Of a DNA stretch of 64,000 nt, positions 1-64,000 are shown in pieces. The stretch comes from a phage. Every line of letters begins with the position of its first letter. Positions within the stretch are counted from its first letter, which is position 1. Position numbers and translations under genes: made by a program. The stretch lies in the sequence record PZ256263.1. One strand, written 5' to 3'. The notes beneath the pieces are model-generated. The model saw only the letters and a list, made by a program, of their open reading frames with translations, had not been told where the DNA came from and made no database searches.

Positions 1-92
1 AGCCGCTCCGCGCGCGTTTCCTAAAAAGGGGGAGTCCTCAAATAAAAAAGGGTTATTGGCAATGCCTTTACACCTCCTTCAACGTTCCAGCG

Positions 93-557
93 TTTCCCCG
101 TGCCTACTCCCCGTTATTCTTTCCCCGTGTATACTACCCAATACATTACCTACCCGTTTATTTAGTTCCCCTTTAAAGAGTGAGAGAAAGGCTATACTCT
201 GATAAGGCACAATCATAACAGGTCTAATAATACCGTATTGTTACCATTCAGCTCCCCATAGTTTGAGTGTAAATAGTTTCAATAGTAATAATTATGAGTG
301 CAATAATGATGTATGTATTAATTAAGTGGATGATTGTATTTCTTTTAATTGTTTCTTTTATTACTTTCTTTTTCAGCGTGCCTTTGTGAGTACGAAGTAC
401 GAACGTCTTTGATGTTTGAGTTATACAATTATTTAAGTGGTATATTATTACCGCACTATCTTGCATGTTTCCCCGTGGTCTGTCCTGCGGTTGTGTGTTC
501 CCCGTTCGTCCTGGTCTGTTGGTCTGCTACCCGTAGCGCCAGCGTAACACCCGTAGG
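93..557. repeat. Cluster of short CCCCGT-containing direct repeats (TTTCCCCGTG at 93-102, 120-129, 468-477; variants near 107, 154, 498, 529, 549)
   Basis: Direct reading of the non-coding region at the window start; no convincing ORF/RBS. Possible terminal, packaging or origin-associated iterons. Confidence 0.45.
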
Positions 558-671
558 ATTAGTGTTATAAAGTAACAATAGTCAGTAAGATAATCCCCTG
601 AATGCAGAAAGTTTAGTAAATTAAATTCCTTTAGTTTTCAGTAGGATGCAAGAAAGTTAGAAAATAAATGG

Positions 672-699
672 TTGACAGGCTTTTCCTTTATTATATAGT
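672..699 (+). promoter_or_regulatory. Host sigma70-like promoter (TTGACA, 16-nt spacer, TATAGT)
   Basis: -35 TTGACA at 672-677 and -10 TATAGT at 694-699, AT-rich upstream, about 45 nt before the first gene. Confidence 0.6.
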
Positions 700-743
700 T
701 GCGATTGTAGTTCGTAGTTTTCATCAACCGTAAGGAATATCAA

Positions 744-1616
744 ATGTCTAAAGTAGCAATTAACCACTTGAACAAAGCAAACGAAAGCCTTTCCTCTTTG
801 GGCTTGTCTGTTGGTAGTCCTGATGCGTGGATGGAAAACGAAAGCGCACGTAAAGGATTCAAAAACTCTGTAATGCTGGCTTGCTTGATCATTAATTCCA
901 CTGCGAACGCTTTACAGTGTGAAGATGAAAGCACGTTCAAAGAAAACGGTTTTACCGATATGCAGGACGCTATCAATTGCTACATTCAAGCAAATTTAGA
1001 TAGTTGGAATCAGAAAGATTGGCCTGAATCATGCCGCGATGTGAAAGCTGAATTATCCCGCTTGTCTGTCATGGTTGAAGCATGGAACAAGAAAAACAAG
1101 AAACAGCCAATCAAGCCTACTGTTGCAAGTAAGATTATGAAGTCTGTTAATCTGGCAAGTTATGCACTGGTTGCAGCTATTGGTGTTAGTGCACTGGTCA
1201 CATCTCTTTCTGATAAGGCTATCGCTAGTCCTACTCCTGCAACTGATGCCGCTGATGTTTTCGCTAGTTCCATCAATAAGGGTTGGATGATTTGCAACGG
1301 TGCGGATAGTGATGGAAGTACTATTGTATTAAAAATGAAGTTTAGCAACGTAACTAATGATGGCGTTCTCTTTCAGTCTAAGACACTAGACAATCAGCCT
1401 AACAATGATCTAGTTCTCAAGCGCACCGATAGTGACTCGGATATGGTTACATTTGGCACTGTACAACGTTACGAAGACGTTAAAGCTGTAACCAATCTAG
1501 TGAGTTATGGCCCGATCAATGAGTCGATGATTGCTACCACTGTTTACAATAACGCTGATAACGCTGTTTATACCGTTCACGTTAATTTAGCCAACTGTAT
1601 TAAGGCTAGTAAGTAA
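744..1616 (+). CDS. Hypothetical early protein (290 aa) with a central hydrophobic segment
   Basis: Long ORF directly downstream of the sigma70-like promoter; putative TM segment VNLASYALVAAIGVSALVTSL; no recognisable motif. Confidence 0.6.
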   Translation: MSKVAINHLNKANESLSSLGLSVGSPDAWMENESARKGFKNSVMLACLIINSTANALQCEDESTFKENGFTDMQDAINCYIQANLDSWNQKDWPESCRDVKAELSRLSVMVEAWNKKNKKQPIKPTVASKIMKSVNLASYALVAAIGVSALVTSLSDKAIASPTPATDAADVFASSINKGWMICNGADSDGSTIVLKMKFSNVTNDGVLFQSKTLDNQPNNDLVLKRTDSDSDMVTFGTVQRYEDVKAVTNLVSYGPINESMIATTVYNNADNAVYTVHVNLANCIKASK

Positions 1617-1641
1617 ATAACCTATTTTTGGGAGTGTAAAA

Positions 1642-1905
1642 ATGGCTATTAAAGAAATTAAGCTGGCTAATGGTTTTTCTTGCTTCGTTGGTCGTTCTGA
1701 AATCATGTTTAACACGCTTGATGGTCAGATAACCTTGCCTATTATCACTTTTTGCAAGATGGAATTTCAGCCTCTTAAGGATTGGTTAGCATTTGCTGAC
1801 CTTGAAATTACCCGTGAAGACTTCAAATCAATTTATATTGACGGTGATTTATCACTGGCTAACCTGCTTAATCATGGGCTAATTAAGGGTGATATTAATG
1901 GCTAA
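1642..1905 (+). CDS. Hypothetical protein (87 aa)
   Basis: ORF with GGGAG-like RBS upstream, tightly packed in the early operon. Confidence 0.5.
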   Translation: MAIKEIKLANGFSCFVGRSEIMFNTLDGQITLPIITFCKMEFQPLKDWLAFADLEITREDFKSIYIDGDLSLANLLNHGLIKGDING

Positions 1906-2119
1906 CCGTATCGTGATTAATAAATCAGTATCTTTAAACGGTTGTATCGTTGAAGTGCTAGGATGTTATGGCGAAAGCAGGTTATCCGCTCCCGCGCTAT
2001 GCAATTTGTCAGAATACAAAGCACGCATAACCGTTGCCTATTTAGGCGGTGAGTTATCATCTGACGATTATCAGGCACTAGTTAATCATTATGAGGATTG
2101 GAAACGTTATGGGAAATGA
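1898..2119 (+). CDS. Hypothetical protein (73 aa)
   Basis: ATG at 1898 preceded by AAGGGTGA; the track start at 1889 is an in-frame GTG. Confidence 0.45.
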   Translation: MANRIVINKSVSLNGCIVEVLGCYGESRLSAPALCNLSEYKARITVAYLGGELSSDDYQALVNHYEDWKRYGK

Positions 2120-2372
2120 AACTATCGCGTTAATTGATACGCATAATTACGGTGGCGTTACACTATCCTTTGATGAATCAACCGACGTTGGTTATTTGTC
2201 TTTTCTTTCCAAAGGTGAGATACAAAATATACGCTTTCCTATTGTCTGCTTAGTGCAAGATTATCTAACTATTGGGAAGTATTTAGCCCAGCGTGGGATT
2301 TTGTTGTCGCTGGAAGAAGTGGAACAAATCAGCGTATCATTTTTTGGCGAGGGTAGCAATGAAGAAGAATGA
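2109..2372 (+). CDS. Hypothetical protein (about 87 aa)
   Basis: ATG at 2109 overlaps the upstream stop (coupled arrangement); alternative start 2091. Confidence 0.45.
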   Translation: MGNETIALIDTHNYGGVTLSFDESTDVGYLSFLSKGEIQNIRFPIVCLVQDYLTIGKYLAQRGILLSLEEVEQISVSFFGEGSNEEE

Positions 2373-2464
2373 TTATTTTTGGCGTTGCTTGTTCGTTGTT
2401 ACAGTGGCGTTATTCGTCGCTGATATGCTTTATTCTTATATTCTCTAACTAAAGGTTTATTATC

Positions 2465-2830
2465 ATGGGTATTATCAAATTTGTAGTAAAAGTATTCGTA
2501 GGCTTCTTTCTGGTTGTTCTTCTGTTAGGTGTCCTGTTATCGGCTATGGGTAGCGTTAAGGCTGCAACATTCTCCCCTGCTACGGTGGAAGGTTTACAGT
2601 GCACCTATTTGATAGAAAATTATGATACCGGTAAAAAGTCACCTAAAGTTATTATTTTGCATGTAAATGATTTCGATCATGTGCAATCAGATAGTAAAAC
2701 TATTCTACTGGTAAATGAAACTACTGGTAAACAAATAACGGTCGATCACTTGATGCGCTCATCGTTAACGCTCTTTGATGAGTCTATGAATGAAATTGAG
2801 TCCGGTAATGGTCAATGTGTAAATCCATAG
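2465..2830 (+). CDS. Small membrane or secreted protein (121 aa)
   Basis: N-terminal hydrophobic stretch FVGFFLVVLLLGVLLSAMG; RBS-like AAAGG upstream. Confidence 0.55.
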   Translation: MGIIKFVVKVFVGFFLVVLLLGVLLSAMGSVKAATFSPATVEGLQCTYLIENYDTGKKSPKVIILHVNDFDHVQSDSKTILLVNETTGKQITVDHLMRSSLTLFDESMNEIESGNGQCVNP

Positions 2831-2906
2831 GCTTAATCTTTCTCCTGTATTGTGCCGTGGTCATGCCTATGGTCATAATCTATCTGATGCTTTAAATCCT
2901 TCCTGT

Positions 2907-2936
2907 AAGCCTCCTAGTGAGGCTTTTCTATTTTCT
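2907..2936 (+). terminator. Rho-independent terminator-like hairpin
   Basis: AAGCCTC / GAGGCTT stem with 5-nt loop followed by TTCTATTTTCT. Confidence 0.55.
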
Positions 2937-3107
2937 AAGGTGATTGTATACCTTACTCCCTTTTAGCTCATTGTGATGCGTTATAGGCCGCTTGTTATCG
3001 CTTTACAAGCCTTTTCCTATGATGTATCACGTTCGCCCGCTCTTTTACCTTCCCATAGTGAAAAAGTTTAAAATATTTTGTTTTACCCTATTGCATCCCT
3101 CACTGAT

Positions 3108-3116
3108 TAATGTATA
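3108..3116 (+). promoter_or_regulatory. TAATGTATA motif (candidate promoter for the phage sigma factor)
   Basis: Exact TAATGTATA; the same motif recurs upstream of several genes. No ORF lies immediately downstream, so function here is uncertain. Confidence 0.3.
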
Positions 3117-3216
3117 CTTCATTTCATCGGGTACGATGTAAAACATACAAGGCAAGGAAACTTGCCCCGCTCTTTAAAAATCAGGCTAGAAAGTGAAAAT
3201 ATTCTTAAAAAGAGTA

Positions 3217-3245
3217 TTGACACCGAAAACAGCCTGATATATAGT
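3217..3245 (+). promoter_or_regulatory. Strong host sigma70-like promoter (TTGACA, 17 nt, TATAGT)
   Basis: Consensus -35 at 3217-3222, 17-nt spacer, -10 TATAGT at 3240-3245; AT-rich UP-like sequence upstream. Confidence 0.65.
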
Positions 3246-3848
3246 GAGCATAGTCAGCGATGACTTAAAAAATCCCGCTCTTTAAAAATATGATTTGTCT
3301 TACGGGTGGCGGCGACGTCATTACTATAAGGCGCTCAGTTAATCGGTAGAATTGATTCCTGATTCATACGTGACGCAGGCGGACAATAAGCAATATCAAT
3401 AAGCCTTATTTGTTCGATACTTTCAAAAGATTAATGCTTGAAAGCGCACTAGATTCCCTGAAAGACAAATCAGACTTATCATCTTGCCCTTTCGCATAGA
3501 TTCACGCGAGATAAGGGAAAGGAATTAAAAGAAGATGATAAAAAGAGTTGCAAACGTGGTTAAAGTAGTCCATACTAACCACAAGTTAGCAAAACATCGC
3601 TAACTAGTTCCCAAATCAACGTATCGCGGGAAAGGTGGCACATAGTGCAGCGATTAGTTCAGGTGTAGGCGGCCTGTTAATGAATCAGTAAGCCTTCAAT
3701 GTGACAGTGATTAGCAGACACTTTAAAAGGCTAAACGCTCTTTAACAATATGAATCATAAGTTAAGCCTCACCGCTTAATCTTCAATCAAATAAAGCTGA
3801 TTGATATATCCTCCCAATAGTGGGAACGACGAAAAAGATTAAAAAGCG

Positions 3849-3877
3849 GTTGACAGCGAAAACAACATGATTCATAA
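3849..3877 (+). promoter_or_regulatory. Strong host sigma70-like promoter (TTGACA, 17 nt, CATAAT)
   Basis: Consensus -35 at 3849-3854, 17-nt spacer, -10 CATAAT at 3872-3877; flanks resemble the promoter at 3217. Confidence 0.65.
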
Positions 3878-4801
3878 TGAGCACTCACTAAGCAAATCAT
3901 CGCTTCAGTGAAAAGCGTAACAACGGCTAACAGTTGCATAGTGTGAGAAAGCACACTGATAGATTTACCGCTCTTTAATAATTTAAACATTCTCCTATAT
4001 CGGTTGAATATGTTAGATGATAATAACCATCGGATAACATACCAGATAAAACGGCGTAAAACTCCCTAAATTATCAGGGTAAACAGTTTTACATTCCCTT
4101 ACTGGAAACGTCACCACTGATAAACAGATTCATCGAGTACACGCAAAGACTTAAGCTAATCGCCCACGGTTAAGGGTAGCGGCGGTCATCGCTAACATGG
4201 TGCTACGGTGAAAGAAGTTAATCAGGGTAGGCAATCCCGACGAATTAACGCTCAATTGAGAGCGGCGGGGAGTGGTTAAAAAGTGGCAAATTGCTATTTA
4301 ACAATAAGGTTTAGTGTGAACGTTTACGATGTGAACGGCTTGAGATTCATCTTATGATGAAAGTACATAGTCGGTTTATGTAGTAAACTTGCCGAAAGAT
4401 ATAAAACGTCGGAACATTAGACGGTCAATGACTCTTTCGCAATAGTATCCCGTAGTGGGCGATGACTAGCGATTGAGAGTTGATATAAAAGGATAGGCGA
4501 GAGCGAAAGCAAAGTAAACGATATTGCCGACGGTTACAATAACGTAACTAATTAGAGTCGGACGCACTGCCTTATTGTGATGATTGATCATCGCTATCAG
4601 GTCGGCTTCGTTTATAGCGACTAATTAAAGATACCAGATGAAACATCACGGATAAGGGGGCGGCAAGGTTAACTCCTGATAAGACCGCCCCACTTACCTA
4701 TAACTACTGAATAGTTAGCGGTTATAGTTAAGTTAATAGCGACTTAAACAAGCTCATAGAGAGCGGGGCAATAGCGCCCTTATAATTGAAAGGTGAATAT
4801 C

Positions 4802-5701
4802 ATGGCTAAAATCTTTAATCTGGTAAAAGAATCTGGTTTTAACGCACTGGCTAACAACATTCGTAGCAATAATGCGGCGATCAAACAAGATGTTTCTAAC
4901 TTCCTGTTAGGGCACTTGCAGCACTTCCGCAGTAACGGTAAAAAGCTGGACGTATTGCAGACGGCTGTTGACTTCCTGTTAACTGAACGTTTTCGTGATA
5001 TGGATGTTATCGCTACCGCAATTACTTTCTTAACTCCTATCAAGTTTAACACCGATGCGGCAAATGGTCGTAAAAAGTGGATTAATCTGGAAGGTGAGGC
5101 GAAAGCTAAAGAAGACGCGAAAGAAGCACAAATTAAGGCCAAAATGGAACAAAACCGCGCTCGCTGGTCAAACGCTTTCGAAAACTTCGCGTTAGGTCGT
5201 GAAATTGAAGTCGATAATCCTAACTTCTTCAAAGGTTGCAATGACAACGTAGCGGCACACCTGCAAATTCCGGCAAAGAATAAAGAAGACTTTAACCAAG
5301 ATATTTACGCTTTGGTTGAACGCTTGAATGCAATCCGTATTGAAGCCAAATTACTGGCTGATGAGCGCAACGGCGCAACTAGTGATAACACTATTGCCCT
5401 GAGCGAAGAGGTAGGAAAGGTTAAGAAATCTTTTGATTCACTCATCAAGAAAGTCACGGCCTCAACGGTAGCGATCTCTGATGACTACCTGATGAACGCA
5501 TCAAGCAAGGAATTGGAATCTCTCGATTCATACGCTGATGAAATGGAAAAGACTGTTGCAGCTATGCAGGAGAAGTTAGAAAGTCTGCGCGGTCGTATCT
5601 CTTCAACGGTTGCTACCCGTACCGAACAAGCGGCGAAAGCAGAAGAAGAAGAAGTATTGCGCAAAGCGGCTGAAATTATGGCAGCACGTCAGGCTGCATA
5701 A
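4802..5701 (+). CDS. Hypothetical early protein (299 aa), predicted helical/coiled-coil
   Basis: ATG at 4802 with AAAGGTGA RBS 6 nt upstream; followed by a strong terminator, suggesting a discrete highly expressed early unit. Confidence 0.7.
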   Translation: MAKIFNLVKESGFNALANNIRSNNAAIKQDVSNFLLGHLQHFRSNGKKLDVLQTAVDFLLTERFRDMDVIATAITFLTPIKFNTDAANGRKKWINLEGEAKAKEDAKEAQIKAKMEQNRARWSNAFENFALGREIEVDNPNFFKGCNDNVAAHLQIPAKNKEDFNQDIYALVERLNAIRIEAKLLADERNGATSDNTIALSEEVGKVKKSFDSLIKKVTASTVAISDDYLMNASSKELESLDSYADEMEKTVAAMQEKLESLRGRISSTVATRTEQAAKAEEEEVLRKAAEIMAARQAA

Positions 5702-5723
5702 GTAAGACAATTCAAATAAACAT

Positions 5724-5759
5724 AAGGCGCTATCTTAACGGGTAGCGCCTTTTCTTTTA
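5724..5759 (+). terminator. Rho-independent terminator
   Basis: Perfect 9-bp stem AAGGCGCTA / TAGCGCCTT followed by a T-run. Confidence 0.7.
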
Positions 5760-5812
5760 TCAGTGCATTGATTCAGTGCATTAATCAAAGAATCTAATCA
5801 AAGGTGATGATC

Positions 5813-6031
5813 ATGTTAATTACGCATACCACGATTTATCGGAATCTTGTCAACGGTCAACATTACCGCCTATCTAAAAAGTATGGCGTTGAATGTAAAT
5901 GTGTTATTACCGGTGAATGGTATCCGTCGCCAATGAAGATTGAAGCATTGGAACGTGAAGCGATCAGCTATATTATCACGCAAGAAACAACGTTAGGCCG
6001 TATCTTAAGAAAGTTGGGATTGAGAAAATGA
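5813..6031 (+). CDS. Hypothetical protein (72 aa)
   Basis: ATG at 5813 with AAGGTGA 5 nt upstream; tandem 13-bp direct repeat just upstream. Confidence 0.5.
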   Translation: MLITHTTIYRNLVNGQHYRLSKKYGVECKCVITGEWYPSPMKIEALEREAISYIITQETTLGRILRKLGLRK

Positions 6032-6252
6032 TATTCAGTAGCAATTTTGGCAAGTGTCCTATTTGTGAGAAACATCGCAGCACGGGAAACCATCGCAAAT
6101 GTAGTAAGATATTACAGCGCCAACGTGATAACAATCATTGGGAAACTGTACACACTAATCAGCGTAAAGAAGAAGTTAGAAAAATGGCTGTTAAAGCGTC
6201 ATTTGCTCAATCCACCCGTATTGAACACATTCAAAGGTATCAAGCATCATGA
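6028..6252 (+). CDS. Hypothetical Cys/His-containing protein (74 aa)
   Basis: ATGA start/stop overlap with the upstream gene; CPICEKH motif; preferred over the overlapping other-frame ORF 6047-6259. Confidence 0.45.
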   Translation: MIFSSNFGKCPICEKHRSTGNHRKCSKILQRQRDNNHWETVHTNQRKEEVRKMAVKASFAQSTRIEHIQRYQAS

Positions 6253-6458
6253 TCACTAATATTTCAGAGTTTAAGAAAGCTCCTTCCCGACTGTTAGGCC
6301 GTCGTGTTGTATATCTTTACAGCAACAAAGGTAAATGTACAACCGGAAGAATTACAACGGTGAGTAGTACCAACAAAACACTACTAAAGTTATGCGTGGC
6401 TATGGATGACGGTACAATCCTGCTACGAAGTTGGAAATCTTTCGGTTTACTTGATTGA
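6249..6458 (+). CDS. Hypothetical protein (69 aa)
   Basis: ATGA overlap with the upstream gene (translational coupling pattern). Confidence 0.45.
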   Translation: MITNISEFKKAPSRLLGRRVVYLYSNKGKCTTGRITTVSSTNKTLLKLCVAMDDGTILLRSWKSFGLLD

Positions 6459-6527
6459 GTTGTTTGTTCAAGCCTGTCACCTTGATGGGCTTGCCCGATA
6501 TAACTTATCACTAAAAGGAATAAGATT

Positions 6528-6971
6528 GTGGCTAAATCAAAAATCAGCATGAAGGGTGGGCGTTGTTTTTCTATCTCTGAACTGGAGAAAGAGAAGCCGA
6601 AGGCAACCAATCACGTCAGTAAGCGTAGTTTAAAACGTCGTGCTGCAAAGGCTGAAGCTGAATCCCATATTCCTTCTAGTGTGGCAAAGCGTATAGGCCA
6701 TCGTGTTCATCGTGCTGATGCGTTATTGTTAGCCGATCATAAACGTTCTTTATTACAGAGCGGGGGAGCTAAAACAGAAGAGGAGAAGAAGTTAGAAATC
6801 TTCTGTAATGGTCGCACCCGTGGTAAACAGAAGTTTAAGGGTAGCACTAAAGACCCTCAAGCATTTCCTAAGACAAGTCAGTGTGCGCCTGATGTTTTCT
6901 ACGCAGATAGTAAACACAAATGGGGAGTTGAAAAATACATTGACCCCATCAAAGAGGCAAGGGTTAAATAG
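6528..6971 (+). CDS. Hypothetical basic protein (147 aa)
   Basis: GTG start; Lys/Arg-rich sequence. Confidence 0.45.
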   Translation: MAKSKISMKGGRCFSISELEKEKPKATNHVSKRSLKRRAAKAEAESHIPSSVAKRIGHRVHRADALLLADHKRSLLQSGGAKTEEEKKLEIFCNGRTRGKQKFKGSTKDPQAFPKTSQCAPDVFYADSKHKWGVEKYIDPIKEARVK

Positions 6972-7051
6972 TAGGAATATAGCCCCCTCTTTTAGTACTA
7001 TGACGCTCTTTCTGTCGCGTCGTGCCCTCTCCCCATTTGAAGCTTCCGCAT

Positions 7052-7074
7052 AGCCGCCTTTGAGCGGCTTTTTG
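7052..7074 (+). terminator. Rho-independent terminator-like hairpin
   Basis: GCCGC / GCGGC stem followed by TTTTT. Confidence 0.55.
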
Positions 7075-7136
7075 CGTTGCTGTAAGTGCATTTGCGAGTG
7101 TATTTATAGCAACGGTCATGTGTTGCTTTCAGGTTT

Positions 7137-7163
7137 GCCCCGGCTACGGCTGGGGCTTTTTTA
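7137..7163 (+). terminator. Rho-independent terminator
   Basis: GCCCCGGC-tacg-GCTGGGGC stem (one G-U pair) followed by TTTTTTAT. Confidence 0.6.
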
Positions 7164-7211
7164 TGCCCGTAAAACAGGAGGTAGCAAGTTCTGATAACAA
7201 CGGCCCAGCTA

Positions 7212-7601
7212 ATGTTGACATTGACTATTTATTATGAGGCAGGGAATCAGCCAACCGCATGTAAAGCTATGGTTGCGGATACCGTGATAAATAGAATGGC
7301 CCAACGAAAACTGACCGCTGAACAGGTGATAAGACAAAAGAACCAGTTTGAGTGGATTCCGGTACTATTAAAACAGGAGAAACCTTATAAACGTTATGTA
7401 AAGCTGATTCGTGATAAAAATCCGATGACTAAGAAGGCCATTGGAGAAAGCGAGCGGCTGGCTAAACGTGCCCTTAAGAAGAATTATGTTCCGCTGTACA
7501 GTGGGACTTACTTTCAGAGTAAGAGCGAAGGGGTGCCAAAATGGTATGCCAATCCTATGTATTGTGGTGATTTAGTGTTCGATAATAGCTCTAGGGAATA
7601 A
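7212..7601 (+). CDS. SleB/CwlJ-like cell-wall hydrolase domain protein (129 aa)
   Basis: YYEAGNQ...VADTVINRM...VIRQKNQFEWIP...PKWYANP resembles the Hydrolase_2 (SleB/CwlJ) pattern by eye; start codon uncertain. Confidence 0.5.
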   Translation: MLTLTIYYEAGNQPTACKAMVADTVINRMAQRKLTAEQVIRQKNQFEWIPVLLKQEKPYKRYVKLIRDKNPMTKKAIGESERLAKRALKKNYVPLYSGTYFQSKSEGVPKWYANPMYCGDLVFDNSSRE

Positions 7602-7800
7602 TCACTAGTGCCAGATTTGACAAACTAAATTCCTTTATAAACCAACCACTTAGTAAATTTATTGAAAAAGATGGTAGTATTCTGGGACTATGGGTAATGC
7701 TCTGTATATAGACCCTTTGAAAATTTCTTAGAAAATAAGTTTACTAAATATAACTTACTTAAATAATATTACTTTTAATCTCTGATAAAGGGTAAACAAT

Positions 7801-8097
7801 ATGACTTTAGAAGTATATAAATTCCTTTTTGTAAGCTGTTTAACTATCAGCGTTCTAGGGTTTATTATTCTCAGAAACAAAGCAGCAAGCTGGGAGAGAA
7901 TGTACAAATCTCTAGTCCGAGTGGATGAGATGTATAATGAGAAAGTTAAAGCAACTCTTAACGATCTTATTATGCAAGTTGAGGACAGAAACAAGCGTCT
8001 TCAGAATCTCAACCATGAAGTATTACGCCTTGCTCGTGCTAATGAAGATTTGCGAGTAGCCATTGCTAAACAGCAGGAGATTAACAGTGAAGCATGA
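7801..8097 (+). CDS. Hypothetical membrane-anchored coiled-coil protein (98 aa)
   Basis: N-terminal hydrophobic segment then a heptad-like charged region. Confidence 0.5.
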   Translation: MTLEVYKFLFVSCLTISVLGFIILRNKAASWERMYKSLVRVDEMYNEKVKATLNDLIMQVEDRNKRLQNLNHEVLRLARANEDLRVAIAKQQEINSEA

Positions 8098-8344
8098 TAT
8101 CAATACAGCACCTGTGGTTAAGCAGCTTAAAGATCTAAGAGTGGGGGATGTTTTTGAAACTGTACCACATAAGAATAAGTTGTATCTTGTAGTAAAACTC
8201 GATTCTTCAACTGTTTATCAAGCCCAATGGAAACCTGATAAAAAGGTAGTAGTAGATCTTACTTCAGATAGAGTAACAATGTTGAGAAAAGATACTGTTG
8301 TTCAAATAGTTGATAATGTTCGTCTTACTAATAAGGTGGATTAA
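8087..8344 (+). CDS. Small paralogous protein, family A member 1
   Basis: Shares GDVF ... aromatic pair ... NLxTG-like pattern with 10 other ORFs; GTG at 8087 with CAGGAGA RBS (track start 8063). Confidence 0.5.
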   Translation: MKHDINTAPVVKQLKDLRVGDVFETVPHKNKLYLVVKLDSSTVYQAQWKPDKKVVVDLTSDRVTMLRKDTVVQIVDNVRLTNKVD

Positions 8345-8346
8345 CA

Positions 8347-8583
8347 GTGAAAGTTAATATTAAATCCGATCGTACAATGCTTCGCTTAAATAATATGAAG
8401 CCGGGCGTTCTATTTGAGCGTAAAGATTCCCTTTACATCAGAACCGACACTCTGTACGCAGATAATTATATCAACTGTGTTGATGTAGTAACTGGAAAGC
8501 TCATGCCTTTTAAACGGGATGAAGTCTGCCAAGTTCGTAGCGATCTCCACATAACTAACATAGAGGCTAAAGATGAAGATTGA
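8347..8583 (+). CDS. Small paralogous protein, family A member 2
   Basis: GTG start after AAGGTGGA; family A pattern (PGVLFERK ... LYIRT ... VDVVTGKL). Confidence 0.5.
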   Translation: MKVNIKSDRTMLRLNNMKPGVLFERKDSLYIRTDTLYADNYINCVDVVTGKLMPFKRDEVCQVRSDLHITNIEAKDED

Positions 8584-8824
8584 TCTTGAGATGAAAGCTA
8601 AAGAGTTGTGTGTGGGTGATTTGAAACTTGGTGATGTATTCCAAGTTAAGGCAACATGTATTGATTATTACATGATCGTTCAGCTATATACACCACATGT
8701 GTCAGAGACTGATCTTCGGAATGGTTGTGTAGTGCTTAGTTTAAGCACCAATCAAGTAATGAAGCTAGATTCAAACTTACCTGTTTCAGTTATCCATGAT
8801 GCAGTAATTACCAATCGGAAGTGA
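8573..8824 (+). CDS. Small paralogous protein, family A member 3
   Basis: LGDVFQV ... DYYMIV ... family A pattern. Confidence 0.55.
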   Translation: MKIDLEMKAKELCVGDLKLGDVFQVKATCIDYYMIVQLYTPHVSETDLRNGCVVLSLSTNQVMKLDSNLPVSVIHDAVITNRK

Positions 8825-8826
8825 AC

Positions 8827-9039
8827 ATGAACATTGAAAAGAAGGTTGTTGACGAGGCTGTTCAGTTACGATCTCTTGAAACACATGATGTATTTGTGTG
8901 GGGAGGTAGTCTGTTTCAGAAATCTGCTTATGCTGTAGAGGGTGGGGTTCGTTGTTTTAATATCTTCAACAATGAGATGCAAATCCTACCTAACTTCGCT
9001 CATGTGAATAAACTTATCCACCTTTCTATTTATCAATAA
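8827..9039 (+). CDS. Small paralogous protein, family A member 4 (divergent)
   Basis: ATG at 8827 after GGAAGTGA; weaker family A pattern (HDVFVWG). Confidence 0.45.
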   Translation: MNIEKKVVDEAVQLRSLETHDVFVWGGSLFQKSAYAVEGGVRCFNIFNNEMQILPNFAHVNKLIHLSIYQ

Positions 9040-9049
9040 GGGCAATTAG

Positions 9050-9268
9050 ATGGAAATTAAAGTAGTTGATTACCCTAAATATGCAAACGCAGAAGATGTC
9101 AAGGGCGGTGATGTTTTCTCTTACGATAGACGTTTCTGGCTGATGTTAGAAGATAAAACTCCTGATGGTTTGTGTAAGGCCGCTAACTTGAACAGTGGTT
9201 CTGTTGAAGTCTTTGGTCTATCAACAACTGTTATGCCACGTCCTGATCTGTGTTTATCTCAAAAGTAA
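9050..9268 (+). CDS. Small paralogous protein, family A member 5
   Basis: GGDVFSY ... FWLML ... ANLNSGSV family A pattern. Confidence 0.55.
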   Translation: MEIKVVDYPKYANAEDVKGGDVFSYDRRFWLMLEDKTPDGLCKAANLNSGSVEVFGLSTTVMPRPDLCLSQK

Positions 9269-9626
9269 CACCGACTTATAGCCCTTGTGCTTATCAGAGG
9301 GCTATGTGAGGGTGTTCCTCATTAACTTATTAATTCAGGCATATGCCACACCGCTAGGGAGAGCTTGCTCGAACATCCGGTGTTAGACTAAAACCTGTTA
9401 ATTTTCGAAAGACTTTCTGATATGTAGGGGTACATATTAGTTTGGGATTCAGGAGACTTCCTAGGGGTAGGGAGTCTTCACCAGTTGGAATAAGAGATAG
9501 CTCTAGAACCTGAACTCTTAGGCAGAGAAGGTCGGCAATGAGTACGCGGTCAGAATTAGTCTACTGACTAGGGCTATCCCTTATATCAACTGGCAATAAT
9601 GCCTCCACTAACAAAGAGAGATAGGT

Positions 9627-9767
9627 ATGAAAGTATCAACCAAACGTATGAACCGCCCTGAACGTATGGATGCAGTAGCTAACGGTGCTCTGAAACTGGA
9701 AGGCTTCTGGGTTCATGCAATGTCAGCCATCCGTAACAAGCAAGGTAATTGGACCTATGCCGGTTAA
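9627..9767 (+). CDS. Small hypothetical protein (46 aa)
   Basis: ATG preceded by a GAGAGA-like RBS; below the ORF-track size cutoff. Confidence 0.35.
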   Translation: MKVSTKRMNRPERMDAVANGALKLEGFWVHAMSAIRNKQGNWTYAG

Positions 9768-9789
9768 ATCAGTCCATGTAATAGGTATG

Positions 9790-9966
9790 CGAGAGATCAT
9801 TCGCATTGCCTTAATGGAACACACTGATCGCAACGCTCAACTAACGCAAATCTCTAAGTGTCTTAACTGTTCGAGAGATGTGGCTAAGGAATTAATGTTC
9901 GCATTCCTTTATAATGCAGAAGACGAAACGCTACAGAATCATCTGATTCGTGGTGTGAGTCAATAA
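9790..9966 (+). CDS. Small hypothetical protein, possible HTH (58 aa)
   Basis: Internal ATG of track ORF 9715-9966 chosen to avoid overlap; start uncertain. Confidence 0.35.
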   Translation, partial: REIIRIALMEHTDRNAQLTQISKCLNCSRDVAKELMFAFLYNAEDETLQNHLIRGVSQ

Positions 9967-9971
9967 AGAGA

Positions 9972-10000
9972 GGCTGCCTTCGGGCGGCCTTTGTTGTTTT
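9972..10000 (+). terminator. Rho-independent terminator
   Basis: GGCTGCC-ttcg-GGCGGCC stem (one G-U pair) followed by TTTGTTGTTTT. Confidence 0.6.
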
Positions 10001-10043
10001 AATTAAGGGACAACTCTTACTTAAACTAACAAGAGGTGCTTAT

Positions 10044-10391
10044 ATGAGATGCATAGTTAAAAGTTGGGAAACTAAATCGGGTCTTCGTGCTGTGATTATG
10101 CACATGAACAATTCCCACTTATGTGGGTATGTAGAGTTACCAGATAGTTTGAAACATAAAAACTTCACCGGATATAACGGAGAGGAAAAGGTTGTTTGTT
10201 ATGTGAACGTTCATGGTGGTGTCACATGGCAAGACACACTTGAAGAGATGGGTGGTTTGGATACAATCGGATTTGATTGTGCCCATGCAGGCGATAAGAC
10301 ACAGTTCAACCCTAACGGGGTTCCAAGAACAGAAGCGTTCTGCATCAACGAGTGCGAACAAATGGCTGAACAACTGAGAGATCTTGAATAA
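10044..10391 (+). CDS. Hypothetical protein (115 aa)
   Basis: ORF with AAGAGG RBS; His/Cys/Asp-rich, possible metal site; no confident family. Confidence 0.5.
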   Translation: MRCIVKSWETKSGLRAVIMHMNNSHLCGYVELPDSLKHKNFTGYNGEEKVVCYVNVHGGVTWQDTLEEMGGLDTIGFDCAHAGDKTQFNPNGVPRTEAFCINECEQMAEQLRDLE

Positions 10392-10569
10392 AATGTCTAA
10401 GCAAACAATCAAAAATACGCAAGCTGGTTACTCTTATGTTAACTCTCCTTGCTGTGGTGCTCGTGTTAATCTGGTTAAGGAAGAGGTTCGTATCGTTCAG
10501 CGTGGCGCTACTGTTGTTCGTTCATGCTGTGTCTGTGGTAATGATATCTTTATTAAAGGTAAAGTATGA
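10384..10569 (+). CDS. Small zinc-ribbon-like protein (61 aa)
   Basis: Two Cys pairs (CCGAR ... CCVCGND). Confidence 0.45.
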   Translation: MNKMSKQTIKNTQAGYSYVNSPCCGARVNLVKEEVRIVQRGATVVRSCCVCGNDIFIKGKV

Positions 10570-10817
10570 AAAACTTCCAAGCTGCACCAATAACTAAAGT
10601 GATCGAAGTTGATGATGCGATGATGACTGTTCCTCTGAACACTCGTTACATTGCAATTGACAAGATGGGTTATGTATGGGCTTGGAAGATTAAGCCTAGT
10701 TATAACGCATTGTTTGATGAGTTTGTTTGTACTGGTACTTACAGTCCTACATTCTTGGGTTTATTTGGAGAGTTTGATGGTAAGCATAAAATCATCACTC
10801 TCCCTGCTTGTGCTTGA
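10566..10817 (+). CDS. Hypothetical protein (83 aa)
   Basis: ATGA overlap with the upstream gene. Confidence 0.45.
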   Translation: MKNFQAAPITKVIEVDDAMMTVPLNTRYIAIDKMGYVWAWKIKPSYNALFDEFVCTGTYSPTFLGLFGEFDGKHKIITLPACA

Positions 10818-10824
10818 GGTTATT

Positions 10825-10989
10825 ATGTTCAAGTGGTTTAAACGTTTCTTCCATCTCCATGATTGGGAGACAATAAAAGAAATTCGTTTACACATATATA
10901 ATGAGATTGGTCAAATAGAAGACACAGGTACTCGTTATATACTTCGATGTAAAACATGTGGTCATATCACCAAGCGAGATATGATCTAA
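10825..10989 (+). CDS. Small hypothetical protein (54 aa) with C-terminal CxxC
   Basis: ATG at 10825 after GAGGTTATT; ends just upstream of the tRNA. Confidence 0.4.
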   Translation: MFKWFKRFFHLHDWETIKEIRLHIYNEIGQIEDTGTRYILRCKTCGHITKRDMI

Positions 10990-10997
10990 ATAATTCT

Positions 10998-11073
10998 GCG
11001 CTCTTAGCTCAATGGATAGAGCAGTAGCCTTCTAAGCTATTGGTTACAGGTTCGAGTCCTGTAGGGCGCACCA
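10998..11073 (+). tRNA. tRNA-Arg (anticodon UCU), 76 nt including CCA
   Basis: Hand-folded cloverleaf: acceptor GCGCTCT/AGGGCGC, D-arm GCTC-AATGGAT-AGAGC, anticodon loop CTTCTAA, T-arm ACAGG-TTCGAGT-CCTGT, discriminator A then CCA. Confidence 0.85.
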
Positions 11074-11093
11074 AAATCAAATAGGAGGTGGTT

Positions 11094-11393
11094 ATGAGTT
11101 GGGGTGGTGTAATATCCTTAATCTGTATCTTCCTTGTCTGTGTGGCCCTTACAGGCTGCGTACAGAGCCGTCCTGATGGGTGGTGTGCAGTAGCAGTGGA
11201 TGGTATTTGTGTATCTCGCTGGCATAAAGGTGAGAAGGTTCCTTCTGGTGAGATTGATATGCGCTGGAACGGGGCAACCTGCTCTAATGCTAACCCTTCT
11301 ATTAATGAAGAGAAGTCTACGCCAGACAATGTTGTGATTGATACAGCGTTGTGGTGTGGTGGCTCTACGATTACAACCGGTAAGGAGTGGTAA
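11094..11393 (+). CDS. Cys-rich lipoprotein (99 aa)
   Basis: AGGAGG RBS; signal peptide with lipobox LTGC (ICIFLVCVALTGC); about 10 Cys in the mature part. Confidence 0.55.
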   Translation: MSWGGVISLICIFLVCVALTGCVQSRPDGWCAVAVDGICVSRWHKGEKVPSGEIDMRWNGATCSNANPSINEEKSTPDNVVIDTALWCGGSTITTGKEW

Positions 11394-11394
11394 T

Positions 11395-11643
11395 ATGACA
11401 GCTCATTATTGGAATACAAAGAAGCTTCTTGAAGAGATGGCTGGGGGTAGTAGAGTACAGCTGATTTCTATGCTTAGGATGGATGCTCGCTCTTTACGTT
11501 TCCAAGTAAAGATTGGTAACTTCAGTGATGGTCTTTATTACACACTGAAGGAAAGAATTAAGAAGACTCACTTTATTATGTACGGAATCAAACCGAGAAC
11601 ATATGTTAACTACATGTATTGGGATACATGCTACGATAATTGA
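11395..11643 (+). CDS. Hypothetical protein (82 aa)
   Basis: ATG at 11395 after AAGGAG. Confidence 0.5.
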   Translation: MTAHYWNTKKLLEEMAGGSRVQLISMLRMDARSLRFQVKIGNFSDGLYYTLKERIKKTHFIMYGIKPRTYVNYMYWDTCYDN

Positions 11644-11649
11644 GGTTAT

Positions 11650-11872
11650 TATGTTATTAGAAGCTAAGCAAACATTACCAGTAGTTCCTTTGTCTACACT
11701 TCTTAGTGGGAGTGCTTTTAGACATGATAATGGTTTTTGGATTAAGGGCGACCAAGAGGTTGGAGGATATATTACCTGCATCAACATCTGCAACGGCGTT
11801 GTTGACGGATTTCGTCCAGCCGCTGAAGTCACTCCTCAATCCAACGCAAAGGTTGTAGGTTTGGTATATTAA
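11650..11872 (+). CDS. Small paralogous protein, family A member 6
   Basis: About 60 percent identical by eye to 11882-12103 (FWIK, GYITC, NG-VDG-RP, VGLVY). Confidence 0.55.
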
Positions 11873-11881
11873 GGAACTTAT

Positions 11882-12103
11882 ATGAAATTAGATTCTAAAC
11901 AATCCCTTAAAACTGTTGAACTGTCCACACTGCCAAACGGAAGTATTTTTGGTCATGATAAACACTTCTGGATTAAAACAGACTACTTGAACGATGGGTA
12001 TATTACCTGCGTCAACCTTTGGAATGGTTCAGTGGATGGCTATCGCCCTAGTGCAAAAGTAGTCCCTCAGCCTGATGCAAAGGCTATAGGTTTGGTCTAC
12101 TAA
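11882..12103 (+). CDS. Small paralogous protein, family A member 7
   Basis: Tandem duplicate of 11650-11872. Confidence 0.55.
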   Translation: MKLDSKQSLKTVELSTLPNGSIFGHDKHFWIKTDYLNDGYITCVNLWNGSVDGYRPSAKVVPQPDAKAIGLVY

Positions 12104-12112
12104 GGAGTTCAT

Positions 12113-12286
12113 ATGAGCTGTTATGGTGGAGGTGAAGTTTATGATGACGATGATATGGAATCTAATGGGGAATGCCCCGATTGCGGGTGTGAGACGTTTG
12201 ATGGTGTATCAGTGTACCCTACCTGTAGTTACTCACCAGTGATTTGTAAAACATGTGGAGATCAACCTTGTGATCAGTCCTGTTAG
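12113..12286 (+). CDS. Small Cys-rich protein (57 aa)
   Basis: AAGGAG RBS; CPDCGC ... CKTCGDQPCDQSC; acidic DDDD run. Confidence 0.5.
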   Translation: MSCYGGGEVYDDDDMESNGECPDCGCETFDGVSVYPTCSYSPVICKTCGDQPCDQSC

Positions 12287-12287
12287 T

Positions 12288-12503
12288 ATGTTAATTATTT
12301 ACCTGATAGGTGTGGTGTTATCAGGTGTGTTCGTTAAGGTTGTTGATATTAAAGATGATCAAGTCTTCAGACATTGGAGCGGATATCCAAATCTCAGCAA
12401 AATAGCAATTGTCCTTTTCTTGTGGCCTATCATTGTTGCGTTGCTTATAATTATAGGACTTTGGACTTTGCTATGGGAGTTAATTCTTCCTGTCAAAAAG
12501 TAA
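12288..12503 (+). CDS. Small membrane protein (about 71 aa, two predicted TM helices)
   Basis: Hydrophobic segments IIYLIGVVLSGVFV and IAIVLFLWPIIVALLIIIGLWTLLW. Confidence 0.45.
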   Translation: MLIIYLIGVVLSGVFVKVVDIKDDQVFRHWSGYPNLSKIAIVLFLWPIIVALLIIIGLWTLLWELILPVKK

Positions 12504-12798
12504 GAGCTTATCGTGAAGGATTCTTACGAGAGTCCTTTGAGATAGGACTTCAGATCTCCTATCAAACTAACATTCATGTAACTAGCCCATAAGGGCGTTA
12601 CCCTTTAATAACCCAGCCCACTAAGGGGGCGGGAGTTTAGTGCTGGATGAGCATAACGCTTATTCCTACAAAGGCAACCGATTGTTAGATCTTACATGCA
12701 AACTTAATTAATAGGATAAGGGAGGATTCGTCCCCTCCCCCTATTTTATTGAATCTTTATCTAAGCAAGTCTTATATAAATGTTTAATTGGGGGATGT

Positions 12799-13110
12799 AT
12801 GAAAGCTCGAAGAACTATATGGACTCCGATACAGATTGAAAATCTTCGGAGATTAATCAAAGAATACTCTGTCCAAGAGATTGCTCAGATTATGAATGTA
12901 ACGGAGAATGCAGTTAATACAGCTTGCACTAAGTTCGGAATCTCTAGAGCTGTAATCCGAGTTAAGTGGTCTAAAGAAGAAGATCAGTTCCTTATCCGTA
13001 ATGCTGGGTTCATGTCTATTCAGAGAATGGCTGACATGCTCGGTAGAAGTTATGCTGCTGTACAGAACAGGGCATGTATGCACCTTAACATTAGCCTCAA
13101 ACTTAAATAG
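12799..13110 (+). CDS. Putative DNA-binding protein with two HTH-like repeats (103 aa)
   Basis: Internal duplication W..x..L..Lxxxxxx..IAxxM.....AV. reminiscent of sigma region 4 / Myb-like HTH. Confidence 0.45.
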   Translation: MKARRTIWTPIQIENLRRLIKEYSVQEIAQIMNVTENAVNTACTKFGISRAVIRVKWSKEEDQFLIRNAGFMSIQRMADMLGRSYAAVQNRACMHLNISLKLK

Positions 13111-13118
13111 GAATCAAT

Positions 13119-13373
13119 ATGAAAGTTAATGAGTTAAACAAAACTACCAAGACTGTGAAACTGCACACTCTGAAAAAGGGTGATACATTCCGTTTAGAGG
13201 AGAATGGTCCAATCCATATGGTTTGTACTGCGGCATCTACTAACTGGGTAGAAGTTGCACGAGATCGAGTAGTGTGTGTCAGGCTGGAAGATGGTAGTCT
13301 GAGCGGTCCAGTTGAAGGTATCTCTGTTATTCCTGTTAAGGTTGAAGCTAACGTTATTAAGGACTCTAAATGA
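13119..13373 (+). CDS. Small paralogous protein, family A member 8
   Basis: KKGDTFRLE ... family A pattern. Confidence 0.5.
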   Translation: MKVNELNKTTKTVKLHTLKKGDTFRLEENGPIHMVCTAASTNWVEVARDRVVCVRLEDGSLSGPVEGISVIPVKVEANVIKDSK

Positions 13374-13615
13374 AGATCATCCCAAAGAAAAAGGATAATA
13401 CGGTACGGTTGGAAACGATCATTCCCGGAAACCCCTTCGTGGTTCAGCACGGAAGTGCCTCTCCTCAATATTATATGAGGGTTGAAAATGCTTCTGGTAA
13501 TATCCGTATAGCCAGTGGCTGGGTTCCTGTGGTAAACCTTTCCACAGGTGTACTATCTGTTAAAGGTCTTGATGATCAGGTAGAAATGATTCGTATGTCA
13601 GTGGTTCAGGAGTAG
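13370..13615 (+). CDS. Small paralogous protein, family A member 9
   Basis: QYYMRV ... VVNLSTGVL family A pattern. Confidence 0.55.
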   Translation: MKIIPKKKDNTVRLETIIPGNPFVVQHGSASPQYYMRVENASGNIRIASGWVPVVNLSTGVLSVKGLDDQVEMIRMSVVQE

Positions 13616-13617
13616 GT

Positions 13618-13866
13618 ATGAGCATCATTAATATTAAGGTTAAGGGCAAGGAGGAAATAGTCCTCCGTGTTAGAGATCTAAATATGTCAGATGTGTTCAC
13701 TCTCCAAGAGTGTCAGAATCAAAAGATTTATATGCTTACAGCTAAAAGCAGGGGCTGTCAACCTGCTGGAGCTGTTAACCTAGGCACTGGAGAACTACGT
13801 GTCATCTCTGGTGATATGGTTGTTGGTGAGAAGTTTATTAAGGCTGAAATCATCTTAACTTCATAG
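13618..13866 (+). CDS. Small paralogous protein, family A member 10
   Basis: SDVFTLQ ... IYMLT ... AVNLGTGEL family A pattern. Confidence 0.55.
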   Translation: MSIINIKVKGKEEIVLRVRDLNMSDVFTLQECQNQKIYMLTAKSRGCQPAGAVNLGTGELRVISGDMVVGEKFIKAEIILTS

Positions 13867-13874
13867 GTGATCTA

Positions 13875-14087
13875 ATGACACAAGAAGAGAAAGATATACT
13901 CATCCAGAATGCGTATCTACTGTTTTCCTCTGAGGATGTTCTGTTCGATCAGCTTTCTAAATTGTGGAAAGTGTCCGAAGAAGAGACTAAAGAGAAGTTT
14001 TATTCTGGCATAACAGAAGATTACAAATCTTTTCTTGGTGAGGTGCTGAGAGATCGGCATGTGTATCTAAGTAATTACGCCTGTTAA
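13875..14087 (+). CDS. Hypothetical acidic protein (70 aa)
   Basis: ORF with GGTGA-like RBS. Confidence 0.45.
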   Translation: MTQEEKDILIQNAYLLFSSEDVLFDQLSKLWKVSEEETKEKFYSGITEDYKSFLGEVLRDRHVYLSNYAC

Positions 14088-14320
14088 TAGGAAAACAAGT
14101 GATCACATTTAATGATTCTACAGAAGAAATGACCAACATGAAAGGCTTCGGTCAACGACAGCCTGACGGTTCAATTATCTGGTTCGTAAATGGACAGAAA
14201 AAGGTAGCTAAATAAGCCCTCTTCTCTCCTCCTTTTAGTACTATGACGCCTCTCTGTGGGCGGCCCAATTTGCGTAGGGAATTCCCTCTACGCAGTCATG
14301 ATTTTTAAGGAATTTCCCCT

Positions 14321-14554
14321 ATGTCTAAAGTAAGTGCAATTGATGCAATCCGTCAACCGTTCCAGTTCCAATCCAAATCAACCCAAACCTTCAGCGAGCC
14401 TAAGCAAATTCGCTTGGGTGGCACAGAGAAGACTGTGTTTGATCTGGCTAAAAACAAGAGCGTTACCGTAGTTGATGGTGGCACTCTGGTTAACGTTTCC
14501 CATCGTATCCGCACTGGCAAAACTGCCAAAGATCGTGCTAAGAAAGGTGAGTAA
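14321..14554 (+). CDS. Hypothetical protein (77 aa)
   Basis: ORF with AAGGAA RBS. Confidence 0.45.
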   Translation: MSKVSAIDAIRQPFQFQSKSTQTFSEPKQIRLGGTEKTVFDLAKNKSVTVVDGGTLVNVSHRIRTGKTAKDRAKKGE

Positions 14555-14796
14555 TGAAAATAGGGAAACCAGCTAAGGATGTTCTAGCGAAGATTGGTGA
14601 TATCTCTATTGGGGAAGTTTTCTCAGCTGAGCACTTTTCAAGTTACTACATGAGAATCCCTGACACTAAAGTTGAGGGTTGCATCATCCCTGCCAACGCA
14701 GTTAACCTGAACACAGGACACCTGTCTGCATTCAAACCTGATTCACAGGTTACTGAAATCAAAGATGCCTACCTCGCCTTTGGTGGGGATAAGTAG
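14554..14796 (+). CDS. Small paralogous protein, family A member 11
   Basis: IGEVFSAE ... SYYMRI ... AVNLNTGHL family A pattern. Confidence 0.55.
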   Translation: MKIGKPAKDVLAKIGDISIGEVFSAEHFSSYYMRIPDTKVEGCIIPANAVNLNTGHLSAFKPDSQVTEIKDAYLAFGGDK

Positions 14797-15027
14797 AGTA
14801 ACATCTATAGCCTTCTTCTGAGGGCTATGTGAGTTATTCTGACTCAACTAACCTAATCTTAATATATTTCCCGTATGGGGCCGATGCTAGGGCGAGGAAT
14901 GTTCCTCAAACATCCGTCGGATAGATATTTTAAGAGCAGGTTATCCACAGATATTGGGTAATATCTTTTTGGATTTAAAGCTTGGCTCTTTTCGGAGAGT
15001 CCTTTTTTAAATTCAATGAGAGGAAAT

Positions 15028-15180
15028 ATGTCTAAATTAGATTTAAAACTGCTAGCAGCAGCGATAGTGATTTGTGCACTAGCACTGGTAACGCAGAGAA
15101 CATCTGGATTTATTCAGTGTTTCTTTTCTGGGCAATCCACTTATCAGTGGGTTATTGACGAGTGTAAACAACAGGAGTAA
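15028..15180 (+). CDS. Small membrane protein (50 aa)
   Basis: GAGAGGAAAT RBS; hydrophobic LLAAAIVICALALV. Confidence 0.4.
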   Translation: MSKLDLKLLAAAIVICALALVTQRTSGFIQCFFSGQSTYQWVIDECKQQE

Positions 15181-15182
15181 GT

Positions 15183-15545
15183 ATGAATACACGTCCCATC
15201 AAGGGCAACGTTAATATTGAAACTCTGAACAAGGTTGCATCAAACCTCGGTGGAATGTCCAACGATGAGCTTGAGCAAGAACTTGCTTGGATTGCAAGTG
15301 GTATCAAAGTTGCTAAAGGTAAGATTGCTCGTGAGCAAAGCAACATGAAAGCTCACAAGTATGTCATCCGTCATGCAAACATGTTACCAGAGCGGGTTGT
15401 ACATCTTGCCCGTAAAAACTACGCAGAAGCAAAGAAAGCTCTGGAAGAAGCTACTTTCCAGAAGCATCAATTTATGAACAACTATAGAAACTTCCGAGAT
15501 ATTCTTTATATCCGTAAGTCGATTGAGTTGATTAAAAACCAATAG
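15183..15545 (+). CDS. Hypothetical protein (120 aa)
   Basis: ORF with GGAG RBS; helical, charged. Confidence 0.5.
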   Translation: MNTRPIKGNVNIETLNKVASNLGGMSNDELEQELAWIASGIKVAKGKIAREQSNMKAHKYVIRHANMLPERVVHLARKNYAEAKKALEEATFQKHQFMNNYRNFRDILYIRKSIELIKNQ

Positions 15546-15556
15546 AGGTTGGTATA

Positions 15557-16750
15557 ATGTTTCCAGTAACATTAGAAGATACTGAAGGTAATGTTTTAAC
15601 GGTCAACCCTCCTTGTTATGGGTTCCTTCAGCTTCGCAACTATAACGGTGGCGTTGATGAAGATGATGACGAAGATGAATACTTCGACCCTAACATGTAT
15701 GAGGCAACTCATGGGTGGAATATGCACGTTCGAGTGTGGCATGAAGAAGCTAACGTTCGTAGTGCTGATGGGGAAGAGTTCCTGTTGAGCCGAGAGATGG
15801 ATATGTGTAAAATCAAGCATATCTGGAACTCCGGAACTCACATGAAGATGTTAGGTTTTAGACGTTGGCGTGATGAAAAACCTGTATCCGCAGCTTTAGG
15901 TTGGGGTGCTATTGATTACGAAGGCGAGCTTAAAAACAACATTGAACGTTGGAATGACAAAAACCCTGAACATCGAACCACACCTCGTGCTGTACTGGAA
16001 GCTATGGAAGCATTTGTGGACAAAGATCGTCCCTCCTGTTTACGCTGGCACGATAAAGGTTTTATGGGGGTAGCAACTGAAAATGTTCCTGCTGATCGTT
16101 GTCTATTCTATTTGATGTTAGATCGAACCTTCTATTGTGAAGATGAAGAGAGTCAAGTTGAAACCTTCCTCCACAAATGGTTGGTTGAAGGCTGGACAAT
16201 CCTTCAGTCTTATGTTTACTCACGAATGGTTAGCACTTACACTAACCTCTTGGGTGAAACGAAAGCAACTCTGGTTGGTAATGATTGGGATGCTTGTATC
16301 TTCCCAGCGTCACTATTTACAGTCGGCATGGCTGATAAATACGCTGAAGCATTTCAAGTGCCTTGGCGTCAACAGTCGTATAGAGACGGGTGTGGTCACT
16401 TCCGTGATGAAGACTTTAAGTGGATTCATTATGAGAACGATGAAACAGCAGAATTGCGAGTTAACAACTCAATGTTCTTGCCAGTGATGCACCCCGATCT
16501 AGTAAAAGATGGGTCAGAGATACTTAAAGGTGATAATCTTTTGGTTAACTTTACCCGTCGCGTGTCTAAAAATGAGAGAACAGCTAACAGGCTAATCTAC
16601 GGCATTCGTGCCGAGGCTAAAGACCTGTTCAACATCTACAACATTATTCAGCGATTTAGTAGTGGAACTCTGGACCAAAGTTCGGAGTATTCAGTGATTC
16701 CATCCTCTGAGTGGGATGGTATTATGAGCGGATTATTTTTAGGAAAATAA
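15557..16750 (+). CDS. Hypothetical protein (397 aa), first gene of the amidoligase module
   Basis: Acidic DEDDDEDE run and conserved Cys/His/Trp; no family recognised by eye; contiguous with downstream module genes. Confidence 0.55.
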   Translation: MFPVTLEDTEGNVLTVNPPCYGFLQLRNYNGGVDEDDDEDEYFDPNMYEATHGWNMHVRVWHEEANVRSADGEEFLLSREMDMCKIKHIWNSGTHMKMLGFRRWRDEKPVSAALGWGAIDYEGELKNNIERWNDKNPEHRTTPRAVLEAMEAFVDKDRPSCLRWHDKGFMGVATENVPADRCLFYLMLDRTFYCEDEESQVETFLHKWLVEGWTILQSYVYSRMVSTYTNLLGETKATLVGNDWDACIFPASLFTVGMADKYAEAFQVPWRQQSYRDGCGHFRDEDFKWIHYENDETAELRVNNSMFLPVMHPDLVKDGSEILKGDNLLVNFTRRVSKNERTANRLIYGIRAEAKDLFNIYNIIQRFSSGTLDQSSEYSVIPSSEWDGIMSGLFLGK

Positions 16751-16760
16751 AAGGTTAGTT

Positions 16761-17732
16761 ATGTCAATCTCCACAACGATCGTACCTCAGAATCTTCAAC
16801 AAGATTTAGGGGAACAGAAGTTCTTAGGTCGTGGGTGCTTCGGTATTCACAACTACATGCAAGGCCAGTGTGTAAATGACATTAATGGTGAAGTTATCAC
16901 GGAAGAAGGGCGCTATCGTCGCTTCAACCGCGATATCAACTTGCAACTGGAGATGTTGAATTACTGGACTCACTCTTTTCATGGTCATGTTGCATCCGAT
17001 ATTGAAAAGAACTTGATTGAAACAGCGGACATTATGAACTCTATGTCTTGCTATCGTGATGTATTTACAATCACTTCAGCGAACAGTGTTGCTGTCAATC
17101 TTCGTGAGCATCCAGCAGATCAGATCTTCACAGGACTTATGCTCTTCCGTAGCATTCTGGAAGGGCAGTATCGTGGAATGGATTTCCTAGCAGAAGGAAT
17201 TGAAGACAGGGAAGAGTGGCTGAAGCGTAAACGCATCGGAATCGCTCTAGTGTTAGCTGGGTTAGGTCGTGACTTCTTCGGTGGGTGGTCTCAACGAGGA
17301 ATAGCCAATGGGAATAGCGAGAGCACCTCTATTGTTATTAATAACAATATGTCAGCAGCAGCATTCCTTCCTTTGGTTGTAGACTCTGATGAATACACGA
17401 AACAAGTATGGGTTCAAAATCCCTTCGGTGTTGGTGACAATGAGAATGGTTATGTTCGTAACCATAACCCAGAGGCCTTACGAAGATTTGCTCGTGCTAA
17501 AGATCAAGACCCAACTGAGTATGCAACAATGTCAGAGTGGTTAAGACTCTGGTCCATCTGTTATGGTCACAAACGTGAAGCAATAGACGACAAGTTGGGA
17601 AACATTACAGTACAAAACTTTACAGCCCGACTGATTCAAAGAACTGGAGCAGATTCCGGTCTTACTCTTGAAGAAGTTGGTAACACAATCTCATCTCTCT
17701 TTTCTGAACTAGTGGAGTATTACAATGACTAA
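16761..17732 (+). CDS. Hypothetical protein (323 aa), amidoligase module
   Basis: Tight spacing with neighbours; no recognisable motif. Confidence 0.55.
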   Translation: MSISTTIVPQNLQQDLGEQKFLGRGCFGIHNYMQGQCVNDINGEVITEEGRYRRFNRDINLQLEMLNYWTHSFHGHVASDIEKNLIETADIMNSMSCYRDVFTITSANSVAVNLREHPADQIFTGLMLFRSILEGQYRGMDFLAEGIEDREEWLKRKRIGIALVLAGLGRDFFGGWSQRGIANGNSESTSIVINNNMSAAAFLPLVVDSDEYTKQVWVQNPFGVGDNENGYVRNHNPEALRRFARAKDQDPTEYATMSEWLRLWSICYGHKREAIDDKLGNITVQNFTARLIQRTGADSGLTLEEVGNTISSLFSELVEYYND

Positions 17733-27697: not shown

Positions 27698-29011
27698 ATG
27701 ATTGTTATCCCGATTAACCAAATTGAAGATAAGGTTGCTCAACAACCTGATATCTCTGTTGGTCGTCACTTCATTGAACAGTTGATTAACAACAACTTGA
27801 TTCCAGATGGTATCTGTCCCATCATTACTGGTGGGGCTGTTCGTGATGCTGTCCTTAATAACATAGCTCCACATGACATTGATATCTTTATTGTCAGAGG
27901 ACAAACACCAAGAACTCAAAACACTTTCATCCCAACTGATCGTTGGCAAGAGCTTGGACGGGAGATTGAAAGTAATGTGAAGGAATGGCTAGAGTCACAA
28001 GATATTGAATATGCATCACTTCTTGCTGAAGCTACAAACGAATCCTATGCTGGGGGTTCTCAATTAACATTCACTGATATTATTGAGTTTCAGTGGAATG
28101 GGGTTCGTATCCAATTCATGTTTAATTATCCTACTTCTATTGAAGAGGTATTGGATAATTTTCCTATGATGTGCCGTGGTGCGATGACTCTTGACAACTT
28201 ATTCATGACTTCTCACGGATATTTGGCTATGACTTCCCCTTGTCCAGTGGTTGTCTCTAGTCGTGAAATCAGGTATGTTCACAAGAAGTGGCCTAACTCA
28301 CAAGTGTTGAGATTTTCCTCTCCAGCAGTTGCGCATCAATACATGGCCCAAACTCGATATCTTCCCACACCTCAGCCAGTTAGTCATCTAGTCAATGGAT
28401 TAGGTCAGGTTTCTCTTATTGAAGATACAACAAGTGCTCTATATTGTGTTAACCGAGACATGAGTCGATTCTTTGGAATCCCTTATGAAGAGATTCAGAT
28501 TATGTCTAGTCTTCACGGTTCTGGTCAGATTCATGCGTATTGGTCTGAGGGGTTGACAAATTTAACGACTAACACGGGTGGTGATCTGCTTGGTCGAGAA
28601 GAGGAACCTAACCGACACAATGCAATTGAAGGGGTGTTTGTAGCCCCTGCAATGCGTCGAGCACAAGAGTCACGAAGAGAAAGCCCTACTCGTAGAACAT
28701 CTTTTGAAGAAGCTCTTGGTATTACAAGTGATTCTATGGAGCGATGGATGGCTAGACCCTCTCGTGGTCGACCAAACGGCTTAACTGTTAGCGCACGTCA
28801 GTTCTCTGGTCAGGGTTTCGCTGTTGGTGATATCAACGCACCTGTTAGGGCTGTGTGGGCTGATGAAGATATGGAACAGGATTTGGGAGATAGTCTCGCT
28901 GATCAATTTGTTGCCAACAACCCTGAAGTATTAGAACCTCAAACCCGTACAGTTCGGTTTGCCGATGAAGCGGGTCGTGGAATCTCTTTTGAAATAGACG
29001 AAAATAACTAA
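27698..29011 (+). CDS. Pol-beta-superfamily nucleotidyltransferase-like protein (CCA-adding / poly(A) polymerase-like head), 437 aa
   Basis: N-terminal IITGGAVRDAVL ... DIDIFIV resembles the GGAVRD / DxD head motif of class-II tRNA nucleotidyltransferases; the rest is unrecognised. Confidence 0.45.
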   Translation: MIVIPINQIEDKVAQQPDISVGRHFIEQLINNNLIPDGICPIITGGAVRDAVLNNIAPHDIDIFIVRGQTPRTQNTFIPTDRWQELGREIESNVKEWLESQDIEYASLLAEATNESYAGGSQLTFTDIIEFQWNGVRIQFMFNYPTSIEEVLDNFPMMCRGAMTLDNLFMTSHGYLAMTSPCPVVVSSREIRYVHKKWPNSQVLRFSSPAVAHQYMAQTRYLPTPQPVSHLVNGLGQVSLIEDTTSALYCVNRDMSRFFGIPYEEIQIMSSLHGSGQIHAYWSEGLTNLTTNTGGDLLGREEEPNRHNAIEGVFVAPAMRRAQESRRESPTRRTSFEEALGITSDSMERWMARPSRGRPNGLTVSARQFSGQGFAVGDINAPVRAVWADEDMEQDLGDSLADQFVANNPEVLEPQTRTVRFADEAGRGISFEIDENN

Positions 29012-29020
29012 GGAATAAGA

Positions 29021-29554
29021 ATGGGTTTACTAGGAAGTATTGAACTGCACGATGTAATTGACAATGGTTATCTGGGTGCGGAGCATAAATATGTTAACGC
29101 TGCTAGTGTGGATATCCGTATTGGTGATACTATCCTTGTTGAAGAACAGGCTGATGGCATCGTTGATATTGATGCGAAAGAGAATCTTCAGTGGAAGGAA
29201 GTAAAGATTCCTGAAGAAGGTTTGGTTATCACTCCGGGTCAGTTCTTCTTGGCTCACTCTATGGAGGAGTTTAATCTTCCAGATAACATCTCAAGTCTGT
29301 TTGTTCTGCGTTCGTCTATGGCTCGTTGTGGTTTGAACCACCTTCACGCCGGTTGGGCAGATGCAGGATTTAATAGTAGTAAGCTGACATTTGAATTCCA
29401 TAACGTAACCAAGCACCACAGCTTACGAGTTCGTGCTGGTATGCGTGTTGGTCAGATGGTTATGTTTGAGCACTCTCATGCAGGGGAACATTCCTACGCA
29501 GTGAAGGGTCGTTATAATAACTCTGAAGGTGTGGTTGCATCTAAAGGTGTGTAA
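29021..29554 (+). CDS. dcd: dCTP deaminase (dUTPase-superfamily)
   Basis: AASVDIRIG, LRSSMARCGL, DAGF, GMRVGQMVMFE align by eye with Dcd. Confidence 0.75.
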   Translation: MGLLGSIELHDVIDNGYLGAEHKYVNAASVDIRIGDTILVEEQADGIVDIDAKENLQWKEVKIPEEGLVITPGQFFLAHSMEEFNLPDNISSLFVLRSSMARCGLNHLHAGWADAGFNSSKLTFEFHNVTKHHSLRVRAGMRVGQMVMFEHSHAGEHSYAVKGRYNNSEGVVASKGV

Positions 29555-29752
29555 ATGAAAAAGTGGATTGTTCGTGTACATGATAACACGACTGGAGAGT
29601 TAGTAGCTGTAGATTTTGTTAAGACTCGAGAACACGCACGTAGGGTCAAAAATCAATACAAATCTACTTTTAGACTTAATAAGGTTACACTAGGAAAAGC
29701 TATCGTGAATAGTGAAGGTGCTTTTTGTGTTAACAGTAAGGTTTATTATTAA
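29555..29752 (+). CDS. Small paralogous protein, family B member 1 (65 aa)
   Basis: Three tandem 65-69 aa ORFs with shared basic pattern and C-terminal aromatic pair; TAATG start/stop overlaps. Confidence 0.5.
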   Translation: MKKWIVRVHDNTTGELVAVDFVKTREHARRVKNQYKSTFRLNKVTLGKAIVNSEGAFCVNSKVYY

Positions 29753-29961
29753 TGAGACCAATCACCATGAGACAATTTTGGTTAGCAAAGATTAAGTGGG
29801 CATCAGGTGGCATGACTATGACTGCACTACCCACTCGCCAACAAGCTCGAGATTTTAAAAAGACTATGCTTACTGGTGACGTGGTCAACAGTATCAGTAT
29901 CCATAAGGCCAAGGAGTATTCTTCTGGTCGTGTTTATATCAGCGGAAAGGTACATTACTAA
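29752..29961 (+). CDS. Small paralogous protein, family B member 2 (69 aa)
   Basis: Same pattern as 29555-29752; TAATG overlap. Confidence 0.5.
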   Translation: MRPITMRQFWLAKIKWASGGMTMTALPTRQQARDFKKTMLTGDVVNSISIHKAKEYSSGRVYISGKVHY

Positions 29962-30170
29962 TGAAAAAGATGTGGGCTATTCATGTTGTTTGGGATCTTG
30001 AGCAACACACGAGAAAAGATAACATCAAATTGTTTGACACTCGCAAAGAGGCTCGTATTGCTAAGAAACAGTTGAAGACTCTGGGCACAATAGTAAAAAG
30101 CGCTGACATACATCGCTGGTATGAAGACCCTAACACTGGTTCTTTTATGTCTAAAGTAATTTACTACTGA
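29961..30170 (+). CDS. Small paralogous protein, family B member 3 (69 aa)
   Basis: Same pattern; TAATG overlap. Confidence 0.5.
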   Translation: MKKMWAIHVVWDLEQHTRKDNIKLFDTRKEARIAKKQLKTLGTIVKSADIHRWYEDPNTGSFMSKVIYY

Positions 30171-30194
30171 TTGGTAGTAGATATGATAACTCTC

Positions 30195-30203
30195 AAATGT
30201 ATA
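30195..30203 (+). promoter_or_regulatory. AAATGTATA motif (candidate phage-sigma promoter)
   Basis: Near-consensus motif 40 nt upstream of the ATG at 30243. Confidence 0.35.
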
Positions 30204-30242
30204 TAGAGTACAATAAGAATTTGTATTTTACAGGAGAGAGTT

Positions 30243-30569
30243 ATGTTAGATTTGAGTAAAGTGGCCCCGCCCACTGAAGAGATTACAAAATCCAAGGTGA
30301 TGCAACAGTTTTATCATCGTGATATGCTTGGTCGCTTTATCAAGAATCGTGATGTTGTTGCTTGGTCTATTGGTAATCAGGGATATCTGTTGAAGGTTCT
30401 TCAGGTTACAGGTTCAACTGCTAAGCGGGTTAAGGTGTATGACCCTGAAATGGGGCGTTCTAAGTCAGTAGACCCACAGAACTGCATCGTAATTACCCAG
30501 CAGGTGATAGCAAATCTAGAAAGAAATGTAGCAAACTCTACTGAGTTAGAAGGAGAAGACCCTAAGTGA
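30243..30569 (+). CDS. Hypothetical protein (108 aa)
   Basis: GGAGAGAG RBS. Confidence 0.5.
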   Translation: MLDLSKVAPPTEEITKSKVMQQFYHRDMLGRFIKNRDVVAWSIGNQGYLLKVLQVTGSTAKRVKVYDPEMGRSKSVDPQNCIVITQQVIANLERNVANSTELEGEDPK

Positions 30570-31060
30570 TTCCAAAGGAATTGGAAGGGAAGATTGATGT
30601 AACAGAAGATGGTAGAGTATTTACTATAAAGAGTGGAAGGTTTTTAACCCTCCACACTAATGGTGCCTATTACAGAGTTACTATTTACTTTCCTGAAGGA
30701 TTAAAGAATTTCTATGTCCACAGGCTGGTTGCTAGTAAGTACATACCGAACCCTGATAATCTTCCATGTGTCAACCATAAGGATGGCAATAAACTCAACA
30801 ATCATAAAGATAATCTTGAATGGTGTACCCACCGAGAAAACTCTCAACATGCATCATCATTAGGTCTGATGGTACAGAGGTTTGGAGAAGACAATCCACA
30901 GTCTAAACTTACTCTAGAAGATGTAGAGTACTGTAGGAGAGTTTATATCCCTCGAGATAAAGAGTTTGGAGGCTCTGCCCTTGCAAGACGTTTTGGTGTC
31001 TCTCAGCAAGTGATATCAAAAGTTCTACTTAATCAAACTTGGAGGGAATATAATGCATAA
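30566..31060 (+). CDS. HNH homing endonuclease (164 aa)
   Basis: NHKDGNKLNNHKDNLEWCTHRENSQHA HNH signature plus C-terminal HTH-like region. Confidence 0.8.
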   Translation: MIPKELEGKIDVTEDGRVFTIKSGRFLTLHTNGAYYRVTIYFPEGLKNFYVHRLVASKYIPNPDNLPCVNHKDGNKLNNHKDNLEWCTHRENSQHASSLGLMVQRFGEDNPQSKLTLEDVEYCRRVYIPRDKEFGGSALARRFGVSQQVISKVLLNQTWREYNA

Positions 31061-31616
31061 GAATGTCTTTGATTTACCTGAGATTGGTCGTGTCGAATAC
31101 AATATGTTAGACCGATCTGAGCTTTCAATCTCTCGTCTTGAAACGATGCAGGGTATGATTAGCGGAAACAGCCTAGAACACATCCTGAGCTGCTTACAAG
31201 CTAACATGGAACTCTTGCATATCAAAGCTAAAAACTACCACTGGAACGTCTCTGGTGCAGGATTTCAGGGTGTTCATGGTATGTTTGATGAGCTGGAAGA
31301 TTACGCACGACAGGTAGGAGATCGTATTGCTGAACGTATGCGTTACCACTGTGTTAAAGTGGATGCTACAGCAGCTAACTACCTCTCTCATGCTTGGTTC
31401 TCAGAGGGTAATGCTGATCTGGACATGGACGGTATGCTCTCTGATATGTGCATGACCTTGATGTGTATTATTGAGAAGATGGATGAGTTTGATGGTGATT
31501 TAGCCACCTACCCTGTCGATCAGAGTATGCTTCAAGAAATTAATGAAGGTCTTGGCAAGTATTGCTACTTCGTCAAGAGCAACATGTCCCATTCAAGTGG
31601 TGACGTGTCTTACTAA
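31053..31616 (+). CDS. Dps-like ferritin-fold protein (187 aa)
   Basis: HIKAKNYHWNVSGAGFQGVHGMFDELEDYARQVGDRIAERM matches the Dps ferroxidase-centre signature by eye. Confidence 0.65.
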   Translation: MHKNVFDLPEIGRVEYNMLDRSELSISRLETMQGMISGNSLEHILSCLQANMELLHIKAKNYHWNVSGAGFQGVHGMFDELEDYARQVGDRIAERMRYHCVKVDATAANYLSHAWFSEGNADLDMDGMLSDMCMTLMCIIEKMDEFDGDLATYPVDQSMLQEINEGLGKYCYFVKSNMSHSSGDVSY

Positions 31617-31677
31617 AAACCTCCGCCCTGTCTCCTAACCCGAGGTGGGGCGAACTTATTTATAAGGATATAGATAT

Positions 31678-31857
31678 ATGTTATCAGCAATCGTATGGGG
31701 TATTTGGGCTATCTTTATTGGTGGTGGTATTTATTGGGCTTCTGGTAAGCTTATTGAAGAAACTCCTGATAAGAAAGGTGAGATTCAAACAGCATCAACT
31801 ATCATGGTTATCGTAGCTGTTGTTATCCCATTCCTGCTTCACCTCCTGACTGCATAA
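31678..31857 (+). CDS. Small two-TM membrane protein (59 aa)
   Basis: Two hydrophobic helices (AIVWGIWAIFIGGGIYWA; IMVIVAVVIPFLLHLL). Confidence 0.4.
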   Translation: MLSAIVWGIWAIFIGGGIYWASGKLIEETPDKKGEIQTASTIMVIVAVVIPFLLHLLTA

Positions 31858-31865
31858 GGATTTAC

Positions 31866-32141
31866 ATGTCTAAAGTAATTAAGTTTTATAGTGATCAGTG
31901 TGCTCCATGTAAAGCAATGGCTCCTACCTTTGAGAAGGTTGTTAAGGAGTTTGATGTAGAAGTGGAAGAGATTAACATCCTTGAAGGTGATGGTCGTGAA
32001 CAAGCTGTTAAGTATGGTGTACGAAGTATCCCTGCTTTCGTTGTGCCTGACCGTAACAGTGGTGCACACTACAGCCTCTCCGGTATGCAGACTGAAGCAA
32101 ACCTGAAAGCATTTTTGGACACAGCCCTGAGAAATAAGTAA
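31866..32141 (+). CDS. Thioredoxin-fold protein (CAPC active site), 91 aa
   Basis: FYSDQCAPCKAMAP active-site region and thioredoxin-like length. Confidence 0.7.
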   Translation: MSKVIKFYSDQCAPCKAMAPTFEKVVKEFDVEVEEINILEGDGREQAVKYGVRSIPAFVVPDRNSGAHYSLSGMQTEANLKAFLDTALRNK

Positions 32142-32156
32142 TAAGGATATTCACGG

Positions 32157-32813
32157 ATGAATGAACAACTACAAGCAACATTAATTGAAGCTATGGGAAG
32201 TGATCGTAGCGTAGTAAACGCAGCTCGAGTTTCCTTTGGCGTAACCCGTGAAGGTGATTTAAATGAACGTGATGAACGTCTCATCAACTTTCTCGCAAGA
32301 GAGAAGCATGTTACCCCATTCCGACACCCGCAAGTCAGTTTCCGATGCAAAGCACCTATTGCAATTGCGAGACAGTTGGGCAAGCATCAGGTTGGATTCT
32401 CGTGGAACGAAATGTCCCGGCGGTATAAAGATGGAGCAGTTGAAGTCTTCATCCCTAAAGAGATTTTTGCGAGACCTTCGGACCTCCATGCAGGTTCAGG
32501 GGTTCAACTCATCGACGGAGAGCGAGCTGAAGCATTAATGCTGATTAACGATTCATATGAAGCTTCTCTAGCAGCATATGACAAGTTGATTGAATTTATT
32601 GCACCAGAGCAAGCTCGATTTGTTCTTCCTCAGGGGATGATCACTGAGTGGGTGTGGACCGGTTCTTTGTATGGCTGGTTTGAGTTGTGTCGTCAGCGAC
32701 TCTCCTCTCACGCTCAATATGAAGTTCGAGTGTTTGCTAAATCTCTAGATGAAGAGATGGCTAAGCTCTACCCAATCTCGTGGGCAGCTCTGAAGAAAAC
32801 TTTGGAGAGTTAA
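32157..32813 (+). CDS. thyX: Flavin-dependent thymidylate synthase (ThyX-like)
   Basis: FRHPQVSF ... GFSWNEMSRRY resembles the ThyX RHR...S.RY signature; by eye. Confidence 0.65.
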   Translation: MNEQLQATLIEAMGSDRSVVNAARVSFGVTREGDLNERDERLINFLAREKHVTPFRHPQVSFRCKAPIAIARQLGKHQVGFSWNEMSRRYKDGAVEVFIPKEIFARPSDLHAGSGVQLIDGERAEALMLINDSYEASLAAYDKLIEFIAPEQARFVLPQGMITEWVWTGSLYGWFELCRQRLSSHAQYEVRVFAKSLDEEMAKLYPISWAALKKTLES

Positions 32814-32829
32814 TATCAGAGGCTTTCTG

Positions 32830-33063
32830 ATGAAAATCAAACATATTACAGATATTCAGGAGGCATTTAGAATGCTTCCTCGAAGAGAGAAGGATAAGAT
32901 TAAAAAGCTTATTCAAGTTTATGGTCATACATCTAAAGATGATGTAGACTATATGCCTTCTACTTTCGTAGAGTGTGGGATTGCTCGCGGTTTCACATTC
33001 GACCATAAAGTGTTTCAGCAATTCGTTGACCACTGGAGAAAAGATGGAAAAGAAAGTCTGTAG
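32830..33063 (+). CDS. Hypothetical protein (77 aa)
   Basis: ORF with RBS-like sequence. Confidence 0.45.
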   Translation: MKIKHITDIQEAFRMLPRREKDKIKKLIQVYGHTSKDDVDYMPSTFVECGIARGFTFDHKVFQQFVDHWRKDGKESL

Positions 33064-33229
33064 CTTCTGTAAGAAAGAGAAGCCTATCATCAATTTTAAG
33101 CCCAATCCTGTGACTGGTTTGTCTCATGTTATGTGCCACTCCTGTAGGACATACCTTGAAATAAAACACACTATCAATAGGTTGCATTATTATCACCCAA
33201 CAACATTCAAATTTAAGGTTGTGAAATGA
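33044..33229 (+). CDS. Small zinc-ribbon protein (61 aa)
   Basis: GGAGAAAAG RBS; CSFCKK ... CHSCRT. Confidence 0.45.
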   Translation: MEKKVCSFCKKEKPIINFKPNPVTGLSHVMCHSCRTYLEIKHTINRLHYYHPTTFKFKVVK

Positions 33230-33429
33230 AAACTTTGTGGACTCTTGACTGCCAAGACGATGACGGAGAGCGTTGGACTTGGAAATATTTCCTAGGGAAA
33301 CCGACACCTGATAACCCTGCTTTGGATTGTGCTTCATATGAAGACGCCAAGAAATTGGTAAACGGAGAGAAAGTTTGGTCTCCGGATAATGAAGTTATGT
33401 ACTTTTTAACAGAACGGAAATTTTCATAA
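33226..33429 (+). CDS. Hypothetical protein (67 aa)
   Basis: ATGA overlap. Confidence 0.45.
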   Translation: MKTLWTLDCQDDDGERWTWKYFLGKPTPDNPALDCASYEDAKKLVNGEKVWSPDNEVMYFLTERKFS

Positions 33430-33758
33430 TGATCGATGGTAATACATTTAGGACTTCAAATGGAAGTGAAATAAGTCCCGCTGAAGTAATCAATCGGCAT
33501 AGAAGGCAATTGATCATCCATTCCTATTTGTATTACTGGTTGGATGACCCTATCTGGTCTGATGATAAATGGCAACAAGTTGCTAATGATTTGGTTGAGT
33601 TGCAAGCCTTATATCAAGAGCCTACCGGAGTCTTTGACAATGAGTTCAAAGATTGGGATGGTTCTACAGGAATGCATCTCCCACACAACGAGGCTGTTGC
33701 TTGTATGGCGACAGCTGTTTACAGGATTCATAAAGATATGAACCATGAAGTGCTCTAA
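33429..33758 (+). CDS. Hypothetical protein (109 aa)
   Basis: TAATG overlap. Confidence 0.5.
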   Translation: MIDGNTFRTSNGSEISPAEVINRHRRQLIIHSYLYYWLDDPIWSDDKWQQVANDLVELQALYQEPTGVFDNEFKDWDGSTGMHLPHNEAVACMATAVYRIHKDMNHEVL

Positions 33759-33930
33759 ATGTGAAGGAACAAACCTTCATTTAAGTAATAAGGTTATCAG
33801 AGAGCTTGCCAAAGGCTCTCCAACCAAAGGGAAGAACAAACGATTTACTAACGTCAGGGTTTATACAGCAATCTGTAAAGACTGCTTAACTACTGAGTGT
33901 CATTACGAAGAAATTGGAGAGCGTAAATGA
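33745..33930 (+). CDS. Small zinc-ribbon protein (61 aa)
   Basis: CSKCEG ... CKDCLTTEC. Confidence 0.45.
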   Translation: MKCSKCEGTNLHLSNKVIRELAKGSPTKGKNKRFTNVRVYTAICKDCLTTECHYEEIGERK

Positions 33931-34664
33931 GTCGTCGTCAATCACGGAAAGAATCACGGAAAGACCTTCGTCGGGAAGCACTTGTCACTCGTAAGGGTAA
34001 GCGAGAGTTTGAAGAGGTGGTTTTAGCAAAGCCTGTAGTCCCTCAGAACCAGTTTCAGTCTGAGCTACTCAATGCTATTAAGACTAAACAAGTTGTGTTC
34101 ACAGACGCTCCTGCGGGCTGTGGTAAGACCTTTGTAATCACTTCCACAGTTATTGATGCACTGAAGAGTGGTAAGATTCAGAAGATCATTCTGAGTCGTC
34201 CTTCAGTTGGTATGGGCAATTCTCTTGGGTTGCTTCCGGGAGGGATGCGTGAGAAGTTTGAACCTTACCTGATGCCTATCATTGATGTTATTACTCAGCG
34301 ATATGGTAAGGGGTTCTATGAATGCCAGCTCGGTAACAGTAACATTGAGTTCGTACCTCTGGAATATCTCCGTGGTCGTTCTTTCAATGATGCTATTGTT
34401 ATTGTTGATGAGTTCCAGAACACAACTAAAGATGAAGCCTTCTCAATCATGACTCGATTGGGAGAAACCTCTCAGCTGTTCTGCATGGGTGATACTAACC
34501 AGCATGATATGCGTGGTCGTGAGAGTGGTCTTACTTGGGCTACTAACTTTATTGATGAACATGATCTGTATGAGTTCGCTGAGATTGTAGACGGAGAATC
34601 AGATGACATTGTTCGTTCTGGTTTTTGTAAGGCGATTGTTAAAGCAATGGAAAAGAAAGCTTAA
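33927..34664 (+). CDS. phoH: PhoH-like P-loop ATPase (245 aa)
   Basis: Walker A DAPAGCGKTF, Walker B IVIVDEFQN and overall PhoH-like layout. Confidence 0.75.
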   Translation: MSRRQSRKESRKDLRREALVTRKGKREFEEVVLAKPVVPQNQFQSELLNAIKTKQVVFTDAPAGCGKTFVITSTVIDALKSGKIQKIILSRPSVGMGNSLGLLPGGMREKFEPYLMPIIDVITQRYGKGFYECQLGNSNIEFVPLEYLRGRSFNDAIVIVDEFQNTTKDEAFSIMTRLGETSQLFCMGDTNQHDMRGRESGLTWATNFIDEHDLYEFAEIVDGESDDIVRSGFCKAIVKAMEKKA

Positions 34665-34675
34665 ATAGTAACTTA

Positions 34676-34698
34676 TAATGTATACTCCTTAATGTACA
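34676..34698 (+). promoter_or_regulatory. Tandem TAATGTATA / TAATGTACA motifs (candidate phage-sigma promoters)
   Basis: Exact consensus at 34676-34684 and a near copy at 34690-34698, 37 nt upstream of an AAGGAG RBS and the ATG at 34721. Confidence 0.4.
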
Positions 34699-34720
34699 CT
34701 GATATATTAAGGAGTTTTAA

Positions 34721-35035
34721 ATGGCAGACCATGTAGGAAAGAGAGATTATGCACAAGAAAGACGTACCGCAATTGCCCGTGGTGAGACAGGCGTTGGGAG
34801 CAAGAGCGGAGATGCTCAGCGCCACCGTGCACGTCGCATCGTTGAAAAGCGCGATGGAAAAGCTGCTGTCAGAGGTAAAGATGTTGGACACAAACGAGCT
34901 GTCAAGTCTGGAGGCTCTAATGCGTCAAGCAACTTACGTGTTGAATCAGTCAGCTCAAACCGTTCAAACGGCGGCAAAAGTGGTGATCGAGCTGGAAAAG
35001 CAGCTGGAGCACGCAAAGGAGCTTTAAGCTCATAA
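34721..35035 (+). CDS. Highly basic Gly/Ser/Arg/Lys-rich protein (104 aa), likely abundant
   Basis: Consensus AAGGAG RBS at ideal spacing; third-position A/T bias matches other genes, unlike the G-rich third positions of overlapping ORF 34749-35027. Confidence 0.5.
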   Translation: MADHVGKRDYAQERRTAIARGETGVGSKSGDAQRHRARRIVEKRDGKAAVRGKDVGHKRAVKSGGSNASSNLRVESVSSNRSNGGKSGDRAGKAAGARKGALSS

Positions 35036-35045
35036 AGAGGTTATA

Positions 35046-35339
35046 GTGTCAGCAGAAACAAAAAGATGTACAATTCACACTTATTGTAAATTCTGTAAAG
35101 CAGAGGGTGTAAAAAGAGTTGCAACTTTAATGACCAAGTATTCTCCAAGTAGAGGATACAGGGACCACTATAAGCACTACTCTTGTAGTGATCACTCCCA
35201 TCTATTAGAAGATACAGACCCGAATAGAACAAGGAGAGAGCATAACATCGATCTGAGAGCTACTCTCAAGGAAATGAAAAATAACTCTCGGAACAACCAT
35301 TACACTGAAGCTGACTATCAAACTTGGCTTCGTCTCTAG
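35046..35339 (+). CDS. Hypothetical Cys/His-rich protein (97 aa)
   Basis: GTG start after AAAGAGG; CxxC ... C.DH.H. Confidence 0.45.
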   Translation: MSAETKRCTIHTYCKFCKAEGVKRVATLMTKYSPSRGYRDHYKHYSCSDHSHLLEDTDPNRTRREHNIDLRATLKEMKNNSRNNHYTEADYQTWLRL

Positions 35340-35344
35340 AACAA

Positions 35345-35379
35345 AGGCTGCCTAATCAGGTGGCCTTTTCTTTTTTATA
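35345..35379 (+). terminator. Rho-independent terminator
   Basis: AGGCTGCC-taatca-GGTGGCCT stem (two G-U pairs) followed by TTTTCTTTTTTAT. Confidence 0.55.
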
Positions 35380-35408
35380 AACCAAATTAAACTTCTTAGG
35401 TAATAAAT

Positions 35409-35663
35409 ATGTCTATTGTAAAAATCGTAAATATCATTGATGTAACTCGTACCGGTAAGACTATCAGTTGGAAATTCACCAATAAGCATAGAGGTTCAGA
35501 GAACATCATTCGTTATATGATTCAACAAAACCCAAATACAGCTCGCACTAACGTACTCCTTCGAGGAGCTGATGGAAAATTTATTTCTTATAAGAATAAG
35601 AACGTAGAAAAATCTTTCCGTGTTGCAGTAGAAAACCTCATCCCATTCCCTAAAGGAGTTTAA
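35409..35663 (+). CDS. Small paralogous protein, family C member 1 (84 aa)
   Basis: Shares TARTNVLLRGADGKFISYK ... ENLIPFPKG with 35665-35949. Confidence 0.5.
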   Translation: MSIVKIVNIIDVTRTGKTISWKFTNKHRGSENIIRYMIQQNPNTARTNVLLRGADGKFISYKNKNVEKSFRVAVENLIPFPKGV

Positions 35664-35664
35664 T

Positions 35665-35949
35665 ATGAATAAGTTAGCTATGGTTCAGATTCGAGACACA
35701 TACCCTAATCGCCCAGAACAGAAACCACGTACTTGGTCTTACCTACTAGCTGAGAGTAAGACTATTGACAACTTCTCTGTAGGGATTGATACTATCCCGA
35801 CCAGTATCACTTTGCTTCCTCACAAAACAGCCAGAACTCATGTGATGTTACGAGACAGCAAAGGTAAATTTATCTCTTATCGTGATTCACGAATCAATAA
35901 TGAGATTAAATCTGCTATGGAATTTTTGATGCCATTCCCAAGAGGTTGA
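35665..35949 (+). CDS. Small paralogous protein, family C member 2 (94 aa)
   Basis: TARTHVMLRDSKGKFISYR ... EFLMPFPRG. Confidence 0.5.
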   Translation: MNKLAMVQIRDTYPNRPEQKPRTWSYLLAESKTIDNFSVGIDTIPTSITLLPHKTARTHVMLRDSKGKFISYRDSRINNEIKSAMEFLMPFPRG

Positions 35950-35952
35950 GCG

Positions 35953-36111
35953 ATGAAAGAATACATTTATGTAGGACAGCGCTGGTTCGGTGATGAATGG
36001 GAAGGTGGATATAGCGTTGTGAAAGCTTTTAAGTCTGAGGAAGATGCCAAGGCATGGGTCTTAAAAGATGACGTTGGCGAGAGAACTTATATTGAAGTCG
36101 AGGTAGAGTAG
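35953..36111 (+). CDS. Small acidic protein (52 aa)
   Basis: ATG 3 nt after the upstream stop; below the ORF-track cutoff. Confidence 0.35.
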   Translation: MKEYIYVGQRWFGDEWEGGYSVVKAFKSEEDAKAWVLKDDVGERTYIEVEVE

Positions 36112-36112
36112 G

Positions 36113-36535
36113 ATGCCATTACCAGCTAGACATCAAAACCGTTTCCTAGTTCTCAAGTGGGATGATATCGAAATGAATCTCACTGAACACGAACTTGATT
36201 TGTTCCATGAACTACTGTCAGAGATTCGCTCTGGTATCCCTGATCGTCAGTATGTAGTTATCAGTGATAAGCACCCTCAAGAGTTTGAAGAAGCTTGGGG
36301 TATGAAGCTGGCTTATATTCAGAGAGCTATTCGAGAAAGAGAAGAAGTCGCTAACCAAAGGGTTGTGGCTCATTTAGTACGAGAGCAACCTCGTGAAGCT
36401 AGGGCTAACCATGCACCACCCCCACCCCCTCCTTGGACAGTTGTCAACGGGACAGTTAGGGCTTACAGTGATGAAGCTACCATGTTAGATGTAGTAGAAG
36501 ACAACCAAGCATTTACAGATTTACTTTACCAATAA
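36113..36535 (+). CDS. Hypothetical protein with poly-Pro tract (140 aa)
   Basis: ORF abutting the upstream gene; PPPPPPPW tract. Confidence 0.5.
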   Translation: MPLPARHQNRFLVLKWDDIEMNLTEHELDLFHELLSEIRSGIPDRQYVVISDKHPQEFEEAWGMKLAYIQRAIREREEVANQRVVAHLVREQPREARANHAPPPPPPWTVVNGTVRAYSDEATMLDVVEDNQAFTDLLYQ

Positions 36536-36551
36536 TTTAAAGGAGTATAAA

Positions 36552-38396
36552 GTGAGCAACCCGGACGCTCTCCCATTTTTGACAGAGATGACTGTCGCTG
36601 ATATAATCTCTAAGCAAGCAAAGCACGGAGTGAGTTTCAACCGAAGAAATGCTCGGTGGTATGTTCACCTCCTTAAAGAGATTATTGTTAATATTGACAA
36701 AGAACTGATTCCTCTCTTACCTAAGATGAGATTAGATGGCTCAACTTATATGAAGCCGTTTAAGAAGTCTGGAGCTTTACAGAAGTGGCCTCAAGCCTAT
36801 TGCGATAGAGTTGGCCTCAAGAGAGAAGACATTGGTGGAGCATTCACCTGTGTCGAGTACGTAGACTTTGACCCATCGAAAGATGCACGAGTTAAAGAAG
36901 CCCTTATGGATGAGGGTTTTCTTCCTCCAGAGTTTAACGTATCTAAAAAGCCTTGGAACACTTTCGAAATTAAGAAAGACATGCGAAAGTATGGAACATA
37001 CCAAGCATGGTACACCGCTTGGATGCGAGGCAATGCTAAACAGAAACAGACAGCCGAGATGGTTGACGCTGATATTAAGAAGTTCTTAGAGAAACACTTT
37101 AGGTTCAAGACTAAGAACTACATGAAGGCTTATGTGTTTGGTTTGGGATTAAACCCTAACCGACGTAACCCTGTAACATTTGACGAGATTAAGAAAGCAC
37201 TAGCTACCTCAAACAAGTGGCCTACAGCTCCTACAAACCTCGAGGAGACTCTTGAAGAAGGGTTAGGGGGTGAGCTAGGGAGTGTCGGAAGTTTGCTTAA
37301 GAGACGTGTTGTAGCGGCTCACAGGCTAGGTCTTATTAGTGGACTTATAGCAAAGGAGCGCGAAGATGGTAAACTTTCGGCAGAAGCTAACAGCTGCGCT
37401 ACGCCGACTTTTCGATTCAAACATCGTATCGTGGTTAATATTCCCTCCCGTGGTTTGTTTGGTCATGAGTGTCGCAGTTTGTTTGAGTCTGACTATAACT
37501 CAGATGATGATCACTCTCGTCCTTTCGTTATTACTAACGTTGTTCCTGATGGTTGTTATATACGAAAAGGTACTAACGTAATTTATGAAAAAGGTAAGCC
37601 GGGGAAGAAAGATAAGCCTGTAGGTGCTTACAAATATTACATACCCGCTGGTAAAGAAGTATTCTTAGGGTATGATGGTTCTGGATTAGAGTTGCGTATG
37701 CTTGCACACTACCTCATTAAAGAGTGTAGAGATATGCTTGCTGAAGCAATAGAAGAAAACAATCCAGCTAAGAAAGCTCTGGCAGAACGTGGTTTAGCTT
37801 CTGCTATTATGTATCGTGATATTCTCCTTGAAGGTGATATCCACTCTCACAACCAGAAACTTGCTGGTCTTCCTACTCGTGACAACGCTAAGACATTTAT
37901 CTACGCATTCAACTATGGTGCTGGTGATGCTAAGCTCGGTTCAATTGTAGGTGGTGGGGCTGACGAAGGTTCAGTGATGCGAGCACGTTTCTTGGCAGAG
38001 AACCCGTGTATTGCAATCCTCATTGATCGTATGACAGAGAAAGCTGCTCAAGGATACTTGATTGGTGTTGATGGTCGTAAGATTACAATGAGACGGGATG
38101 CCACTGGTAAGGTTATGGTTCATAAAGCACTTAACACCCTCCTGCAATGTGCTGGTGCTGTTGTTATGAAATATGCTATGATGTTCCTTAACAAGTGGAT
38201 TGAGAGAGATGGGGTTCGTTGTGCTAAGGTAATTGATATGCACGATGAGGGCCAGTTCTCAGTGAACCGTAATGATGTACAGAAACTCAAAGAACACACC
38301 GAGCTTTGTGTTAAGAAGGCTGGTGAGTATTTGAACATGGAATGTCCTCTGGCATCTGATTGTCAGATTGGACTTAACTGGATGCATACACACTAA
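36552..38396 (+). CDS. Family-A DNA polymerase, polymerase-domain subunit (614 aa)
   Basis: Motif A LGYDGSGLELRMLAHY, motif B RDNAKTFIYAFNYGAGDAKLG, motif C VIDMHDEGQF; no exonuclease motifs in this ORF. Confidence 0.85.
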   Translation: MSNPDALPFLTEMTVADIISKQAKHGVSFNRRNARWYVHLLKEIIVNIDKELIPLLPKMRLDGSTYMKPFKKSGALQKWPQAYCDRVGLKREDIGGAFTCVEYVDFDPSKDARVKEALMDEGFLPPEFNVSKKPWNTFEIKKDMRKYGTYQAWYTAWMRGNAKQKQTAEMVDADIKKFLEKHFRFKTKNYMKAYVFGLGLNPNRRNPVTFDEIKKALATSNKWPTAPTNLEETLEEGLGGELGSVGSLLKRRVVAAHRLGLISGLIAKEREDGKLSAEANSCATPTFRFKHRIVVNIPSRGLFGHECRSLFESDYNSDDDHSRPFVITNVVPDGCYIRKGTNVIYEKGKPGKKDKPVGAYKYYIPAGKEVFLGYDGSGLELRMLAHYLIKECRDMLAEAIEENNPAKKALAERGLASAIMYRDILLEGDIHSHNQKLAGLPTRDNAKTFIYAFNYGAGDAKLGSIVGGGADEGSVMRARFLAENPCIAILIDRMTEKAAQGYLIGVDGRKITMRRDATGKVMVHKALNTLLQCAGAVVMKYAMMFLNKWIERDGVRCAKVIDMHDEGQFSVNRNDVQKLKEHTELCVKKAGEYLNMECPLASDCQIGLNWMHTH

Positions 38397-38405
38397 AGGT
38401 GAGTG

Positions 38406-38771
38406 ATGAGAGAAACCAATATCATCTACAGAACATTGAGATGTTTAGCTAAAGAGAGGGGGATGGAGGATTTCCTCCTCCAATATTATGAAATAGCTAA
38501 GACTGGAATTTATCCAAAATGGTTTAGTGAAGATCAAGGATTATGCTTCAACTTCCGCTGTTATAAGAGATATTATTATTTCACAAAGCATTTAGATATT
38601 GACGACATGAAGAATATGTTTAATCAAGAAGAGTTCTTTGACCCAACATATCCCTTCGGATGTGATCAATATTTTAGAGATAGAGACAACGGGGCACATC
38701 ATAAGAATCCAAAACGACGGGCTTGGATTAAAAATACACTGAAAACTCTATATAGTATTGAGGTTGAGTGA
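38406..38771 (+). CDS. Hypothetical protein (121 aa)
   Basis: AAAGGTGAG RBS; ATG at 38406. Confidence 0.5.
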   Translation: MRETNIIYRTLRCLAKERGMEDFLLQYYEIAKTGIYPKWFSEDQGLCFNFRCYKRYYYFTKHLDIDDMKNMFNQEEFFDPTYPFGCDQYFRDRDNGAHHKNPKRRAWIKNTLKTLYSIEVE

Positions 38772-38962
38772 TGAGTATTAAGGGTTATTATGAATCTTGG
38801 GCCGTCTTCAGTGGTGGCTCCACTCTCGTAGCATTAAATGGTCAACTGTGTATCTTTGAGACAGAGAACTTAGCAATAACCAAAGCAGCAGAGCTAGTTC
38901 GAAAGTTTCCAAACAAGACATTCACAGTTAAAAGGATAGAAGTACCTGCATTGGTAGAGTGA
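38768..38962 (+). CDS. Hypothetical protein (64 aa)
   Basis: GTGA overlap. Confidence 0.4.
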   Translation: MMSIKGYYESWAVFSGGSTLVALNGQLCIFETENLAITKAAELVRKFPNKTFTVKRIEVPALVE

Positions 38963-39145
38963 ATAAATAAGACGAATGAACTATTCTTATTGATTGGTTC
39001 GTAACAAGGAGATTGAAGTGGAAGAGATGCCATCGGATTGGTGTTATCGTCAGAGCGCCATCTGTAATGAACAAGGTCGTCCTGATGAGGCTGAGTTCTA
39101 TCTAGAGCTAGCCGAACTGTGGAAAGAGCGAGAGGAGAAAGAGTG

Positions 39146-39313
39146 ATGGAAGGTATTTACCGTAAACCACCTCCGAAATACAACATCCTTTATACTGATA
39201 CAACAGGTGAGTTTAGAAGTGTGTTAGTTTACACGGATGAAGAACGAAACCGAATGGTTGCTGCTATTGAAGCCAATGGTGGTACAATCATGCGAATTTA
39301 TAACATAACATAA
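39146..39313 (+). CDS. Small hypothetical protein (55 aa)
   Basis: ATG after GGAGAAAGAG; the track ORF starts further upstream. Confidence 0.4.
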   Translation: MEGIYRKPPPKYNILYTDTTGEFRSVLVYTDEERNRMVAAIEANGGTIMRIYNIT

Positions 39314-39322
39314 GGAATATCA

Positions 39323-39499
39323 ATGACTGCTTCTGAATTAAAAGAAACCCTGTCCACTGAAGAAGGTAAAGCTTTCTTCTTATCTCAAGTACACTCTATG
39401 GGTAAAGATGCCCTTCGCCAAGCAGTCGTTGAGCTTACTGGTGTAGTGATTGACTTGAGTATCGAAAATGAAGCACTTGAAGCTAAAGTGACCGACTAA
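39323..39499 (+). CDS. Small hypothetical protein (58 aa)
   Basis: TAAGGAA RBS; followed by a terminator. Confidence 0.4.
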   Translation: MTASELKETLSTEEGKAFFLSQVHSMGKDALRQAVVELTGVVIDLSIENEALEAKVTD

Positions 39500-39505
39500 A
39501 TAAAG

Positions 39506-39530
39506 AGCTGCCTTAGGGCGGCTTTTCTTG
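39506..39530 (+). terminator. Rho-independent terminator
   Basis: AGCTGCC-ttag-GGCGGCT stem (one G-U pair) followed by TTTCTTG. Confidence 0.5.
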
Positions 39531-39938
39531 TCTAAAGGATTTGACATGAATATTGGTTTAGATTATGATGACACTTACACAGCAGATAGACGTCTGTGGA
39601 GAGATGTGATAGGCTTGATGAAAGAGTATGGACATGATGTAAGATTCGTGACTTTCCGTTTCTCAGAGCCTAATGGTTATGATAACGTGGGTATCTTATA
39701 TGATGCAGAGACTCTGCAAATACCTGTCATCTTTTGCAATGGCGTTCAGAAAGATGACGTGTGTCGTCAGTTAGGTTTCTTTGTAGATATCTGGATTGAC
39801 GACTTCCCTGTTGGAATCCCTAAGAAAGACCACCTAGATGGGATGCTGAAGGGCGTAAGACTTAATGACCTTAGAGCAGCACCCCCTGTAGAAATAGCCG
39901 CTCCTGTGTACTCTGAAGAGCCTCTGGTGATTCGATGA
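39528..39938 (+). CDS. HAD-superfamily phosphatase-like protein (136 aa)
   Basis: N-terminal IGLDYDDTYT (DxDxT-like motif I) and C-terminal FVDIWIDDFP (motif IV-like); by eye. Confidence 0.45.
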   Translation: MSKGFDMNIGLDYDDTYTADRRLWRDVIGLMKEYGHDVRFVTFRFSEPNGYDNVGILYDAETLQIPVIFCNGVQKDDVCRQLGFFVDIWIDDFPVGIPKKDHLDGMLKGVRLNDLRAAPPVEIAAPVYSEEPLVIR

Positions 39939-40111
39939 AGAAGATAATCCTTTGGGCTTTAGGTATAGCTCTATTCCTGTATCTGATTGATATCGGAGGA
40001 GATGCCAGTAGAGAAGACTGTGAAGTTAGGTTGTCTCAGGAATTTAAGTCAGAGACAAAGTGGGTTAACGGTCGATGCTATGTAAAAGATTGGGGAAGAA
40101 CTTCTCGATGA
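39935..40111 (+). CDS. Small membrane protein (58 aa)
   Basis: ATGA overlap; N-terminal hydrophobic IILWALGIALFLYLI. Confidence 0.4.
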   Translation: MKKIILWALGIALFLYLIDIGGDASREDCEVRLSQEFKSETKWVNGRCYVKDWGRTSR

Positions 40112-40275
40112 AAAAGTATAGCGTATGGATTAACGAGGAAGAAGAAGGTTTTGATGAGGCTGGAGGGTGGGTAAATATTCTAAACACTGACGACATAGAA
40201 GAGGCCGAGAAGTGCGCCCTAAACTACAACTCTGGGTATTATGAAAGAAATTGGGAATATGAGGAAGAAGAATGA
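40108..40275 (+). CDS. Small acidic protein (55 aa)
   Basis: ATGA overlap with the upstream ORF. Confidence 0.4.
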   Translation: MKKYSVWINEEEEGFDEAGGWVNILNTDDIEEAEKCALNYNSGYYERNWEYEEEE

Positions 40276-40493
40276 TTTGGGTTCACACTTATAGAATTGG
40301 AAAGAAAGGGCTTACTACTATTCACACATCTGAAGATAGTGCTAAAGCATCTCAGGCTGTACTGAAAGGAAAGATCACACCTTATGTAGTCGCTGAAGAA
40401 AAGAAGAATCCTCCAGTTCTAGAATATCTAGGAACAGGTAAAGCTTATACAGCACTGGATGTTATTAACAATAAACAAGGAGATGTGGTATAA
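40272..40493 (+). CDS. Hypothetical protein (73 aa)
   Basis: ATGA overlap. Confidence 0.45.
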   Translation: MIWVHTYRIGKKGLTTIHTSEDSAKASQAVLKGKITPYVVAEEKKNPPVLEYLGTGKAYTALDVINNKQGDVV

Positions 40494-40494
40494 A

Positions 40495-40710
40495 ATGGAA
40501 TACATTGATAAATATTCAAGTGAAGATTCAAAAGACGCTGATGTTTTATTCATATTGAAAACAGACTGTCTAGAACACGGACAGCTTATTAACTTTATGG
40601 AATTGGCAAAGCTTAAAGAAGAGATTGATCAACTGTACAGTGATGAGCAATCCAGATTACTTTCTCTGTCTCTACTAGGTGATCTAACTTGTGATGGATG
40701 TACAATTTAA
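40495..40710 (+). CDS. Hypothetical protein (71 aa)
   Basis: ATG at 40495; C-terminal CDGC. Confidence 0.4.
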   Translation: MEYIDKYSSEDSKDADVLFILKTDCLEHGQLINFMELAKLKEEIDQLYSDEQSRLLSLSLLGDLTCDGCTI

Positions 40711-40719
40711 GAGGTCTTT

Positions 40720-41223
40720 ATGGCTGAAGTTTATTTTGCAGGAGATGGTCACTTAGGCCATCGCAACATCTGTAGTTTTCGTAAGCAATTTAAAAACATC
40801 GAAGAACATGACAAAGCAATTCTGGCTGCTTTTGACCACGTAACCAAACGTGATAAAATCTTCTTTACTGGTGATTGGGTATTTGAAAAGTATGCCCTTG
40901 ATATTATCTCTGAAGTGAAAGGAGAGAAGCATCTGGTCTTAGGGAACCATGATAGGTTAGAACTTCTCCCTGATATGATGAAAGTCTTTCGTAGAATCTC
41001 TGGTGATTATAAGTATAAGGAGTTTTGGATAACTCATATTCCTATTCACACTGATGAGATGAGAGGGAAGTTTAATATTTATGCTCATACACATAACCAT
41101 GTAATTGATGATTGGAGGTATTTCTGTACATCAATGGAGCAAATTAACTATAAAGCTGTTTCTCTGCAAGAGATTAGGAAGATTTTTGATGAAAGAAGAA
41201 AAGAACAAGATCTCATTATTTAA
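40720..41223 (+). CDS. Calcineurin-like metallophosphoesterase (167 aa)
   Basis: GDGHLGH, FTGDWV, LGNHD, AHTHNH are the conserved metallophosphatase motifs. Confidence 0.75.
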   Translation: MAEVYFAGDGHLGHRNICSFRKQFKNIEEHDKAILAAFDHVTKRDKIFFTGDWVFEKYALDIISEVKGEKHLVLGNHDRLELLPDMMKVFRRISGDYKYKEFWITHIPIHTDEMRGKFNIYAHTHNHVIDDWRYFCTSMEQINYKAVSLQEIRKIFDERRKEQDLII

Positions 41224-41692
41224 AGAACCTGTAGTTTATAAAGACTCTATCAGAGATCAATATAATGAGATGTTAAAGAAACAAGCTGATTCTAATCTTC
41301 GTTATCAGAGGATAGTAGAACAATCTAACTTTAAAGGTTTACTTGAATGGTAACTTATATCCTTTACTTCTTAGCTTTCTTAGGAATAGTCTTTTTATCT
41401 ATTATTCTTGAATTTGGTTTAAGTAAGTTAGTTAATTATTTAGGTAGTAAGTAATTAATATTCTTTTAAATAGAGAATCAAAGTCCCTAGGAGTCCCCAC
41501 AACCTAAATCAAGGATTCCTTAATTCTCTATTTTTATCTCGCAGGTGGCTCCTGCCCTTCGGTACTTGCAAGGGATTCTATGAATTGCCCAATGTACAAG
41601 CCTGCAAGAGTTATTCTCTAACTCTACCTTATATACATTACCGTTAGTGAGTATCTACTACCAATAAAATGATACTTATCTTACAAAAGTTA

Positions 41693-41701
41693 TAATGTAT
41701 A
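41693..41701 (+). promoter_or_regulatory. TAATGTATA motif (candidate phage-sigma promoter)
   Basis: Exact motif 60 nt upstream of the ATG at 41761, inside a 400-bp AT-rich intergenic region. Confidence 0.4.
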
Positions 41702-41760
41702 TTATACATAACCGCTCAAAGAGAGCAACAATCTATCAAATTAAATAAGGAAATTAAAAT

Positions 41761-42507
41761 ATGTCTATGATTCCAACTATCGCAACTTCTTCCCGTAAAT
41801 CCAACTACGACATCATCCCTGATGGTGAGTATGAAGCACGTATTGTTCGTGTAGTAGGTTTGGGTGTTCACAATCGTGACCCTTGGGTTGACCCGAAGAC
41901 CAAAGCAGTAACTCCTAAGAATCCAGCTTTCCGTATGGATTTGGCTTTCGAGCTGATTGGTGTTGATGCTACTGGTAAAGATTCCGATGGTAAGGCATTA
42001 GAACCACGTCCTGCTTGCCAGTTCAAGAGTTATGATGTAAACCCACGAGCTAAGAACTCTGGTATTCTTGATCTCTGCAAGATGATTGACCCAAGCATTC
42101 AAGCACTGAAAGGTGATCTGTCTTGGTTTAAGGATGTGCTGTTAGGTCAGCCTGTTAACATTCTGGTTAACTCTTACACTAACAAAGCTGGTGAAGTTAA
42201 AAACTCCATCAAGACCATTTCTCCAATCCCAACCAAATATCGTGCAGCAGTTGGTGAAGCTCGTAGCCCTCTGGTATTCTTCGAACCGTATGCTGAAACC
42301 GATGAGAACGTAGCATCCTATCAACTGATGTTCCCGTTCCAGCGCAACCTGCTTACTCAAGCTAATGACGCTAAGAACATGCCTCTGGCTGGTCGTGAAA
42401 TTACTCGTGCTTCTGAAACAGAGCAGAAAGAAGCTACCCCTTCAATCCCTACGATTGATAAAGAGCCTGCTTCTACTTACGAAGACGACAACGATAGCCC
42501 ATTCTAA
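41761..42507 (+). CDS. Putative single-stranded DNA-binding protein (248 aa)
   Basis: Acidic C-terminal tail ending ...YEDDNDSPF (compare E. coli SSB ...DDDIPF and T7 gp2.5 terminal Phe); AAGGAAA RBS; own promoter motif and terminator. OB fold not verified. Confidence 0.5.
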   Translation: MSMIPTIATSSRKSNYDIIPDGEYEARIVRVVGLGVHNRDPWVDPKTKAVTPKNPAFRMDLAFELIGVDATGKDSDGKALEPRPACQFKSYDVNPRAKNSGILDLCKMIDPSIQALKGDLSWFKDVLLGQPVNILVNSYTNKAGEVKNSIKTISPIPTKYRAAVGEARSPLVFFEPYAETDENVASYQLMFPFQRNLLTQANDAKNMPLAGREITRASETEQKEATPSIPTIDKEPASTYEDDNDSPF

Positions 42508-42528
42508 TAACTCTCCTTGTTATAGCTT

Positions 42529-42552
42529 AGCCACCTCCGGGTGGCTTTTTTC
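42529..42552 (+). terminator. Rho-independent terminator
   Basis: AGCCACC-tccg-GGTGGCT stem followed by TTTTTT. Confidence 0.7.
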
Positions 42553-42564
42553 GTTGGAGACAAC

Positions 42565-42915
42565 ATGCAAAACACATTAAGTGATAACTTAGGGTTTATC
42601 GTTTTCTCGGCTCTTGTATTCTTTGGTGGTATGAAGTTTAACGAGTACCAAACAGACAGCAGTAATCTGGACAAAGAGAAGCACCAGCAAGAGTTAGAGA
42701 TTGAAAGAAGTAGAGCAGCTGATGAAGTTGCTCAGAGGGTTCTTACCGGTTTATCTAACTGGAAGAAGAACACGGAAACCGTTTATAAAGAGATGCATTA
42801 TGAGAAAACTAAACCAGTTTTTTATAATGTCTGCGCTAGTGATGAGTATGTCAGCTTGTTCAATGAGCGACAACAGCAGGCAATCAATGCCCTTACCAAC
42901 AAACCTAAAAGCTGA
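42565..42915 (+). CDS. Putative i-spanin (Rz-like), 116 aa
   Basis: N-terminal TM LGFIVFSALVFFGG then charged helical domain; embedded lipoprotein ORF in the +1 frame. Confidence 0.45.
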   Translation: MQNTLSDNLGFIVFSALVFFGGMKFNEYQTDSSNLDKEKHQQELEIERSRAADEVAQRVLTGLSNWKKNTETVYKEMHYEKTKPVFYNVCASDEYVSLFNERQQQAINALTNKPKS

Positions 42916-43059
42916 ATGTAGGGTTGACCTGCCTCTTTTAGAAAGTGCTCAAGGAAAAGCACTAGCCACTACGTTGGAGTGGTATCAGGACCAGTACACA
43001 GAATGTGCTGCCAATCACAATGGATTGCTAGAAGCTCTGAAAGAGCGTGGAATAGAATA

Positions 43060-43060
<1 letters not shown>
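42800..43060 (+). CDS. Putative o-spanin (Rz1-like lipoprotein), 86 aa, overlapping the i-spanin
   Basis: AAAGAG RBS; signal peptide MRKLNQFFIMSALVMSMSAC with Cys, Pro-containing mature region; starts inside and extends past 42565-42915. Confidence 0.4.
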
Positions 43061-44546
<1,486 letters not shown>

Positions 44547-44556
<10 letters not shown>

Positions 44557-45158
44557 ATGGTGAGTCTAAACCTTTAGTAGTAATTCTTAATGGACCTCCG
44601 GGTTGTGGGAAAGATACAATAGCTAGTGCTTGGGTTAATGCACATTCATACCATCACAATCATTTAACCAAATCCTTCAAGGAGCCGATGTATAGAGTGG
44701 CTGCTGCTGCACTAGGAATGCCTCTAGAAAACTTCCTAGCACGCTATGAAGATCGTGAATGGAAAGAAAAATCTAGACCAGAGTGGGGAGGGAAGTCTGT
44801 AAGAGATTTGATGATTTCTACAAGTGAAGACTTCTTAAAACCTATGTTTGGCAACAATCATATGGGGAACCTCGCTGTAAAGAGCATCAAACAAGAGGAG
44901 TTAGGTCAGGATGACATTATTGTTTTTACTGACGGAGGTTTTGATGCAGAGGTACGAGAACTAGAAAAGAATTTCCATGTCCAAGTTGTCCAAGTGCTTA
45001 GAGATGGTTGCTCTTTTAATGGAGACTCTCGTTCATACATTGAAGGGGAGCAGAGAAAAACATATCTGCTGTTTAACGACTCAACTATTGAATCAGCAGT
45101 GTTAGATCTAGATTGGATTATCGCTCAAGCTCAGGATGATATTTATGGAAGAAGTTAA
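44547..45158 (+). CDS. P-loop nucleotide kinase (dNMP-kinase-like), 203 aa
   Basis: Walker A ILNGPPGCGKDT; size and layout resemble T4 gp1-type kinases. Confidence 0.55.
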
Positions 45159-45963
45159 GCTCCCTGAAGTAGCTATAGTGGACGCTGACGTTCTTCGATA
45201 TGAAGTAGGTGCTCTTACTCAAGAGCATCCCTTTCTTGACACAGGACGTGTTCCCGTTGATTACAATTTCATGATTGAACGACTTCAGTACAAGATAGAT
45301 ACTATCATTGCTCGCTCAGGTTGCAGTAAGGTTGTGTTCTACTTCAGCGAAGGTGGTAACTTCCGCTTCGATGTTGCTAAGCAGCAAGACTACAAAGCAA
45401 ATAGACCTCCCGGAGAAAGACCTTTTCACTGGCAAAATGTTGGTGATTATATTAAAGGTAAATATGAATACATAGATGTATTTGGGAGAGAGGCTGATGA
45501 TGCATTAGCTGAAAGGCAACGTAGGGATAAGAACACTATCATCTGTACTAGAGACAAAGATTTGTTAATAACTCCCGGATGGCATTACCGTTGGGCTTGT
45601 GGAGAAAGACAAAAAGAGGTTCCCCCTCACTATGTATCTGATTTAGTTTCATGGCAAAACTTCTTCTATCAGATGTTGATTGGAGATGGTACAGATAATA
45701 TCCCCGGATGTGGAGAACGTAAAGAAGTTATGTGGGGCGGTAAGCTCCAGCTTCGACGTCAAGGAATAGGGAAGAAAGCAGCAGCTAAACTATTGGCTGG
45801 TGTTACAGATAAGTGGACCATGTATCATATAGTACGAATGGAATATTATAAGAAGTTCGATACTGAAGATGAAGAGAAAATGCTTGAGAATGCTCGGCTG
45901 CTCTTTGTTGGTCAGACTCCGGAAGACCTGTTCGACTGGACATGGTTAGATAAATCTTGGTAA
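45136..45963 (+). CDS. 5'-3' exonuclease / flap endonuclease (FEN/PIN family), 275 aa
   Basis: GREADDALA, TRDKDL and helix-hairpin-helix GDGTDNIPGCGE ... GIGKKAAAKLL motifs. Confidence 0.8.
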   Translation: MIFMEEVKLPEVAIVDADVLRYEVGALTQEHPFLDTGRVPVDYNFMIERLQYKIDTIIARSGCSKVVFYFSEGGNFRFDVAKQQDYKANRPPGERPFHWQNVGDYIKGKYEYIDVFGREADDALAERQRRDKNTIICTRDKDLLITPGWHYRWACGERQKEVPPHYVSDLVSWQNFFYQMLIGDGTDNIPGCGERKEVMWGGKLQLRRQGIGKKAAAKLLAGVTDKWTMYHIVRMEYYKKFDTEDEEKMLENARLLFVGQTPEDLFDWTWLDKSW

Positions 45964-45976
45964 TAAGGATATTATA

Positions 45977-46156
45977 ATGGGTAAATTTGATTATCGTTCA
46001 TATGATGAAAACTCCTCCAATCGTGAATCTCGTAAAGATCAAAAGATTAAACATCAACTGTTTGATCAGCGAACTGGTCGTATTCCTCGTGAGGGCAAAG
46101 TGAGCCATCGTGTAAACAAACGAGTTTGGGAAGAAGCTGATTATGGCGAAGTCTGA
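45977..46156 (+). CDS. Small basic protein (59 aa)
   Basis: ATG after TAAGGA; below the track cutoff. Confidence 0.35.
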   Translation: MGKFDYRSYDENSSNRESRKDQKIKHQLFDQRTGRIPREGKVSHRVNKRVWEEADYGEV

Positions 46157-46544
46157 GAAGACTCGCTGTAGTGGAATGTGGACTGAAGCTCGTTATAACT
46201 CTTTCATCAAGTCAGGGATTCGTTCTCTGACTAGAAAGTGGAAGCCCATGTTTGATGCACTAGCAGACGCCAAGACAGAGCAGAAGATTAATCCAAAGAC
46301 AGGAAGACTGGCAATGCACTTTAAGTGTGCCATGTGTGGTAATGACCACCCTGTAAAGGATATGGCTATTGACCATATAGAGCCTATAGTCCCTCTTGAC
46401 CATGAAGCAACTTGGGATGAAATTATCTCTCGTGCTCTATGTGAGAAAGAAGGTTTTCAGGTTCTATGTAAAGACCCTTGTCATAAGATTAAAACAAAAG
46501 AAGAGAATGATGCAAGAAAACAATTCAAAAAAGGAAATGAGTGA
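46143..46544 (+). CDS. HNH endonuclease (133 aa)
   Basis: CAMCG ... DHIEPI ... CHKIKT HNH-type motif. Confidence 0.7.
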   Translation: MAKSEKTRCSGMWTEARYNSFIKSGIRSLTRKWKPMFDALADAKTEQKINPKTGRLAMHFKCAMCGNDHPVKDMAIDHIEPIVPLDHEATWDEIISRALCEKEGFQVLCKDPCHKIKTKEENDARKQFKKGNE

Positions 46545-46764
46545 TGATCAAAAATCTACGCAACAAGTACTTCGCTTTCGCTATCGCAATTGGAGAGGCG
46601 AGATTGCTGACCGGTCCGTTATTCCACTCCGAACCTCCGTTGCTAGCTCCCGTTTTCATAACGGTGGCAAACCTTGTTGGATTATGACAGCGATTGATGT
46701 AGAGAAAGATGAGATTAGAGAGTTCAAGCTCTCAGATATTATTCAATATTATGATTTGATCTAG
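46537..46764 (+). CDS. Hypothetical protein (75 aa)
   Basis: Internal ATG of track ORF 46396-46764 chosen to limit overlap; start uncertain. Confidence 0.35.
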   Translation: MSDDQKSTQQVLRFRYRNWRGEIADRSVIPLRTSVASSRFHNGGKPCWIMTAIDVEKDEIREFKLSDIIQYYDLI

Positions 46765-47025
46765 GAGGGAATATGGTCTATGATCAAGATATTCTAGACG
46801 AATTGCTTAAAATGGCAAATCGCCTTACAGAGATTATCGAAGAAATAAAAGTCAGAGAAGAGTCTTACTTAGCAGCCGAGGAAAATTGGGATGTATGAGG
46901 ATGAATTTGATGGATTTTGAAAAGATAAAACAGATCAAAATTGATATGATGAAAAAGTTCAAAGCGGCTTATGATAAAGCTGTTAAAGAAGGAACTATCA
47001 CTTACAAGAAAATCTAGAAACAAAT

Positions 47026-47063
47026 AAAGCCCTCTTGGATTTCTCCTTGAGGGCTTTTCTTTT
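47026..47063. terminator. Bidirectional rho-independent terminator between convergent units
   Basis: Perfect 9-bp stem AAAGCCCTC / GAGGGCTTT with T-rich runs on both strands; between the last plus-strand ORF and the stop of the minus-strand gene at 47065. Confidence 0.7.
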
Positions 47064-47064
47064 A

Positions 47065-50000
47065 TCACTCCTTAGGTCGAACTCTTACACGGAGTCTCGA
47101 TTGACGCTTACTGCGTTCAAGCTTCTCTGACAATGAGCCACGTTTAATCTTCGGCTTCCCTTCGTCATTAAACTTCTCCAAGAACTGCAAGTACTCAGTA
47201 CGATTAGTTGTCTTGTAAGAAGGAATCTTAATATCAGGGTTCTCTTCAATCACACGTCTAATCTTCGCTACATCATCCCTACCAAGCAACTTACTCTTAG
47301 CCTGTTCAGCTGTAGAACCAAAGATCTTCTCCAGTGCTCTGGATTTGTTACCACCTGCGGAAGAAGCACCAAGTTTAGCAATGGCAGAGTAATCATCAGC
47401 ACTAAACCAAGCTACTGGATTATCACCATACTTCTTCTTGTTTTCAGCAGCAGTCTGCAATGCACGTACAAATCGACGGTTGTTACCAGCCTTATCTGCA
47501 CCATGAACCCTGTCTAAAACTTCAGCCACACTAGCCAACTCATCCAAGCTCTTCCCACTCAAGAAAGCTTTCTCTACTTTATCAGCAAATACCTCTTCCT
47601 GTTGTTTAATGCTTTCCAAGATATCAGAATTTGCTTGAGATCTTTCATCATCAGGCAGAGCAGAACGAATCTTCTCCATCTCCAACTCTTCCTCTTGCAG
47701 TTTCTTAATATCAGAGTCAACCTTCTGAGCCTCCTCAACAGCCTTCCTAGTATCCGCATCCAAGTTATCAAGCTTACCTTCAGTATCTCCAGTAACCTTA
47801 ACAATCTCTTTCTCGATAGGAGTCATTGATTCGTACTTCTTAGCAAACTTCTCAACATCAGCTTCGATACGAGAACGAGCATTCTGATGTTCAGTAGGAG
47901 TCATAGGCTTCTCAAGAAGTGCATAACGGTTATCCATATAGGAACCAGCAAATGCTTCAGCATCCTCTCTAGATATGCCCTTATCTTCCATAGTACGCAT
48001 CAGGCGGCGATGAATGTCATCACGTTGACGTTGTACTGCCATAAGGTCATTCTCACGCTCTTGAGCTGCTTTAAGCTCTTCACTGCGCTTAACTCTCTTG
48101 TCCACATCAAACTTACGGTTCATCTCTTCCGCTTGCTCATACATCTTGTTCAACTTGGCCTGACGAGCATCTTCCTCTGCATCAGTTAAACGACGCTGAC
48201 GATCAAGGTAATCTGACTCGGCGTTGTGGATACGTTCAATATAACTACGGAACTTCTCTGGAGGAACTGGAGAGTTCTTGTCATGGTGAGCAGCCAACTG
48301 TTTCAATGTACGAGATTCCTGAGCCTCACGAACAGGTTTAGGTAAACCTTCCATCATCTTCTCAATCTCACTCTTCTGAGCTGCAATAGCCTCTAGAGTT
48401 TTACGTTCATTCTCAACAGCAGCCTTAGCATCTGAACGAGCCTGAGCCTTTTTCCTGAGGGTAGCAAGACGTTCTTCACGAGCCTGTAAGTGCTTAGCAG
48501 CAGCTTCGTACTGAGAGTTCTTGTTAGCTTTGTTGAAGGCATTCACTTCTCTGTTGTAGGTGTTGATAAACCCATCCCAAATATCCTTCATCTGACCAAC
48601 TTCCAAAGCCTCTTCCCTACCAGCCTTCTCTGAAGATTTAAACTTCCCATCTACAAAGTCATTCATCAGCTTACGCATAGCATCTTTCTGAGCAGGACGT
48701 AAAGGTTCTGAATCAATCAAAGTATCAATCTCAGACTGAAGCTCTTTCTTCTGGTCAACCAGTTTAGGAGCATCCTTCTTATCGAAAGCTTTGTTTTCTT
48801 CTAGAGCTTGTTGATACAGTCTATCAAACTCATCCTCACGCTGCTTCTGATACAACCTTTCAGCACGACGTTTCAGACTATCTAAGTTAGTTACGTTCCC
48901 ACCTAAACCTTTCTCTTCAGCACGTAATGCCTTAGTAGCAATATCTTCTGGCAGACCACGTTCCTTAACCCATTCAGCAAAATTAGTTCGTACAGTGTTG
49001 TTCTTAGCAGTAGCAATACCTTGCTGAGAAGCCAGCTGGTTACGAGCCATTTCTTCATGACGTTCAGTGTTGATAGCATTATCTTCCTGACGAATACGAC
49101 GCATCAATTCCTTAGGATCACCCTTATAAGCCAAGAAGTTTTCAGCAGTAGCCTTAGCCTTAGCAGCCTTAGAGTACAGAGAACGAGCAAAACGTTCTGC
49201 ACGATCTTTAGTAGCCTGACGAGCAGCACTAGACATAGCAGCTAAACGTTCTACACCACTTGCCGGTTTAACGTCCTGTACAGCTTCCTTAGGAGCTTTA
49301 GGAGCACGGGCAGGTAATGGCTCAGCTTTGACTGTTGGTTCCTCTACGGTAGGTTCTGGAGCCTGTGCGGCCTCTTCTTGAGCACGTTGCTGTTCCATTG
49401 CACGACGCTCCTCTAAAGGGTTACGAGCAGGGAGAGGTTCAGCCTGTGGAGCTTGTTCGACCGGAGCTTCTTGAGCAGCTGCTGCCTCTTCTTCAGCGCG
49501 ACGCTGTTCAGCCTGACGGATAGCACGTCTTTGCGCAACTAAATCACGAGCTGTGAGAGAAGTTTCTTGAGGAGCAGAAGAAGGAAGATTTTCTTCCGTC
49601 ACAGTACTAGAAGAAGGCTCCCGAACCGGTTCGGTTTCCACGTCATTTTGCGTCTTAAATTTAATGTCATCAACAACTGGTTCTTCTTCCATCTTAGCAC
49701 GAGCTTCATCAGCAGTAGACTTAGCACGAGCAACTTCCAAATCACCACGAGCCAGAGAGCGGATAGCTTCACTGTTAGACTCTTGTTGCTTAACACGTTG
49801 AGAACGGGCACGCTGAGAAGAGAAGCGATTCAGAGCATACTTAGCAGCACCGAGAGTGTTCATTACCAGGCTAGGTGAAGAAGCCTCACGGAATCCATCA
49901 TCAGTCAGGGAAGTCCAACCACGATCTTGGTTACTCATAAACTTAGCCGTATTGTTCAGAGTGTAAGCATCTTGGATAGGATTAAAACCTTCAGGCATAC

Positions 50001-51486
50001 CTTTCAGTTTCTTCAACCCACCAATAGCTTTCTTCATCTCTGGAGAAACATTATCAGCCATCTTCTGTAGTTCAGCAGCTTTCTCTACAAAGTTATTAAA
50101 GTCTTCACCATCACGAGCTTTGAATCGATTTGCTTCATTGTAGAAAGTCTTGTAAGCATCAATGAAATCACGGTCGGCTTGTGTACGGTTCTTAATATCA
50201 ATTGGACTACCAGTAAAATCACCAGAAGCTCGGAGAGAAGTTAATTCACGGTCTAGGTTATCTAGAACATCTGTAAGAGCTTTCGTGTTGTCTTTGGTGT
50301 AGTCAGCCATTGCATCCTTCATAGCAACAGCCTGCTTCTGGTTGTGCTCATTATCAGCAAATGCTTTACCACGAGTCTTAGCAGGAGAAGCTAAAGGATT
50401 AAGGCCCGGAATGTTGGAATGTTCTTTCTGAACAGAAGCAGCTTTCTCAGCACGAGCTTGGTCAGTATTAAGAATACGCTGAGCAGCAGGAGAATCCACA
50501 GCAACAGCATCTGTAATACGGAATCCATTCTCATCCAGAAGATTCAGAGCAGAAGCAGCGTTAGCAGTTTCAGCTTTAGAGTAAGCTTCTTTCAGTTCAT
50601 CAATGTTCTTAGCACTACGAATTAGTTCATCATCAGCAGCAATATCAGTCTTCGCATACTCTGGAGTATTCTTGAAGACAGCAGAATCCGGACGGCTAAT
50701 CAATCCATGAACCCCACCAACTGCACCACCGAATGCAGCACCCATAGCACCTTCTTCGATAGCACCTTCTAATACATTAGCAAAGGTTGTGTCATCTCCG
50801 TGCTTATTCTGAGCTTCAGCAGCACCTACAAGAGCACCACCTTTAGCACCAGCCACTGCGTTACTAGCAACGTTCTGACCAATACGTCCAAGTGTGGACT
50901 CAGCTGTACCAACAGCACCCGGAAGGATTCTCTGAGCCGCATAGTTAGCACCACCAACTAAGGCTGCATCTAGAATAGACTTATCTTCTCCCTCTTCAGG
51001 GGTTTGGTCTGCATATGCGCGACCTGTCTCACGACCTGCTATGATAGCAGCAGCAGCCAATGGGTTAGCAACTGTCAAACCGATATCACCAGCAACGCCA
51101 GCATACTGACCGACAGTTTTACCAATCCCATCCTCAATCTTATCCATACGTTCTTTCAGAAGGTTCTGAGAGTTCTCTTGGATACGCTTACCATAACTAG
51201 TCTGTGCTCCAGCTAGATTCTCACCAATCTCAACTAAACCACCAATACCTTTAGCAGCACTAGCTGCAATGTTTGCACCACCGGATTGAAGAGCATTTGA
51301 CACACCTTGAGCAAACTCACCTATAGCACCACGTTCTTCTTGTTGTGGTTGTGCTACTGGTTGTTCCTCAGGAATAGAGCCACCTGCTGCCTTATATTGT
51401 TCTCTCATTTGAGCTTGTTGCTCCGGAGAGGCATTCAGATACGCAGGAGCTTTGGAAGCTTCTTCCCACGGTTTAATGTTAGCCAT
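47065..51486 (-). CDS. Large virion-associated protein (about 1474 aa); internal/ejection or tape-measure-like
   Basis: Very long charged, Ala/Glu/Lys-rich ORF; second in-frame ATG at 51486 has a GGAG RBS (track start 51531). Confidence 0.6.
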   Translation of the reverse strand: MANIKPWEEASKAPAYLNASPEQQAQMREQYKAAGGSIPEEQPVAQPQQEERGAIGEFAQGVSNALQSGGANIAASAAKGIGGLVEIGENLAGAQTSYGKRIQENSQNLLKERMDKIEDGIGKTVGQYAGVAGDIGLTVANPLAAAAIIAGRETGRAYADQTPEEGEDKSILDAALVGGANYAAQRILPGAVGTAESTLGRIGQNVASNAVAGAKGGALVGAAEAQNKHGDDTTFANVLEGAIEEGAMGAAFGGAVGGVHGLISRPDSAVFKNTPEYAKTDIAADDELIRSAKNIDELKEAYSKAETANAASALNLLDENGFRITDAVAVDSPAAQRILNTDQARAEKAASVQKEHSNIPGLNPLASPAKTRGKAFADNEHNQKQAVAMKDAMADYTKDNTKALTDVLDNLDRELTSLRASGDFTGSPIDIKNRTQADRDFIDAYKTFYNEANRFKARDGEDFNNFVEKAAELQKMADNVSPEMKKAIGGLKKLKGMPEGFNPIQDAYTLNNTAKFMSNQDRGWTSLTDDGFREASSPSLVMNTLGAAKYALNRFSSQRARSQRVKQQESNSEAIRSLARGDLEVARAKSTADEARAKMEEEPVVDDIKFKTQNDVETEPVREPSSSTVTEENLPSSAPQETSLTARDLVAQRRAIRQAEQRRAEEEAAAAQEAPVEQAPQAEPLPARNPLEERRAMEQQRAQEEAAQAPEPTVEEPTVKAEPLPARAPKAPKEAVQDVKPASGVERLAAMSSAARQATKDRAERFARSLYSKAAKAKATAENFLAYKGDPKELMRRIRQEDNAINTERHEEMARNQLASQQGIATAKNNTVRTNFAEWVKERGLPEDIATKALRAEEKGLGGNVTNLDSLKRRAERLYQKQREDEFDRLYQQALEENKAFDKKDAPKLVDQKKELQSEIDTLIDSEPLRPAQKDAMRKLMNDFVDGKFKSSEKAGREEALEVGQMKDIWDGFINTYNREVNAFNKANKNSQYEAAAKHLQAREERLATLRKKAQARSDAKAAVENERKTLEAIAAQKSEIEKMMEGLPKPVREAQESRTLKQLAAHHDKNSPVPPEKFRSYIERIHNAESDYLDRQRRLTDAEEDARQAKLNKMYEQAEEMNRKFDVDKRVKRSEELKAAQERENDLMAVQRQRDDIHRRLMRTMEDKGISREDAEAFAGSYMDNRYALLEKPMTPTEHQNARSRIEADVEKFAKKYESMTPIEKEIVKVTGDTEGKLDNLDADTRKAVEEAQKVDSDIKKLQEEELEMEKIRSALPDDERSQANSDILESIKQQEEVFADKVEKAFLSGKSLDELASVAEVLDRVHGADKAGNNRRFVRALQTAAENKKKYGDNPVAWFSADDYSAIAKLGASSAGGNKSRALEKIFGSTAEQAKSKLLGRDDVAKIRRVIEENPDIKIPSYKTTNRTEYLQFLEKFNDEGKPKIKRGSLSEKLERSKRQSRLRVRVRPKE

Positions 51487-51524
51487 AACGTCTCCTTTTA
51501 TAAATAAAAATGTCCTACCCCCTA

Positions 51525-51533
51525 TATACATTA
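51525..51533 (-). promoter_or_regulatory. TAATGTATA motif (candidate phage-sigma promoter)
   Basis: Minus-strand CTATAATGTATATA, 39 nt upstream of the ATG at 51486. Confidence 0.4.
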
Positions 51534-51553
51534 TAGAAGGCAGGACTTAGGTC

Positions 51554-53209
51554 TTATTGCGTGAACCAGCTAGTGTCTTCGACAGCTGATAAAGCACCGT
51601 TCAGTTTAGGATTGGTTGCTGCACCACCAACTGCTTCTTCTGCTTGTTCAGAGAAAACACCTAGAGGGTCATAGAAACCACCAGAAGGGATTGCACGGTT
51701 AACCAATGCAGTAGCTCTCTTCTTATCCATACCAGAACCGATGTACGCTTCGATAGTAGCTCTCTTAGCATCAGCAACACCTTTCATTGCAGAGGTGTGA
51801 CCAACGTTAGCTTGCTTACGAGCATAAGCAAGAGCAGAATCAGTAGGACGCCATCCAGATTTCAGTGCAAACTTGTTGCCAACACGAACGAAGATTGATG
51901 GGTCTTCTGCAAAGTGCCCCAAGTCTTCTTCGGTAAGAGAACGAGTAGCACCGATTTCAGCTCTTGCGGAGTTCATGATAGCTTGCATGTAAGCAGAACG
52001 AGCTGTCTGATAGTCTTTATCTTTAACCGCTTTGTCAGCCAAATCCAAATCTTTGTTGGACTGGTTAAACAGACCACCTTTCTCTGCCCACTGCTTAGCA
52101 ACTGTACCTTCAGCTGTGTTCTGAGCAAGACGAACTTCTTTAGGGTTAAAGTTAAAACTCTGAGCAGCTTGTTCAGCACGTTCAGCCTTAACTTTATCAC
52201 GATAACCAATCAACTCTTTCTGACGTTCAAAGTTCATGTTAGCTCTTTCTTCAGCGGCACGACGAGTTTCATCAGCACGCTCACGCATAGTTTGCTCTTG
52301 AATCTGTTGACGTCTATCCCATTCAGCATTTTGTCGTTCTTCACGAGCAGCATACAGCGCTTCTTTCTGAGCAGGGTCTACAGCTCTCATCTTCAGTAGA
52401 GAAGGGTCTCCGTTAGCAATAGCAGCTGCGATCGAGTCTTGAGAGAAGCCTTGTTCAATCAGAGCATCACGGTTAGCTTCCAGTTGCTTCTTAGTCTCAT
52501 CTTGATTAGCCATTCCCTGACCAATCTGGAAAGCTTCAATAGGAGATTTACCTGACATAATGGAAAGACCTACACCCATCAAACCTGTGTAGAAACTAGA
52601 GTTCTGATAGAATGGTTCTTTCTGTAGCTTGTTCCAAGCTTCCGAAGGGTCTTTAGCTTTCGCAACTTGCAAGATATCATTGTTAACACGTTCCTGATCT
52701 TTAGCACGAGTAGCAGCAGCCATTCCATCACCAGTATCTTGTCCTTGAGCAAGAGTATTAATCACACCTTGTGCCTGTTCCACCTGAGAAGGAGTAAACT
52801 CCATAGGACCAGCTTCTAACGGTTTAGTAGGAGGTGTTACCGGAAGAGGGTCACTAGGCATAAGCCCAGCATCCTGTAAACCTTGATCAGTGGATAGGTT
52901 AGGGTTAGACGCTACAGGGGCCGGTGCTCCAATATCAATACCCTGAAGACTGGTAGGAGTCCCTTGATTCTGCTGTTCCATAAGACGTTGCTGGAATCCC
53001 GGATTAACCATAGCATTCTGATCTTCTTCTGCCTGAGAGACAAGACCCGCAAGAGATGAAGGTACAGCAGGACGTTGATACATAGAAATATCTGCTGTCT
53101 GAGTTGGTCTAGCCATATAAGGAGAGGCCGAAGCCGCTCCCGGATTAACACCATAGAAAGTATTTCTCGGGTCACGACTTCTGACCTGAGCGTAAGTTGT
53201 CTGTTGCAT
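51554..53209 (-). CDS. Virion-associated protein (551 aa)
   Basis: AGGAGA RBS; Gln/Ala-rich with a helical charged C-terminal half; within the late cluster. Confidence 0.55.
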   Translation of the reverse strand: MQQTTYAQVRSRDPRNTFYGVNPGAASASPYMARPTQTADISMYQRPAVPSSLAGLVSQAEEDQNAMVNPGFQQRLMEQQNQGTPTSLQGIDIGAPAPVASNPNLSTDQGLQDAGLMPSDPLPVTPPTKPLEAGPMEFTPSQVEQAQGVINTLAQGQDTGDGMAAATRAKDQERVNNDILQVAKAKDPSEAWNKLQKEPFYQNSSFYTGLMGVGLSIMSGKSPIEAFQIGQGMANQDETKKQLEANRDALIEQGFSQDSIAAAIANGDPSLLKMRAVDPAQKEALYAAREERQNAEWDRRQQIQEQTMRERADETRRAAEERANMNFERQKELIGYRDKVKAERAEQAAQSFNFNPKEVRLAQNTAEGTVAKQWAEKGGLFNQSNKDLDLADKAVKDKDYQTARSAYMQAIMNSARAEIGATRSLTEEDLGHFAEDPSIFVRVGNKFALKSGWRPTDSALAYARKQANVGHTSAMKGVADAKRATIEAYIGSGMDKKRATALVNRAIPSGGFYDPLGVFSEQAEEAVGGAATNPKLNGALSAVEDTSWFTQ

Positions 53210-53222
53210 ATTTATCTCCTAA

Positions 53223-54191
53223 TTAAGTACTAGCCAACCCACCGATTACACCCCCAGCTAATGCACCCCAAGGCCCAAAGGAAGAGCCAGCTGCTGCACC
53301 ACTCATAGTTCCACCAAGGAAACCACCTTTGCCACCAGATGTTTTAGTAGTTGTAGTTTGTCCGAGAGCACCGTTAAGTACACCTGCTGCACCGAGTTGG
53401 TTATTGATATCTTGCCATCCCCAATTAGCTGCGTTCTGAGCATTCTGGTAGGCATTATCATATTCATTCTGTTGTTGCTGTTGTTGCTGCAACCCTGCAT
53501 TCCATTGATTCATTATTTGCTGTTGAGACAAATTAGCACCCTGCTGACCTAGGTTAGAAAGGTTAGAACCAATATTAGAAAGACCAGAGAGAGCAGCTGC
53601 CTGATTCTGTCTATTACCAGAGAGGATGCTTTCAGCTTGGCTAATAGCCGAGTTATAGGCACTATTGGTAATATCTGTTGCTTGGCCTTGCATCTGATTC
53701 AGAGCATCACCTTGGGCAAAAGACTTAGCCATACGAGCACCTGAACCTTGTTGACCAGCATACTGTTGAGCTAACTGAGGAAGAGCATTACGTGCCAAGT
53801 TCTGTTGAACCTGTTCATTATTAGCTGTAATGGCTGCTTGCACAGCGTCATCATCATACAGTTGACCAGCGAGAGCACCAATCTGTTCTCCAGTAATCCC
53901 ACCTTGTCCAGAGAGGCTCTGATAGCCTTTATAGGCATTATCCAGATACCCTAACCCTTGACCTGCTGCATCCATGTATTGCTGTGAGAGAGTGCCTAAA
54001 GCGCCAGATTGTGCTAGGTTATTAAGTGCCTCTGTCTGATTATTATTAAACCCTACATTGTCACGATAAACATAATCCCCTGAACTAGTATTACCAATCT
54101 GTTGGTTAAGCTGGTCAATATACTGTTGAATGTATTCAGGGCGAATCATTTGGGAAGTAGTTTTACTACCCCCGCCTCCGAAAAGTCCCAT
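53223..54191 (-). CDS. Q/N/G/A-rich low-complexity virion protein (322 aa)
   Basis: Strong compositional bias (QQQQQ, GxG runs). Confidence 0.5.
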   Translation of the reverse strand: MGLFGGGGSKTTSQMIRPEYIQQYIDQLNQQIGNTSSGDYVYRDNVGFNNNQTEALNNLAQSGALGTLSQQYMDAAGQGLGYLDNAYKGYQSLSGQGGITGEQIGALAGQLYDDDAVQAAITANNEQVQQNLARNALPQLAQQYAGQQGSGARMAKSFAQGDALNQMQGQATDITNSAYNSAISQAESILSGNRQNQAAALSGLSNIGSNLSNLGQQGANLSQQQIMNQWNAGLQQQQQQQNEYDNAYQNAQNAANWGWQDINNQLGAAGVLNGALGQTTTTKTSGGKGGFLGGTMSGAAAGSSFGPWGALAGGVIGGLAST

Positions 54192-54203
54192 ATCAAATCT
54201 CCT

Positions 54204-55256
54204 TTAGTTTGCTCCAAATGCCCCTAAGACACCACCTAAGATATTACTACCTGCTGTGGATAACCAGTTAGACTGACCTTTCTGTTGAGAAAGGTTAGAA
54301 CCTCCAATCATAGGACCAGCCATTCCAGATTGCCCACCTGAGTTGTTATAGGAACTCCAAGCATTCTGAGTCTGTTGGTTAGGAGAGAAAGCACCCATAC
54401 GACCTGCAATACCTAATCCAGTGATACCAGCACCTAGGAGCTGTTGTCCAGTATTAACCCCCGGAGCAGCATTCTTAATCGTGTACCCAGCCATTGGGCT
54501 TACACTATTTAATACATTAAGTTGGTTGTTAAGCTGATTCCACCCATACTGTTGAGAGCCAATAGCGTTCTGCCAATTAATATCAGCTTGAGCTTGGGCT
54601 TGTTGCTGTTGTAGATTACCAGCCATGAGTTGATTCTGGATAGCTTGTTGAGTTGCCTGAACACCTTGAGCACCAAGATTGAGATTCTGTCCAGCCAATC
54701 CTGACTGAGCACCAAGTAAGCCCCTCTGGAAGTTTTGGTCTTGTTGAAGAGCACTGATTCCCATATTCTTGCCACTGATAGTACGAGCTAAGTTTGTATT
54801 AGCACTGTTCAGAGCAGCACCTTGAGCAGCAGCTCTACGGAGAGAACCTGAATCAGAACCATTTCCGAGGGATACATTGGAAGCTGCTTTGCTAGTAGCT
54901 TGTGCAAGGGCTGAGTTATTCAAACCTTTACTAAAGTTATTAACCCCTTCAGCTGTTACTCCACCACCATTGACAATATTCTGATACTGCTGTGCAAGAG
55001 AGTTTAATTGGTCCAACCCTTGCTGTGTACGAGGCGTGTACATATCAGCCAATTGCTTCTGAGTAGTAGAAGCTGCTAAGTTGTTCAGAGCACCCTGTTG
55101 GTTGCCATTAAACCCAGCCAGTTGTTGGGAGATGAATCCCGGATCGTTGTTCTGCATATTCTGAGCATTAGCAACAATCTGCTTCAGCAGGGCATCAACC
55201 TGAGAGGAAGGGGCCACTGTGGTTTTGCTAGAAGCTGATTTTCCAAATAAAGACAT
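54204..55256 (-). CDS. Q/N/G/A-rich low-complexity virion protein (350 aa)
   Basis: Same composition as 53223-54191; possible paralog. Confidence 0.5.
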   Translation of the reverse strand: MSLFGKSASSKTTVAPSSQVDALLKQIVANAQNMQNNDPGFISQQLAGFNGNQQGALNNLAASTTQKQLADMYTPRTQQGLDQLNSLAQQYQNIVNGGGVTAEGVNNFSKGLNNSALAQATSKAASNVSLGNGSDSGSLRRAAAQGAALNSANTNLARTISGKNMGISALQQDQNFQRGLLGAQSGLAGQNLNLGAQGVQATQQAIQNQLMAGNLQQQQAQAQADINWQNAIGSQQYGWNQLNNQLNVLNSVSPMAGYTIKNAAPGVNTGQQLLGAGITGLGIAGRMGAFSPNQQTQNAWSSYNNSGGQSGMAGPMIGGSNLSQQKGQSNWLSTAGSNILGGVLGAFGAN

Positions 55257-55275
55257 AAGTCCTCCTTAAAGATTA

Positions 55276-56058
55276 TTACTTTACACCAATGCTAGCCAGA
55301 CGTCTGAGCACTGCTTGTGTTTGTGGACTGTACTGAGAACCTGCTGCATGTGGTGCACTTGCCCTCTGAACTGTTTGAGAAGTGGGAGGTTTACCAGCAA
55401 GCATAGCAGCTACCCCTAATACTGCATTACCAAAGTTCTGTTGAGGTTTCTGATTTTCGCCTTCCTGCACTTCATCAGAGTAAAACTCTACTGGATTTCC
55501 ACCTAAAGCACCTGTCTTAGAAGCAGCAATCTCTGCCTGAGTTGGAGCTTGTGCGGCCTTCTCTCTATCTAACAAGTCAGGACTAAACTGATTGACTGGT
55601 TGAACAGCTTGCAAAGCTCCAACAGGGTTAGCAATCTGAGAAGCTGCATCACCATAGAAAGGAAGAAAGTGTTTGTTGTTCATTGAGTCAAGGGCTTGAG
55701 GTGTAAATCCCTTTTTACCAGCGAACATTTGCTTAGCACCACCGATACCTTCTGAGTAACCAACCATTGCTTTCTTAACATCACCATTAAAAGCCTTTAA
55801 GTTATCTCTAATATAACGAGCACCCATATCAATATTCTTTGCTGGGTCAAGTCTGTCTTCTAGTTTGTAACCGTAATCTTTAGCCAACCCTTTACTAATC
55901 TGCATTAAACCTACAGGACCAGTTCCAGAAGCCACTGTAGGACGACCACTAGACTCTCTTTGGATTACAGCATGAATCAAAGCAGCAGGAATCCCATACT
56001 TCTTTGAAGCCTGTTGAACCATTGGGTCTAGTTCTTCAATACCCATTCTAATTGACAT
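55276..56058 (-). CDS. Lytic transglycosylase (SLT domain) virion protein (260 aa)
   Basis: IQRESSGRPTVASGTGPVGLMQISKGLAKDYGY is a classic SLT/goose-lysozyme-like motif. Confidence 0.8.
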   Translation of the reverse strand: MSIRMGIEELDPMVQQASKKYGIPAALIHAVIQRESSGRPTVASGTGPVGLMQISKGLAKDYGYKLEDRLDPAKNIDMGARYIRDNLKAFNGDVKKAMVGYSEGIGGAKQMFAGKKGFTPQALDSMNNKHFLPFYGDAASQIANPVGALQAVQPVNQFSPDLLDREKAAQAPTQAEIAASKTGALGGNPVEFYSDEVQEGENQKPQQNFGNAVLGVAAMLAGKPPTSQTVQRASAPHAAGSQYSPQTQAVLRRLASIGVK

Positions 56059-56067
56059 AATAACTCC

Positions 56068-57102
56068 TTATTGTATACTCCTGAATATTTTCCTAGCATC
56101 TAATATCGGAATGCTTAATCCGAGAGCACCACCCCCTCCTAAATCATATTGACTACTCCAAGAGTAAATCATCCTTCCGAAACCTGTACCGAAAGAAGAG
56201 CCATTCATCATGTGAGATCTTGTGTGTTGAAAATACCAACCACTAGCCTTACCTCTTATTGCTCCAGCACCATAAGATAGAGGTATCATTGGATAGGCCA
56301 AAGATGTGTTACCACCACTCATAGGCATAAATCCCTCAACATTAAAAGGGGTTCTATATGTAGAAAAAACACACTGAGACCCATTTGGAGAAAAGATATT
56401 TAAACCTCCATTGTGGGTTGGTACTCCCGAACCATCACAGAAGACGGCAATCCTAACACCACCAATGTACCCTGTTTGGTTTGTGTTACCATTATCATGA
56501 GATCTGTTCTGGTACACATAAACAACCCTATTAGATGGGTTGTATAGTAGCCCTGCTCCGCCGTTACTCCAATTCGCGTAGACAGTTGCTCGGCTCATGT
56601 CAAAACCACCAATATCTGGTATTTGAAGAGAACCGTTTATATCACCCTCCCAAGCCCAAATACATTGACCAACAACTCCAGAATCAGAGATTGAGAAATA
56701 GTCAGCAGAGTTGGAGAATGTGATTCCATAGTTCCTGTTAGCTCTAGGCCATATTTGATACACATTAAAAGCCATATCAAATACCCAACCATTTACGTTA
56801 TAGTCCATAGTAACTCTGAAGGTTGAGTTATTAATAACAGATATATCCGTTAGCCAATATACATCAGACGTTACATTAGGAGGTATATATCTCTCCCAAA
56901 CAACAGACCCTGTTGGAACTACAACTATCTGACCACTACCATCCCAACCACTTATAGGCAAATCACAGGTATTTCCGCTAAAAGAGAAATTCCCACTGAC
57001 TCTATTTCTGAGTTGAGGGAATGTGCTACCACTATCAATATAAATATCAGCAGGGGCCGCTGGACCCGGACCAACCGGGCGTGTCCATATTCCATATGCC
57101 AT
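56068..57102 (-). CDS. Putative tail protein (344 aa)
   Basis: Gly/Asn/Ser/Trp-rich beta-type composition; 1-nt gap to the upstream tail gene. Confidence 0.45.
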   Translation of the reverse strand: MAYGIWTRPVGPGPAAPADIYIDSGSTFPQLRNRVSGNFSFSGNTCDLPISGWDGSGQIVVVPTGSVVWERYIPPNVTSDVYWLTDISVINNSTFRVTMDYNVNGWVFDMAFNVYQIWPRANRNYGITFSNSADYFSISDSGVVGQCIWAWEGDINGSLQIPDIGGFDMSRATVYANWSNGGAGLLYNPSNRVVYVYQNRSHDNGNTNQTGYIGGVRIAVFCDGSGVPTHNGGLNIFSPNGSQCVFSTYRTPFNVEGFMPMSGGNTSLAYPMIPLSYGAGAIRGKASGWYFQHTRSHMMNGSSFGTGFGRMIYSWSSQYDLGGGGALGLSIPILDARKIFRSIQ

Positions 57103-57103
57103 G

Positions 57104-58072
57104 TTACCAACTCCCTATTCTTATGCGAAGAGTTCCACTCCCATCATAAAAATCTATTCTATTACCATTCATCCACAACTGAGAACCACCTGTACCACCC
57201 ATAACAAAATCACCACCAACAGTAAGTCTCCAGTTAGAACCCCACATAGAACCAGCAGTGATTTTATCCGCTGATAAGTTCTGAATCTGAGCATTGGAGA
57301 TGGATACGTTATCAATCTGTGCCCATTGGATTCTAGCGTTAGCTATCTGAGCTGTTGTGATATTGACGTTCTTTATATCAGCAAACTCCATCCTAGCCCT
57401 ACCACCCTCAAACACAAAAGGTGTGTTACCAGAGCTGCCATCACCAACAATAAACTTGTTAGCTGTTACTTGGAATTGACTGTTTGTTCCATTGTTAGTT
57501 AACTTGACCCCAGCATACCTTCCGTTGACTGTAGAGTTAACACCCCACGTAGCTTCATACTCAGAGAGTTTCATATACTGAGAGAGGCTTCCGTTGATAT
57601 TTTGTAGTTCTGTCTGAACAAGAGCAATCTCTTGACCTTGATCATTAACAATACCTTCTACTGTCTGAATCTTAGTTGTGTTGCCTTCGATGCTAGTCTT
57701 AAAACCAGATACAGTGCTTTCTAGTTTTACAGGAGGTTGAACAGAGTTATCCCAAATGTCCTCAGTGGACAGATTCCCCATCTGGGTTTGGATATCTGCA
57801 ATAGCTGTTTCTATCTCTGTAGTAATTCTATTCTCAAGCTCATCAAATTGAAGATTCATTGCATTAAGAGCTTTAATACGAACATCAATCTCTTCGTGAA
57901 TTTCATCTATAGCTTGGAACATTTGGTTAGTAGCTGTGCTAACTTTTTGTAATTCATCATACACTGCTACGTTATATGTTTCTGTGTCCTGTACATTATT
58001 GAGAAACCCAACGTTGTACGGGAGTGTGGTGTTGTTGCGACCAGTGTTCTTACGAAAACCACCTGCACCCAT
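57104..58072 (-). CDS. Putative tail fiber/tail protein (322 aa)
   Basis: ATG at 58072 with GGAGGA RBS (track start 58138 would overlap); coiled-coil N-half and beta-rich C-half. Confidence 0.5.
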   Translation of the reverse strand: MGAGGFRKNTGRNNTTLPYNVGFLNNVQDTETYNVAVYDELQKVSTATNQMFQAIDEIHEEIDVRIKALNAMNLQFDELENRITTEIETAIADIQTQMGNLSTEDIWDNSVQPPVKLESTVSGFKTSIEGNTTKIQTVEGIVNDQGQEIALVQTELQNINGSLSQYMKLSEYEATWGVNSTVNGRYAGVKLTNNGTNSQFQVTANKFIVGDGSSGNTPFVFEGGRARMEFADIKNVNITTAQIANARIQWAQIDNVSISNAQIQNLSADKITAGSMWGSNWRLTVGGDFVMGGTGGSQLWMNGNRIDFYDGSGTLRIRIGSW

Positions 58073-58115
58073 AAGTTCCTCCAAAACAATAAAAGGGGCA
58101 CGAAGCCCCTTGTTG

Positions 58116-61100
58116 TTATCTCCGCCCGCCAACAGCAAACTCTATCGTTAAACCATTGATAGCAGCATTACTGTTAACATCATTATCTATAACATTATAG
58201 AAAAGGTATGGATGGTTCAGTCTCACCGAGACATGCCTGTCAACACCGATCGTATATGTTTTAGATGTGTGTGGGTGTCCATATTCATTTGAGAATTGAC
58301 TACCACCAGCTTCAAATATGTAAGTACCTGAACCAGTTGTCTGAGGTCGGAACCTGTTAATATGCTTCTGATTCCACTCATTCGTCACATTATCAAAATC
58401 TATACCAGTCCTCTCCAACCTCATTTCCAGAGGTTTCTCTATAACAACATCGTTTAGCCTGTCATAGAAATAATCAAGAGCGCCTACATCCACCTGATAG
58501 AATCCCTTCAAGAATGAACCTACTATCGTAACCCTCTGTCTAAAGTTTGTTGCATCCTTTCTCCAAACGAGTTCTTTAATAGATGGGTCATCCCAAGTGA
58601 TTTCTTGGAAGTCAGACCAGATTGGACCTCTTTCTAAAACAGGAGGATCAACCAGACCAATACACTGAGCATATGGGATAGTACGGAAAGACCAAGTATC
58701 AAACTCATAATTCCATACAGCAGCTTTAGTACAAGCGAAGCTTTCTTTTGGCTCCCCCGGACCTACATACAGAACCCAAACTTCTTTCTTATCCTGATGC
58801 AAGTGTACTCGAGTTGCTAGAGGGTTAACCAGACACACCTCGTTAATCAGCATGTTTTTGACACGGTTAGATGCAATTGACTTCTTGGTTGCACCATTAT
58901 GTAAGATCACATCGTTCTGAGTAACTACGAAGTGACTACCTTCTACTTCAACCACACACTCAGGAGCAAGGATACCAGAGTCGTTAAAGAGTTTCTTGAA
59001 CATTAGAGGTTGGTACGTGTTATTAGTCGGAGAACCAATATACGTTTCAAACTCTGTATAAACAAACAAGTAGTCTTTAAGAGGTAGGATATCAATCAAG
59101 CTACCATTAGAATCTGCTAAGTCGATGTAACCAGCATACCCATTCTCTAGAGCCTGAGTCTGCCCTACGATGTTAGAAGCTAAGTCCGAAGACACAACTC
59201 GATCATAGGCAAAGTCATCCCACAGTGTAGGAGCCTTGTTCTCGTTGGCAAAGTTAGACCAACGAAGACGAAGAGGGTAGTTAGTGGTAACACCAGAAGC
59301 ATTAGCCTCTCTCATATTCAGAGCAAAAAGACGGTTGTTAAAAGATCTTACTCTCTCACATTTCCAGTTAAACTTCTTGACTGAAGGGTTTCCATCATTA
59401 TCAACAACTGTTTGCTCACCCCACCCCGGAAGGTCTACAAAGTATTCTGATTCGAATTCTTTTACCTGAGGAGTTTCATAGTGAGTTGTAGCAACTGCAC
59501 AGTTAGAGATAACAGCGTGATACCAAGGGTAGTCATCAAAAGCATCGTAATCCTTCTGAGTCATCTGACTGACAGTACATGTTACGTTAATCTCTCCTTT
59601 ACGAAGAGCAACCAGTTTGATAGATTTACCAGTAACTGAGGTTGTAGAAACATAACCAGTTTTATCAACAGACCACTGATAAGAGTACTCACCTTCTGGA
59701 GAAGCTGTGGCTGTAATGACAATCTCTTCACCAACATCAAGAGAAGCGCTGACAATATCTAAGGTTACAGATGACAGAGGGGTTGCCAGTAAAGAAGCTC
59801 TTGCAAAACCTTCAATGTCATTCACGTTAGAGTAATCGTAGAAGTTATTACCTTCGTACATCCCTGACGTATCAATACCAGATGTAGGCTCAGCAAAATA
59901 AACCGTCTCTTCACTTTCAGGAGGAGTTACTACTTCTTCCTCTTGAGTTTCTACTGACTCTGACACAGGAGCGGCAAATGCCATAGCACTTGTTCTCATT
60001 GTCCTTCCAGCTAAATCCACACGTACAGTACAGACAGCAACTCTGCTACCTTCTTCAGTGGTAGCTGTAATCTCAGTAAAACCAGCAAGTAGAGCGTTGA
60101 TCGTCCCTTGTGTGCCAGTCCCTGATACTGTTGCAATATTTGGATTAGAAGAGGTCCAAGTAATATTTTGATTAGGGGCGTTAGCAGGAGAAAGGGTAGC
60201 AGTTAAGATATACTGAGAACCTCTACTCACAGTAACATCTGACTGGCTTAAAGAAATGCTATCAATCTGAGGGATAGAAACAACCTCACAAGAAGCAGTC
60301 TTAGTTCCGTTATCAGCAGTGATTGTTACGTTACCTTCTCCATTCGCTGTAATGACGGCAGTTAAAGAGTTGGCATTAGGGGTTACGGATACGATAGAAG
60401 CGTTATTGCTGGACCAAGTTACAGGAGTTTTGCCAGTAACAGCCGTGAGAGTAGTAGTCCCTCCTTTACGAATTGTAACAGTGTCTTGACTCAAGAAGAT
60501 GCCTGAATCACCATCAATGATATTAACAGCAATCTGAGCCACTACGGATTCATTGGCAGTAGAGATAGTTACTACAAGATTACCCTCTTTCTCAAAAGAT
60601 GTTAGAGTAGCAAGTTTAGAGTCACTAGGGTCTACCGTAACACTTCCATAGGCCGAGTTACTAACCTCCCAAATAAGATCAGTATTGTTAGCATCAGCAG
60701 GGAGAAGAGAAACCTCTAGATTCTTGGTCTGATTGAAGTTCATTGAGATAGTTGATTCTTTAGGAACGATCTGAGAAACAACTGGATAAATCTTAATTGA
60801 GGCAGAAGCCTTCTTAGTGACTGTAGCAACCTTACGGCTAATATCAGTCAAGCTTTCATCTGTCAGTTTATATAACTTCTTATCCGTACCTACAACAAGA
60901 AAGCTATTACCTGCGCTATAATAATCGAAAGGCATAGAAACGAAAGACAGAGGGGTTAAATCCTTATCTTCATCTACATAAGAAAGAGGGGCATTGCCCC
61001 CCGTCTTAAATACTCTCTGCTCAACAAATCGAGCATTTATAGCATTAGTGAAAGCATTAGGAGCTAAGTCTGTCGGAGCCTGATCAGCGATAACGCCTAC

Positions 61101-61133
61101 AGCACCTAGTGACTTTATTGGATACAGCGCCAT
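58116..61133 (-). CDS. Large tail protein with bacterial Ig-like (Big_2-type) repeats (1005 aa)
   Basis: Tandem about 80-aa repeats with TxxxVxV...AT/S patterns typical of Ig-like group 2 domains; position in late cluster. Confidence 0.55.
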   Translation of the reverse strand: MALYPIKSLGAVGVIADQAPTDLAPNAFTNAINARFVEQRVFKTGGNAPLSYVDEDKDLTPLSFVSMPFDYYSAGNSFLVVGTDKKLYKLTDESLTDISRKVATVTKKASASIKIYPVVSQIVPKESTISMNFNQTKNLEVSLLPADANNTDLIWEVSNSAYGSVTVDPSDSKLATLTSFEKEGNLVVTISTANESVVAQIAVNIIDGDSGIFLSQDTVTIRKGGTTTLTAVTGKTPVTWSSNNASIVSVTPNANSLTAVITANGEGNVTITADNGTKTASCEVVSIPQIDSISLSQSDVTVSRGSQYILTATLSPANAPNQNITWTSSNPNIATVSGTGTQGTINALLAGFTEITATTEEGSRVAVCTVRVDLAGRTMRTSAMAFAAPVSESVETQEEEVVTPPESEETVYFAEPTSGIDTSGMYEGNNFYDYSNVNDIEGFARASLLATPLSSVTLDIVSASLDVGEEIVITATASPEGEYSYQWSVDKTGYVSTTSVTGKSIKLVALRKGEINVTCTVSQMTQKDYDAFDDYPWYHAVISNCAVATTHYETPQVKEFESEYFVDLPGWGEQTVVDNDGNPSVKKFNWKCERVRSFNNRLFALNMREANASGVTTNYPLRLRWSNFANENKAPTLWDDFAYDRVVSSDLASNIVGQTQALENGYAGYIDLADSNGSLIDILPLKDYLFVYTEFETYIGSPTNNTYQPLMFKKLFNDSGILAPECVVEVEGSHFVVTQNDVILHNGATKKSIASNRVKNMLINEVCLVNPLATRVHLHQDKKEVWVLYVGPGEPKESFACTKAAVWNYEFDTWSFRTIPYAQCIGLVDPPVLERGPIWSDFQEITWDDPSIKELVWRKDATNFRQRVTIVGSFLKGFYQVDVGALDYFYDRLNDVVIEKPLEMRLERTGIDFDNVTNEWNQKHINRFRPQTTGSGTYIFEAGGSQFSNEYGHPHTSKTYTIGVDRHVSVRLNHPYLFYNVIDNDVNSNAAINGLTIEFAVGGRR

Positions 61134-61142
61134 AATTCCTCC

Positions 61143-61946
61143 TTAGCTAATACGTCTCCAAATGTGAGCTGCTCTGAATGGTGGCAAAGTGTTAATAGGT
61201 TGACGAGAGATATCATCACGACCAAGACTTACACTACCAGAGATTGTATGAGTGTGAGTATCATTATCAGTTCTCTGACTATATCCACCACCCGGACTAT
61301 ACCAGTTTGGCGAGCTGTTATGACCACTAGCATCTCCACGACCAAATACCATATTGTGACTGTGAGTATTACTGGATAGAGAGAAGCTGGAGCCATTAAC
61401 TGTCATCAAAGGTACGTTCTCAGTTCGAATAGTATTGAAGACACGACCACCAGTACCACCTGCTTGGAACTCAACTCTTTGAGCGTTAGGAACAGAACCA
61501 TCAGGGTTTACTACACCAGTACCCATGATAACACCAGTCACTTTAGCCCAAGAGCCAAACCCTAAGGAGATTGAATCACCGGGGTTAATGTCTTCTTCAG
61601 TGATGTAATAAGAACCGATTCGATAGAGCTTATTCTCCATCCAGTTCTTCATGAACGCTTCCATCTGGCCTTTAGTAACAACATCCTTGTCACCAGTTCC
61701 CGGAGTAACATTCTTGATCATAAGACCACCAACATCCATTGCATCACCAGTAAACTTGAGCTTCTCTGACATGATCTTAAAGGTGTCAGAATCTATATCA
61801 ACTGGCTCTGTAACATTGGGGAATGTGTTCTGTAACGTTTGTTTAATGAGGCGGATTTGAGCCGCCCCTTCGTAGATGTAATCCCTGTCTCTAGGATAGA
61901 GTGGGTTTAAGTCGGTAATAACTACCGCATTAGTTTCGATAGCCAA
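61143..61946 (-). CDS. Putative tail fiber / receptor-binding protein (267 aa)
   Basis: Gly/Ser/Thr-rich C-terminal region; between the large tail protein and the endolysin. Confidence 0.4.
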   Translation of the reverse strand: MAIETNAVVITDLNPLYPRDRDYIYEGAAQIRLIKQTLQNTFPNVTEPVDIDSDTFKIMSEKLKFTGDAMDVGGLMIKNVTPGTGDKDVVTKGQMEAFMKNWMENKLYRIGSYYITEEDINPGDSISLGFGSWAKVTGVIMGTGVVNPDGSVPNAQRVEFQAGGTGGRVFNTIRTENVPLMTVNGSSFSLSSNTHSHNMVFGRGDASGHNSSPNWYSPGGGYSQRTDNDTHTHTISGSVSLGRDDISRQPINTLPPFRAAHIWRRIS

Positions 61947-61958
61947 AAGGCACCTCCA

Positions 61959-62450
61959 TTAATATTTACCTTCGGTGTAAAGATTAGCTTCTGCAACTCT
62001 TCTATTATGAAGACCCTGACTTCTCTGCTTCTCTCCCTTGACCGTTATTTTATCCCAACGAAGAAATTCGGAATAAACATCCCCCTTAACATCTCCATTG
62101 ATTACCTTCCTTAACTTAGATGTGCTCAAAGCCCCACTGCCAACATTGAAGTTGAAAGAAGTGAGTGCATCAAACTCATGAACTAGTAAAGGAACCTTTA
62201 TGTTCTTCTGAGTAGCACGAACAGAGTCTTGTGTGTCTCTATCTAGCAGAGCTAGACAATCCTCTATAGAATACGTTAATCCTTGTCTAACCGGATAACC
62301 ATTCATATCGCGCGTAGCCCCTACACATATAGTCCAGATACCTGCGGAATCTTTATAAGCCTTTGTTCTCATACCCTCATGCTTCATGATGAATTCCATT
62401 CCAGCTGGGCTTAAGTTTAGTTGTACAGGTGGCAATGCGACGTTATCCAT
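61959..62450 (-). CDS. Endolysin, GH24 (T4-type) lysozyme (163 aa)
   Basis: FIMKHEGMRTKAYKDSAGIWTICVGAT catalytic E-D-T region and GLHNRRVAEANLY motif. Confidence 0.85.
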   Translation of the reverse strand: MDNVALPPVQLNLSPAGMEFIMKHEGMRTKAYKDSAGIWTICVGATRDMNGYPVRQGLTYSIEDCLALLDRDTQDSVRATQKNIKVPLLVHEFDALTSFNFNVGSGALSTSKLRKVINGDVKGDVYSEFLRWDKITVKGEKQRSQGLHNRRVAEANLYTEGKY

Positions 62451-62479
62451 TTCTAACCTCCTTTTGTAGTCCCTTTAAA

Positions 62480-62698
62480 TTAAGGTAGTATCTTTCTCAG
62501 AGCGTTAGATTCAGCATCAGGGCAAATAACAACTAAGTTATTTTGAATTGTTCTCTGCTTGCATTGAGAGCTAAGCTTCTCTACTGGAGCAGGGACAGTT
62601 ACTAATGGATGAACTGCGCCTACAGGAACTGCGGTGGATACCACAACACCTGCGCCTAAACATATTAAACCATATGCAGCTTGTTTCATCATTTTCAT
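62480..62698 (-). CDS. Small membrane/secreted protein next to the endolysin (possible holin or lysis accessory), 72 aa
   Basis: Basic N-terminus, one hydrophobic helix AAYGLICLGAGVVVSTAVPVGAV; GGAG RBS. Confidence 0.35.
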   Translation of the reverse strand: MKMMKQAAYGLICLGAGVVVSTAVPVGAVHPLVTVPAPVEKLSSQCKQRTIQNNLVVICPDAESNALRKILP

Positions 62699-62770
62699 TT
62701 GAGTGTCTCCTATATATTAACCTCTTGGGATATATTAGTTTCATTACTTACTAAGGGTACTCACTACTAA

Positions 62771-62786
62771 AGCCCCCGAAGGGGCT
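62771..62786 (-). terminator. GC-rich hairpin downstream of the tail fiber gene (weak terminator/attenuator)
   Basis: AGCCCC-cgaa-GGGGCT stem; flanking U-tract is weak on both strands. Confidence 0.35.
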
Positions 62787-62790
62787 TATA

Positions 62791-64000
62791 TTACCTCTCT
62801 GCTAGTTTTGCTTCTAGAACTTCAATACGCTTCAGAAGGTCTTGAACAACCTGCATAGTATCAAGGAGCATAGGAGCTGAGTCTAGCTCTTTCTGTTCTT
62901 GCTCTACACCATCATTGTCGTGGAACCTACGAGTCTTAACATAAAGAGGTTCTACCTTTTCTGCTTGCTGTGCAATAATACCACGACGAGTTCTTCCTTG
63001 CTCATCATTGTTATACACAAATGATTTGAAATCCAAACCTTTAATAGCTTTGATAGCTTTCTCAGGGGAAATATCTTGGATATCATGTTTTAATCTTTCA
63101 TCTGACACGGGATTCAGAGCAAGAGTGTATGTTCCAGTAGAGCCGGGTTGCCAAGTATAATATAAAATCTCATTCCTGTTTGGTCGAAGTGTTAGACGGC
63201 AACCGTATTTGTTGTCTTCATCACCTGCAACGTGCCAGCAAGAATCGGCAAAAGTTCCGGCGTCGTTGTGAATCATGCCAACATGAGTGGTGGTCTTGTA
63301 TCCCCCACTAGATGATTGAGAAGCACTTAGTATGGAATTGAAGGAGAAGTTAGACCCTAGCCCTTGGTTGTCCATGGAGAATGTTCCTTTCCTAGCTCCT
63401 GTTTCACTCCAAGACATCAAAGTGCCAAATCTAGAAACATACCTATCAGAATTCAGTGTACCAGAATCGTCGAAAGCTAACTGCTTGGTAACTCCTTTAG
63501 TTTTATTGTAGACGTCAATGATTCCATAGTAAGCTCCGTTGATGTAGGCATCAGTTTTGAGAGTAGTAGAAGCTTCTACTTCTGAACCGATTTTATACTC
63601 AGAGACAACTGACCCACTAGAAACTTTCGTTCCATTGGAAGGTCGTGTGGTGTCACTATTAATAACAGACCAAGAAGTATTAGCAGCAACAAATCCACCA
63701 TGAGCACGAATAGTCCAAACCCCCACAAAGTTTCTCGGTATAATGTTGTCAGAGATACTATAACGACCATAAACTGGGTTGGACCGGCTTGCGTCGAAGA
63801 CTAGAGTATTATTACGTCCATCAACTGCACCGGACCCCGGAGGTATAGTGTCCCCTCCACCAGCCGGATACAAACTGTTATCCGTATAGAATGAATCTTG
63901 CACAGACGTCCCGAATATCCCTGCATAAGTCCCGGCTGATACACCAGCGACCTTACCTTTGATATTGGGTGCAGCAGAATCATAGATAACACCATTGTTA
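62791..64000 (-). CDS. Tail fiber protein with C-terminal intramolecular chaperone (peptidase S74-like) domain; 5' end beyond the window
   Basis: C-terminal SDERLKHDIQDI ... GIIAQQAEKVEP ... LLKRIEVLEAKL matches the auto-cleaving chaperone domain of phage fibers/endosialidases. Frame stays open to position 64000; the track's M at 63903 is an internal GTG. Confidence 0.8.
   Translation of the reverse strand, partial: NNGVIYDSAAPNIKGKVAGVSAGTYAGIFGTSVQDSFYTDNSLYPAGGGDTIPPGSGAVDGRNNTLVFDASRSNPVYGRYSISDNIIPRNFVGVWTIRAHGGFVAANTSWSVINSDTTRPSNGTKVSSGSVVSEYKIGSEVEASTTLKTDAYINGAYYGIIDVYNKTKGVTKQLAFDDSGTLNSDRYVSRFGTLMSWSETGARKGTFSMDNQGLGSNFSFNSILSASQSSSGGYKTTTHVGMIHNDAGTFADSCWHVAGDEDNKYGCRLTLRPNRNEILYYTWQPGSTGTYTLALNPVSDERLKHDIQDISPEKAIKAIKGLDFKSFVYNNDEQGRTRRGIIAQQAEKVEPLYVKTRRFHDNDGVEQEQKELDSAPMLLDTMQVVQDLLKRIEVLEAKLAER

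Follow-up and report, generated by a model that had tools for sequence, protein, structure and literature searches.

A probable two-component spanin encoded apart from the holin and endolysin genes in a phiEco32-like phage genome

The locus considered here raises the question of why two overlapping genes resembling a spanin pair should lie among plus-strand genes for replication, transcription and nucleotide metabolism, far from the holin and endolysin genes of the same genome, and whether they serve lysis at all. It occupies positions 42565-43060 of the window, by which we mean the whole stretch of phage DNA analysed (64,000 nucleotides), and in the initial annotation it was taken as an overlapped pair of the Rz/Rz1 kind, belonging either to a split lysis cassette with separate regulation or to a module with another function. 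The two open reading frames (ORFs) very probably encode a two-component spanin of a phiEco32-like phage, a predicted function for which topology signals, homology and genomic context form the basis. The feature is a spanin pair that had already been catalogued in 2018, and it is both real and correctly read.

Layout, topology and families

The region 41500-44600 is 96-97% identical to the corresponding DNA of ev_rybdy3, PGN6866, MN03, phiEco32, SU10 and ~90 other phages, a match that identifies the window as a Kuravirus (Gordonclarkvirinae) genome; its orientation is opposite to that of the phiEco32 reference record. The features discussed below are collected in Table 1. Between the stop codon of the o-spanin gene and the endolysin and holin genes lie 18.9 kb. 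The endolysin also matches phrog_7 (E 4e-46) and is annotated as such in relatives, which likewise annotate the holin candidate as a holin. The coordinates confirm the initial placement of the pair on the plus strand about 19 kb from the endolysin, and the PF00959 and phrog_11161 matches agree with the initial assignment of an endolysin and a holin to the minus strand near 62 kb.

Table 1. Coordinates of the predicted features of the spanin locus and of the lysis genes in the window.
Feature	Position	Strand	Remarks
Candidate gp36-holoenzyme promoter element TAATGTATA	41693-41701	+	Perfect match; overlaps a sigma-70-like promoter
Intrinsic-terminator-like hairpin, AGCCACC-UCCG-GGUGGCU + U6	42529-42552	+	Between gene-40 homologue and i-spanin gene
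Shine-Dalgarno sequence GGAG of i-spanin gene	42556-42559	+	5 nt before ATG; invariant in the alignment
Predicted i-spanin gene, phiEco32 gp39 orthologue	42565-42915	+	ATG start; 116 aa
Predicted N-terminal transmembrane helix LGFIVFSALVFFGGM, codons 9-23	42589-42633	+	Hydropathy scan
Predicted o-spanin gene, phiEco32 gp38 orthologue, corrected start	42800-43060	+	86-aa precursor, 67 aa mature
Predicted signal peptidase II signal MRKLNQFFIMSALVMSMSA and lipobox Cys20	42800-42859	+	PS00013-type rule
Two-frame stretch (overlapped architecture)	42800-42915	+	116 nt; diversity 0.079; same overlap in phiEco32
GH24-type endolysin, phiEco32 gp17 orthologue	61959-62450	-	163 aa; PF00959, E 3.7e-32
Holin candidate, phiEco32 gp16 orthologue	62480-62698	-	72 aa; phrog_11161 'holin', E 2.8e-50

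The criteria of Summer 2007 and Kongari 2018 were applied to decide on membership of the spanin class. With respect to gene order, these ask for adjacent genes with the i-spanin first, in an embedded, overlapped or separated arrangement. In the window, as in its relatives, the genes are adjacent and overlapped in that order. The start offset of 235 nt puts the o-spanin ORF in the +1 frame of the i-spanin ORF; beyond the shared stretch, the former continues for 145 nt past the stop codon of the latter, in agreement with the layout originally proposed, in which a second ORF in the +1 frame runs past the end of the first.

With respect to topology, an i-spanin is expected to have a single N-terminal transmembrane domain followed by a periplasmic C-terminal domain, and this is what is seen in the product of the first ORF. 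Its residues 9-23 have a mean Kyte-Doolittle hydropathy of 2.2, the remainder being hydrophilic, and the orthologue in phage Paul is annotated with a transmembrane domain at residues 8-23. The protein is accordingly predicted to be a type II inner-membrane protein with a helical periplasmic domain. An AlphaFold single-sequence model is all-helical (residues 3-25, 36-76, 79-91 and 93-111), with low confidence (pLDDT 56), and the coiled-coil table of Kongari et al. (PMC6139136) lists 0 segments for the i-spanin of PhiEco32 (one residue different from that of the window) and 1 segment for that of NJ01. Thus, of the 'membrane-anchored coiled-coil' that the initial annotation had described, the anchor is supported by hydropathy, and the coiled coil is not established by either the model or the published table. 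The GGAG Shine-Dalgarno sequence of this gene is the one marked in the supplement of the same study (PMC6139136).

The product of the second ORF begins with MRKLNQFFIMSALVMSMSA followed by CSMSD, with predicted cleavage before Cys20. It thereby has the signal peptidase II signal, lipobox cysteine and outer-membrane-compatible +2 residue looked for in an o-spanin, as judged by a rule of the PROSITE PS00013 type: Arg or Lys within the first 7 residues, an uncharged stretch from -5 to -10, and the lipobox M-S-A-C ending at Cys20. Ser occupies position +2, in keeping with an outer-membrane destination. The initial expectation of a lipoprotein signal is also upheld by the record of the phage Paul orthologue (98.8% identical), which carries the note 'LipoP SpII score 18.03, cleavage 19/20'. 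A lipobox scan of all ORFs of 40-250 aa, covering both strands of the 64-kb window and each potential start codon, gave the o-spanin signal as its only credible match to the rule. The one remaining match, in a 45-aa ORF with a TTG start, was discounted for want of a hydrophobic core. At least one periplasmic cysteine for an intermolecular disulfide bond is also expected of a spanin; Cys90 is the sole periplasmic cysteine of the i-spanin, the mature o-spanin has two (precursor positions 40 and 69), and all three are conserved in 9/9 of the sequences compared (window plus eight relatives, described below).

Both proteins give full-length matches to known families. The i-spanin matches phrog_1152 'Rz-like spanin' (E 2.7e-37, residues 3-116 against positions 6-127 of a 127-position profile), which places it in the PHROG 1152 or 'JH2' i-spanin family, and is 100% identical to proteins of ShigP1 and YF01. 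The o-spanin matches phrog_2425 (E 3.7e-26, residues 6-84), labelled 'unknown function' in PHROGs and corresponding here to the 'NJ01' o-spanin family, and more weakly phrog_456 'Rz-like spanin'; it is 100% identical to proteins of FS2B and ev_rybdy8. On the other hand, a Pfam scan of both proteins returned no Rz, Rz1 or lysis-family match at E <= 0.1, only sub-threshold DUFs, an NCBIfam scan of both returned nothing relevant, and a sequence search of the PDB gave nothing meaningful. The pair is therefore a spanin by class and by its own sequence families, outside the lambda families.

Homologues of these proteins extend well beyond the phiEco32-like group. A tblastn search with the o-spanin gave 99 matches with at least 60% identity, and a DNA search likewise gave 99 records of the phiEco32-like group; a further 96 distant tblastn matches (28-40% identity) were found in phages of Proteus, Pectobacterium, Salmonella, Klebsiella and Erwinia, which brings the o-spanin homologues to 195 phage records in all. 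Homologues of the i-spanin were found in 435 records, including the Felixounavirus group. In those records checked that hold both homologues, the genes are adjacent and overlapping.

The most informative of the distant relatives is the Sashavirus (9NA-like) Salmonella phage Solent, in which CPT_Solent_067/067a are homologous to the window pair over their full lengths (i-spanin, 34% identity, E 1e-18; o-spanin, 33% identity, E 6e-15). The o-spanins align from residue 1 onwards, with signal and lipobox included, as far as a common C(A)xxHNGL motif, and both mature cysteines of the window o-spanin are also present in Solent. The two pairs thus have the overlapped layout, the conserved cysteines and the NHNGL motif in common, and that of Solent also matches phrog_1152 and phrog_2425, the latter with E 8e-27. 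In Solent, however, the pair is annotated as i-spanin and o-spanin and ends a contiguous holin-endolysin-holin/antiholin-spanin cassette, whereas that of the window lies 19 kb off on the other strand. A peptidase gene immediately precedes an o-spanin homologue in Proteus Gorganvirus. It is the lysis-cassette context in distant relatives that settles the predicted function of the pair. The Rz/Rz1-like reading first put forward is well founded, given the phrog_1152 match, the Sashavirus homologues and the curated phiEco32 pair of the 'ovl' type. A literature search for experiments on phiEco32-type spanins found none, and we know of no experimental test of them.

Position apart from the holin and endolysin

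In phiEco32 the holin gp16 and the endolysin gp17 are encoded between tail-fibre genes in the late cluster, and the spanins gp39 and gp38 are encoded two genes upstream of the sigma factor gp36. The latter is a middle-gene product, and early and middle genes run opposite to the late cluster (PMC4281155, PMC8948821); in SU10, middle genes correspond to CDS 25-68 and late genes to CDS 4-24 (PMC4281155, PMC8948821). The spanin genes would accordingly lie in the middle-gene cluster, a temporal class inferred from position only.

Middle and late promoters share a gp36-dependent element, tAATGTAtA, located 6-8 nt upstream of the start site, and one promoter location has been described between SU10 CDS37 and 38 (PMC4281155, PMC8948821). 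In the window, the closest promoter candidate upstream of the spanin genes is the perfect match TAATGTATA listed in Table 1, which is found ~60 nt upstream of the gene-40 homologue, where one of the three described middle promoters sits. With one mismatch allowed, the gp36 9-mer is not enriched in the window (20 occurrences found, 19 expected), so that the promoter assignment rests on position.

Between the gene-40 homologue and the i-spanin gene, a terminator-like hairpin is predicted to fold with -19.5 kcal/mol (z-score -2.8). Three genera share its stem, its U-tract and the downstream GGAG unchanged, with variation confined to the loop; in phage Paul, a terminator is annotated between gene 37 and the i-spanin gene. 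A conserved CUCUCC upstream of the i-spanin gene is able to pair with its Shine-Dalgarno sequence. Taken together, the middle cluster, the promoter of the gene-40 homologue and the conserved terminator suggest that the spanins are probably expressed at a modest level, by read-through, from mid-infection.

It is also conceivable, though unlikely, that the genes encode a true spanin but are transcribed late, by read-through or from a late promoter that has escaped recognition; the split would then be without regulatory meaning. The presence of a terminator before the spanin genes is in keeping with this. However, the sigma factor gene nearby, which lies on this strand too, has been described as a middle gene, the cluster runs opposite to the late cluster, and the nearest upstream promoter motif occupies a described middle-promoter position. 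Late transcription, if true, would change a regulatory footnote only. A more elaborate reading combines deliberate temporal uncoupling, read-through synthesis in mid-infection, translation limited by CUCUCC and a second role before lysis. We regard this combination as improbable; such a second role might be, for example, envelope remodelling or phage exclusion.

Even less credible is the view that the pair is membrane-targeted with a role outside lysis, such as superinfection exclusion or a receptor-masking lipoprotein with an inner-membrane partner. The functions of the neighbouring genes, the opposite strand and the 19 kb to holin and endolysin would all be compatible with such a role, but homologues of both proteins are spanins within canonical lysis cassettes, and no other lipobox ORF is found in the 64-kb window to serve as the spanin. 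Moreover, distant spanin genes have precedents: those of T4 are not near t and e (Kongari et al., PMC6139136, Fig. 8 legend), those of Privateer have been reported about 12 kb from the endolysin gene, and a similar separation is seen in Felix O1. The distance from the endolysin is normal for the phiEco32-like group. Of the initial alternatives, therefore, the split layout stands and separate regulation is likely, given the opposite transcription of the two clusters; another function is not needed.

Coding in both frames and the start of the o-spanin gene

Conservation was assessed in the window and eight Gordonclarkvirinae relatives of the genera Kuravirus, Nieuwekanaalvirus and Suseptimavirus, with 75-100% protein identity. 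Neither frame is interrupted in any of the nine sequences, so that the embedded frame, whose conservation had been proposed as a check, is kept in all relatives examined. The lengths of 116 and 86 aa are constant except in ECBP2 and TH43 (Suseptimavirus-type), in which the i-spanin is one residue shorter, and the lipobox cysteine at position 20 is invariant in all nine, within the pattern [MLT]-S-[AS]-C. Mean pairwise diversity at codon positions 1, 2 and 3 is 0.075, 0.068 and 0.263 in the part read only as i-spanin, and 0.174, 0.028 and 0.382 in the part read only as o-spanin; the periodicity of the latter is a clear coding signature in the o-spanin frame. Within the overlap, diversity is 0.079, compared with 0.135 and 0.196 in the two parts with a single frame, a reduction expected where two frames are constrained together. 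By this measure, substitution patterns show both ORFs to be coding.

In seven relatives, an HNH homing-endonuclease gene is found inside the spanin overlap, at a site equivalent to window positions 42855-42882. The insert is carried by SU7, Bas86, Bas87 and PAS59, and KM01, EK010 and E20-1 carry a related HNH gene with 77% nucleotide identity. About 29 nt of the overlap are duplicated on both sides of the insert, and the C-terminal tail of the i-spanin is recoded. The old embedded signal peptide is left as a stub, in which the lipobox cysteine is lost or a stop codon is reached; in its place the o-spanin carries a replacement signal peptide and lipobox, e.g. MLTKKKQKSCLVILLASSLMAC followed by S, encoded in a second frame that spans the 3' end of the HNH gene. 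Insertion has thus converted an overlapped pair into a separated one, for which there is a precedent in T5 compared with Shivani and phiR201, involving a GIY-YIG gene (PMC6139136). That both spanin genes are kept despite the insertion is further evidence for selection on both. The record of Bas87 annotates the i-spanin gene as a two-piece join. The possibility that this insert is a self-splicing intron needed for the o-spanin was rejected, as the old frame terminates ahead of the lipobox and is followed downstream by a new signal peptide that is complete; splicing of the i-spanin itself may occur in Bas87.

The pair has a published history under other names. Kongari et al. 2018 (PMC6139136) included PhiEco32 in their curated database of spanins, with the i-spanin at 35417-35768 and the o-spanin at 35272-35533, as an 'ovl' pair with a 116-nt overlap and products of 116 aa and 86 aa (67 mature). 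Its i-spanin was assigned to the 'JH2' family, which also includes Felix O1-like phages, and its o-spanin to the 'NJ01' family, whose members are NJ01, ECBP2, KBNP1711 and PhiEco32; the accompanying notes state that the deposited o-spanin start was shifted upstream, recovering a LipoP signal (PMC6139136). The pairs of phiEco32 (gp39/gp38), NJ01, KBNP1711 and ECBP2 are orthologues of the window pair, with 75-100% amino-acid identity, and phiEco32-type pairs have the same lengths, overlap, lipobox position and genomic neighbours, without any difference of substance. The orthologous pair of phage Paul is explicitly annotated as i-spanin and o-spanin. Overlapping i- and o-spanins with a transmembrane domain and a lipobox have been reported for Kuravirus ZCEC16, and later Kuravirus papers also describe this spanin pair.

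It is hardly credible that the first ORF alone is real and that the true downstream gene is a 57-aa ORF starting at ATG 42887, without a signal peptide: the RefSeq annotation of phiEco32 and the records of ECBP2, XT73 and EK5 give only this 174-nt ORF, those of KBNP1711 and EP335 an even shorter one, and the Shine-Dalgarno sequence before 42800 is weak (GAG), yet the 29 codons before the internal Met are open in 9/9 sequences with the signal peptide kept and the lipobox cysteine unchanged, diversity in the overlap is depressed as dual coding predicts, distant homologues (33% identity) can be aligned from the first residue with signal and lipobox included, the HNH insertion removed the upstream part and a new signal peptide and lipobox are nevertheless in place, and the starts were explicitly corrected by Kongari et al. 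(PMC6139136). In many GenBank and RefSeq records of the group, the o-spanin start is truncated or the product is called hypothetical, and the case is a reminder that automated gene callers overlook overlapped o-spanins. Beyond annotation hygiene its significance is limited, the pair being the expected outer-membrane-disruption module of a Kuravirus phage.

Proposed lysis mechanism and known systems

In the lambda Rz/Rz1 system, spanin complexes build up harmlessly until the endolysin removes the peptidoglycan. By analogy with lambda, the 116-aa product would be anchored in the inner membrane, its helical part reaching into the periplasm, and the 86-aa product, after export, lipid modification at Cys20 and cleavage by signal peptidase II, would be sorted to the outer membrane. 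The C-terminal parts of both products would then bind to each other, forming complexes across the periplasm, which the conserved cysteine residues might stabilise by intermolecular disulfide bonds. These complexes would be inert as long as the peptidoglycan mesh is intact. Once the holin (the gp16 homologue) triggers and the endolysin (the gp17 homologue) degrades the wall, the complexes would be freed and would fuse or disrupt the outer membrane, completing lysis. Under such a scheme, spanins could be made at a modest level from mid-infection, with the late-expressed holin setting the timing of lysis. As spanins do no harm until the wall has been degraded, their co-regulation with holin and endolysin would be unnecessary. 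Their location in the middle-gene cluster is an example of the accepted view that they need no timing of their own, since it is the holin that sets the lysis clock.

Among known systems, the Felix O1 (Felixounavirus) pair ORF6/ORF7 resembles that of the window in several respects: its i-spanin also belongs to phrog_1152 (about 33% identity), its layout is overlapped too, and it is also located away from the lysis genes, adjoining genes of early or middle type, i.e. rIIA/B and polynucleotide kinase. The o-spanins differ, that of Felix O1 matching mainly phrog_4180 with a weaker link to phrog_2425, and Felix O1 and phiEco32 o-spanins were assigned to different families by Kongari et al. (PMC6139136). 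The T4 pair PseT.3/PseT.2 is of similar size (117 and 83 aa) and includes an o-spanin with predicted secondary structure, but its architecture is separated, whereas the window pair is overlapped. Lambda Rz1 has been described as short, proline-rich and unstructured (PMC6139136); about 46% of the 67 residues of the mature window o-spanin are predicted to be helical. Lambda Rz/Rz1 and the window pair have the same predicted topology and the same inferred mechanism, and in both the lipoprotein is encoded in the +1 frame. Rz1, however, is wholly embedded in Rz, whereas the genes of the window are overlapped, and sequence homology between the two systems is undetectable.

Mis-called o-spanin starts in deposited records

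In many deposited records, including the RefSeq entry for phiEco32, the start of the o-spanin gene is set at an internal methionine, which leaves a product of at most 57 aa that is devoid of a signal peptide and is called hypothetical. Such starts are found in phiEco32 (locus stretch L001) and in ECBP2, KBNP1711, EP335, XT73 and EK5 (L002, L005-L007 and L009). The o-spanin family, phrog_2425, likewise carries the PHROGs label 'unknown function'. These short, hypothetical calls are a systematic annotation error across the phiEco32-like phage group.

Coordinates of features in the window and in related loci
Feature	Sequence	Position	Strand	Remark
gp38 (o-spanin) as deposited	phiEco32, L001	4397-4570		internal-Met start
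HNH insert	SU7, L003	2806-3323		
HNH insert	Bas87, L008	1002-1519		
HNH insert	KM01, L014	about 1145-1700		
HNH insert	EK010, L015	about 1155-1710		
gp36 promoter element TAATGTATA	window	41632-41640	-	perfect copy
gp36 promoter element TAATGTATA	window	41693-41701	+	perfect copy
Near-consensus sigma-70 promoter TGGACA-18-TATAAT	window	43472-43501	+	directly upstream of sigma factor gene
Phage sigma factor gene	window	43520-44167		

HNH genes in the spanin overlap of relatives

The i-/o-spanin overlap is interrupted by an HNH homing-endonuclease gene, present as two variants, in at least seven Gordonclarkvirinae phages; the window is not among them, and its site matching the insertion lies at about 42855-42882. 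Approximately 29 nt are present twice, flanking the insert on either side. In the HNH-bearing phages the C-tail of the i-spanin is recoded, the former embedded o-spanin signal is a dead stub, and the o-spanin begins with a replacement lipoprotein signal peptide, encoded in a second frame across the 3' end of the HNH gene. HNH insertion thus converts the overlapped spanin pair into a separated pair. The Bas87 record differs in that the i-spanin is annotated as a two-piece join. A precedent exists in T5-like phages, with a GIY-YIG gene instead (PMC6139136).

The holin candidate

The 72-aa 'holin' (62480-62698, minus strand) opens with MKMMK; a hydrophobic segment comes next, ahead of VGA|V, and this N-terminus resembles a cleavable signal peptide no less than a membrane anchor. 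For a Kuravirus homologue, DeepTMHMM is reported in a recent paper to find a signal peptide only, and the Kuravirus endolysin is termed signal-bearing (SAR) there (PMC13417854); one GenBank record, that of MN03, also labels it SAR-endolysin. A second look at the holin assignment in the phiEco32-like phage group may be warranted.

Putative regulatory elements around the spanin genes

Identity in the coding DNA on either side is only ~80%, yet the intergenic segment that separates the gene-40 homologue from the i-spanin gene (42508-42564) is near-invariant over three genera. In addition to the terminator hairpin, it holds a CUCUCC (42512-42516), itself invariant, that can pair in the minimum-energy fold (z-score -2.8) with GGAGA (42556-42560), the Shine-Dalgarno of the i-spanin; this predicted pairing might limit i-spanin translation from read-through transcripts. 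Upstream of the gene-40 homologue, the two gp36 promoter elements are arranged divergently in one intergenic region; the one on the minus strand would face into the middle-gene cluster in antisense direction. The sigma-70 promoter fits that of SU10 CDS32 as described (PMC4281155).

Follow-up and report, generated by a model that had tools for sequence, protein, structure and literature searches.

A five-gene ejection-protein cassette with duplicated Q/N-rich proteins in a phiEco32-like Kuravirus

The stretch of DNA analysed here (64 kb, referred to as the window) belongs to a phiEco32-like Kuravirus and was 99% identical in DNA sequence to Escherichia phage ev_rybdy3 and 96.5% identical across the whole region to phiEco32. 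The distal end of its structural operon, on the minus strand, is occupied by five late genes which are orthologous, in the same order and with the same lengths, to phiEco32 gp22-26 and SU10 gp20-24 (percentages are protein identities to SU10):

55276-56058, minus strand: SLT ejection protein, 260 aa (phiEco32 gp22; SU10 gp20, 98.8%)
54204-55256, minus strand: Q/N/G/A-rich ejection protein, 350 aa (phiEco32 gp23; SU10 gp21, 97.4%)
53223-54191, minus strand: Q/N/G/A-rich ejection protein, 322 aa (phiEco32 gp24; SU10 gp22, 99.4%)
51554-53209, minus strand: all-alpha ejection protein, 551 aa (phrog_12130; phiEco32 gp25; SU10 gp23, 95.1%)
47065-51486, minus strand: charged ejection protein, 1473 aa (phrog_14629; phiEco32 gp26; SU10 gp24, 98.4%)

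The last four had been flagged in a first-pass annotation and were recovered on the minus strand with unchanged coordinates, each with a ribosome binding site (RBS) of the AGGAG type 5-8 nt before its start codon. Gene sizes and intergenic sequences were identical to those of SU10 and phiEco32, from which the phage differs in nothing of substance, being another isolate of the genus, and the same ejection annotation is given in a comparative study of Kuravirus (PMC9965538). A distant uncultured relative carries the same cassette (SLT, 334, 322, 563 and 1422 aa; 27-53% identity), which again closes the late operon. None of the five proteins contains a single cysteine (P~8e-19).

The longest ORF for the largest protein reaches an ATG at 51531 (1488 aa); the RBS-bearing start lies at 51486, giving 1473 aa, and is also the one annotated in phiEco32, SU10 and ev_rybdy3. 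The upstream ATG sits within a promoter motif, one of three putative transcription signals flanking this gene:

51512-51546, minus strand: hairpin with a 15-bp stem followed by ATTTTTATTT
51525-51533, minus strand: -10-type motif TAATGTATA of phage sigma factor gp36 promoters
47015-47057, no strand assigned: GC-rich hairpin lying between an A-run and a U-run

The first hairpin, identified by a terminator scan in the 67 nt that separate the 551-aa gene from the 1473-aa gene, has a predicted RNA folding energy of -22.9 kcal/mol (z=-3.45; 0 of 200 shuffled sequences folded as well), is identical in sequence in phiEco32 and SU10, and looks like an intrinsic terminator. The motif TAATGTATA occurs five times in the window relative to 0.78 expected, a count reached in none of 100 shuffles. 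A 'late promoter P26' has been reported, as has a consensus AATGTA with its centre at -11.5 (PMC12276001), and from name and motif the site at 51525-51533 is probably that promoter, belonging to gene 26. Directly 3' of the stop codon of the 1473-aa gene, the RNA of 47015-47057 was predicted to fold into the stem AAAGCCCUC...GAGGGCUUU, followed by AUUUGUUU; the SU10 record has a terminator annotated at the matching place, and the hairpin resembles a terminator acting in both directions, placed where late and middle transcription units converge.

Relative to the background composition (Q 3.3%, N 6.2%, G 7.2%, A 6.8%, charged residues 24%; Q+N 9.5%), the 350-aa and 322-aa proteins were strongly biased, with Q 14.3% and 15.2%, N 12.3% and 9.9%, G 13.4% and 15.5%, A 13.1% and 13.0%, and charged residues 6.6% and 8.7%, respectively. 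Q+N made up 25-27% of both (binomial P=4e-20 and 3e-16), and sequence entropy in the biased ORFs was 3.64-3.67 bits as compared to a background of 4.2. The first-pass annotation had described three low-complexity proteins, which held for these two, the bias of the third, the 551-aa protein, being mild. The poly-Q that it noted in the two is modest (a single stretch of seven Q for the 322-aa protein and of four Q for the 350-aa protein).

The same annotation had suggested that the two Q/N-rich proteins are diverged duplicates and had proposed aligning them. BLASTP with composition adjustment gave a significant alignment (30% identity over 309 aa, E=5e-13), and both proteins matched the profile of phrog_4287 ('DNA ejection protein') over its full length (E=6.6e-118 for the 350-aa and E=6.3e-109 for the 322-aa protein), while Pfam and NCBIfam searches gave no match to the biased Q/N-rich ORFs. 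A motif, NWQNA.G.QQF.WNQLNNQLNVLNSVSPMAGYT, was strongly conserved among homologues and positions remained invariant down to 40% identity, and the proteins are therefore not junk low-complexity sequence. Phage GAP52 gp094, a single-copy form, was nearer to the 322-aa protein (phmmer E=6.5e-20, versus 1.3e-6 for the 350-aa protein), which marks the 350-aa protein, as judged by sequence, as the more diverged of the two paralogues. Towards their C-termini both contain Gly-rich segments:

54384-54440, minus strand: Gly-rich, weakly hydrophobic segment LLGAGITGLGIAGRMGAFS, aa 273-291 of the 350-aa protein (Kyte-Doolittle 19-residue mean 1.16)
54210-54266, minus strand: second Gly-rich segment, aa 331-349 of the 350-aa protein (19-residue mean 1.03)
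53241-53297, minus strand: C-terminal Gly-rich segment, aa 299-317 of the 322-aa protein (from composition and hydropathy)

With Kyte-Doolittle means of 0.9-1.2, these segments are weakly hydrophobic and fall below usual transmembrane helices. In the LLGAGITGLGIAGRMGAFS segment of the 350-aa protein, G275, L281, G282, G285 and G288 were invariant or nearly so family-wide.

Structure prediction, another check that had been proposed, was of use for one of the two proteins modelled by AF2. The model of the 350-aa protein placed helices at 18-252 followed by a coil tail, but is uninformative owing to its low confidence (pLDDT 41.5). The 551-aa model (mean pLDDT 68.8) was all-alpha, with residues 1-135 disordered and the rest helical, including a 72-residue helix at 279-350. 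Described at first pass as Gln/Ala-rich, the 551-aa protein is so to a mild degree (A 14.2%; Q+N 13.8%, P=7e-4). It was also the fastest-diverging member of the cassette, with 68% identity to its ECBP2 counterpart as compared to 80-86% for the others, and being both all-alpha and fastest-diverging it fits criteria that have been proposed for IVP-C/gp15-type proteins (PMC4819975). Foldseek with this model gave no significant match in the PDB (best E=0.07), and in BFVD homologues from other prolate podophages only. Invariant alignment columns define its core:

52385-52648, minus strand: invariant core of the 551-aa protein, aa 188-275

Within it, GLMGVGLSIMSGKSPIEAFQIG was compared with a motif of long fused relatives, AGLGMMAG.SP.A..NIG.G, giving an hhalign E-value of 0.003 at a probability of 10% over 35 columns, and of 0.043 with a re-extracted subset; homology between the two is unproven.

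The protein described at first pass as charged and of about 1470 aa has 1473 residues, 32.8% of them charged. Three regions stand out by composition and hydropathy:

50677-51306, minus strand: Gly/Ala-rich hydrophobic N-terminal region, aa 61-270
49252-49686, minus strand: Pro/Glu/Ala-rich variable linker, aa ~601-745
47068-47160, minus strand: basic C-terminal tail, aa 1443-1473

The highest Kyte-Doolittle mean (1.59) was found at aa 131-149. Helicity is compatible with crude propensities and with the presence of Pro/Gly-free stretches as long as 93 residues, and the charged remainder of the protein is probably helical. A homologue search produced little to compare, the best 120 of 153 matches all being at least 96% identical and thus lacking diversity. 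In a distant relative (L005) the N-terminal 300 aa were best conserved (35-46% identity), and Pro-rich repeats replace the linker.

The adjacent gene, noted earlier as an SLT-domain neighbour of the flagged ORFs, matched PF01464 at residues 13-116, in the N-terminal part of the 260-aa protein (E=1.2e-23; 83.3 bits relative to a gathering cut-off of 21.3). The catalytic Glu-Ser motif QRESSG...GLMQ could be seen in its translation, the SLT assignment applying to this gene of the cassette only, and the protein also matched the N-terminal SLT domain of T7 gp16 (phmmer, E=8e-13).

The first-pass annotation had likened these proteins to internal or ejection proteins forming a trans-envelope channel, and had named their absence from purified virions as the observation that would tell against this. 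In SU10, LC-MS/MS detected all five orthologues, gp20-24, in phage particles with 39-73% sequence coverage, the Q/N-type proteins with 49-53% (PMC4281155). SU10 gp20-24 were present in virions and absent from genome-release intermediates, and were named ejection (core) proteins on account of that loss (PMC9509320, main text and Supplementary Fig. 4C). These 95-99% identical orthologues are packed with the DNA in the prolate head and leave the particle at genome release, and because the window proteins are nearly identical to them, virion presence and loss at release can be carried over; as regards internal location and ejection, the earlier suggestion was right. The channel is another matter: SU10 gp20-24 are invisible in cryo-EM maps, and a trans-envelope channel has been proposed for SU10 from cryo-ET and protein loss (PMC9509320). 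That the five proteins assemble into such a channel, and which of them builds which part, is something we infer.

The region is thus very likely the ejection-protein ('core protein') cassette of a phiEco32/SU10-type Kuravirus, and the following sequence of events is proposed as part of the same reading. After formation of the tail nozzle and loss of the needle, the proteins would traverse the portal-tail channel before or together with the DNA. The 260-aa SLT protein would cleave peptidoglycan, and the 350-aa and 322-aa near-uncharged Q/N paralogues, in the position of T7 gp14 and P22 gp7, would oligomerise, possibly as a hetero-oligomer, and insert their C-terminal Gly-rich hydrophobic segments into a membrane where the conduit ends distally. 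The 551-aa all-helical protein would make up a periplasmic tube in the manner of T7 gp15. The 1473-aa protein, anchored by its Gly/Ala-rich hydrophobic N-terminal region, would extend in the direction of the cytoplasm, or enter it, by means of its Pro-rich linker and long charged part, like T7 gp16 except that here a separate gene carries the SLT domain. The outer-membrane, periplasmic and inner-membrane roles suggested here are assigned to each protein from size, gene order and composition. The Ala/Gly/Gln/Asn-rich, charge-poor and cysteine-free composition could be an adaptation to storage in an unfolded or loosely folded state, to threading through a narrow channel and to refolding in the oxidising periplasm.

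The Q/N module is not confined to these phages. Whereas tblastn against a phage collection, with the low-complexity filter on, retrieved about 100 Kuravirus-like genomes only, an exhaustive profile search, by which alone the wider family was reached, found 367 cluster representatives. In GAP52 gp094, phiM5 gp27 and MW202675, a Peptidase_S74 domain directly follows the module, as it does in 11 of 48 long homologues, and in relatives the S74 cleavage motif comes directly after the equivalent of the Gly-rich LLGAGITGLGIAGRMGAFS segment. S74 is an intramolecular chaperone domain that folds trimeric fibres. Relatives of the module are often fused to cell-wall hydrolases of the SLT, SleB or M15 type. 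The S74-bearing members of phrog_4287, among them GAP52 gp094 along with the 'DNA injection protein' of phage 7-11, phiM5 gp27 and an 'internal virion protein D' in MW202675, have the Q/N-rich module and Gly-rich hydrophobic end in common with the Kuravirus proteins, and many run on into muralytic and large C-terminal regions in one polypeptide. Unlike these, the Kuravirus proteins are stand-alone, duplicated and lack S74, no match to Peptidase_S74 being found in the 350-aa and 322-aa window proteins at E<=0.1. Sinorhizobium phage phiM5 gp27, a Q/N homologue annotated as 'putative tailspike', was found in the phiM5 particle proteome and is followed by three genes carrying an 'internal virion protein' annotation. 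In MW202675 the module lies directly 3' of an acetyltransferase gene, which occupies the IVP-A position there; the module is therefore in the IVP-B (T7 gp14) position.

The S74 fusions bear on a different view of the Q/N proteins, as trimeric fibre-like or plug-like parts of the tail, related to tailspikes or needles and lost along with the needle, and not channel builders from inside the head. S74 is best known from trimeric fibres and not from channels, it follows the module in the three named proteins and in nearly a quarter of the long homologues, some of which match tail-fibre PHROGs, phiM5 gp27 carries a tailspike annotation, and SU10 release intermediates lose the needle gp18 together with gp20-24 (PMC9509320). 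The tail-fibre PHROG matches, however, fall mostly on the S74 part, which the window proteins do not have; the SU10 tail is described as portal, adaptor, nozzle, needle and fibre, with gp21 and gp22 not listed (PMC9509320); and the module has muralytic and gp16-like proteins as fusion partners and is found in the IVP-B position. A tail role is consequently considered improbable. Slightly more so is a function of the proteins, in particular the 1473-aa one, as an internal core or scaffold that organises DNA or helps set the length of the unusually elongated prolate head, their release being incidental. 'Putative core proteins' is the term of the SU10 authors (PMC9509320), the family occurs in prolate (C3) podophages (ECBP2, GAP52, Privateer, and Aeromonas and Vibrio phages), and the 1473-aa protein is long, charged, probably helical and ends in a basic tail. 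Yet no ordered internal core was seen in SU10 (PMC9509320), which has a separate scaffolding protein, gp8; the SLT domain and the hydrolase fusions of relatives point to cell-wall penetration; and the virion homologue phiM5 gp27 comes from a LUZ24-related phage, which is not among these prolate coliphages. That the biased ORFs are artefacts of composition or remnants without function, as low entropy and the lack of Pfam and NCBIfam matches might suggest, can be dismissed almost entirely: the published SU10 proteomics has already refuted it (PMC4281155), every ORF is preceded by an RBS, and invariant columns persist in homologues down to 40% identity in a family of 367 cluster representatives.

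Within the preferred reading of the genes as an ejection cassette, the domain fusions allow a further, tentative proposal on origin, which we regard as possible but on balance doubtful. The Q/N module would constitute a separate, widespread class of small ejection proteins with no relationship to T7 gp14 or P22 gp7. Ancestrally, the module would have been folded as a trimer by a C-terminal, auto-cleaving S74 chaperone, whose cleavage would free it from a polyprotein also bearing muralytic and gp16-like parts. In Kuraviruses, the parts of this polyprotein would have come to be encoded by separate genes, S74 would have been lost and the module duplicated, an old duplication that these phages would have kept, and the resulting 350-aa and 322-aa paralogues would have to co-assemble into the hetero-oligomeric, membrane-penetrating tip of the conduit.

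The ejection function class was already known and has been shown experimentally for SU10; the biological gain is accordingly small and the finding largely ordinary. It does illustrate that ejection proteins can be identified from composition and gene context by reading raw sequence. To the known picture the analysis would add, at the level of sequence comparison, the family link between Q/N module, S74 and hydrolases, the negative homology result for T7, P22 and LUZ24, and the shared absence of cysteine. The association of the Q/N module with an auto-chaperone and cell-wall hydrolases and the near absence of cysteine may both help work on podophage genome delivery, as sequence handles by which to find and dissect ejection proteins that have diverged past the reach of homology searches.

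Comparison with the ejection proteins of T7, P22 and LUZ24 gave no detected homology, by sequence or profile, for the Q/N, 551-aa and 1473-aa proteins, the SLT protein with its gp16 SLT domain match to T7 being the only one of the cassette with detected homology. For T7 gp14, gp15 and gp16, phmmer E-values were at least 0.15 and hhalign P-values (profiles A1 and A2) at least 0.18; for P22 gp7, gp20 and gp16, the best hhalign P was 0.042 over 25 columns, which is not significant; and for LUZ24 gp53, gp51 and gp50, hhalign gave E-values of 0.36 and 0.41 and BLASTP a best E of 0.052. A sequence search of solved structures with the 350-aa and 1473-aa proteins and two family profiles returned nothing meaningful. 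Polyubiquitin profile matches (E~1e-4) were discarded as chance, being a sum over repeats (E~0.6 for a single ubiquitin).

The likeness lies in organisation and composition. T7 gp14, gp15 and gp16 are located inside the head, released at infection and encoded by small, medium and large genes ending the structural module, as here, where the small-medium-large order downstream of the tail genes is kept and the medium (551-aa) protein has an all-alpha model; they are also Ala-rich and nearly free of cysteine. The Kuravirus cassette differs in having five proteins and not three, a separate 260-aa SLT protein, and a small component of 320-350 aa that is duplicated and extremely Q/N-rich, and no ordered core stack was seen on the SU10 portal (PMC9509320). 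The P22 ejection proteins are unresolved inside the capsid, as are SU10 gp20-24, but the P22 set lacks a muralytic domain. P22 gp7 resembles the Q/N proteins in composition (A 17%, G 14%, Q 10%, N 8%, charged residues 10.5%) and has a Gly-rich hydrophobic C-terminus, even with a PWGA; the resemblance of this tail to that of the 322-aa protein is qualitative only (composition-adjusted BLASTP E=0.28).

The structural-gene lineages of LUZ24 and phiEco32 are connected in published trees, and gene order and sizes in the cassette mirror Bruynoghevirus Pa223 gp56, gp54 and gp53 (LUZ24 gp53, gp51 and gp50; 313, 505 and ~1055 aa) as they do T7 gp14/15/16. The Bruynoghevirus cassette likewise ends the late operon before convergent genes, and its small protein, about twice the size of T7 gp14, has a Gly-rich C-terminus; there is, however, one small protein and not two, and no SLT protein in the cassette, and Pa223 gp54 has been seen around the portal, nothing comparable being reported for SU10. 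The nine T7, P22 and LUZ24 ejection proteins together contain one cysteine in 5,443 residues and are Ala-rich like the cassette proteins, so that near-total absence of cysteine is common to the ejection proteins of four phage groups without detectable mutual sequence similarity.

By DNA comparison, about 100 phage genomes matched the 8.2 kb at 47065-55256, the closest being Escherichia phage ev_rybdy3 (99.0%), with phiEco32 at 96.5%; these and their kin are Kuraviruses (Gordonclarkvirinae), E. coli podophages with prolate heads. Gene correspondences were read from annotated relatives (percentages are protein identities to phage SU10):

55276-56058, minus strand: SLT protein, 260 aa; phiEco32 gp22, SU10 gp20 (98.8%)
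54204-55256, minus strand: Q/N-rich protein, 350 aa; phiEco32 gp23, SU10 gp21 (97.4%)
53223-54191, minus strand: Q/N-rich protein, 322 aa; phiEco32 gp24, SU10 gp22 (99.4%)
51554-53209, minus strand: 551-aa protein; phiEco32 gp25, SU10 gp23 (95.1%)
47065-51486, minus strand: 1473-aa protein; phiEco32 gp26, SU10 gp24 (98.4%)

In SU10, gp20-24 were detected in particles with 39-73% peptide coverage (PMC4281155). Šiborová et al. found them in virions and missing from genome-release intermediates, and concluded that they are ejection proteins, of which gp20 degrades peptidoglycan and the remainder probably lengthen the tail nozzle so that it crosses the periplasm; the cryo-EM maps resolved none of the five (PMC9509320). 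A comparative Kuravirus paper repeated this annotation (PMC9965538). The first-pass annotation had proposed internal or ejection proteins beside an SLT protein, and this is supported, because the near-identical SU10 proteins are present in virions rather than absent from them and are lost at genome release. That the products of the cassette are ejection proteins, forming a trans-envelope conduit or aiding one, is thus judged quite likely, with considerably lower confidence in the role assigned to each individual protein. A head core or length determinant is considered very improbable. Little is new here, because the class of function was already known from sister-phage experiments; minor additions are the leads from S74 and hydrolase fusions and from cysteine-free composition.

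The ORFs are real and lie at the coordinates first given, each with an AGGAG-type ribosome-binding site before it, and the annotated start of the 1473-aa gene (51486) is preceded by AAAGGAGAcgtt. A 1488-aa ORF was rejected as a mechanical over-extension, its ATG (51531) lacking a ribosome-binding site and lying inside the motif TAATGTATA. The extreme compositional bias originally reported held for the 350-aa and 322-aa proteins (Q+N 26.6%, P=4e-20, and 25.2%, P=3e-16, respectively, vs 9.5% in the window's other proteins; charged residues 6.6% and 8.7% vs 24%; Gly 13-15%, Ala 13%) and not for the 551-aa protein, where Gln and Ala were only mildly enriched. In the 1473-aa protein 32.8% of residues are charged, and cysteine is missing from all 2,956 residues of the five proteins (P~8e-19). 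The GenBank names of 1473-aa homologues ('TolA protein', 'erythrocyte binding protein 1', 'putative liver stage antigen') and of one 350-aa homologue ('similar to streptococcal hemagglutinin') are artefacts caused by sequence that is charged or low in complexity. The Q/N proteins are not random low-complexity sequence, since some columns stay invariant among homologues down to 40% identity, which also share a block of strong conservation and, after it, a hydrophobic segment rich in Gly; spurious ORFs, as an explanation of such biased composition, have at best a slim chance of being correct.

The two Q/N proteins were confirmed as diverged duplicates (30% identity, composition-adjusted E=5e-13; same PHROG). 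A distant uncultured relative (L005) carries the same cassette at the end of its late operon (SLT, 334, 322, 563 and 1422 aa; 27-53% protein identity). Because the paralogues pair as orthologues between the two loci (322/322 at 53%, 350/334 at 41%; cross-pairs about 30%), the duplication is old and both copies were retained. The 350-aa gene looks like the derived duplicate, since GAP52 gp094 is nearer the 322-aa copy (E=6.5e-20) than the 350-aa copy (1.3e-6). When Kuravirus is compared with Suseptimavirus (ECBP2), the fastest divergence is that of the 551-aa protein (68% vs 80-86% for the other cassette proteins). By tblastn, several Kuravirus genomes matched this protein in the first 307 residues only (75-94% identity), which suggests mosaic exchange inside the gene. 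The 1473-aa protein is best conserved in its N-terminal 300 residues and has a variable, Pro/Glu/Ala-rich middle, where the L005 counterpart (13710-17978) has Pro-rich repeats (DQTLVR.P, seven times) and the window protein two AEPLPAR copies. A SIR2-domain gene (L005 20372-21005) lies among the convergent genes adjoining that cassette. Just upstream of the window's cassette (56068-57102, minus) is a DUF6453 protein (SU10 gp19) that carries the annotation 'membrane protein'. Its identity to the ECBP2 counterpart is only 42% (neighbours 80-86%); it differs from ejection proteins in having 4 Cys and 11 Trp, and might be a variable component related to host interaction.

Ahead of the 1473-aa gene, a 67-nt gap contains TAATGTATA, the motif of promoters recognised by gp36, the sigma factor of the phage; the motif occurs five times in the window (0.78 expected). 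The gp36 consensus and a 'late promoter P26' have been published (PMC12276001), and the copy in the gap is probably P26. The signals are:

51525-51533, minus strand: TAATGTATA, probable P26
51512-51546, minus strand: stable 15-bp hairpin, then a T-run (z=-3.45), with TAATGTATA in loop and stem
3108-3116, plus strand: exact TAATGTATA copy
34676-34684, plus strand: exact TAATGTATA copy
41632-41640, minus strand: exact TAATGTATA copy
41693-41701, plus strand: exact TAATGTATA copy, divergent from the preceding one
47015-47057: GC-rich hairpin with A-run and U-run flanks, directly after the 1473-aa stop codon (47065)

The hairpin/promoter sequence is the same in phiEco32 and SU10. It resembles a terminator that would stop transcripts coming from the 551-aa gene, with an overlapping promoter from which transcription would restart for the 1473-aa gene; a predicted start near 51518 would keep just the hairpin's 3' arm in the new transcript. 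Each of the other four copies is a candidate middle or late promoter dependent on gp36. The hairpin at 47015-47057 probably terminates transcription in both directions, between the converging late and middle genes, and the SU10 annotation places a terminator at the equivalent position.

An exhaustive profile search (E<=1e-3) with the Q/N module (phrog_4287) gave 367 cluster representatives. Among 145 newly listed matches, 74 were long proteins (600-1650 aa) with the module as the N-terminal ~300 residues; in 11 of 48 long matches scanned a Peptidase_S74 intramolecular chaperone directly followed it, and five of the 48 carried a cell-wall hydrolase (SLT, SleB-type Hydrolase_2 or Peptidase_M15_4). 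Module plus S74 makes up GAP52 gp094 ('DNA ejection protein') and gp27 of Sinorhizobium phage phiM5, which was found in the phiM5 particle proteome and whose gene precedes three for internal virion proteins. The 1185-aa 'internal virion protein D' of MW202675 (module, S74 and SLT) comes directly after an acetyltransferase gene, the T7 IVP-A position, so that its module takes the place of IVP-B (gp14). In these proteins the S-D...K start of S74 immediately follows the Gly-rich hydrophobic segment. S74 cleaves at such a site in endosialidases; if it also cut these proteins there, the mature module would stop at the same point as the 322-aa Kuravirus protein. As a lead and not a result, the S74 association hints that the module may be trimeric. 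An external trimeric plug or fibre is held to be unlikely. The GAP52 cassette (L009) contains no SLT gene, and its single Q/N+S74 gene is adjoined by a 280-aa, extremely Gly/Ala/Ser-rich hydrophobic protein (21343-22185; Kyte-Doolittle mean up to 1.64) and by a Q/P-rich one of 177 aa; the small components are thus interchangeable between lineages.

For the 350-aa protein the AF2 model was unreliable (pLDDT 41.5; helices at 18-252, coil tail). That of the 551-aa protein was moderate (68.8), with residues 1-135 disordered and then an all-alpha body including a 72-residue helix; it had no significant match among solved structures, and in BFVD matched solely prolate-podophage counterparts (ECBP2, GAP52, Privateer, Aeromonas and Vibrio phages). 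Beyond the packaging and release demonstrated for orthologues, we infer that the SLT protein would open the peptidoglycan, the Q/N pair would oligomerise with its Gly-rich ends entering a membrane at the conduit tip, and the helical 551-aa protein would form a periplasmic tube, while the 1473-aa protein would anchor itself through the hydrophobic region near its N-terminus and extend by way of the linker and the charged part.

In sequence and profile comparisons, the Q/N, 551-aa and 1473-aa families showed no similarity to T7 gp14/15/16, P22 gp7/20/16 or LUZ24 gp53/51/50 (equivalents of Pa223 gp56/54/53). Homology was found for the SLT protein alone, with the SLT domain at the N-terminus of T7 gp16 (E=8e-13). 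The likeness to known ejection proteins thus lies in layout, size, helicity and composition, not in family membership. Composition is remarkably alike: the nine ejection proteins of T7, P22 and LUZ24 contain a single Cys among 5,443 residues and are 11-17% Ala, and the cassette proteins have no Cys at all; P22 gp7, like the Q/N proteins, is Gly/Gln/Asn-rich and charge-poor, with Gly-rich hydrophobic terminal segments.
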